DNA of 32,023 nt from a virus (lineage: Duplodnaviria > Caudoviricetes): positions 1 to 32,023 of IMG/VR virus record IMGVR_UViG_3300048599_000029. The stretch is one strand, 5' to 3'. A model generated the notes under the pieces. That model did no database searches. It was not told the origin of the DNA and was given only the letters and a program-made list of their open reading frames with translations. Positions 1 through 32,023 of this stretch are shown one piece after another; the stretch's first letter is position 1, and each line of letters opens with the position of its first letter. The position numbers were made by a program, and so were the translations under genes.

Positions 1-540
1 GACCGGCGTGGCCGGGACCGCAGTGTCGCGGGTCGCGGACACGATCACCTCGGCCGACCCGAGTACCTCCCGGATGAGCACCACGATCAGCGACTGCGCC
101 GACGGGCCGGAGATCGTACGCGGCGCGACGAACCCGGCGTCGGCCACGAACGCCTCCCGTGACACTCCCGAGACCTGGACAGCCTGATCGTCGGTGAGTG
201 AGCCGTTCATACTGTCGATCCGGAACCGGCCCAGCGGCACCGACTCCTGCCCGCCGCCGGCGTAGTGCAGCGTCCAGTAGACGCGTACCTCGTGGCCGTA
301 CACACCGACCGTGCCGCCGGTCAACACCGACTCGACCCGGTACGCCTCGAGTGGCAGTTCGGGCTCGATGGTGCACGACAGCGTCCGGGACGTGATGGCC
401 GCCCGGGCGAGCGTCACGTCACCCCCAACGATCGGCAGGCCGGAGTACGCCACGACACCGGCCCTCAGCAGGTCGGCCCGGACGCTGACCTGCTGCGATG
501 AGGGCAGCGCGGCCAGGAACTCCGGAGACACGATGAGCAT
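1..540 (-). CDS. Minor tail / baseplate hub-like protein (DUF5047-like), partial, runs off the window edge
   Basis: ATG at 540 overlaps the upstream stop (TGATG). Manual translation MLIVSPEFLAALPSSQQVSVRADLL...VPLGRFRIDS...VSGVSREAFVADAGF is open to position 1. Second gene after the tape measure gene. Not in the ORF track because it has no stop in the window. Confidence 0.75.
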   Translation of the reverse strand, partial: MLIVSPEFLAALPSSQQVSVRADLLRAGVVAYSGLPIVGGDVTLARAAITSRTLSCTIEPELPLEAYRVESVLTGGTVGVYGHEVRVYWTLHYAGGGQESVPLGRFRIDSMNGSLTDDQAVQVSGVSREAFVADAGFVAPRTISGPSAQSLIVVLIREVLGSAEVIVSATRDTAVPATPV

Positions 541-1337
541 CAGGCAGGCCCCTGCGCCATCGCGAAATACGACGGGTACGCGGCCTTGAGGTCGGCGTAG
601 GTCGCGAACGTTGCCATCACCGAGCCGTAGGTCCACGTCGAACCGCCCTGCTGGCCGGCCGGGACCCGCACACGGGTGACGTCGACCTGCCAGCGGCGGA
701 ACCCGAACCCGACGAACCCGCCCGGGTTCACCGGCGTCACCGACCCGACGTAGTACCAGTCCGGCTCCAGATCCGACTCCCCCACCGGCTGCAGCAACAC
801 GACCCGGGCAGTCCTGAACAGTTCGCGGAGCGCCGCGGTCTGCGCGCCGGCGTCGGTACGCAGCACCAGCTGGCCGCTGTCGGCCGCCACACCGGACCAC
901 TGCGACACGGCGACCGCGTCCCCGCCGATCACCTGGTAGGTGCCGCCGATCGTCGGCGACGACAAGGTAGGCGAGTCGGCCAGCTGACACAACACCGACA
1001 GGTCCGGCCGGCCGGGAGCTTTCACCCACACACCCACCGAGCCGCCCACCGTCGACACGGTCGCCGACGCGGTGGCCACCACAGCCCCGGCCGCGGAGTA
1101 GCCGGTCACCTGGTACGTCACCTGCGAGGCGAGCGGCATCTCGTGGTCGACCGCCACCAGATACCCGCCAACGAGAGGCTTCTGGATCACGCCACGGACC
1201 AACACGGCCGCGCTACCCGGAACGGTGCGGGTAGCCGTCACGTACGCCGGGACGGTGCCACCCCACGTCGCCCCGTTGATGGACAGCCGCACCGACGAGG
1301 TCACCGGATCGAAGACGGCCACGAGCACGGGGGCCAC
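540..1337 (-). CDS. Minor tail protein (distal tail-like)
   Basis: 265 aa, V/T/G-rich and likely beta-rich, directly after the tape measure gene with a 1-nt stop/start overlap. Confidence 0.7.
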   Translation of the reverse strand: MAPVLVAVFDPVTSSVRLSINGATWGGTVPAYVTATRTVPGSAAVLVRGVIQKPLVGGYLVAVDHEMPLASQVTYQVTGYSAAGAVVATASATVSTVGGSVGVWVKAPGRPDLSVLCQLADSPTLSSPTIGGTYQVIGGDAVAVSQWSGVAADSGQLVLRTDAGAQTAALRELFRTARVVLLQPVGESDLEPDWYYVGSVTPVNPGGFVGFGFRRWQVDVTRVRVPAGQQGGSTWTYGSVMATFATYADLKAAYPSYFAMAQGPA

Positions 1338-4300
1338 TAGATTCCACCTCCCGGGAGTGCGTAGCGGACGGCGCCCGCCTCGGCTGCGAGGCTGGCCTGA
1401 ACGATCGCCGAGACCGGCTTGCCGTCCACCAGCAGCGTTAGGGAGAGCCGGCTGAACGCCGCAGCGAGATCCGCAGCGCTGAACCCGCCCGAGCCGATCG
1501 CCTGCTGCGTCTGCGACGCGGTGAGGATCACGCCCGACACGGCCGGCCGGAACAGCTCGATGCCCTGCTCGTTGACCTGGTACAGCTCGCCGGCGTACAC
1601 CGGGCCACCGACGGCCTTCTTCTTCGGCTTCGCCTTGGTCGTGACCGACGTGCCGACCACGACCTTGCCGAGCGCGGAAGCGAGCGAGCCGGCCAGTTGC
1701 TCACCGAGCGAGGCCAGCGACCCACCTAGGGTGTCCACGACGCCCTTGGCTGCCGCCAGCCCACCCTGGTAGGCGGAGTCCGTCACGAACTCGGCCGCAC
1801 CCTTGCTGTACGCGGTCAGCTGGTCGTAGGCCGAGTTCATCAGGCCGATCTGCGAGTTGTCCTGCAGGTACATGTCGGCGATCGAGATGGCCTCATTCAC
1901 GTCCGAGCCAGCGACCGAGGCGATCTCCTGCAGGAACGCGGTGTTCGCGCCCAGCCGCTGCAGCTGGCCCAGCTTGGTGGCCAGTGTGCCGAGCTTGGCC
2001 GCCTCCGCAGACTTCCGCGCCGTGATCGACCCGGCGGTCGCGTCCGCCCCGGTTGTCTCCGTCTCGTACCAGATGTTCCCGTTCGCATCCGACCGCATCA
2101 CGTCGGTCGAGGTGAGCGTTGATTGGGCGAGATCAGCCAACGACGAGCCCGCGCGCGACAGGTTGCTGTAGACGTCGTCGTAGATGCCCTGGACCGTGTC
2201 CAGGGTCGACTTCGCCTCGTTGAGTTGCGAGGTCAGCGAGCCGAGCGTCTTTTCGTACGACAGTGCCGCCGACTTCAGCTTGGCGCGGGCCGCCTTCGAC
2301 AGGGCGGAGTTGTCGGCCCAATCCAGCATGGTGTCGACCTGCGAGAGTCCGGATCCGGACGCCACGTCGGACGGGATTGTGCCGCGGCGCACCCACGTCT
2401 GGAGCTCGGCGAGCAGCGAGGCGCGCGCCTCTGCGTCGGCCTTAGCCTGGGCCTTCCGCTTCTTCGCGGCACCGCCCCCTGCGTAATGCTCGACCGCGCC
2501 GCCGTCCGCGAACCGGTAGACGCCGGCGTGTAGGCCGCGGCGGAACCGGTACACCTCAGCCTGCCCGCCCATCTGGAGGACGTCGGCGGCGGTGAGCACG
2601 TGCTCGCCATTCGACAGCTTCGCGTCGATCGAGTCCGAGGTCGCCGTTCCCGCACCCCACACCGCGCCGCCGCCGGCCAGCTTCGGGCCACCCTGCCGCT
2701 TGGTGTTGAAGTGCAGAACCCACTCGTCCTGCATGAGCTTCGGGTAGATCTTCGGGTACTTGTCGGCGAGCTTGGCCTTCTCCCAGTCCTGTATGCCGCC
2801 ACGGTTCAGCAGCGACTCGATCCACGCCTCAGCGGTGTCCCCGTCGATCTTGTCGAGGGCTTCATACGCGCCGTCGATTCCGTCGCTGTCGAATGCCGAC
2901 AGCACCCGGGTCTGCGCCGACTTCGGCAGTCCCTTGATCGAGGCCTTGAGGCTGTCGAGTTGGGTCGATGCGAGGCCCGCACCTGTCACCGACATATCGG
3001 TGTTGACCGATACCGGGACGAGTCCGTACTCGGCGATCATCGACGAGATCGCGGTCTCGGTGAATCCCATCTGCCGCGCCTGATCCGCAAACGCTTTGCG
3101 GCCGTCTTCCATCGCAGTGTTCACGGCCTTCTGGCCCTTGCGCTGCTCGAGCAGCTTCTGGGTGTGCGCGATCGTCGTGGACGCGATCTTGTCCAGCGTC
3201 GTCTGCGCCTCGCGGCCAGCCTTCGTGTCGAGGTCAGTCAGGTCCTTCTTGTTCTTCGTCTCCTTGACGAGCTTGCGCGTCGCGGCCGCAGTGTCGTCGA
3301 GCATCGCCTTATAGCCGATCGTGGAACCGGACAAGGCAAGCGCTTGGTTAGCCGACTCCCACAGAGCCTTCGCATAGTCGGAAATCGAAGCCGTCGCGCC
3401 AATGGCGGCCTGCTGCGTGTCCGCCAGCTTGTCGACCAGTTCAGGATGGGCGGCCGCCGCCAGCTTGACCGCCGTGGGCACCTTGCCCGACATCCAGTCG
3501 GCGTACTCCTTCGTGGTCAGGCCGGTCTCGCCGAGCTGAACCGCGGTGGACTGGAGCGACGCCTTGTACTCGGGGAACAGCTTGATCAGGTCGTCCATGC
3601 TCACGCCCTGCGCCTCCGCGCCCTCGCGGATCTTCGCGAACGCAGTCTGCGCCTGGGTGGAGTCCATCGCGGCAAGCGACTGATCCAACTTGTTGGTCTG
3701 ATCCTTGAGTTCCGTGATCGCCGTCTTCGACCCGGCGAGGCCTGCGATGGTCTGCTGAAGGCCGGACGTGAAGTTCCCCCAGCCAGACGAAGCGTCCGCC
3801 ACCTGCTTGATCGCGTCTCCGAAGCCCTTGGCCTGAGACGTGCCGGCCTCCCACAAGAAGAAGCGGCCCTGCACCTTGCCGAACTCGGTGTCGAGCTTCG
3901 CCAAGCCGTGCTCGCCGGCGTCCGCTGCGGCGGCACCCATGTCGCCCAGCGACCCGGACGCCTTGTCGATGCCGTCCTGGATCGACGAGCCGATGATCGA
4001 CACGACCTGCAGCGCGGCCAGGGCGATCGCCGTGCGTCGGGCAGCCTTGCCCACCTTGTCGATCCCCGACGCCACCTTCGGATGCTCTTGGCCGAGCGCC
4101 TCCATGCCGGTGCGGTAGTCCGACCAGGCGACAGCCCCCTTGGCGACCAGCGACGTGCCAATCATGAGCACGCCCCCAAGCGCCGTCAGCGAGGCTGCCC
4201 CGGTGAGTACGGGCGCAGGCAGTTCGCCGATGACGTTCACCAGACCGGTGGCGTTCTGGGTCATGCCGCGCAGGGCGTCGTTCAGGCCCGAGCCGGACTG

Positions 4301-5362
4301 GATCGCGACAGTGTCGAGTGAGCCAGAGAGTCGCTCCAGGTCGCCGGAAAGGTTGTCGGTGAGAACTGCGGCTTGACGTGCCGCGAAGCCGGCGTCCGAA
4401 ACGTTCGCGATCCACTTCTGGATGCCCTCTGAACCCTCCGAGTAGAGCACACCCGCGGCGCGGACAGCATCCGAGCCGAACATGACCGAGAGTGCTGAGT
4501 TGCGTGCCGCGGGCGAAAGCTTGCCGAGCTTGTCGTGCAGTTGGCCCGCGTAGTCTGCGAGGCCGACGAAGTTTCCCGACGAGTCGTAGGCCGAGAGCCC
4601 GAGGGCGGTCATCATCTTCTGCGCCTCGGCAGACTGCGGAGTCAGCCGCTGAAGCATCGTCTTGAGGCTCGTCCCGGCATCGGAGCCGAGCAGGCCCTGC
4701 TGTGCGAACGCCGAGAGGGCGGCCGTCGTCTCGTCGATCGTGAGCCCCGTCTGGTGCGCGACGAGACCGCCCTGACCGAGTGCCATGGCCAGGTCGGATA
4801 CCTCGCCCATCGCCTTGTTCGCGCCGGCCGCGAGCAGGTCAGCGACGTGGCTTGCGTCGGATCCGTCGAGGCCGAACTGCATCAGGGCGGTGGACATGTC
4901 CTCGGCAGCCGCTTTCACGTCCATCTCTCCAGCAGCGGCCAACGAGAGTGACCCGGCGAGACCACCCCCGAGGATGTCCGATACCGAGAGTCCGGCCTTC
5001 GCTAGATCGGTGATCGCATCGGCTGCCTCAGCAGCGGAGTACTGCGTGTCCGCGCCGGCCCGGATCGCCGCTTCCCGAAGCTCATCGATCCGTGCCGCAG
5101 CCTCGCCGCCCTGTGCCCGGATCGTTGACAGCGACTTGTCGAAGCTCGCGAAGCTCTTCGCCGCGAGGGCGGACAGGCCGAGCAGGCTTGTTCCCATCAG
5201 CCCGATCTGGGTCGAGACCGCGCTCCACTCCGACCGGTTCTTCTGGATCGACTTCGACGTCGTGTCGGCGAAGCTCTTGATGTCGTTCCGGCCCTTGCGG
5301 AGCTTCCCCTGCAGGTCGGTAATATCACCCTTGACGCGTAGATAGGTGGTGCGATCAGTCAC
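1337..5362 (-). CDS. Tape measure protein
   Basis: 1341 aa, Ala-rich. TP901-type core (YSAAEAADAITDLAKAG, GSDAGTSLKTML, DNLSGDLERLSGS), C-terminal AGGG...SDSIDAKLSNGEHV motif, GGAGGTG RBS before the GTG start. Confidence 0.95.
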   Translation of the reverse strand: MTDRTTYLRVKGDITDLQGKLRKGRNDIKSFADTTSKSIQKNRSEWSAVSTQIGLMGTSLLGLSALAAKSFASFDKSLSTIRAQGGEAAARIDELREAAIRAGADTQYSAAEAADAITDLAKAGLSVSDILGGGLAGSLSLAAAGEMDVKAAAEDMSTALMQFGLDGSDASHVADLLAAGANKAMGEVSDLAMALGQGGLVAHQTGLTIDETTAALSAFAQQGLLGSDAGTSLKTMLQRLTPQSAEAQKMMTALGLSAYDSSGNFVGLADYAGQLHDKLGKLSPAARNSALSVMFGSDAVRAAGVLYSEGSEGIQKWIANVSDAGFAARQAAVLTDNLSGDLERLSGSLDTVAIQSGSGLNDALRGMTQNATGLVNVIGELPAPVLTGAASLTALGGVLMIGTSLVAKGAVAWSDYRTGMEALGQEHPKVASGIDKVGKAARRTAIALAALQVVSIIGSSIQDGIDKASGSLGDMGAAAADAGEHGLAKLDTEFGKVQGRFFLWEAGTSQAKGFGDAIKQVADASSGWGNFTSGLQQTIAGLAGSKTAITELKDQTNKLDQSLAAMDSTQAQTAFAKIREGAEAQGVSMDDLIKLFPEYKASLQSTAVQLGETGLTTKEYADWMSGKVPTAVKLAAAAHPELVDKLADTQQAAIGATASISDYAKALWESANQALALSGSTIGYKAMLDDTAAATRKLVKETKNKKDLTDLDTKAGREAQTTLDKIASTTIAHTQKLLEQRKGQKAVNTAMEDGRKAFADQARQMGFTETAISSMIAEYGLVPVSVNTDMSVTGAGLASTQLDSLKASIKGLPKSAQTRVLSAFDSDGIDGAYEALDKIDGDTAEAWIESLLNRGGIQDWEKAKLADKYPKIYPKLMQDEWVLHFNTKRQGGPKLAGGGAVWGAGTATSDSIDAKLSNGEHVLTAADVLQMGGQAEVYRFRRGLHAGVYRFADGGAVEHYAGGGAAKKRKAQAKADAEARASLLAELQTWVRRGTIPSDVASGSGLSQVDTMLDWADNSALSKAARAKLKSAALSYEKTLGSLTSQLNEAKSTLDTVQGIYDDVYSNLSRAGSSLADLAQSTLTSTDVMRSDANGNIWYETETTGADATAGSITARKSAEAAKLGTLATKLGQLQRLGANTAFLQEIASVAGSDVNEAISIADMYLQDNSQIGLMNSAYDQLTAYSKGAAEFVTDSAYQGGLAAAKGVVDTLGGSLASLGEQLAGSLASALGKVVVGTSVTTKAKPKKKAVGGPVYAGELYQVNEQGIELFRPAVSGVILTASQTQQAIGSGGFSAADLAAAFSRLSLTLLVDGKPVSAIVQASLAAEAGAVRYALPGGGI

Positions 5363-5397
5363 GATTCACCTCCGGCGCGAAAGGAAGAGAGACGGGA

Positions 5398-5691
5398 ATG
5401 CCGAATCTTGGCGGGTTTGAATGGCTACTCCTGCCGGTGCTGCTCATCGCACTGGTGGTCTGGCTGATCGTGCGAAGCGTCCGCAAGCGCGGATCTGTGG
5501 CCCGAACGCAGGCATCCCTCGACCCGAACGCGATCGGCGCACAACTGTTCACGGGGGCGCCTACGGCCACATATCAACTGGCTCCAGACGCTCTACCGTT
5601 CGAGGTAGTTGTCGCTCAGGCGCTTCAGCGCGGGTATCGTCTGGAGGCGCAGAGCCCGACCGGCGCTCTGGTATTCAGCCGCCAGTCTTGA
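5398..5691 (+). CDS. Small membrane-anchored protein on the opposite strand (moron-like)
   Basis: 97 aa. N-terminal hydrophobic helix (WLLLPVLLIALVVWLIV) followed by basic RSVRKR. Purine-rich leader. Fills the gap between the chaperone and tape measure genes; visibly less GC-rich than its flanks. Confidence 0.75.
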   Translation: MPNLGGFEWLLLPVLLIALVVWLIVRSVRKRGSVARTQASLDPNAIGAQLFTGAPTATYQLAPDALPFEVVVAQALQRGYRLEAQSPTGALVFSRQS

Positions 5692-6091
5692 TCTTCACCG
5701 GCCACGACAGTGCCTGCTCGAACGGAGCGTGGGCGCTGTCGAGGTACTCCTTCTGGCCGCGCATCATCGCGGTGGTCGCGTGGCACCTCACCGGCGACGC
5801 GGGCTCGTACAGCACCTCAGCGTCCGAGCTCTGGCACATCCACTTCGGACGACCACAAACCGGGCACTGCTCGGTCCGGCGGTACTCGGCGAGCCCGAGC
5901 ATCCACGCCTGCTCGGTCACGTCCCACTCCGGCTCTGGACGGGAGGAGATCAGCCGGCCGGCGTCGTCGTAGGTGTAGGCCGTCGTCGGTTCCCAGCCGA
6001 GGAAGCGGCGGTAGGAAATCCCCAGCCGCTCGGCGGTTTCTAGCTCTTGTCGGAGGCCCGCATCATGAGCGATGCGAGCCGCGATTTTGGG
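5675..6091 (-). CDS. Tail assembly chaperone, frameshifted C-terminal part (G-T-like)
   Basis: The -1 frame reads PKIAARIAHDAGLRQELETAERLGISYRRFLGWEP...CPVCG and is entered at the CCCAAAA slippery site. Confidence 0.8.
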   Translation of the reverse strand, partial: PKIAARIAHDAGLRQELETAERLGISYRRFLGWEPTTAYTYDDAGRLISSRPEPEWDVTEQAWMLGLAEYRRTEQCPVCGRPKWMCQSSDAEVLYEPASPVRCHATTAMMRGQKEYLDSAHAPFEQALSWPVKIKTGG

Positions 6092-6588
6092 GCACCAACT
6101 CGATTCTGGTTGAGCTCCTTGAGCTTCTCGGCGAAGCGTGTCCACTGCGCCAGCGTCATGGTCTTGACTTCGTCGTCCCAGTCGCTCGCCGCATCGAACT
6201 CGATCGGGCTGCCGTCGGCGACACGGGTCACAGACGCAACGACGTCCGGTTCTCGCATCACTGCGTTGATGAACGCCCAGTAGTCGGCGTCCGACATCTC
6301 GGTCTGCGTGTCGTCGTCCGTGGTGTTCTCGGCGCGAAGCTCAAGCCAGCGCTTCGCCGGGATTGCAGACAGGTCGAACGCGACACCGGAAGCGTCCATC
6401 TGCTGCTCGAGTTCGATGATCTGCCGCGCGAGATCCTGCTTCGGGTCGCCGACCTCTCGGTCGTCCTTGACGCCCACGGTCTGCAACGTGGCGAGTTCGG
6501 CTTGGAGCCGTTCCCACTCGCGCATCCCGTCCAGGTTGGTCCAGTGGATGAGCCGTCCGGTTGCGAGCTTCGCTCCGAGTTTCGACAT
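6040..6588 (-). CDS. Tail assembly chaperone (G-like)
   Basis: Start MSKLGAK at 6588 after a GGAGAGG RBS, 182 aa, between the major tail and tape measure genes, carries the slippery site. Confidence 0.85.
   Translation of the reverse strand: MSKLGAKLATGRLIHWTNLDGMREWERLQAELATLQTVGVKDDREVGDPKQDLARQIIELEQQMDASGVAFDLSAIPAKRWLELRAENTTDDDTQTEMSDADYWAFINAVMREPDVVASVTRVADGSPIEFDAASDWDDEVKTMTLAQWTRFAEKLKELNQNRVGAPKSRLASLMMRASDKS
6085..6091 (-). other. Programmed -1 frameshift slippery heptamer C CCA AAA
   Basis: XXXYYYZ heptamer in the correct phase near the end of the chaperone ORF (GGT GCC CCA AAA TCG). A -1 slip gives CCC AAA ATC GCG, the downstream open frame. Confidence 0.8.
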
Positions 6589-6626
6589 TGGGGTTCCTCT
6601 CCTTCCCTCTCCTGCTGGTGAATGTG

Positions 6627-6664
6627 GCCTGCCCGCCGCCGGAGAGGGTGGGCGGCGGGCAGGC
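6627..6664 (-). terminator. Stem-loop after the major tail gene
   Basis: Perfect 14-bp inverted repeat GCCTGCCCGCCGCC / GGCGGCGGGCAGGC with a 10-nt loop. No U-tract, so it could be a terminator or an mRNA stabiliser. Confidence 0.65.
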
Positions 6665-6677
6665 TGCTGGGGGTGGG

Positions 6678-7190
6678 TCAGGCGACGAGCGCGACGTCCT
6701 GGGCGTAGTCCTGGATGAACAGCGGGAACGTGGAGCGGAACACCGAGTTCGCCTCGGGCGCGATCCGCTGCTTCTTGCCGACGATGCACTTCCACACGTC
6801 GACGATCTGCGCGGCGGCCGGGGCGGTCGAGAACAGCACCCCGTGACGGCGGACGATGTACACCGTCGCTCCGGGGGTGAGCGCGGTCACCGCATCGTTC
6901 GCGGTCGCCGACAGCGCGGTGCCGGTGTTGTCGATCACCGTGATGCTGGGGTTGTCGACCGTGACCCGGCCCGGCGCCTGCGCGGTGAACGTGTCACACT
7001 CGCGGTCGTCGGAGATGCTGGCCTGGGACGGGGTCAGGTTGAAGCCGCCGGCGGTGATGTAGCACGAGATGTGCTTCGAACTGGCAGCCGAGATCTCGGT
7101 CGCAGCCTTGGGTGCGGTGATCGTGGCGATCTCGGTGACGATGTCCGTGCGGACCATGCCGTCAACGGGCACGCTGGGAATGTTGGACAT
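6678..7190 (-). CDS. Major tail (tube) protein
   Basis: 170 aa with ISCYIT, DDREC...APGR and YIVRRHG motifs typical of actinophage tail tube proteins; expected gene position. Confidence 0.85.
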   Translation of the reverse strand: MSNIPSVPVDGMVRTDIVTEIATITAPKAATEISAASSKHISCYITAGGFNLTPSQASISDDRECDTFTAQAPGRVTVDNPSITVIDNTGTALSATANDAVTALTPGATVYIVRRHGVLFSTAPAAAQIVDVWKCIVGKKQRIAPEANSVFRSTFPLFIQDYAQDVALVA

Positions 7191-7192
7191 GC

Positions 7193-7423
7193 CTACTCCT
7201 TCGGTTCAGTGGCGTCCTGCGGCGCCGAGGGCTCGGGCGCCGACTGATCCGACCGATCGGCGGCCGGAGACTTGGGGATGTGGTGCAGCGGCGGCCGCTC
7301 GATCTCGGACGGCGGCCAGCGCTTCGAGTTCAGCGGGATGAGCAGGCCCTGCTCGATCAGTGGATCGTTCTCGGGCCGGTCGAACTGGTGACCCGAGTCC
7401 GGGTCCTTGACGCGCACGAACAT
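7193..7423 (-). CDS. Hypothetical small protein in the tail module
   Basis: 76 aa, strong AGGAGGTG RBS, fills the gap between flanking genes. Confidence 0.7.
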   Translation of the reverse strand: MFVRVKDPDSGHQFDRPENDPLIEQGLLIPLNSKRWPPSEIERPPLHHIPKSPAADRSDQSAPEPSAPQDATEPKE

Positions 7424-7462
7424 GCGGCACCTCCTCGGTGTCGGGTTGGCTGGGTGGAAGGT

Positions 7463-7867
7463 TCAGGCGGTGCGGGAGGCCGTGAACCGCCAGGTGGCGC
7501 GCACCACCTGGTAGCGCAGGTTCGTGTCGAGCGCGGTCAGGCCGGCGGCGTACGGTCCGCGGACGCTCGGCGGCTGCAACGCGCCGATCTGCCATCCGTC
7601 GGCCGTCAGCGTTGCACCGGTGAACGCCCGGCAGGCCTCGTCGAGCCAGTAGTTCGCCTGGTCCTCGGTGAGCGCGGCGATCGTGACCGTCAGCGCATCC
7701 GTGAACGCCACCGGGAGCGACGCTTCGGAGATCTCCGTCTCCTGCCGCTCGAAGCTGGTCACCAGCCACGGCGCGTCCGGCTCGCCGGGAGCTTGGCCGG
7801 CGTGGTGGTTGATGCCGTCCGGGCGGAGCGCGCGGACCGCGTTGTGCAGATCGATGATCGTGGTCAC
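7463..7867 (-). CDS. Tail terminator / tail completion protein
   Basis: 134 aa, GTGA-coupled to the upstream gene; size and position before the major tail gene fit. Confidence 0.65.
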   Translation of the reverse strand: MTTIIDLHNAVRALRPDGINHHAGQAPGEPDAPWLVTSFERQETEISEASLPVAFTDALTVTIAALTEDQANYWLDEACRAFTGATLTADGWQIGALQPPSVRGPYAAGLTALDTNLRYQVVRATWRFTASRTA

Positions 7868-8250
7868 AGCAGGCCCAGCGCGATCTGGATCTCCGCCTCG
7901 AGACGCGGCGCCTCATGGTCGAGCGCTGGCTGAATGTCGACCGTGCCACCGCCGCCGTTCGCGCCACCCTCGACGGCGATCCCGGCCAGCGAGCCGGCGT
8001 CTCCGTCGGGTGTCGGGCCGATCTCGTAGCCGAGCGTTCCAGATAGCAGACCGATCCGGTCGTACGAGACGTCCCGGGCGATGCTGCGGAAGTGCTTGGA
8101 TGCGCCGAAGATCTGCTGCATCTCGGTCTTGATGTTCTGGGCGCCGCGCTTCATGACCGGCTCGATCGCGTCCACTGCGGCGGCGCCCTTCGCGCCCAAC
8201 TCGGCAGCAGCGGCGAGCACGTCCGAGACGTCCACAGTCATGCCGTCCAT
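7864..8250 (-). CDS. Neck protein (HK97 gp10-like)
   Basis: 128 aa, KRGAQNIK...ISYD-like...YEIGP...GSLAGIAVEG pattern; gene order. Confidence 0.7.
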   Translation of the reverse strand: MDGMTVDVSDVLAAAAELGAKGAAAVDAIEPVMKRGAQNIKTEMQQIFGASKHFRSIARDVSYDRIGLLSGTLGYEIGPTPDGDAGSLAGIAVEGGANGGGGTVDIQPALDHEAPRLEAEIQIALGLL

Positions 8251-8651
8251 CAGTCCTCCACCGGGATGCGGTAGGCGGTCACAGCCGAGCCGACGACCCG
8301 GCCTTTGACGACCGTCCGGGCGCCCACCAGATGCGGGTTCAGGGTGCTGGCCGTGCAGACGATCACGTCTCCCGGCTGCGGCACGTACGGGGTGCTGGTG
8401 GGAACGTGCACTTCGCCCGGAGTGCTGGAGATCACGGCCGTTCCCGCCGTGTCGGTGGTGGTGGCCTGCGACGTGGCCGGCTTCCAGCGGGCCTTGCCCG
8501 AGTAGACCGGCTCACCTGCGGCTACAACCTGCCCGGTTGCGGGATCGGTGGTGACAGCGCCCGGACGGGTGATAGTGATCGTGTCCAACATCATCGACTC
8601 GGCCTGGGCGCGCAGGACGGGCAGGGTGCGGGCGATCTCATCGCCGAGCAT
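8250..8651 (-). CDS. Head-to-tail stopper (DUF6093-like)
   Basis: Start MLGDEIAR at 8651. AESMMLDTITITRP...DPATG...VYSGKAR motif. Confidence 0.75.
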   Translation of the reverse strand: MLGDEIARTLPVLRAQAESMMLDTITITRPGAVTTDPATGQVVAAGEPVYSGKARWKPATSQATTTDTAGTAVISSTPGEVHVPTSTPYVPQPGDVIVCTASTLNPHLVGARTVVKGRVVGSAVTAYRIPVED

Positions 8652-9015
8652 GGTCCAGCCTGATCGTGAACGCTCCGCCACTCGCGGCAGGTAGGAGCAT
8701 GTTCCACATCCACGGTTGGATTTCGAGTTGCCCGGTTCCGGATTCGTAGGTGCGGGACACTTGGCCGTCGTCTACGCTCACCGAGACTTGGGTGGCCGAG
8801 TCGGGCCGCTTGATTCGGTTGGAGACCGATTCACGGACGACCAGGTTGAGGGCATCGGGGTCGAGGCTGGCCAGGTCGAGGTTCGAGGTTCCGTCGGGCC
8901 CGTGTCTGATGATCGTCGGCGCGTCGGTGATCCACAGCGCCGCCTGCGCGCGTTCCTCCGTGGTGAGGGTGCGACCCACGGCCGTCTGCACCTCGTCCAC
9001 CGTCACTGTCACCAT
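8638..9015 (-). CDS. Head-to-tail adaptor
   Basis: 125 aa, RPDSATQVSVSVDDGQVSRTY...GAFTIR pattern; gene order. Confidence 0.75.
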   Translation of the reverse strand: MVTVTVDEVQTAVGRTLTTEERAQAALWITDAPTIIRHGPDGTSNLDLASLDPDALNLVVRESVSNRIKRPDSATQVSVSVDDGQVSRTYESGTGQLEIQPWMWNMLLPAASGGAFTIRLDHARR

Positions 9016-9032
9016 GGGTCACCCCCTCGTGG

Positions 9033-9353
9033 TCAGTTCTGGTCGGCGCCGGTATCGGCGTCGCCTGTGGCTGCTGCGGAGTCCTGTTCGGCGGCCCGGA
9101 TGGCTGCCAGGATGTCGTCCTTCTTCGACGCGCCGGCGAGGTCGATGCTGCGCTCGGTGGCGTACGCCTTGAGCTCGGGCAGCTTGAGTGCGGCCAGCGG
9201 GTCGGTGTCGGCCGCTTCCGCGGTGCTGCGCTCGGTGACGTGTTCGCCGACGGTGACGTTGTTGGGGACGTCCTGGCCTGCGATGAGGGTGACGACATGA
9301 CCGTCTTCGGTGTAGGCGGTGACGACACCTTCGAGATCGCTGCGGATCTTCAC
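9033..9353 (-). CDS. Small head-associated protein with a C-terminal HeH/Rho-N-like motif
   Basis: LKLPELKAYATERSIDLAGASKKDDILAAI; located just after the major capsid gene. Confidence 0.7.
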   Translation of the reverse strand: MKIRSDLEGVVTAYTEDGHVVTLIAGQDVPNNVTVGEHVTERSTAEAADTDPLAALKLPELKAYATERSIDLAGASKKDDILAAIRAAEQDSAAATGDADTGADQN

Positions 9354-9388
9354 GTGCTCCTCCAGTTCAGTGTTGGGTTGCCTCGGGT

Positions 9389-9418
9389 GAGGGCCGGGGC
9401 GGGTGTGCCCCGGCCCTC
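9389..9418 (-). terminator. Stem-loop after the major capsid gene
   Basis: Perfect 12-bp inverted repeat GAGGGCCGGGGC / GCCCCGGCCCTC with a 6-nt loop, 8 nt after the stop. Confidence 0.65.
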
Positions 9419-9426
9419 TGTATCCG

Positions 9427-10446
9427 TCAGGACAGGACGGTCGCCTTCAGCGACAGGTTCGCGTTCGCGAGGACCGGCATGCCGATGGCGTCGGAGACGA
9501 CCTCGGCGATGATCGGCGGCTTCTCGGAACGGAACGTGGCCGCCACGATGCCCGGCTGCTCGGCGTCCTCGATCTCCCACTCGGCTTCCTGGCTGGACAG
9601 CGTCTGCCCCCAGAAGGTCGCGCCGAGTTCGGTGTCCTCCCACGCGTTCGCGTCGACCGGTGCAGGCAGGAGCAGAAGCTCGTTGTCCGGCAGCACAACA
9701 CCGGCGGCCGTCTTGCGGGTGTACACCTCGATCGGCGGCAGGCCGGCGGCCTCCACGATCGCGTTGACATCACCCACCGTGGCCGGGCGGGAACCGCCAC
9801 CCACCAGGGACAGCTTGAACTCGTCGCCGGCGGCCATGACGCGCAGCACGCGCCGCGACATCACGATCTGCCCGGGAGCGACCCCGTTGGTGGCCTCGTA
9901 GGTGTCGCACCACGTCTGCAGGTCGGTCAGCCGGGACACCGACGTGGCCGAGGACCACAGAGTGCCTGCGGTGACGGTGTGCCCGCCGACACGGCCGAAA
10001 TCATCCGCGGTGGCCAGCTCGGGGATGGTCGCGATGCCAGTCCGCAGGACGATCCCGCGCAGCCGCTCCATGCGGTCCGCGACGGCGGTCGCGACCCGGG
10101 AGGCGGTGTTCAGGATCTCCTTCAGGATCGCGTCGTCGGGCGCGTTCCGGGTGCGCAGCTGGTCGTACTCGCCGACGATCAGCTCCTGGCCGATCGGCGG
10201 CAGTTCGAGCGTCACCCGCTTGCCGGACGGCTTCTTGCCGACGTTGACGGCGGCGTCGTAGGCCCGGAACTGCGCCTCGGGCACCAGGCCGAACTGGCCG
10301 GCGACGAATCGCACGACGATGTTCGGGACGGTCCGGTTGGGCAGGTAGCGGGCCAGGGAGCCCTTCCGCTTCTCGATGGCGGTCATCGACTCCCGGATGT
10401 ACCCGGTCAGGGTTGCCGGGTCGATCAGGTCGGTCCACAGAGCCAT
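9427..10446 (-). CDS. Major capsid protein (lambda E-like family)
   Basis: 339 aa, FRAYDA...ELPPIG...EYDQLR and C-terminal AIGMPVLAN; follows the scaffold and decoration genes. Confidence 0.9.
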   Translation of the reverse strand: MALWTDLIDPATLTGYIRESMTAIEKRKGSLARYLPNRTVPNIVVRFVAGQFGLVPEAQFRAYDAAVNVGKKPSGKRVTLELPPIGQELIVGEYDQLRTRNAPDDAILKEILNTASRVATAVADRMERLRGIVLRTGIATIPELATADDFGRVGGHTVTAGTLWSSATSVSRLTDLQTWCDTYEATNGVAPGQIVMSRRVLRVMAAGDEFKLSLVGGGSRPATVGDVNAIVEAAGLPPIEVYTRKTAAGVVLPDNELLLLPAPVDANAWEDTELGATFWGQTLSSQEAEWEIEDAEQPGIVAATFRSEKPPIIAEVVSDAIGMPVLANANLSLKATVLS

Positions 10447-10462
10447 GGTTCAGACCCCTTTC

Positions 10463-10852
10463 TCAGACGAAGACGATGGTCGTGGCGGCCTTCTTGGCCG
10501 CGGCGGCGGGGGCGGTGAAGCTGATCGGCAGGTTCGCCGTCACGACCCGGCCGCTGTCGTACAGCGGTGCGCCGAAGTCGGCGGCGCCGACGACGGGCTG
10601 GTCGGTCAGGATGAACCCGGCGAGCACTCCGGCTCCGGTCGTGGTGCCCTCGGTCGCGTCGTACGGGACGAGGACGCCGCCAACCTTGGCGACGGGCAGG
10701 CCGGACGGCAGGTAGCCGTTCGGGTAGTGGGTGCCGGCGGTGAACGTGGAGATGTCCACGATCTCGGTCCTGGCCGTGTGGATGCCGGGGGCTCCGGCGC
10801 CGATCCACGACTGGTCTCCGCCACCGAACGGTTCGGTCTTCATGCGAGGCAT
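10463..10852 (-). CDS. Head decoration protein
   Basis: 129 aa, HYPNGYLPSGLPVAK...PYD...LAGFILTD; between the scaffold and capsid genes. Confidence 0.8.
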   Translation of the reverse strand: MPRMKTEPFGGGDQSWIGAGAPGIHTARTEIVDISTFTAGTHYPNGYLPSGLPVAKVGGVLVPYDATEGTTTGAGVLAGFILTDQPVVGAADFGAPLYDSGRVVTANLPISFTAPAAAAKKAATTIVFV

Positions 10853-10866
10853 GGAGGTTTCCTTTC

Positions 10867-11463
10867 TCAGGTGGTCTTGGTGGGATGGGTGTCCCTGAAC
10901 AGGTCCCGGCCGGCAGCCACGCCGGTCGCCTTCACCCCGTCGCCGCCCTTGCCTTGGGAAGAGTCGGGCTTCGGGCTGCCTGGCTTCGCGCCGAGCAGTG
11001 CCTTGAGGTTGTCGGCGTCAGCTTCGAGTTCGGCCTTGGTCGAACCGTTCAACCGGCCGGCGAGCTTGAGGTCGATGCCCTTGTCGGCGGCGACCTCGTA
11101 CTTGAGCGCCTTCAGTTCGGCGCCGTCGGCGCGGGCCGTGGTCGCCTTCAGATCGTCGGCGGCCTTCTGCTCGGCGGTCTTGCCGGCATCCTCGACCTGC
11201 TTACGCAGGGCGGCGAGGTCGGCTTCTGCTTTGGCGCGAGCGTCGCGCTCGGCTTGCAGAGCCTTGAGCCCGGGCTCCTTCAGCGGATCGTCCGGCTTTG
11301 GTTCCGGCTTGTCCGGCTCCGGCTTGGGGTCAGGCTTCGGATCGTCCTTCGCAGGCTCGTCGGCCATCATTCGGAAGCCGGCGAGGCCCTGGTGGATCGC
11401 CCTGATCGCGGCGAAGTCTTCGGCGGAGATCTCGGGCAGGGTGAAGGTGAGTGGTTGGGACAT
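10867..11463 (-). CDS. Capsid scaffolding protein
   Basis: Likely start MSQPLTF at 11463. PKPD-rich linker, GLKALQAER coiled coil, RLNGSTKAELEADA and PKPDSSQG motifs. Confidence 0.85.
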   Translation of the reverse strand: MSQPLTFTLPEISAEDFAAIRAIHQGLAGFRMMADEPAKDDPKPDPKPEPDKPEPKPDDPLKEPGLKALQAERDARAKAEADLAALRKQVEDAGKTAEQKAADDLKATTARADGAELKALKYEVAADKGIDLKLAGRLNGSTKAELEADADNLKALLGAKPGSPKPDSSQGKGGDGVKATGVAAGRDLFRDTHPTKTT

Positions 11464-11474
11464 GTAGGGTTTCT

Positions 11475-11517
11475 CCGAATCGCTCGGTTGGTTGCCCGCC
11501 CACATCGCGTGGACGGG
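11475..11517 (-). promoter_or_regulatory. Tandem GCGAU-loop hairpins in the scaffold leader
   Basis: CCCGUCCAC-GCGAU-GUGGGCGGG, then CCGA-GCGAU-UCGG overlapping the GGAG RBS. Confidence 0.65.
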
Positions 11518-11520
11518 AAG

Positions 11521-12510
11521 CTATGCGACGGACCGGGCCAGCGACCTCAGGTCTCCGACGAGGTAGCCGTTCTCCGTGAGCAGCCGGATCGCCTTCTGGC
11601 GGTCGTCCCCGGCCTGCTGGTAGATGGCCTCTGGAGTGAGGCGCCGTGGGGTGCGGGCCACGTTGCGGGTGCCATGGCTCCGTGCGACCGTCTCGACGGT
11701 TGCGGTGCCGCGCTCGGTATCGATCGACCGGCGGACGTGGGACGCCCAGCCGCGTCTAGTGGTGCCCTCGGTGGTGGTCATCATCTTGTCCCGGCCGGAC
11801 ATGCGTTCCCGGTAGGCGTTGACGACCTGGTTCAGGTCGGCGCCGTCCTCGACGGCGCGGCGTTGCGCGTCGGTCAGGTCGTGGATTTGGTCGAGGCTGA
11901 CGGTCTCGGTGTAGCCGTCGGGTGGTTCCCGGTCGGAGACGGGCCGCATCTGGCAGTCGCACCGGAAGTGGCGCTGGAAGCCGTGGCTGAATCGGTAGAC
12001 GCGTCCGGCGAGGATGGCGCACCGCTGGCAGCACGGCGGGTTCACGTATCGCACCCAGCCGGTGTTGCGGGTCGCGGTGATCGCCACCCCGGCAGCGCCG
12101 CGGCCGGCGTCGGAGATCTGCCGCTGCAGCAGCAGGTCCAGGAAGTTCTGACCCGCGGCCATCTGCACCGGTATCTGCATGCCGGCGTCCTGGGCGATGC
12201 TGGGAGTGAGCCACAGCAGCGACTCCAGCGACCGGCCGTCGGAGGCCCATCCGGCGAACGCCGATGGGTTGACCCGGGCAAGCGACCGCTCCGGGTACCC
12301 GGTCTCGGCCAGCGCCGCCGGAACCATTGCGGCACCGTCGCGGGCGGAGCCGAGTTGCGCCGACATGACCAGGGCCAGCAGGCGGTTCGCGATCCGGCCG
12401 AAATCGTCCGGCTTCGACAGCTTCGACCATTCGCCGCGGGCTGCGAGAATCGCCGCCGCCGTCCGACGCTGCTGCGCGGCGTACAGATCAGCTACCGACC
12501 TGGGAACCAC
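11521..12510 (-). CDS. Minor capsid / head morphogenesis protein (MuF-like)
   Basis: 329 aa, GWVRYVNPPCCQRCAILAGR...FQRHFRCDC and RLTPEAIY motifs; follows the portal gene. Confidence 0.8.
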   Translation of the reverse strand: MVPRSVADLYAAQQRRTAAAILAARGEWSKLSKPDDFGRIANRLLALVMSAQLGSARDGAAMVPAALAETGYPERSLARVNPSAFAGWASDGRSLESLLWLTPSIAQDAGMQIPVQMAAGQNFLDLLLQRQISDAGRGAAGVAITATRNTGWVRYVNPPCCQRCAILAGRVYRFSHGFQRHFRCDCQMRPVSDREPPDGYTETVSLDQIHDLTDAQRRAVEDGADLNQVVNAYRERMSGRDKMMTTTEGTTRRGWASHVRRSIDTERGTATVETVARSHGTRNVARTPRRLTPEAIYQQAGDDRQKAIRLLTENGYLVGDLRSLARSVA

Positions 12511-13852
12511 TGAGCTTGTCCATCATCGACTGGATCACCGGGTCGGTCGCCTCCTCGGCGAGCCGGGCCTTCTCCTGCTGTTTGCGGGCCTCGTCCCAGC
12601 CGAGCTCGTCCCAGATGCCCTCGATCGAGAGGGCACCGACCTGGCGGAGCTTCACCGCCCCGTCCGCGGTCTGCGCGTACGTGGGGGTCCCCGGGTCGTG
12701 CCACAGTGTGCGGATCGAGTTCGGCGCGCCCCACTTCCCGGTGCGGAAGCGCTCCTCGAGACCCATCGCCCAGGCCCACGAGTCGCCGTCGAACGTGTTC
12801 ATCCACTCGACGTTGGTGATCAGCCGCGCCTCGTCGGCGCGGATCGCGCCCTCGGTTGGAGGGTTCACCGACGCCTGCCCTGCATACCGGGTGGGCAGGC
12901 CGAGAACGGCGGCACACCATGCGAGCATGTTGTTGACGCTGTCGTGGAAGTTCTTCAGGTCCGAGGCGGAGAACTGGCCGAACTTGGCGTCCTGGTTCTC
13001 GGTCGCCCTGATCGCGGTGAAGTATGCCTCCCAGACCGGGAGCATCTTGCCGTGCTCGTCCACGAAGTCGCCCTTCGAAACACCGGCGGCCCACCTGGAC
13101 GGGACGGCGTGTGTCTCGGACGCCACACCCATGTTGGTCACCATCCGCGCGATCGCGTCGGTCGGGCCCATCACGTCGGCCATCTCCGACGTGCCCTGCC
13201 ACGACCCGGAGCGGCGCCGGTTGAAGAACCCGATCACCGGCACGACCCCGAGTTCATGATCGTCGCGGTCGGTGATCTCCCAACCGTTGACGGTGCGCTG
13301 CAGGTGGATCGTCGCATCGGGCAGGTACAGCGTCCCGAACGTCACCTTCTGATCTGCGTCGCGGTACTTCCTCAGCGCCTGGGTAACGACCCGGCGGCGG
13401 GCGTCGACGTCACAGGCCAGGTTCCGCGGGTCCTCGGTCGTGATCAGCGGATGATCCTGATCGTCGGCGTTGGCCCCCACCATCACCCAGGTACGGCCGA
13501 AGATACGGGTCTCCTTGTGCGTCAGTGACGATTCGGAGGCCAGGTTGTTGTACTCCCACGCCTCGCGCAGCGTCGGATCCTCCTTGGTGGAGTCACCGAT
13601 CCGGTAGAAGGCGCGGATCCGCTGCCGACGCACCGGCTCATCAACGGCCATCCGTGGCACGTTCAGGATCCAGCCGAACTTCGCCAGCTCCGGCGGCAGG
13701 GCGATGCCCATGTATTCGACCCGCTGCGCCGCCTCGTAGTAGTTCGACAGAGTGTTGAGCCGCTTGAAGTCGCGGCGGATCTTCGACTCCAGCCGGGCGA
13801 CGGCCTTCTTCTCGTCGTCGGAGAGCACCGAAGCGCGGAGCAGGGTCGCCAT
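12488..13852 (-). CDS. Portal protein (SPP1 gp6-like)
   Basis: Start MATLLR at 13852 after GGAGG, 454 aa, HELGVVPVIGFFNRRR...GTSEM and WHDPGTPT motifs. Confidence 0.9.
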   Translation of the reverse strand: MATLLRASVLSDDEKKAVARLESKIRRDFKRLNTLSNYYEAAQRVEYMGIALPPELAKFGWILNVPRMAVDEPVRRQRIRAFYRIGDSTKEDPTLREAWEYNNLASESSLTHKETRIFGRTWVMVGANADDQDHPLITTEDPRNLACDVDARRRVVTQALRKYRDADQKVTFGTLYLPDATIHLQRTVNGWEITDRDDHELGVVPVIGFFNRRRSGSWQGTSEMADVMGPTDAIARMVTNMGVASETHAVPSRWAAGVSKGDFVDEHGKMLPVWEAYFTAIRATENQDAKFGQFSASDLKNFHDSVNNMLAWCAAVLGLPTRYAGQASVNPPTEGAIRADEARLITNVEWMNTFDGDSWAWAMGLEERFRTGKWGAPNSIRTLWHDPGTPTYAQTADGAVKLRQVGALSIEGIWDELGWDEARKQQEKARLAEEATDPVIQSMMDKLSGSQVGS

Positions 13853-13860
13853 CAGCCCTC

Positions 13861-15516
13861 CTATCGTCGGAAGTGGAACACGCGGGTGTCGATGGGTTTG
13901 CCCCAGCCGGCGGTGATCGCATCTGCCCGGGCCTCGTAGGCGAGCGCGTCGCTGGCGACAGCGTCGATCTTGCGGGGCGAGTTCGGGTACTCCTTGCGGA
14001 CCAGGACCAGCGAACCCTTCTTGCGCTGATAGGCGTTGCCGTAGTGAGCCAGCACCGCCGGGTCCGTCGCCTGTCGTGTCGCCTTCTTGATGATGTCGAC
14101 TCGGAGGCGGTCCAGCGCCGCAGCCATCGGTGTGTCCCTCGATGTTGGCCACGGAACCACGACCTCGTCGCCGAACTCGCGGGCAAGGTCGTCGACATCC
14201 GTGCGCCACTCATGAGGGTCGCAGTAGGCGCGGGACACGGAGTAACGGTTGATCGCCCAACGGAACGCGTCCAGAACCTCGGCCCGGGGAACCTCCCAGC
14301 CCGCGCCGGAGGCCCCGTCCGGCTTCTCCCAGATGCCGATCGTGAACCGCAAGCCGTCGGACATCCGGCAGCCGCGCAGGACCGTCGAGTCGTCGTTCAG
14401 CGAGCCGTCCAGACCCATCGAGATCGCAGTTCCGGCCTCCGGCATCCAGTGCGTCTGACCGAACAGTTCGACCTGAGACAGGCCATCGGTGGTCTCGACA
14501 GCCTCGACCAGCGTCTTCGAGATCCACGCGTCGGAGCCGGCCATCGAGCGGTTCAGGTAGTAGCGGGCGGCCTCAGCCTCGTCGCGACACTCGTTCGGGT
14601 CGAGCATCGTCCGGTAGACATCCTCGGGGTCCATCCAGCCGGTGACCGGGTCCATCGCCGGGCCGTACACCTCACGCAGTTGGCGGATCGTGCGGTCCTT
14701 GTCGAGGATGTCGATCTTGCCCTTGGCCTCGCGGTGGTGGACGAGCCATGTCTTGTCGAGTTTGCCCTGCTTGTAGAGCTTTTCCAGCGTCTCCCACACC
14801 GACAACTCGCCCAGCTTGCATGCCGTCGTCGTCAGCAACGCCCACGGTTCGGCGGACTTCCGCTTCGGCAGGTTCCGCATCACCGTCGCGTACATGTTCC
14901 GTAACTCGGGCAGCACGTACAGGTGGACCTCGTCCGGGACAACGAACGTCTCCTTGCCGCCGTCCTTCGACGCCGAGCCAGAGGATGACGACCGGCATTC
15001 CCCGCCGTCCGGCAGGTACACGTTCTGCGCCGATCGATAATCGCCGATGCCGCGGATGCCGCCGTAGATCTCCGGGTGGGTGTCATGGCCCCACTCGCCC
15101 ATCACGAACGCCAGGTTCTGGAACGTGTTGCCCGACTGCTTCTCCTCGGTCGCCAAGCACCGGATGAACGGGGACTTCACCGGCCTGCCGACCGGCTGCC
15201 CGTCGGCGTCCCAGCCGTCGAACCGGACCGGCGCCAACGCCTCGGCGACGCCGATCAGTCCGGCCCGCTCCGACTTCGCCCGACCCTTCGGCTCCGAGTC
15301 CACCGCCCGCTTGATCAGCCGGCGGCCCGTCACCGGATCGAGCTCGTAGCAGTCGATGATCAGCTGCTCGAACTCCGGATCGGTCCGTAGATCGAGCGGC
15401 TCACCCTGCACATCACCAGGGCCGTGGCAGGTGAAATCCTCCAACCACGGGATCAGCTCATACCCCAGCGAGCACTTCTGCCCCTCGAACGCGGGCCGGA
15501 AGCCCGCCACCATCAC
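13861..15516 (-). CDS. terL: Terminase large subunit
   Basis: 551 aa, Walker A-like PKGRAKSE, Walker B VPDEVH, nuclease motifs GLDGSLNDDST and RKIDAVA. Confidence 0.93.
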   Translation of the reverse strand: MMVAGFRPAFEGQKCSLGYELIPWLEDFTCHGPGDVQGEPLDLRTDPEFEQLIIDCYELDPVTGRRLIKRAVDSEPKGRAKSERAGLIGVAEALAPVRFDGWDADGQPVGRPVKSPFIRCLATEEKQSGNTFQNLAFVMGEWGHDTHPEIYGGIRGIGDYRSAQNVYLPDGGECRSSSSGSASKDGGKETFVVPDEVHLYVLPELRNMYATVMRNLPKRKSAEPWALLTTTACKLGELSVWETLEKLYKQGKLDKTWLVHHREAKGKIDILDKDRTIRQLREVYGPAMDPVTGWMDPEDVYRTMLDPNECRDEAEAARYYLNRSMAGSDAWISKTLVEAVETTDGLSQVELFGQTHWMPEAGTAISMGLDGSLNDDSTVLRGCRMSDGLRFTIGIWEKPDGASGAGWEVPRAEVLDAFRWAINRYSVSRAYCDPHEWRTDVDDLAREFGDEVVVPWPTSRDTPMAAALDRLRVDIIKKATRQATDPAVLAHYGNAYQRKKGSLVLVRKEYPNSPRKIDAVASDALAYEARADAITAGWGKPIDTRVFHFRR

Positions 15517-15950
15517 GCTCCCCAGCGCTGCTTCGCCCGGGTGCTCGCCGTGTCAGCGCCGCCCGGGATCGACGGCTTCTGCGCACCCCGAGGCCCGCGA
15601 TACTGCGGCTTCTTCCCGGTCTGGGAGTCCGGCAGCCGCAGCGCTGCCAAGAGCTGCTTCAGTAGGTTCGCGGTCGCATTGGCCTGAGCGATCACGGCAT
15701 CGAAGCGGACATCGACCTTGACGTTGCGCTCCTCGTCTTCGCTGAACAGATCCGTCAGACGGAACCGCATCAGGTTCAACACGCCCTTGCCGTGGATGAT
15801 CGAGTCGAACTCGTCCAGCCGATCCTTGGCCCGGCAAGCCTCTTCGAGCTGCACCAGCTGGGGGGCGTCGAGTTCGTGGTCGGAAACAATCGCGGACCAC
15901 AACTTCCGGCCGCCCGGAGCCAGGCCCTGCGGAGCCTTCTGAACTGCCAT
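15513..15950 (-). CDS. terS: Terminase small subunit
   Basis: Start MAVQKAP at 15950 after AGGAGG. GRKLW...LEEACRAKDRLD...LLAALRLPD pattern; overlaps the terL start. Confidence 0.85.
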   Translation of the reverse strand: MAVQKAPQGLAPGGRKLWSAIVSDHELDAPQLVQLEEACRAKDRLDEFDSIIHGKGVLNLMRFRLTDLFSEDEERNVKVDVRFDAVIAQANATANLLKQLLAALRLPDSQTGKKPQYRGPRGAQKPSIPGGADTASTRAKQRWGA

Positions 15951-15960
15951 CGTTCCTCCT

Positions 15961-16007
15961 CGGCATCGCGCCGGCTTGGGGGAGACCCCGGGCATCGCGC
16001 CCAAGGT
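15961..16007 (-). promoter_or_regulatory. Tandem GCGAU-loop hairpins in the small terminase leader
   Basis: ACCUUGGGC-GCGAU-GCCCGGGGU, then CGGC-GCGAU-GCCG abutting the AGGAGG RBS. Confidence 0.65.
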
Positions 16008-16096
16008 GAAATGTCGACAAACTCAGCCCTGTGGACTGCGAGGCACCTCACCAGCGGTCTATCTGACTCGGGCTTTCGCCCCCACCCCCCGGGGTG
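16008..16096 (-). other. Probable cos / packaging initiation region
   Basis: Non-coding gap between the packaging HNH and terS, with a G-rich tract followed by GACCGCTGGTGAGG. This is the usual location of cos in HNH-terS phages; the exact cut site cannot be determined from sequence. Confidence 0.5.
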
Positions 16097-16429
16097 TCAG
16101 AGGCCGTGGGATGCCTTGCCGGCCGCGCTGAGGTTGCACTGTTCGTGGCTGAATCCGCGGTAGCCGGCGCGGTCGTCGGTGTGGTCTGGCGAGAAGCGCT
16201 GTCCGGGCAGGATCGGCTCGGGGCAGCGGCAGCAGAGGACGAGGGCGCCTGCCTCGATCAGCGCTTCGCCGCGTCGTTTCTCAGCTTGGTGGTCGGCGCC
16301 GTAGCCTCGCTCGGTGCTGGTGCCGCGCGCTCGGTTTAGTTCGCGCCGATGCTGGTCGCATAGTCCGCGGTATGCGCCCGCCTCGACGAGGGTGGGGCAT
16401 CCAGGGACTGGGCACACTCGCTTGGCCAT
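16097..16429 (-). CDS. Packaging-associated HNH endonuclease
   Basis: 110 aa, CPVPGC...CDQH...RGYGADH...CCRC...DH...HEQCN; immediately upstream of terS. Confidence 0.85.
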   Translation of the reverse strand: MAKRVCPVPGCPTLVEAGAYRGLCDQHRRELNRARGTSTERGYGADHQAEKRRGEALIEAGALVLCCRCPEPILPGQRFSPDHTDDRAGYRGFSHEQCNLSAAGKASHGL

Positions 16430-16547
16430 GCTCTCGTCCCCATCTCGGCGTTCCCCGCACGTCCTGGTTCGCCGTGGCGTTCAGCCGTCCGTGGGCTGGG
16501 TGTGGTTGGTGCGGTGCTGCGGGATGGGGACGGGAGTCTGTGGTTGC

Positions 16548-16597
16548 CGAGAGCGGTCGGCCAAGGCTGCTGCAACCAGTCCGGACGACCGCTCTCG
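16548..16597. repeat. 12-bp inverted repeat in the late leader
   Basis: CGAGAGCGGTCG ... CGACCGCTCTCG enclosing a smaller GGUUG-CAG-CAGCC hairpin (minus strand). Confidence 0.7.
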
Positions 16598-16707
16598 CGC
16601 CGTGCAGGACGGTGGTGCACTGGCGCCGCCCGTTGTCTCCCGGCGCGAGAGCCCGTGGCGTTCGCGGTGGGATGTTGTGCCCTCACGTGGAGAGGCGGCC
16701 GGGGCGT

Positions 16708-16738
16708 AGCAAAGGCCCGGGCGGATCGCCTCGGACCT
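16708..16738 (-). terminator. Intrinsic terminator-like hairpin just downstream of the putative late promoter
   Basis: AGGUCCG-A-GGCG-AUC-CGCC-CGGGCCU followed by UUGCU. Confidence 0.5.
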
Positions 16739-16767
16739 GGATGCGGAGATACGTCGTCCGCGTCTTT

Positions 16768-16797
16768 ATTGTCACACCTAGCGCTGCCGGATTTCAA
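16768..16797 (-). promoter_or_regulatory. Putative sigma-A-type late promoter
   Basis: TTGAAA-18 nt-GACAAT with TG at the extended -10 position, in a local AT-rich patch at the early/late boundary. Confidence 0.45.
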
Positions 16798-17630
16798 GCG
16801 CGGTCCCTTCTGAGCGTGTCGTCGGCGAGTCTGAGCACGTCGAGCGGGTGGTACAGGTGGCGTTGTCCGCGCATGATCGGCTTGCCTTGGTTGTCCTTAG
16901 CAGGCTCCAACTGCTCGCGTTCGACCCACTTCCGGATCCGCTCCGGCATCACCCCGAACGCGGCGAAGGCGTACGCGTCCATCGGCTGCTCGTTGGCCAA
17001 TGCGGTGCGGTGGTCCATCCGGTCGTCGCGGACGGTGGTGCCACAGTCGGCGCAGGCGAAGAACGCGCCTTCGTCGCGCATCCTCGCCCCGCATGCGCAG
17101 CGGGGCCGGTATTCGGCCCGGTTCTCCCCGATCGGGTGGGAGAGTTGGCGCCACAGCCGATTGACGTCGGCGGCGAGTTCGTCGATCCACTGCTGCCCGG
17201 TGATCCAGTCGAGGTGCCGGGTCAGCCAGCCGGTCTCGGACACGATGGTGGGCGGGTTGGCAGGTTCATCGTGCTCGTGGCCAGCGTCCCACATTTCCCC
17301 GTCGGCGAGCCGAACCCACAGCGCGAGCTCGGGCAGGACGCCGAGACGGTCGTTGTCGCCGCGTTCCCATGGCCGTTCGCTGTCGTCCCGCACACGGCGG
17401 TAGTCGTCTAGATCGTTGGCGGAAGGGTTCTTGGCGCGCGCGTCGAGCAGGTCGAGCAGGGCCAGGTTGACGGGTGCCGGCGGGTCGGCGCGCTTGCCGG
17501 TCTGCCCGCCACTGGGTGCACGCCGAGGCATGACGGTGGCGGCCATGGTCCCGGCGAGCGCGTACAGGTCGGGGATGTCGAGCAGGTGTCGACGCAGCGT
17601 CTCAGTCTTGGCTTGGGTCCAGTCGGTCAC
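16794..17630 (-). CDS. Putative late transcriptional regulator (Zn ribbon plus C-terminal HTH-like region)
   Basis: 278 aa, CACG...CADCG, then ERIRKWVEREQL...LYHPLDV (MerR/Xis-like); last gene before the late leader. Confidence 0.6.
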   Translation of the reverse strand: MTDWTQAKTETLRRHLLDIPDLYALAGTMAATVMPRRAPSGGQTGKRADPPAPVNLALLDLLDARAKNPSANDLDDYRRVRDDSERPWERGDNDRLGVLPELALWVRLADGEMWDAGHEHDEPANPPTIVSETGWLTRHLDWITGQQWIDELAADVNRLWRQLSHPIGENRAEYRPRCACGARMRDEGAFFACADCGTTVRDDRMDHRTALANEQPMDAYAFAAFGVMPERIRKWVEREQLEPAKDNQGKPIMRGQRHLYHPLDVLRLADDTLRRDRA

Positions 17631-17797
17631 GCGTCTTCCCCCATCGCTTGGCGGATGGCGGAGTCCTTGGCCAACTCCAGCAGCCCGAGAACGGTGACCA
17701 GTGGTGTGTCGGGCGGCTCGATTAGCAGGCCGGTGGTCGGCTGGCCGTCGTCCTCGATGTCCTGGGTGATGGTGACCCTCGCCAGTTCGATGCTCAC
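17627..17797 (-). CDS. Hypothetical protein (56 aa)
   Basis: GTG at 17797 with GTGA overlaps at both ends and an AGGAGG RBS. Confidence 0.65.
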   Translation of the reverse strand: MSIELARVTITQDIEDDGQPTTGLLIEPPDTPLVTVLGLLELAKDSAIRQAMGEDA

Positions 17798-18021
17798 TGG
17801 TCCTCCTCGATGGGCTGCATGCCGGATACGACGACGCTGAACATGCGTTCGGTGTCGTCGTCTGTGACCAGCCAGTACGGCTTGATCTCGATCTGGGGGT
17901 CGGGTCCGCACTGGTCCATCCAGGCCATGACGAACGCCCACGCGTCGGTGATCTCCTGAACCGTGGTGGCGTAGCGGACGGTGCGCTCGATCGGGGTTGC
18001 GGCGGTGCGACGGTGGGTCAC
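17794..18021 (-). CDS. Hypothetical protein (75 aa)
   Basis: GTGA-coupled, AGGAGG RBS. Confidence 0.65.
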   Translation of the reverse strand: MTHRRTAATPIERTVRYATTVQEITDAWAFVMAWMDQCGPDPQIEIKPYWLVTDDDTERMFSVVVSGMQPIEEDQ

Positions 18022-18266
18022 TGGTCCTCCTCGATGTGGCAGGGGTGGTTGGGCAGGAGTGGGCTGTCAAGCTGCTCTTGTGGCCGGATGTCGACCCAGC
18101 AGGCGCGGACGAGTCCGAAGGTCGCTAGCCGCAGCCCGATCAGCGTGCCTTCGACGGTGACTTTCGGCGCGTCCCAGTCGGTGCCGGGCTGGTGCAGGTC
18201 GGGGATGCGGATGCGGCATCCGAGGTGGCGGACGGTCAGGTCTCCGATGATCCGGACGGTGCTCAC
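18018..18266 (-). CDS. Hypothetical protein (82 aa)
   Basis: Fits the gene chain and is coupled to the next gene. Confidence 0.6.
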   Translation of the reverse strand: MSTVRIIGDLTVRHLGCRIRIPDLHQPGTDWDAPKVTVEGTLIGLRLATFGLVRACWVDIRPQEQLDSPLLPNHPCHIEEDQ

Positions 18267-18271
18267 TGCTG

Positions 18272-18376
18272 CTACCCCTTCGCTCTCTTGCGCTTCTCGG
18301 CCAGCTCACGCCATTGACGGATGAGCCGCGCCTTCTTGGCTTCTCGGACGCGGCGGTTGGGATTGGGGCGGGTCAC
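18272..18376 (-). CDS. Small basic protein (34 aa)
   Basis: GTG at 18376 overlapping the upstream TGA; MTRPNPNRRVREAKKARLIRQWRELAEKRKRAKG. Confidence 0.45.
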   Translation of the reverse strand: MTRPNPNRRVREAKKARLIRQWRELAEKRKRAKG

Positions 18377-18498
18377 CGGTGTCCCCTCTCGTGGCAGCCG
18401 CAGATCCAGCCGGGCTGCGTGGTGGTCGGACGGCAGTGGGCGTGATCGTGCACGAGGCACCAGCCGCAGGACTGGCGGTCGATGGGCTGCTCAGTCAT
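18373..18498 (-). CDS. Cys/His-rich microprotein (41 aa)
   Basis: Manual translation MTEQPIDRQSCGWCLVHDHAHCRPTTTQPGWICGCHERGHR; GGAGG RBS; below the ORF-track size cutoff. Confidence 0.55.
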   Translation of the reverse strand: MTEQPIDRQSCGWCLVHDHAHCRPTTTQPGWICGCHERGHR

Positions 18499-18531
18499 CG
18501 CTGGATCGCCTCCCCGATCGCTGCAACGACG

Positions 18532-19401
18532 TCATCCCAGCCACTCCTCGTCATCGGACATGCTCTCCAGGAGCTGGTAGGCGGCGCTGCGTTCGGCGTC
18601 ATCGGGCCACGGCGCCAACCGCTTCACCGCCTCCAGGACGCGGTTCCAGTCGTGCTCGCCGACCTCGGGCCAGTCTTCCCACTCGCCGGCGTCCTCAGCG
18701 GCGGATGCGATGATGGCGCGGGCGATGGTGTCGATGGCAGCCTGTACGCCGATCTGATCCTCTGGAATCTCCGGGGGTGAATCCGTGTGCCTCTGGACGG
18801 CTTCCACAGAGGTAAAACGATAAAGCTGGTCGCTCATGCCGGTTCCTGCACGTCCCGGCTCGACCTCCAGCGCCTTGCGGAGGTAGAACGTGCTGACAAG
18901 CCCGCGCCAGTCGTTGGGGCGTCTGTCGGCGTCGGCACAGAGCGCCTTCACGGCGGCCACCTTCACGGCCAGCGTGTCCCGCTCAGCCTGAGCCTTCTCG
19001 GCACGGGCACGGGCGTCGTCACGTTCGATCTGCACGAGCCTGGTCGAGGCGGCCACGAGAGATGCCAGGCGCTTGGTCTTGTCCGGCGAACCGGAGATGG
19101 CCTCTCGCAGCCGTCGCACCTCGGCGATCAGCGCCGGCACGGCCTCGCGGGCTGCGGCGATGAATGCCGTGTCCCGGTGTTCCGAGACTCGGATCTCGGA
19201 GCCCTTGGCGAACATCAGCCCGTCTCCCTGAACGAGGGGCTGAGCACGGTTCATGCCCCAGCGGCCGAAGCCGAGAATGATCGGCGACCAGCGCGAGCGC
19301 GACACGAGGTTGATGTCGAGCTTCGTCTGCTGCCAGTACCACGGCCCCGGCGTTGCGGCGCTGGCGAGTGCTTCGAGGCGGTCCAGATCGAGGTCAGACA
19401 T
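18532..19401 (-). CDS. Ead/Ea22-like protein, probably chimeric
   Basis: N-terminal LDRLEALASAATPGPW...DTAFIAAAREAVPALIAEVRRLR, a coiled coil, then an unrelated acidic domain. Confidence 0.7.
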   Translation of the reverse strand: MSDLDLDRLEALASAATPGPWYWQQTKLDINLVSRSRWSPIILGFGRWGMNRAQPLVQGDGLMFAKGSEIRVSEHRDTAFIAAAREAVPALIAEVRRLREAISGSPDKTKRLASLVAASTRLVQIERDDARARAEKAQAERDTLAVKVAAVKALCADADRRPNDWRGLVSTFYLRKALEVEPGRAGTGMSDQLYRFTSVEAVQRHTDSPPEIPEDQIGVQAAIDTIARAIIASAAEDAGEWEDWPEVGEHDWNRVLEAVKRLAPWPDDAERSAAYQLLESMSDDEEWLG

Positions 19402-20014
19402 GGTCGACTCCCATCACCCGGTCGTAGATGGCTACGGTCCACAGCACGTCCCCGAGTGCGGTGTGCCGCTCGAACTGATCCGGGTCGACCCCGATCGCGC
19501 GGGACAGCGCCTCGGACCTGTGCTCGGGGATCGGCTCACCCTTGGCGGCGAGGTAGCCGAGCATGAGCGGCACGACACCGACGAGCTGGTGGTCCCACTC
19601 AGGTTGGCGCGGATACCACTCCTGGTGGCCGCCGAGCGGCGACGACACCCATTCTGATCGACGGTTTGCGTGACGGCGGATCAGACGCCCGACCCGTTGG
19701 GCATCGAAGTCTGGTGCCGACCCGATCCAGATCGGCTTCCCCTCGCCGTCACGCTGGCCGAGGAAGGCGCAGATCTTGTTGGCGGCCTCGCGCCGGCTGT
19801 TCGGGTGGTGTGGGAACCGCGCGCGGTGGTCGGCCAGGAACGACTCAGGCAGTTGCGAGCACTCGGCCCGGCTGTGCTTGATGAACAGGTGTAGCTGCTC
19901 GCTGGCGCCGTCGGGGTTGCTCCGGATGCCGGCGAACTCCCAGATGTCGGCGTCGGGTTCGAGGCCGGTGGTTTCACAATCCACAAAGATGATCGGTCGG
20001 TTCATGGTTGCCAT
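19394..20014 (-). CDS. DEDDh 3'-5' exonuclease (DnaQ-like)
   Basis: FVDCETTGL, APDFDA and HTALGDV motifs. Start MATMNRP at 20014 after GAGG. Confidence 0.85.
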   Translation of the reverse strand: MATMNRPIIFVDCETTGLEPDADIWEFAGIRSNPDGASEQLHLFIKHSRAECSQLPESFLADHRARFPHHPNSRREAANKICAFLGQRDGEGKPIWIGSAPDFDAQRVGRLIRRHANRRSEWVSSPLGGHQEWYPRQPEWDHQLVGVVPLMLGYLAAKGEPIPEHRSEALSRAIGVDPDQFERHTALGDVLWTVAIYDRVMGVDHV

Positions 20015-20025
20015 TTCGGCCTCTC

Positions 20026-20622
20026 TCAGTCGGTTGTTTGGCTGGACGTCAGGAAGGACTCGGCCGCACTGCGGCTCCATCCGTGGGCGCGTGTGTACTC
20101 GACGAAGCCCATGCCGAGCGCCTGGGCTGCTTGGCGGATGAGTTCGTTCTTGCCCATCGCGCAGTCGCGGCAGCGACGCTTCCCGTAGCCACTCATGATG
20201 AGCTGGTGGCCGCGGGCACAGACATCGCTCGTTTCGCAGGCTCTGGCCGCGAGGTTGACTCGCTGGGTTACTACCCGGAGGTGCTGCGGGTTGGCGCAGG
20301 CTCGCTTGTGACACCCGTGCGGCCCGTCGTGATCGATGACCAGTTCGGCTCGGAACAGGCCGTTCAGCGCTATCCACACCACGCGATGCACCATGAGCGG
20401 CGATCGTTTGCAGTCGGTCGCCGTCGAGTTCGTCCGACCGTAGCCATCCGCGGTCTTGTAGCCCGTCCACGTCCAGCACTGATCTGGGTCTGGGTATCCA
20501 GCCAGCTTTGCCGTCACCCTGCTGAACCATCCTGGAACAGCAAGGGACCGTAGGATTAGGTGATCGTTAGTAGCTGCGATATGTCTGTTTTCGCGCGCGC
20601 GTACTGTACTTACTTTGCTCAC
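20026..20622 (-). CDS. HNH endonuclease (free-standing, homing type)
   Basis: CWTWTG...DGYG...VHRVVW...IDH...CANPQHLRVVTQRVN plus a CARGH...CRDC finger. Lower GC; start uncertain. Confidence 0.8.
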   Translation of the reverse strand: MSKVSTVRARENRHIAATNDHLILRSLAVPGWFSRVTAKLAGYPDPDQCWTWTGYKTADGYGRTNSTATDCKRSPLMVHRVVWIALNGLFRAELVIDHDGPHGCHKRACANPQHLRVVTQRVNLAARACETSDVCARGHQLIMSGYGKRRCRDCAMGKNELIRQAAQALGMGFVEYTRAHGWSRSAAESFLTSSQTTD

Positions 20623-20790
20623 TTGAGTTTATTCCTTACTCCCTAGAGAAGTAACCAAAGGGATCGGAGACAAGGGCCCCCTGGGGGGCCCGCGTCAGCG
20701 GGGGGAGATGGGTTTGGGTATGGGTATGGGTATGGGGTCTTGGTAGTCACGCGTTACACCCCGGGGGTACGTAACGCGTTACATACCGGG
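20590..20790. other. Putative replication origin
   Basis: Palindrome GTAACGCGTTAC (20771-20782), near copy GTCACGCGTTAC (20746-20757), three TGGGTA repeats, a GGGCCCCC/GGGGGCCC inverted repeat and an AT-rich tract, all directly after the initiator-like gene. Confidence 0.55.
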
Positions 20791-21183
20791 ATCGTCCGGT
20801 AGTTCCTCCTGCCGTTTCCGGCCCCTGAACTTGCGCTGTCTGGCCGCGTTCGCTGCCCGGTCCTCGACGAGCTCGGCGGCTGTTGGGTTGCAGTCGTGCC
20901 AGTCGTGGAACACCCACCCCCCGCCAGAACGGTCGACGGAGGGCAGGATGCACTCGCAGGGACCTTCGTAGGGCAACGGGTGCCAGAGCTTCACGTCTAC
21001 GAGCTGGCTGGCGAGGCGCTTGCCGCCGGACCATGTGGCGACGTACTCGACCGGGACGCGCCCGTCGAGGCCGTAGTCGGCTGAGTACGTCCCGGACATC
21101 GCCCACAGTCCCATTGCGGTGAGGCCGGCCTTGCGCGCCTTGGGGTGGTCGTGGAGCTTGTCGTCTTCCCTGAACCATGCCAT
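20779..21183 (-). CDS. Replication initiator-like N-terminal domain (short or truncated, 134 aa)
   Basis: MAWFREDDKLHDHPK...AMGLW...DGRVP...LVDVKLW...GWVFHDWHDCNP...RQRKFR, the usual start of actinophage RepA-like proteins. Confidence 0.75.
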   Translation of the reverse strand: MAWFREDDKLHDHPKARKAGLTAMGLWAMSGTYSADYGLDGRVPVEYVATWSGGKRLASQLVDVKLWHPLPYEGPCECILPSVDRSGGGWVFHDWHDCNPTAAELVEDRAANAARQRKFRGRKRQEELPDDPGM

Positions 21184-22034
21184 CAGGCGGCTTCCTCTCT
21201 GGTGAGTCGTTCCCACAGGTCGGGCTCGGTGCGGTGAATCGCGGCGTAGAGCGTCGGCCGGGTCGTGTCGAGGCGTTCGAGGATCGTTGGCAGACGTAGC
21301 CCTCCTTCAAACAGCCAGCGGGCCTTGTCGGCCATCGTCTCGACCGCGCCCTGCTCGGGATCGGTGTACGGGGTGGCGTTCGGGTTGTCGATGCCGTGCG
21401 GGCCGTGTCCGTCGTCCCAGGCCATCGGCTTCGCCCACCCGTTCGCGGCGGCCCGCTTGCGGGAGAAGACGTCGGAGTGTCCTGGGTTGGGCGGAGGCGT
21501 CTTGTCCCACAGTTCGTCGTAGGCGGCTGCGACCCGGCGCCTGGTCTCGGAGAAGCACCGCTCGCCCGGGGTCAGCAGGCGTGCGATGTTGCATTCCGCA
21601 ATCCCGGCCGCCTTGGCGATCTTCGAGTTGCTCCATCCGAGAGCGACGAGCGCCTGGATGCGTCGCCTGGTGCCGGTGGCGTCCACCTCGCCGGAGGGCT
21701 GATCGGCTGCTGCGACGGGGCGGACGGCGGCGAGGCTGGCGTACAGCTTCGTGGCGAGGGTCCGCTGATCGCCGCGCAGCAGCCGCACGATCGCGGACGG
21801 GCACAGGCCGGATCGGCGGCTGATCTCGGCCCGGCCCATGCCCGAGTCGAGCAGTCGCCGAAGGTGCACGACAGCAACCGCGGCGGGAACGCTTGCAGGG
21901 CGCCCAGAAGCGTTGTTATGCCGCCGACGCTTCTGGTAGGCGTTCCCCGCTGCCCGGCAAGGGTCACAGCGGCAGCGGCAATTGCTGTAGCAGGAGTATG
22001 TGCCCGGCTGGTGGCGGGCGCAGGTGTGGCTCAC
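21183..22034 (-). CDS. DNA-binding protein (Cys cluster plus tandem HTH-like regions)
   Basis: GTG at 22034. CRCRCDPCR, HLRRLLDSGMGRAEISRRSG, DATGTRRRIQALVALGWS and PMAWDD motifs. Confidence 0.75.
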   Translation of the reverse strand: MSHTCARHQPGTYSCYSNCRCRCDPCRAAGNAYQKRRRHNNASGRPASVPAAVAVVHLRRLLDSGMGRAEISRRSGLCPSAIVRLLRGDQRTLATKLYASLAAVRPVAAADQPSGEVDATGTRRRIQALVALGWSNSKIAKAAGIAECNIARLLTPGERCFSETRRRVAAAYDELWDKTPPPNPGHSDVFSRKRAAANGWAKPMAWDDGHGPHGIDNPNATPYTDPEQGAVETMADKARWLFEGGLRLPTILERLDTTRPTLYAAIHRTEPDLWERLTREEAA

Positions 22035-22189
22035 GGGAGCACCTCCAGTCGCATCGTGGTGGCGGTTCTGAGTAGCCTCTCGGCGCGTCTGCGGTCGGCG
22101 TCCGTCCACTGGGTTGATCGCCAGAACGCGAGGGCGGATTCGAGGTCGCCGGCGGCGAGGGCGTGGAGCAGCTGCTCGTAGCGGGTCAT
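22031..22189 (-). CDS. Hypothetical protein (52 aa)
   Basis: ATGA and GTGA overlaps at its two ends. Confidence 0.55.
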   Translation of the reverse strand: MTRYEQLLHALAAGDLESALAFWRSTQWTDADRRRAERLLRTATTMRLEVLP

Positions 22190-23748
22190 GCTGCGACATC
22201 CGATCCGTGCAGGCACTCGTACAGCCGCTCGCCGAGGAACTGGCCGACTGGCGGGGAGACAGCGTTGCCGTAGCCGTCGACCCGGTCACGTTCGGAGCCC
22301 CACACGACGAACGTGCCCGGATGGTCGGGGAAGTCGACGTCGAAACCGCAGCCGCGGCCGATCTCGTGGGAGCCGAGCATTCGGAAGTAGCAGTCGTCGA
22401 GGGTGAGGTCGGCGAGCATGGCGCGCCACTCGGCGGCCAGGAGGGCGGTAGTGTCCCGGCTGGTCGATCCGGGATGCTCGTAGCTGTTCGCGGTCTGCAT
22501 GATCGCCCCCGTGGTGAGCAGGGCAGCCTCTTGCTGGCCGGTCTGCGTCGCGAGTGGCTCGGACGGGTTCCGTTCCGCGCCGCGGGTTGCTTTCGCGGGC
22601 ATGATCATGGCCGACAGCAGCGCAGTCTCCTGCTGCGCGGTCTGGGTCGGCATCGGATCGGTCACAGGCTTTCCCGTGGTGTGCTCGCCGCGGCGGGTGA
22701 TGGGCATGAGGACGGCCGGGAAGTCGGCGAACCGCTGGCGGCAGCGTTCAGCCCTCGCCATGGTTGCGGGGGCGAGCGCCTTCTTCCGGTCCCCGATCCG
22801 GGTGCCAAGGTTCGTCAGGTCGAGCGCATACAGCGACGGCGCGAACTCGGGCACAACCTCGGAATGGCAGGTGCGGCAGCGGTACACATACTGCTTGCCC
22901 CAGCGGACCGACCCGGTCGGCGGGACGCCGGTCTTCCAGGTCCAGCGGGCCTCGTCAACCGTCCCGCACTTCTGGCACAGGGCGAGCGGGCGGTGCTCTA
23001 GATCGGGAGTGGGCAGGGCGGCGTCCCACATGCAGATGTACAGCCGGTCCCGCGACTGCGGCACCCCGAAGAACATCGAGTTGAGGTACAGCTCGCGGTA
23101 GCGGTAGCCGAGCTTGGTGAACTCGCGCAGCCACCAGCGGTAGGTGGACCCGTCGCCGACCTTGCGGCGTCCGGGCAGGGCGTAGCCCCACGACTGGAGC
23201 TCGGTGGTGCATTCGATGAGGATCAGGCGGGGGTGATGCTTGCCGGCGTACTGGAGGACGCAGGTGGCGGTGGCCCGGTCTCGTTCGGAGCGGGTGACCC
23301 GCTCCTCCCAGTCCGGGTCGTCCATGTCGAACAGCGACAGCCCGTCTTGGTAGGCCTTCTGGGTGTTCGCCTGGGAGTGGTTGACACAGGACACCCCGGC
23401 GACGAGCAGGTCGGCGTAGGGCAGGTCGGTTGCGGAGTGATAGTCGGCGGCGTCCGGGTCCACCAGGTCGGCGATCCAGTGCTCGACCTCGGGGTGGTTG
23501 GCTTCGTGGACCTCGACCTTGTACCGGTTGTGGTTCGCGGCCATGATCATCGTGAAGCCGGCGATCTTGATGCCGAGCGTCAGCCCGCCGAACCCGGAGA
23601 ACATGTCCAGCGCGGTGTAGCCGTCGTGCCGATAGTTGCGCTTGTGGATGGCGGGCCGGTGTTCGGCGGTCCGGGTGAACGGCGAGCCACCAGGCTTCGC
23701 GGCGCGGCGCGGACCGGCAGCGCGACGGGGCTTGTCCTTGACGATCAC
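22186..23748 (-). CDS. DNA cytosine-C5 methyltransferase
   Basis: GTG at 23748 after GGAGG. Motif I DMFSGFGG, motif IV AGVSCVNHS, motif VI IECTTE, motif VIII VPQSRDRLY, motif X GNAVSPPV. Confidence 0.88.
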   Translation of the reverse strand: MIVKDKPRRAAGPRRAAKPGGSPFTRTAEHRPAIHKRNYRHDGYTALDMFSGFGGLTLGIKIAGFTMIMAANHNRYKVEVHEANHPEVEHWIADLVDPDAADYHSATDLPYADLLVAGVSCVNHSQANTQKAYQDGLSLFDMDDPDWEERVTRSERDRATATCVLQYAGKHHPRLILIECTTELQSWGYALPGRRKVGDGSTYRWWLREFTKLGYRYRELYLNSMFFGVPQSRDRLYICMWDAALPTPDLEHRPLALCQKCGTVDEARWTWKTGVPPTGSVRWGKQYVYRCRTCHSEVVPEFAPSLYALDLTNLGTRIGDRKKALAPATMARAERCRQRFADFPAVLMPITRRGEHTTGKPVTDPMPTQTAQQETALLSAMIMPAKATRGAERNPSEPLATQTGQQEAALLTTGAIMQTANSYEHPGSTSRDTTALLAAEWRAMLADLTLDDCYFRMLGSHEIGRGCGFDVDFPDHPGTFVVWGSERDRVDGYGNAVSPPVGQFLGERLYECLHGSDVAA

Positions 23749-23776
23749 CGCCGCCTCCGTCCGGCCATGCTGACGT

Positions 23777-24157
23777 TCATGCACGGCGGAGAGTTGCGCT
23801 TTTGGCCTCAGCGACCATCTGCTCCCAATCGCCGCGGACGCCCGCGGGCAGATCGAACACGACCACTTCGCCCTCGACCACCACGGGCGGCACGTTCGCG
23901 GCGATGATCGCCAGGACGTCTTCGCTCTCCATCCATCCCTCGGTGGGGTCGTCGCCGTTCGCGATCGGCGCCAGCTCGGGGCAACCCTCGGGCCAGTCGC
24001 AGTAGTCGGTCGGCCAGCCGGGCTCGCCGACCTGCAGCGTCCAGACGCCATGGCGGGCACGGAAGTAGAACGGGCGATCGCTCTCGGTGTATCGGCCCGT
24101 GGCCTGGGTCGGGCAGGCTCCGCCGATGTCCTCGACGATGAATGCGTCCGCGCTCAT
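23777..24157 (-). CDS. Hypothetical phage protein (126 aa)
   Basis: ATG at 24157 in an ATGA overlap; GACPTQATG...PFYFRARHG. Confidence 0.7.
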   Translation of the reverse strand: MSADAFIVEDIGGACPTQATGRYTESDRPFYFRARHGVWTLQVGEPGWPTDYCDWPEGCPELAPIANGDDPTEGWMESEDVLAIIAANVPPVVVEGEVVVFDLPAGVRGDWEQMVAEAKSATLRRA

Positions 24158-24294
24158 GGCTGTGTCCTTCGGTGCTGGTTGAGGTGGGTCTGCCGCATCG
24201 ACTCGGCGGCAGCGGGGGTGGTGGCGGTGCCGAGCCAGGGGCAGTGTGGGCAGGAGGCGGGCCACATGCCGGTGGGCGTGGGGGTGGCGGTCAT
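24154..24294 (-). CDS. C2H2-like microprotein (46 aa)
   Basis: ATGA-coupled at both ends; CPHC...HLNQH. Confidence 0.55.
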   Translation of the reverse strand: MTATPTPTGMWPASCPHCPWLGTATTPAAAESMRQTHLNQHRRTQP

Positions 24295-27200
24295 GAGGCG
24301 AGCCCTTCGAGGTCGAACAGGGTGGGCATGCCTTGGCTGCGCTCCTCGGCCTCGAGGTACTTGACGGAGTCGAGCCAGTAGCCAGGGTTGAGCTCGACGC
24401 CCTGGCCGCGACGGCCCATGCGGAGCGCCATCATGGGAACGGTGCCGAGTCCCGCGAACGGGTCGAACACAAGTTCGCCGGTGTTGGAGTACCGGCGGAT
24501 CAGGCGCTCGACGATGTCGAACTGCAGGGGGCATACGTGCAGGACCTGGGCGCGGTGGGATTGCTCGCCGTTGAGGGTTCTCATCCGATTCACGTCGTGC
24601 CAGACGTCCTCGTGCCAAGATCCGGGGGCCAAGCTCATGAAGGTCGCCGGGAGGGCCCCCCGGGCCTCCATCTGCTCGCCGATCCGGACATGGCTCTCGT
24701 AGTCGTAGACCTGCTGCAGGGTCTGCTCGGTGAACAGCCGTGAGCGATCTTCGACCGACAGCGCGGCGAGTTCGTCTGGGGTGAGCATCCGGTCGCCGGA
24801 GGAGCGCCAGAACGCGTGCGCGTCGATCTGCCAGCGAGCGCGGGTGTAGTCGGCCTTGTCCTTTGTGACGGGGGTGTCGGCGTAGCCGCGGGTGAGGTCG
24901 GTCTGGGGCTTGCGGAAGAGCAGGATGTACTCGGGGCAGCCGACGCCCATCTTGGTGGAGTCCTTCGAGTTCTCTGTCCAGCCGAGCCGATACGTCTGGT
25001 TGTTCTCCCGGACGACGTCGGTGACGACGGTGATCATGCCGACCTTCTTGAAGCCGTGCTTCTCGGCGTGGAAGACCGCCTCCTCGTGGAAGTTGTCTAC
25101 GGTCGGGAAGCCGAGCCCGGTCACGTTGCCGAACAGGACGCGGTCCTTGACGTGGCAGGCGTAGATCCGGCCGGGGGCGAGCACTCGGTACAGCTCGGGG
25201 GTCAGGTAGTCCATCTGCGCCCAGAAGTGCTCGTTGTTGTCGGTGTGGCCGAAGTCGTTGTAGCTGGGGGTGTACTCGTAGTGGTTCGCGAACGGGATCG
25301 AGGTGACGATCAGGTCGACCGAGTCCGACGACATCGAGGCGGTCTCGGGGACGCAGTCGTTGTTCGCGAGCAGCCAGCCGGCGCCTGACGCCTCCACGCG
25401 CTCGATGCCGAGCGAGCGTTCCAGCGCTGCGGCGATGTCGGCGCGGGCAAGTCCGTACTCCCGGATGATGTCGGTCATGGTGGCGGTCAACTCCTTGTGC
25501 TTGGCCCACTTCGCGCGGATCGTCTGGACGACCTCGCGCTCGGTGTCGGTGTGGATGAGGTGCACTTCGCAGGTCCGGGACTGGCCGAACCGCTGCACCC
25601 GGTGGATGGACTGGATGAGGTCGTTGAACTTGAACGTGAGCCCGACGTAGATGGCCTTGTTGCACTGCTGGAAGTTCATGCCCTGGCCGAGCATGACCGG
25701 CTTGCCGATCAGCGCGACGGTCTCGCGGTCGCGCCACTGGCCGATGCGCCGCTCAACCTCGTCCGGGTCGAGTGACCCGTACACCGACGAGTAGCTGATG
25801 CCGCGCGCCCGGAGCAGATGCTCGAGCGCGGCCTGTTCGGCGTTCAGGTCGCACCACAGGATCACCTGGTCGAGGTCGTCCCCGTAGCTGTCGAGGATGG
25901 CGCCAACTTCGGCGACCCGTTCGGCGATCGACTCGCGCTTCTCCCGGGCCGCGTCCGGCAGTCCCATCGACACGCCCCGGAACAGGTGCCCTTGCCCGTC
26001 GCGGTCGGTTGGGGTGTCTCCCGGGTTGAACAGCACCTCGTGCCATTCGAGGTCGAGTTCGGGAAGTTCGTAGCCGTCGTCCTCACATGGGCAGGGTTCG
26101 CCGGCGTGGTCGGCGATTGTTCGCCTGCTCTGCGCGGGTCGCCCATCGGCAGTTACCGGGCTCGTAGTTCCCGTCGTTGTCGATGCGGTCGAGGGTGTAT
26201 CCGTCGGCCGGCTCTCCCATGTCGGCGAGGAAGTTGCTGAAGGTGCGCCAGCGCTCGCAGACGGCGATCCCGCGGCCGCCGTAGTCTGCCCAGTTCTTGT
26301 GGTTGGGTCGGCGGCAGCGGTCGAGCATCCCGAGCCAGATGCGGTGGACGCGGGTGCGGTTTCGTCCGTGAGGGGGGCGAAGGCAGCCGCAGCTGCGCGC
26401 ACGTCCGCTCCTGAGGTGGTTGGACGTGGCGATGCGCTCGGCGCCGCAATCGCAGCGACATAGCCAGCCGCCGGTGCGTCCTGGTCCGGGCTGCCAAGTG
26501 ACGGCGACAAGACGGCCGAAGCGCTGGCCTTGGAGGTCGAGATGGGGTCGTGGCATGTGCACCTACAGAGGTCGGAGGGTCGTTGCAGGAAGATGGCCCA
26601 CGAGTTCATCCACAGGAAGAACTCGTCCCGCTTGTGCGGGTAGAGCGTGAGGTTGTTCGCCTGGGTGGAGTCGCGCTGGAAGAACCGGGTGAGCGCGGCG
26701 CCGGTGTCCATGATGTCGAGGTAGCCGGCGTAGTGGATGAGTTCCTTGTGCCGGTTCGGGCTGGGCGTGGCGGTGGCGACGAAGCGGTACGGGATGCTGT
26801 CGAACAGCGGCAGGAACTCCTGGTAGGTCTTGGAGCCGAACGAGCGGAGCACGGACGCTTCGTCGAGGCTGACCGCGGTGAAGGCGTCGACGTCGAGCTT
26901 CCCGTCGCGGACCGACTCGTAGTTGGTGATGTACAGGCCGTCGCCGTCGATCTGTTCGGTGCGACGGATGAACCTCAACTCGATGTCGAGCTTGATGGCA
27001 TCCTTGGCGAACTCGATGCGGACGCCGAGCGGGCACACGATCAGGGCCCGGCCGCCTTCGCGGGCGAGGATCAGCCGCAGGATTTCGAGCTGCATGAAGC
27101 TCTTGCCGAGCCCGAACGCGGCGAAGATTGCGCGCCGTCCGCCTTCGACGGCCCACTTGACGATCGCCTTCTGGTGGGGTTTGAGCTTGGGGTTGATCTG

Positions 27201-27299
27201 GTGCGGGTCGCACGCGAAGCCGTACCGCTGGGCGATCGGCTTCTTGGCGCGCAGCAGGGCCTCGTATCCGGCGAGGTCGCCGTGGAGTACTGCGGTCAT
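24291..27299 (-). CDS. SNF2-like helicase / amino (N4-C or N6-A) DNA methyltransferase fusion with an in-frame insert
   Basis: Start MTAVLHG at 27299. Helicase motifs [26 protein letters not shown] and [11 protein letters not shown]. MTase motifs VTSIPF then FDPFAGLGT (beta order). About 161 aa of low-complexity sequence interrupts the helicase. Confidence 0.9.
26083..26556 (-). CDS. HNH homing-type endonuclease nested out of frame in the helicase-methylase gene
   Basis: [12 protein letters not shown]...WLCRCDCG...[11 protein letters not shown]...WLGMLDRC...[12 protein letters not shown]...FLADMG...[20 protein letters not shown]...QANN, a full-length recognisable phage HNH. Confidence 0.9.
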
Positions 27300-27325
27300 G
27301 GTCTCTCTGGTCTCTCGGGTATGGC

Positions 27326-27361
27326 GAAGGCCCCCGCCACTGCTGTGGGTCGGGGGCCTTC
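27326..27361. terminator. Stem-loop upstream of the helicase-methylase gene
   Basis: 11-bp inverted repeat GAAGGCCCCCG / CGGGGGCCTTC with an inner CCAC/GTGG stem, in an intergenic gap. Confidence 0.6.
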
Positions 27362-27369
27362 TGTGTTGG

Positions 27370-27606
27370 TCAGATGAGGGCGCCGTCTGGTGGTGGCGGC
27401 TTGGGTCGGCAGTCAGGGCACAGGTCGCGGGTGCCGGGATCGTTGGACCTCTTGGTGGGGTGCTGGCCGCCGGCGAGGTACGCGACGAGCCAGCCGTGCC
27501 GTTCGGCTTCGCCTCGGGCGCCGTGGCCGGTGTGGTGAACGCTGTGGAAGCGTCGCCGGCCGCAGGCGTCACAGACGACCTCGATGCCGCGGTGTGCGAG
27601 GCTCAC
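27370..27606 (-). CDS. Zn-ribbon small protein (78 aa)
   Basis: GTG at 27606 in a GTGA overlap; CDACG...GW...DLCPDC. Confidence 0.65.
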   Translation of the reverse strand: MSLAHRGIEVVCDACGRRRFHSVHHTGHGARGEAERHGWLVAYLAGGQHPTKRSNDPGTRDLCPDCRPKPPPPDGALI

Positions 27607-27992
27607 AGCGGCTCCCCGGTGAACGTGAGCGTGATCCGGTAGAAGCCGGGTTTGCCGCTCGGTTCGCCGCGGCGGTAGGTGAGGTCGCGGAGGTGGTCGG
27701 CGTCGTCGTCGGGCAGGAGGCCAGCGTCGACGCAGCCGTCGATCATGGCCTTCACGGTGGGCGAGGCGTTCGCGGGATCCTGCCGCCGCCGGGTCGGATA
27801 GTGGATGGTGGCGAGCACGTCGGCGCGCCGGAACCTGACGCCCTCGGTGTGGATCGCGTCGAGGGCGAGCACCCGGGCGTGCCAGCGGAGCACCTTCGTC
27901 CGGCTGGCCCGTTTCGCCCAATGCTCGCGCCCGTTCGCGGTCAGCCACAGCGACGCGGGCACGTCCTGGGTGATCATCACGGAAGCGGTCAC
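27603..27992 (-). CDS. RusA-like Holliday junction resolvase
   Basis: GTG at 27992; RRQDPANASPTVKAMIDGCVDAGLLPDDD motif. Confidence 0.8.
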   Translation of the reverse strand: MTASVMITQDVPASLWLTANGREHWAKRASRTKVLRWHARVLALDAIHTEGVRFRRADVLATIHYPTRRRQDPANASPTVKAMIDGCVDAGLLPDDDADHLRDLTYRRGEPSGKPGFYRITLTFTGEPL

Positions 27993-28315
27993 GGCCGCGC
28001 CCCTGCGATCGCGAGCCATTCGTCGACGGGCCGCACGGGCAGGCCGAGCATCCCGGCGGTCTGCACTTCCCAGCGCGCGCCGCCCGAGTTCCACCAGCCT
28101 TCGAGGACGGCGACGCCGTCACAGCGGAGCAACTGGTCGAGGCCGGCGCGCAGGTACCAGTGGTAGTCGTGGGCGTCCTCTTCGCTCGGGGTGGCGTTGT
28201 CGGCGGGGTTCTCGACGTCGAACCCGGCGACGCGGAGTTCGCCGGCGGCGTAGTTGAACGCGGGCAGGTTGAACTCGGGCAGGCCGGTCATGGGGCCGGC
28301 GACATACAGCCGCAT
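27989..28315 (-). CDS. DUF4406-like (nucleoside deoxyribosyltransferase-fold) protein
   Basis: MRLYVAGPMTGLPEFNLPAF...NPA...CDGVAVLEGWWNSGGARWE. Confidence 0.85.
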   Translation of the reverse strand: MRLYVAGPMTGLPEFNLPAFNYAAGELRVAGFDVENPADNATPSEEDAHDYHWYLRAGLDQLLRCDGVAVLEGWWNSGGARWEVQTAGMLGLPVRPVDEWLAIAGARP

Positions 28316-28668
28316 CAGTAGGCCCTCCCGTGCTTGAACGGGCGGCTGGCGTTGTAGACCATCTTCCGGGCGACCACGGCGTCGATGTCGACGCCGAGGC
28401 TGTGCATCATGTCGAGGCACCGGATGATGCAGTCGGCAAGCTCGACCGCCACGCCCGCCGGCTTGCAGGTGTCCGTCACCCGATCATTCGGCGGGCAGTG
28501 CTGGTGCGACAGGTACTCGGCGGGCTTCCCGGAGCGGTGCTCCTCCAGCGCCTCCGACAGTTCGGAGTGTGTCAGGGCGATCATCTCGCCGAAGTTGCGC
28601 TCACCGTCCCAGAAGCCGTGCGCGCGGGCGTTGTCGTTGATCTGCTGGGCGAGGTCGTTCAGGGTCAC
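28315..28668 (-). CDS. MazG-like nucleotide pyrophosphohydrolase
   Basis: GTG at 28668; ALTHSELSEALE...ELADCIIRCLD...KMVYNASRPFKHG. Confidence 0.85.
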   Translation of the reverse strand: MTLNDLAQQINDNARAHGFWDGERNFGEMIALTHSELSEALEEHRSGKPAEYLSHQHCPPNDRVTDTCKPAGVAVELADCIIRCLDMMHSLGVDIDAVVARKMVYNASRPFKHGRAY

Positions 28669-29543
28669 TTCGGGTCTCCGTCGACGAGTTCGGCGTCGAC
28701 GATGTCGACGACCACTTCGCCGGTGACGGGGTCGACGTTCTGGCCGTCCTCGGTGGCGATCGGCAGGTCGTCGTCGCCGGCGAGGTGTTCGGTCATGCTC
28801 GCGACGCGGATCCGTTCGTCCATGACGGCCTGGGCATCGCGGAGCGCCTGCCGCCGGAACTCGGCCGAGGTGGGCACCCACTTGGCGAGTTGGCGGGCGG
28901 CCGTCTTCAGCCACATGGCTTCCGGGTTCGTGTTCCACGGGCTGTAGTCGGAGCGGGCCGACGCGGACTTGGCCTTCGCCTTCGCGATCTCGTCGGGGCC
29001 GATCACGACGACCTTCGAGGTGGCGCCGTCCTTCATCACGGCGTAGGCGTAGGCGCCGATCAGGTCGCCCCGGTCGCCGCCGAACCAGTCGACCTCGTGC
29101 TGTGGCCGCTCGTCGGCGCCGGGCCGGTAGCTGAACTGGTCGTTCTTCTTGACGACCTCGCAGATGACGCTCGACACGGCGCCGGCGCGGTAGATCAACT
29201 CGACGAGTCCCTGGTAGCCGATGATCCCCTGAACGATCCGGGGCGCGCCCTTCTTCGGGGAGAACGGGACGAGGTAGAACTCTTCGGTGCCCGGGGTGAG
29301 GCCGCGCTGGGCGGCGGGGACGAGGGCGGCCATGAACGCGCCGGTGTCGTTGCTGGCGGCCTGCCGGACCTGCGGGTTGGTCCGCAGCACGGACTCGACG
29401 CTGGCGATCCACGTGTCGCCGCCGTCGGCCTCGCGGAGGTGTGAGGGGAGCATCGACACGAAGCTGTTGCGGTAGCGGACGACGAGCGCGCCGGGGCTGT
29501 TGTCCTGGGTTGCCGGGGTGGGCGGCGTGGGGCTGGTGGTCAC
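28665..29543 (-). CDS. recT: RecT-like single-strand annealing recombinase
   Basis: GTG at 29543; YLVPF...IIGYQGLVELIYRAG...AYAYA...PW...MWLKTAARQLAKWVP. Confidence 0.9.
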   Translation of the reverse strand: MTTSPTPPTPATQDNSPGALVVRYRNSFVSMLPSHLREADGGDTWIASVESVLRTNPQVRQAASNDTGAFMAALVPAAQRGLTPGTEEFYLVPFSPKKGAPRIVQGIIGYQGLVELIYRAGAVSSVICEVVKKNDQFSYRPGADERPQHEVDWFGGDRGDLIGAYAYAVMKDGATSKVVVIGPDEIAKAKAKSASARSDYSPWNTNPEAMWLKTAARQLAKWVPTSAEFRRQALRDAQAVMDERIRVASMTEHLAGDDDLPIATEDGQNVDPVTGEVVVDIVDAELVDGDPK

Positions 29544-29557
29544 TGGGGTGTTCCCTT

Positions 29558-30472
29558 CTAGGTGTTGATCGAGTCGAGGAAGGCGAAGATGTCGCCGTCG
29601 GGCGCGTCGTCCTCGAGGTGGGGTTCGGTTGCGTAGTCGAGTTCGCGGAGCGCCCATCCGGGTAGCTCGACCTCGACGGATTCGGCGGGGTAGCCGGGCC
29701 ACACGCCTGTCGTCATGCACTCGGCGAACAGGTCGATCGCGTGGCGGGCGTGCAGCCAGCCGAGTTCGCGGGACGCCGTCCCGAGGTGGCAGACGGCGAC
29801 GTCGTAGGGCGGGTCGTCGTCGACGAGGACGAACTCGAACCCGGCCACGTCGACGCCGCACCATTCGGCGACCCGCTGGTAGGTGGGGTCTTGCAGGTAG
29901 TAACCGAACCGCAGGGCGCGGCTGTCGAAGTGGGCCGGGTTCGCGTCGGCGGCGGTCTTGAAGTCGACGAGCCGGCCGTCGGCGCGTAGCCAGTCGAACC
30001 GGGCGCGGAGCATCACCCCCGTGTCTGGGTCGCGGACGAACGCCGACACCTCGGGGGCGCCGTCGGCGAGTAGCGCGGCGGCGCTCGGGTGGCGGGCGAC
30101 GGCGGCGGCCATCGCGTGCGCGCGTTGGTAGTCGCGGGTCTTGAGCGGGATCAGCCCGGCTTCGCGGATGGCTGCCACCTCGGCCTTCTTCGCGCCGCTC
30201 CAGATGGCCTCGCCGACGTCGACGAGTTCGGGGCCGGCGCCGAGGACGAGGGTGTGGACGGCCGAGCCGACGTCGTACTCCTTCTTCGTCTCGGCGAGTT
30301 CGCGGTTGTCTATCTCCCACCGGAACCGGGACGCGGTCCGGTTCAGCAGCGTCTTCATTCCCGAGTGGCTGAGCGACGGCTCGCCGGCCACGAGGCCGCC
30401 GTGGTAGATGCCCTCGTCGAGGTTGGGGTACAGCCCTGGCCCCGGGATGGGGTCGGTGTCGGTGTCGTTCAT
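29558..30472 (-). CDS. RecE/ExoVIII-like PD-(D/E)xK exonuclease
   Basis: ATG at 30472; YH...LSHSGMK...GSAVHTLVL...RARFDWL...VDFKT...YYLQ; adjacent to recT. Confidence 0.88.
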   Translation of the reverse strand: MNDTDTDPIPGPGLYPNLDEGIYHGGLVAGEPSLSHSGMKTLLNRTASRFRWEIDNRELAETKKEYDVGSAVHTLVLGAGPELVDVGEAIWSGAKKAEVAAIREAGLIPLKTRDYQRAHAMAAAVARHPSAAALLADGAPEVSAFVRDPDTGVMLRARFDWLRADGRLVDFKTAADANPAHFDSRALRFGYYLQDPTYQRVAEWCGVDVAGFEFVLVDDDPPYDVAVCHLGTASRELGWLHARHAIDLFAECMTTGVWPGYPAESVEVELPGWALRELDYATEPHLEDDAPDGDIFAFLDSINT

Positions 30473-30771
30473 CGCATCTCCAGTCGGCGGTTGTATTCGG
30501 CCACCTGTTCGGGGTGGGCTTCGGCGGCGTGGTCTGCGATCGCGCGCTCCACCTTGATCGGTGTGGGCGTCTTGCGAGCGGTGCTGATGCACGATTCGCC
30601 GGCGAGGGCGCCGCACGTCACACAGTCGACGGTGAGCGCGTCCGGCGCGCTGGCGGTGATCAGCGAGCCGATCACCGAGGCGGTGACCATGCCGCGACGG
30701 GCGTCGAGCCATTCGTCGGAGCCCTGCGGGTCGTCGCACACCCGGATCAAGGGCGCGGTCGTGGTGGTCAT
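30469..30771 (-). pseudogene. Truncated or chimeric YqaJ (lambda-exonuclease-like) N-terminus
   Basis: QGSDEWLDARRGMVTAS is the YqaJ-type start motif, but the ORF is only 100 aa and has no PD-ExK core. Confidence 0.6.
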
Positions 30772-30944
30772 CTCTCCCTCAGCTTCCGCAGGTAGTCGGC
30801 GAGTTCGGCCGGATGCTCGACCTGCACGTGGGCGAGCACCTCGGCGTCGTAGCAGTGCTCGTCACGGTCGAAGGCGAGCGTCCCGAACGTCTTGCTGCAC
30901 CAGCGGCAGCGGACGGTGGTCGGGTGCCGGTATCTCAGGGTCAT
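30768..30944 (-). CDS. C2H2-like small protein (58 aa)
   Basis: ATG at 30944, ATGA-coupled; CRWC...HVQVEH. Confidence 0.6.
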   Translation of the reverse strand: MTLRYRHPTTVRCRWCSKTFGTLAFDRDEHCYDAEVLAHVQVEHPAELADYLRKLRER

Positions 30945-31330
30945 CGCAAGACCGCCTCGATCTGGTCGCACAGGCGGACGGTTGGGCAGGGGTAGTCCTC
31001 GTCCTCGAACGGTGTCGGCTGCTCCCCGCATTCGCCGCAGATCGGCCACAGGTCGGACTCGGCCCAGCATCCGCAGGGGTGGGTCCCGGCCTTGCCGTTG
31101 CACTCGGGGCACACCGGGGTCCGGTCGGTGTCGCGGCGGGCCGGATAGTGCAGTGCCCGGATCTCGGCCAGCACAGTGGAGACGATGACAGGCAGAGCGG
31201 AGCGGATCGTGTCCTGGGTGTAGCAGCATTCGATCCGTGCCTCCGGATCGTGTTGGTTGCCGGAGTGCTGGCAGGAGCACGCTGACTTCGCTGCCTGCTC
31301 GATCAGGGCGATCACAACGGCGGGGATCAT
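30941..31330 (-). CDS. Cys-rich Zn-binding hypothetical protein (129 aa)
   Basis: ATG at 31330, ATGA-coupled; IRALH...CPEC...CGC...CGEC...YPCPT. Confidence 0.7.
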   Translation of the reverse strand: MIPAVVIALIEQAAKSACSCQHSGNQHDPEARIECCYTQDTIRSALPVIVSTVLAEIRALHYPARRDTDRTPVCPECNGKAGTHPCGCWAESDLWPICGECGEQPTPFEDEDYPCPTVRLCDQIEAVLR

Positions 31331-31509
31331 CGGATCCGCTCCCATGCCGTGATGAGCAGTCCGAGCCCGCCGGCCATCGCCAGCCCGACAGCGGTCAGGA
31401 TGATGACGACGACGAGCAGGAAGCCGCCGAGCGAGGCGGCGCGGGCGGTCGGGGTGGCGTGGCTGTTGACGGGCTCGCGGTGCTCGTGCTTGCGGCCGTA
31501 GGCGCTCAT
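31327..31509 (-). CDS. Small membrane protein (60 aa)
   Basis: ATG at 31509; hydrophobic LGGFLLVVVIILTAVGLAMAGGLGLLITAW. Confidence 0.6.
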   Translation of the reverse strand: MSAYGRKHEHREPVNSHATPTARAASLGGFLLVVVIILTAVGLAMAGGLGLLITAWERIR

Positions 31510-31531
31510 CGGTGGGCCTTGTGGGTGTTGT

Positions 31532-32017
31532 TCATGGTCTCCCCGCCGGGGCCGCGCTTTGCCCATCCCGCCAGAGAAGAGACCAGAAGTCCAGGCCCAG
31601 CAGGTCGAGCAGGGTCTGGCGCTGGTCGGCCGGCCGTTGCCGGGTGAACTCCAGCGGGTCGAACGTGAGCGCACCGAGCAGGCTGTCGAGCAGGGTCTGC
31701 GGAGTGCTGACCTTGGCGCCGTCGCTGTACTTCACGGTGAGGTGGGTGCCCTTCTCGTCCCAGGTGCGGGTGATGAGCAGTGTGACGTTCTCGCCGGCGA
31801 TCGTGACGTCGACCTCGGCCCACTCCTCACCGGCACGGACAGGCTTCGCGATCTCGCGCGACGCCTGCCCGCCGGCGAGCGCCAGGTAGAGCGCGTTGAG
31901 CAGGCTCGACTTCCCGGCGCCATTCTTCCCGGCGACGATCTGCACCGTGCCGTTCGGCTCGACCTCGACGGCCCTGAGCCGCATGATGTTGGACGCACTG
32001 AGGCGGATGACCTTCAT
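31532..32017 (-). pseudogene. SMC/RecN-like AAA ATPase, N-terminal head only
   Basis: Walker A GKNGAGKSS and PQTLLDSLLGALTFDPLEF, then a stop at 161 aa with no coiled coil or Walker B half. Confidence 0.65.
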
Positions 32018-32023
32018 GACTCT

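Follow-up and report, generated by a model that had tools for sequence, protein, structure and literature searches.

The closest described relative of the element analyzed here is an insertion in gp60 of phage Pacc40, which was described beside the ShiLan domain; no intron or intein was found there, and retention of the insertion as a loop was proposed (Arsenault, Gosselin and Gogarten 2025, PMC11855218). The ShiLan domain itself, found in another methylase family, comprises 202 inserted residues and an HNH endonuclease of 195 aa (PMC11855218). That description left open how a helicase/methylase tolerates a disordered insert of 160 residues and how dual-frame inserts originate. In its available text the paper treats one example at this site and does not mention host-frame Cys/His ends, split alleles or mini alleles; its supplements and alignments may show the cysteines. 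A second precedent is nrdA of Aeh1, in which insertion of a nuclease leaves short terminal tails on both halves, restoring function without splicing (PMC3045599; reviewed in PMC2988022). The tails were proposed to act by charge and gave no database matches, and the accessible portion of that paper makes no mention of zinc or another metal (PMC3045599). Inteins, as portrayed in the available parts of two sources, resemble the present site in having four allele states at a conserved ATPase site, and resemble the insert in carrying a nuclease in another frame and an initial Cys (bioRxiv 10.1101/2025.01.02.630785; PMC2677866). Group I introns with HNH ORFs are also comparable in that a nuclease ORF occupies a conserved site of a phage gene.

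We analyzed a 32,023-nt stretch of DNA (the window), which is a whole virus record with 67.8% GC and contains genes for portal, major capsid, tape-measure, RecT, C5-methylase, terminase and RusA-like proteins. The host gene of the insert (24291..27299, minus strand) encodes a SNF2-type helicase fused to an N4/N6 DNA methylase in one open frame of 1002 aa. The protein matched PF00271 (aa 477-572), PF01555 (aa 661-974) and phrog_16, is ~70% identical to helicase/methylases of Arthrobacter and Mycobacterium phages, and was modeled with a Snf2-family fold resembling Snf2 ATPases. Its N-terminal helicase lobe (aa 1-244; 26568..27299, minus strand), mostly of high pLDDT, ends in the target-site motif PSDL, and its C-terminal lobe and methylase domain, as placed by Pfam (aa 406-1002; 24291..26084, minus strand), start with EDDGYELP. 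Between the two lies an in-frame insert of 483 nt, or 161 stop-free codons (host aa 245-405; 26085..26567, minus strand), whose host-frame peptide is rich in S, T, A and P (A36, T25, S25, P19). This peptide matched no PHROG family and, used as a query, found no relative among viral contigs or plasmids. The gene is a single ORF that is not split in two, and no host-frame start codon occurs past insert codon 56.

The coordinates given in the earlier note for an in-frame insert between the helicase lobes with a 157-aa ORF in the -1 frame were confirmed, and contigs spanning the junctions were recovered. Two contigs from run X1, possibly the source sample itself, span the two junctions with 0 differences. 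A second allele was found in one other study (runs X2-X5), where two overlapping contigs span both junctions; its insert differs by 10 SNPs and has no stop in either frame. In an AlphaFold2 model built with 92 sequences the two lobes were confident and pLDDT was <50 for host aa 253-392 and 396-400 (model numbering +11), so that the insert is predicted to be disordered as a host-frame loop. A single-sequence fold of host aa 134-610 was uninformative (pLDDT 34).

Empty alleles define the site. The earlier note had given the empty form as roughly PSDLG-x-x-D-x-GY; the Gly and the general form stood, and we correct the sequence to PSDL-G-[FYHC]-[SPD]-D-[ED]-GY, as in PSDL-GYS-DEGY. The five-residue empty form is present in 90 of 118 loci (72 distinct, with Gly in 72/72), and forms of 7-8 residues occupy the site in a further 12/118. 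The Gly and one or two further residues give way to the insert, and the distance from PSDx to GY grows from 15 to 492 nt, a net gain of 477 nt.

The nested ORF (26083..26556, minus strand) encodes an HNH-like endonuclease of 157 aa in the -1 frame and fills the insert from start to stop, its ATG (26556) sitting 11 nt inside the 5' edge and its TGA at 26085-26083. The ATG falls on insert nucleotide 12 in 8/8 alleles. Three nucleotides upstream lies AGGTG (26560..26564, minus strand), a match to the anti-Shine-Dalgarno sequence and a candidate ribosome-binding site; it is also present in Pacc40 and L298 and is weaker in the other five alleles of the eight. In this respect the window differs from the ShiLan domain, for which leaderless initiation was proposed in the available text of PMC11855218. 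The closest phage match of the nested protein was a hidden ORF in Pacc40 gp60, at the same site and with 70.7% identity. The window and Pacc40 gp60 thus share host family, site, frame offset, a stop-free host frame and this nuclease. The window also has the traits by which Pacc40 and ShiLan were recognized, namely an in-frame stop-free insert, an out-of-frame HNH-like ORF filling it and a patchy host distribution. Two differences concern inteins: the window's methylase domain is without the intein that Pacc40 gp60 has there, and that intein ends in K-N followed by C, unlike the insert.

The nested protein matched the PHROG family phrog_374, 'HNH endonuclease' (E 3e-63), and had no Pfam match; a search of PDB sequences returned a single match (E 0.13, not meaningful) and no solved relative. 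It has an N-terminal CxC...CxC module and a D-R-I-D-N...N-C-R-W...Q-x-x-N core. The canonical HNH core is D-H-x-D...N...N with a catalytic His. At the canonical His position we found Arg (Arg124 in the window) in 168/168 aligned loci, duplicates included, and the description of an intact HNH in the earlier note is revised on this point. With the Arg present family-wide, nuclease activity of the nested protein is putative. The protein might instead be a DNA-binding factor, or a nuclease without activity, with ordinary recombination in place of homing behind its spread. In favor of this are the Arg, the failure to match Pfam or PDB and the less certain HNH label given to Pacc40 in the accessible text of Arsenault et al. 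(PMC11855218). As judged from the alignment, the Arg is invariant, as are the D, N, C and W residues around it, which suggests a conserved variant active site, and the family is also found where homing nucleases reside, out of frame in intein-like inserts (C...H-N-C) of terminase-like and polymerase genes. We therefore regard a non-cutting nested protein as very improbable, and the distribution of the nuclease described below bears on it further.

We considered whether the insert is removed from the product by unrecognized RNA or protein splicing or by ribosomal bypass. Inteins begin with Cys, as does the host-frame insert, and the occurrence of the same nuclease family within intein-like inserts elsewhere is in keeping with such removal. 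Against it, the insert matched no intein Pfam family and ends in C-P-C followed by E, not in H-N followed by C, S or T; an intein was rejected on these grounds. A group I or group II intron was rejected as well, with no Rfam intron match at E<=5 across 24000-28000, no room for a ribozyme core and an open host frame. The nuclease ORF takes up nearly the whole insert in eight alleles, leaving just 11 nt on its 5' side and 4-31 nt on its 3' side. Exact excision would leave out the Gly found in all 72 distinct five-residue empty alleles, and a stop-free frame would be superfluous under bypass or RNA splicing. No clean joint across the insert was seen among the joints listed, which came from contigs only. 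Splicing is the least likely of the rival explanations, and we give it very little weight. The splicing-free insertion proposed in the earlier note is accordingly the favored reading, with no sign of splicing detected; the layout it described was already published for Pacc40 gp60.

Nine distinct read-through alleles with DNA were available at this site: the window, Pacc40, L083 (Phenylobacterium MAG), L088 (Amaricoccus MAG), L165, L247, L289, L298 and L316/L319. The eight besides the window were located by nuclease-frame or single-junction searches and not by openness of the host frame. As the earlier note had anticipated for filled alleles, all nine inserts have a length divisible by 3 and lack host-frame stops in spite of their divergence. 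Five further read-through alleles are known as protein only (P0002, P0003, P0126, P0127 and P0129), for which openness is inherent in how they were found, and two insert-bearing proteins (P0004 and P0128) are broken or cut. The searches also returned other matches: in one nuclease-frame or single-junction search 3/6 were unrelated, another with 33 matches included 15 that did not match the host gene and 7 empty alleles having one Cys, and the 150 matches of one search were mostly short shadow-frame ORFs of free-standing nucleases.

The window alone makes a weak case for selected openness, because 43-65% of synonymous recodings of its nuclease protein leave the host frame open. For the four least constrained alleles the probability of a stop-free recoding was 0.018-0.083, values that cannot simply be multiplied since the alleles are related. 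The significance of the open frame comes from the comparison of the nine same-site alleles, all stop-free, with the other members of the nuclease family, of which 1/148 is stop-free in the corresponding frame (mean 4.8 stops). High GC3 had been offered as the explanation for the rarity of stops. Higher GC3 does go with fewer stops (rho -0.39) and leaves zero stops unexplained: among other relatives with GC3 >= 0.75, 1/26 is stop-free and the mean is 3.7 stops. GC3 was thus ruled out as the source of the open frame, and its failure to account for zero stops is why selection is needed. Mean pairwise identity among eight alleles is 60% in the nuclease frame vs 38% in the host frame, and nuclease codon positions 1/2/3 differ at 30/27/51%, the third being the most variable. 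Because no same-clade allele with DNA has a host-frame stop, even as the host-frame peptide drifts, we infer selection for an open host frame, on the view that the full-length protein is made.

Trees of the nuclease and of the host gave different pictures. The nucleases of the eight read-through alleles tested (8/8) form one clade among 160 relatives (SH-aLRT 93). The host tree came from quick tree searches on the 215 residues that precede the site motif, with 77 (75+2) of 172 empty alleles included; monophyly of the 12 read-through hosts was rejected (AU p 5e-10, 112 rows). N-halves of the read-through hosts are 44-71% identical to that of the window, and the spread of one nuclease clade to hosts this divergent also argues against a protein that does not cut. 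These results bear out the lateral invasion proposed in the earlier note as far as spread is concerned. The insert is a laterally spreading element whose pattern is as expected from homing, and homing itself remains putative.

The ends of the insert carry a feature that the earlier note, which took the host-frame peptide for just a flexible linker, had overlooked. In the host frame the 5' end reads C-R-C-T-C-H (aa 245-250; 26550..26567, minus strand), overlapping the nuclease start, and the 3' end reads H-A-G-E-P-C-P-C (aa 398-405; 26085..26108, minus strand); we propose that these are the two halves of a clasp. The typical motif of non-empty alleles is C-x-C-x-C-H ... C-x-x-C-x-C, and nearly all of them keep the Cys/His residues. 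The 5' form C-x-[CH]-x-C-H is present in 8/8 read-through alleles, the ninth (L316/L319) having C-x-C only. At the 3' end C-x-C is present in 9/9 read-through alleles with DNA, often as C-x-x-C-x-C, and the 3' half in the window is a reduced form of the C-x-x-C-x-C found in most relatives. Exceptions are L318, with C-x-C only at the 5' end, and P0127 and P0129, which end in C-x-x-C without the last Cys. At least C-x-[CH] and C-x-C are present in all nine read-through alleles and in 5/5 mini alleles; the folding model reports no metal geometry, and the blocks containing the two motifs had pLDDT 71 and 78. The recurrence of these motifs in nuclease-free and split alleles, described below, makes it likely that the Cys/His ends bind a metal such as zinc and hold the interrupted helicase together without splicing. 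We found no description of a Cys/His clasp at such inserts in the open-access full-text literature. The layout of the element at this site was known already; the series of empty, read-through, mini and split alleles and the proposed clasp are new.

The cysteines might alternatively be by-products of overlapping frames, with the host frame kept open merely so that the methylase is made and the insert crippling the helicase. Part of the 5' motif, namely its third Cys and its His, coincides with the ATG-CCA of the nuclease and may be partly forced: ATG-CC imposes TGC in the host frame, and the TGA or TAA stop overlaps a host codon ending in T. The ShiLan methylase, of a different family, is noted as dispensable in the available account of Arsenault et al. 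(PMC11855218). Overlap does not account for the 3' motif, in which two to three Cys codons lie entirely past the nuclease stop in 5/8 read-through alleles, or for persistence of the motif without a nuclease and with an unrelated one. Synonymous changes also make up 15/18 of those listed for the C-terminal flank (helicase lobe 2) of the second allele. We therefore consider it improbable that the helicase is crippled and the cysteines incidental.

The motif is also found at sites that are free of the phrog_374 nuclease. Five nuclease-free mini alleles (L286, L288, L290, L292 and L318) have the Cys/His motif, as in L286 (CCCGCHADGPVDCERCDC) and L318 (CLCRERGVVCKC). L286, L288, L290 and L292 cluster together on the host tree; L318 differs in form and is absent from the tree. 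Among the 120 matches listed of 792 in a search with the N-half, 17 proteins stop 7-18 aa past PSDx in a Cys-led tail, which is C-x-C-x-C-H in 12/17, and the presence of CRCTCH in the query raises the rank of such tails. These 17 proteins, one of them MBM0235893.1 of Micromonospora sp. ATA32, are known without DNA context; six are on contigs of 7.7-60 kb and several on contigs of ~1 kb.

Two split loci have DNA context. In L168 the N-half ends in CLCICHGRQ and a stop, GGGAGG is present, and the TGA overlaps the ATG of an endonuclease VII-like ORF, after which the contig ends. In L185 the host gene is in two ORFs, and the order is an N-half with one Cys, a promoter-like TTGACA...TAGATT site, an HTH gene, an endonuclease VII-like gene and a C-half that restarts as M-C-E-K-C behind GGGAG. 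The nuclease at both loci (phrog_1035) is unrelated to phrog_374. The earlier note had named filled alleles with host-frame stops as evidence against its reading; alleles with such stops do occur at this site, and in both cases for which DNA context is available the nuclease is a different one and the arrangement resembles an organized split gene. Two more proteins known without DNA context, P0217 and P0222, have M-S-C-D-K-C-R-C-D-[DE]-GY near their starts. Among the split alleles found, none had the two canonical halves together at one locus, and a protein search for split C-halves returned two proteins, both with empty sites. Queries with the C-half and the mini form gave no further clasp allele by coverage in annotated phages (40 of 155 records listed) or plasmids (4 records), and the junction pattern found no new match in two sets of 401 genomes each, drawn from the classes to which G001 and G002 belong.

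L168 and L185 are the alleles most like Aeh1 nrdA, whose tails are essential; the tail motif here is conserved in the alignments and may be needed for activity. Unlike the Aeh1 tails, one Cys/His motif recurs at the present site across many lineages, whether the allele is split, read-through or mini.

The mini alleles and the second nuclease family raise the question of whether the Cys/His loop was originally a host feature, with the mini allele as its native form, nucleases landing in it later and the clasp co-converting with them. This explanation differs from the main one in origin only, the present-day mechanism being the same. The grouping of four mini alleles on the host tree indicates that the loop is inherited without a nuclease, and the occurrence of two unrelated nuclease families (phrog_374 and phrog_1035) within the motif fits a pre-existing loop. 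The clasp label changes 24 times over the 112 rows of the host tree, at least 10 of these changes being forced by strong branches, vs 30 in shuffled labels; the label is thus slightly clustered, and such unrooted counts do not separate gain from loss. On the other side, clasp alleles lie among empty ones all over the host tree and often have an empty allele as nearest neighbor, the fifth mini allele (L318, outside the tree) has a different form, and the mini alleles could equally be products of nuclease loss. We consider a host origin of the loop unlikely.

The explanation we favor, and regard as probable, is a laterally spreading insert whose -1 frame encodes a putative homing nuclease. The host frame is likely read through without splicing, the insert forming a disordered loop in the helicase-methylase, and its Cys/His ends likely bind metal and pin the loop shut. 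The nuclease would be translated from its own ATG behind the Shine-Dalgarno-like AGGTG and would cut or nick the empty allele, with the filled allele serving as the repair template. The Cys/His ends would bind one or two metal ions, restoring the geometry of the replaced G-Y-S segment. Such a clasp would act in cis in read-through and mini alleles and in trans in split genes, and in the mini allele it would stay as a small loop without the nuclease.

More tentatively, and as a possibility that we hold somewhat short of even, a Cys/His metal clasp of 12-22 residues may be a mobile, splicing-free counterpart of the intein that admits unrelated homing nucleases into an ATPase and passes through the same allele cycle of empty, full read-through, split in trans and mini forms. 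Unlike an intein, the insert has no splicing domain, no terminal His-Asn and no C, S or T after it, and the module of 12-22 residues would stay in the protein. The allele series offers a testable answer to the questions left by the 2025 description, in the form of a short Cys/His module at the junctions that is shared with split genes. Read-through forms could arise from split genes by loss of host-frame stops or could decay into them. A module that binds metal and on which activity depends would extend the 'tails' of Aeh1 to a reusable motif and would parallel the intein life cycle without splicing chemistry. As a mobile counterpart of the intein, the clasp would be a third route to harmless insertion, next to the splicing of RNA or protein, and a naturally short tag with which split proteins could be joined. 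Should the cysteines have no function, the window holds another copy of a published element. The element was also found in alphaproteobacterial MAG contigs and is therefore not confined to Mycobacterium phages.

We recovered a second allele of the insert from four public runs (X2-X5), spanning the equivalent of window positions 25833-26660. This allele is covered by two contigs that overlap by only 23-30 nt, and it differs from the window at 10 of the 483 insert positions. Divergence of the flanks was uneven: about 1 of 93 positions differs in the upstream flank, compared to about 20 of 252 in the downstream flank, where the first difference lies 10 nt past the junction. This pattern fits one-sided co-conversion. 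In some short alleles of related loci, a single Cys replaces the Gly of the site, reading PSDL-CYPDT-GY in L300, L310, L323, L325 and L326 and PSD[IV]-CE[ED]YSD[ED]-GY in L301 and L314. These could be worn-down alleles of the clasp, the proposed metal-binding Cys/His motifs at the insert ends, or the Cys may have arisen by chance.

Nucleases of the window's family (phrog_374) were also found out of frame within intein-like inserts (C...H-N-C) of other genes. One such gene, labeled terminase-like by inspection, carries the insert in L029/L034/L039 and L055; the other is the DNA polymerase of L156 and L163 (Shewanella phage SFCi1). The inserts lie around locus positions 2950-3650, except at 1057-1680 in L034 and 2465-3142 in L163. 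The nuclease occupies the other alternative frame in these inserts, whose own frame remains open and which share an end motif like V-Y-D-L-L-N-C-G-P-R. Inteins harboring an out-of-frame endonuclease VII have been published (bioRxiv 10.1101/2025.01.02.630785); the passages considered here do not name the window's nuclease family.

The shadow-frame peptide of this family lies mid-protein in P0178 (aa 195-295) and P0199 (aa 200-290), both members of phrog_2045 (unknown function), which hints that a second family of host genes also carries a read-through insert. In protein P0130, the peptide is followed by a PTLFD tail resembling the helicase-methylase C-terminus, so the 3' part of that gene may be a further insertion site. 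Free-standing nucleases of the family adjoin, or lie within about 400 nt of, uninterrupted host-gene relatives in L002 (Tiff81 gp70, 2411-3013), L113, L116 and L084; this arrangement was already remarked on for Tiff81 and Sashimi (Arsenault et al. 2025, PMC11855218).

The mycobacteriophage helicase-methylase Pacc40 gp60 (L001) carries an intein-type insert in its methylase domain (host aa about 920-1260; C-L-A-R-G ... K-N then C), whereas the equivalent site in the window is empty. Immediately downstream of its helicase-methylase gene, the window has a second DNA methylase gene, of C5 type (22186-24060, minus strand), with a C-x-x-C...C-x-x-C segment in its interior.
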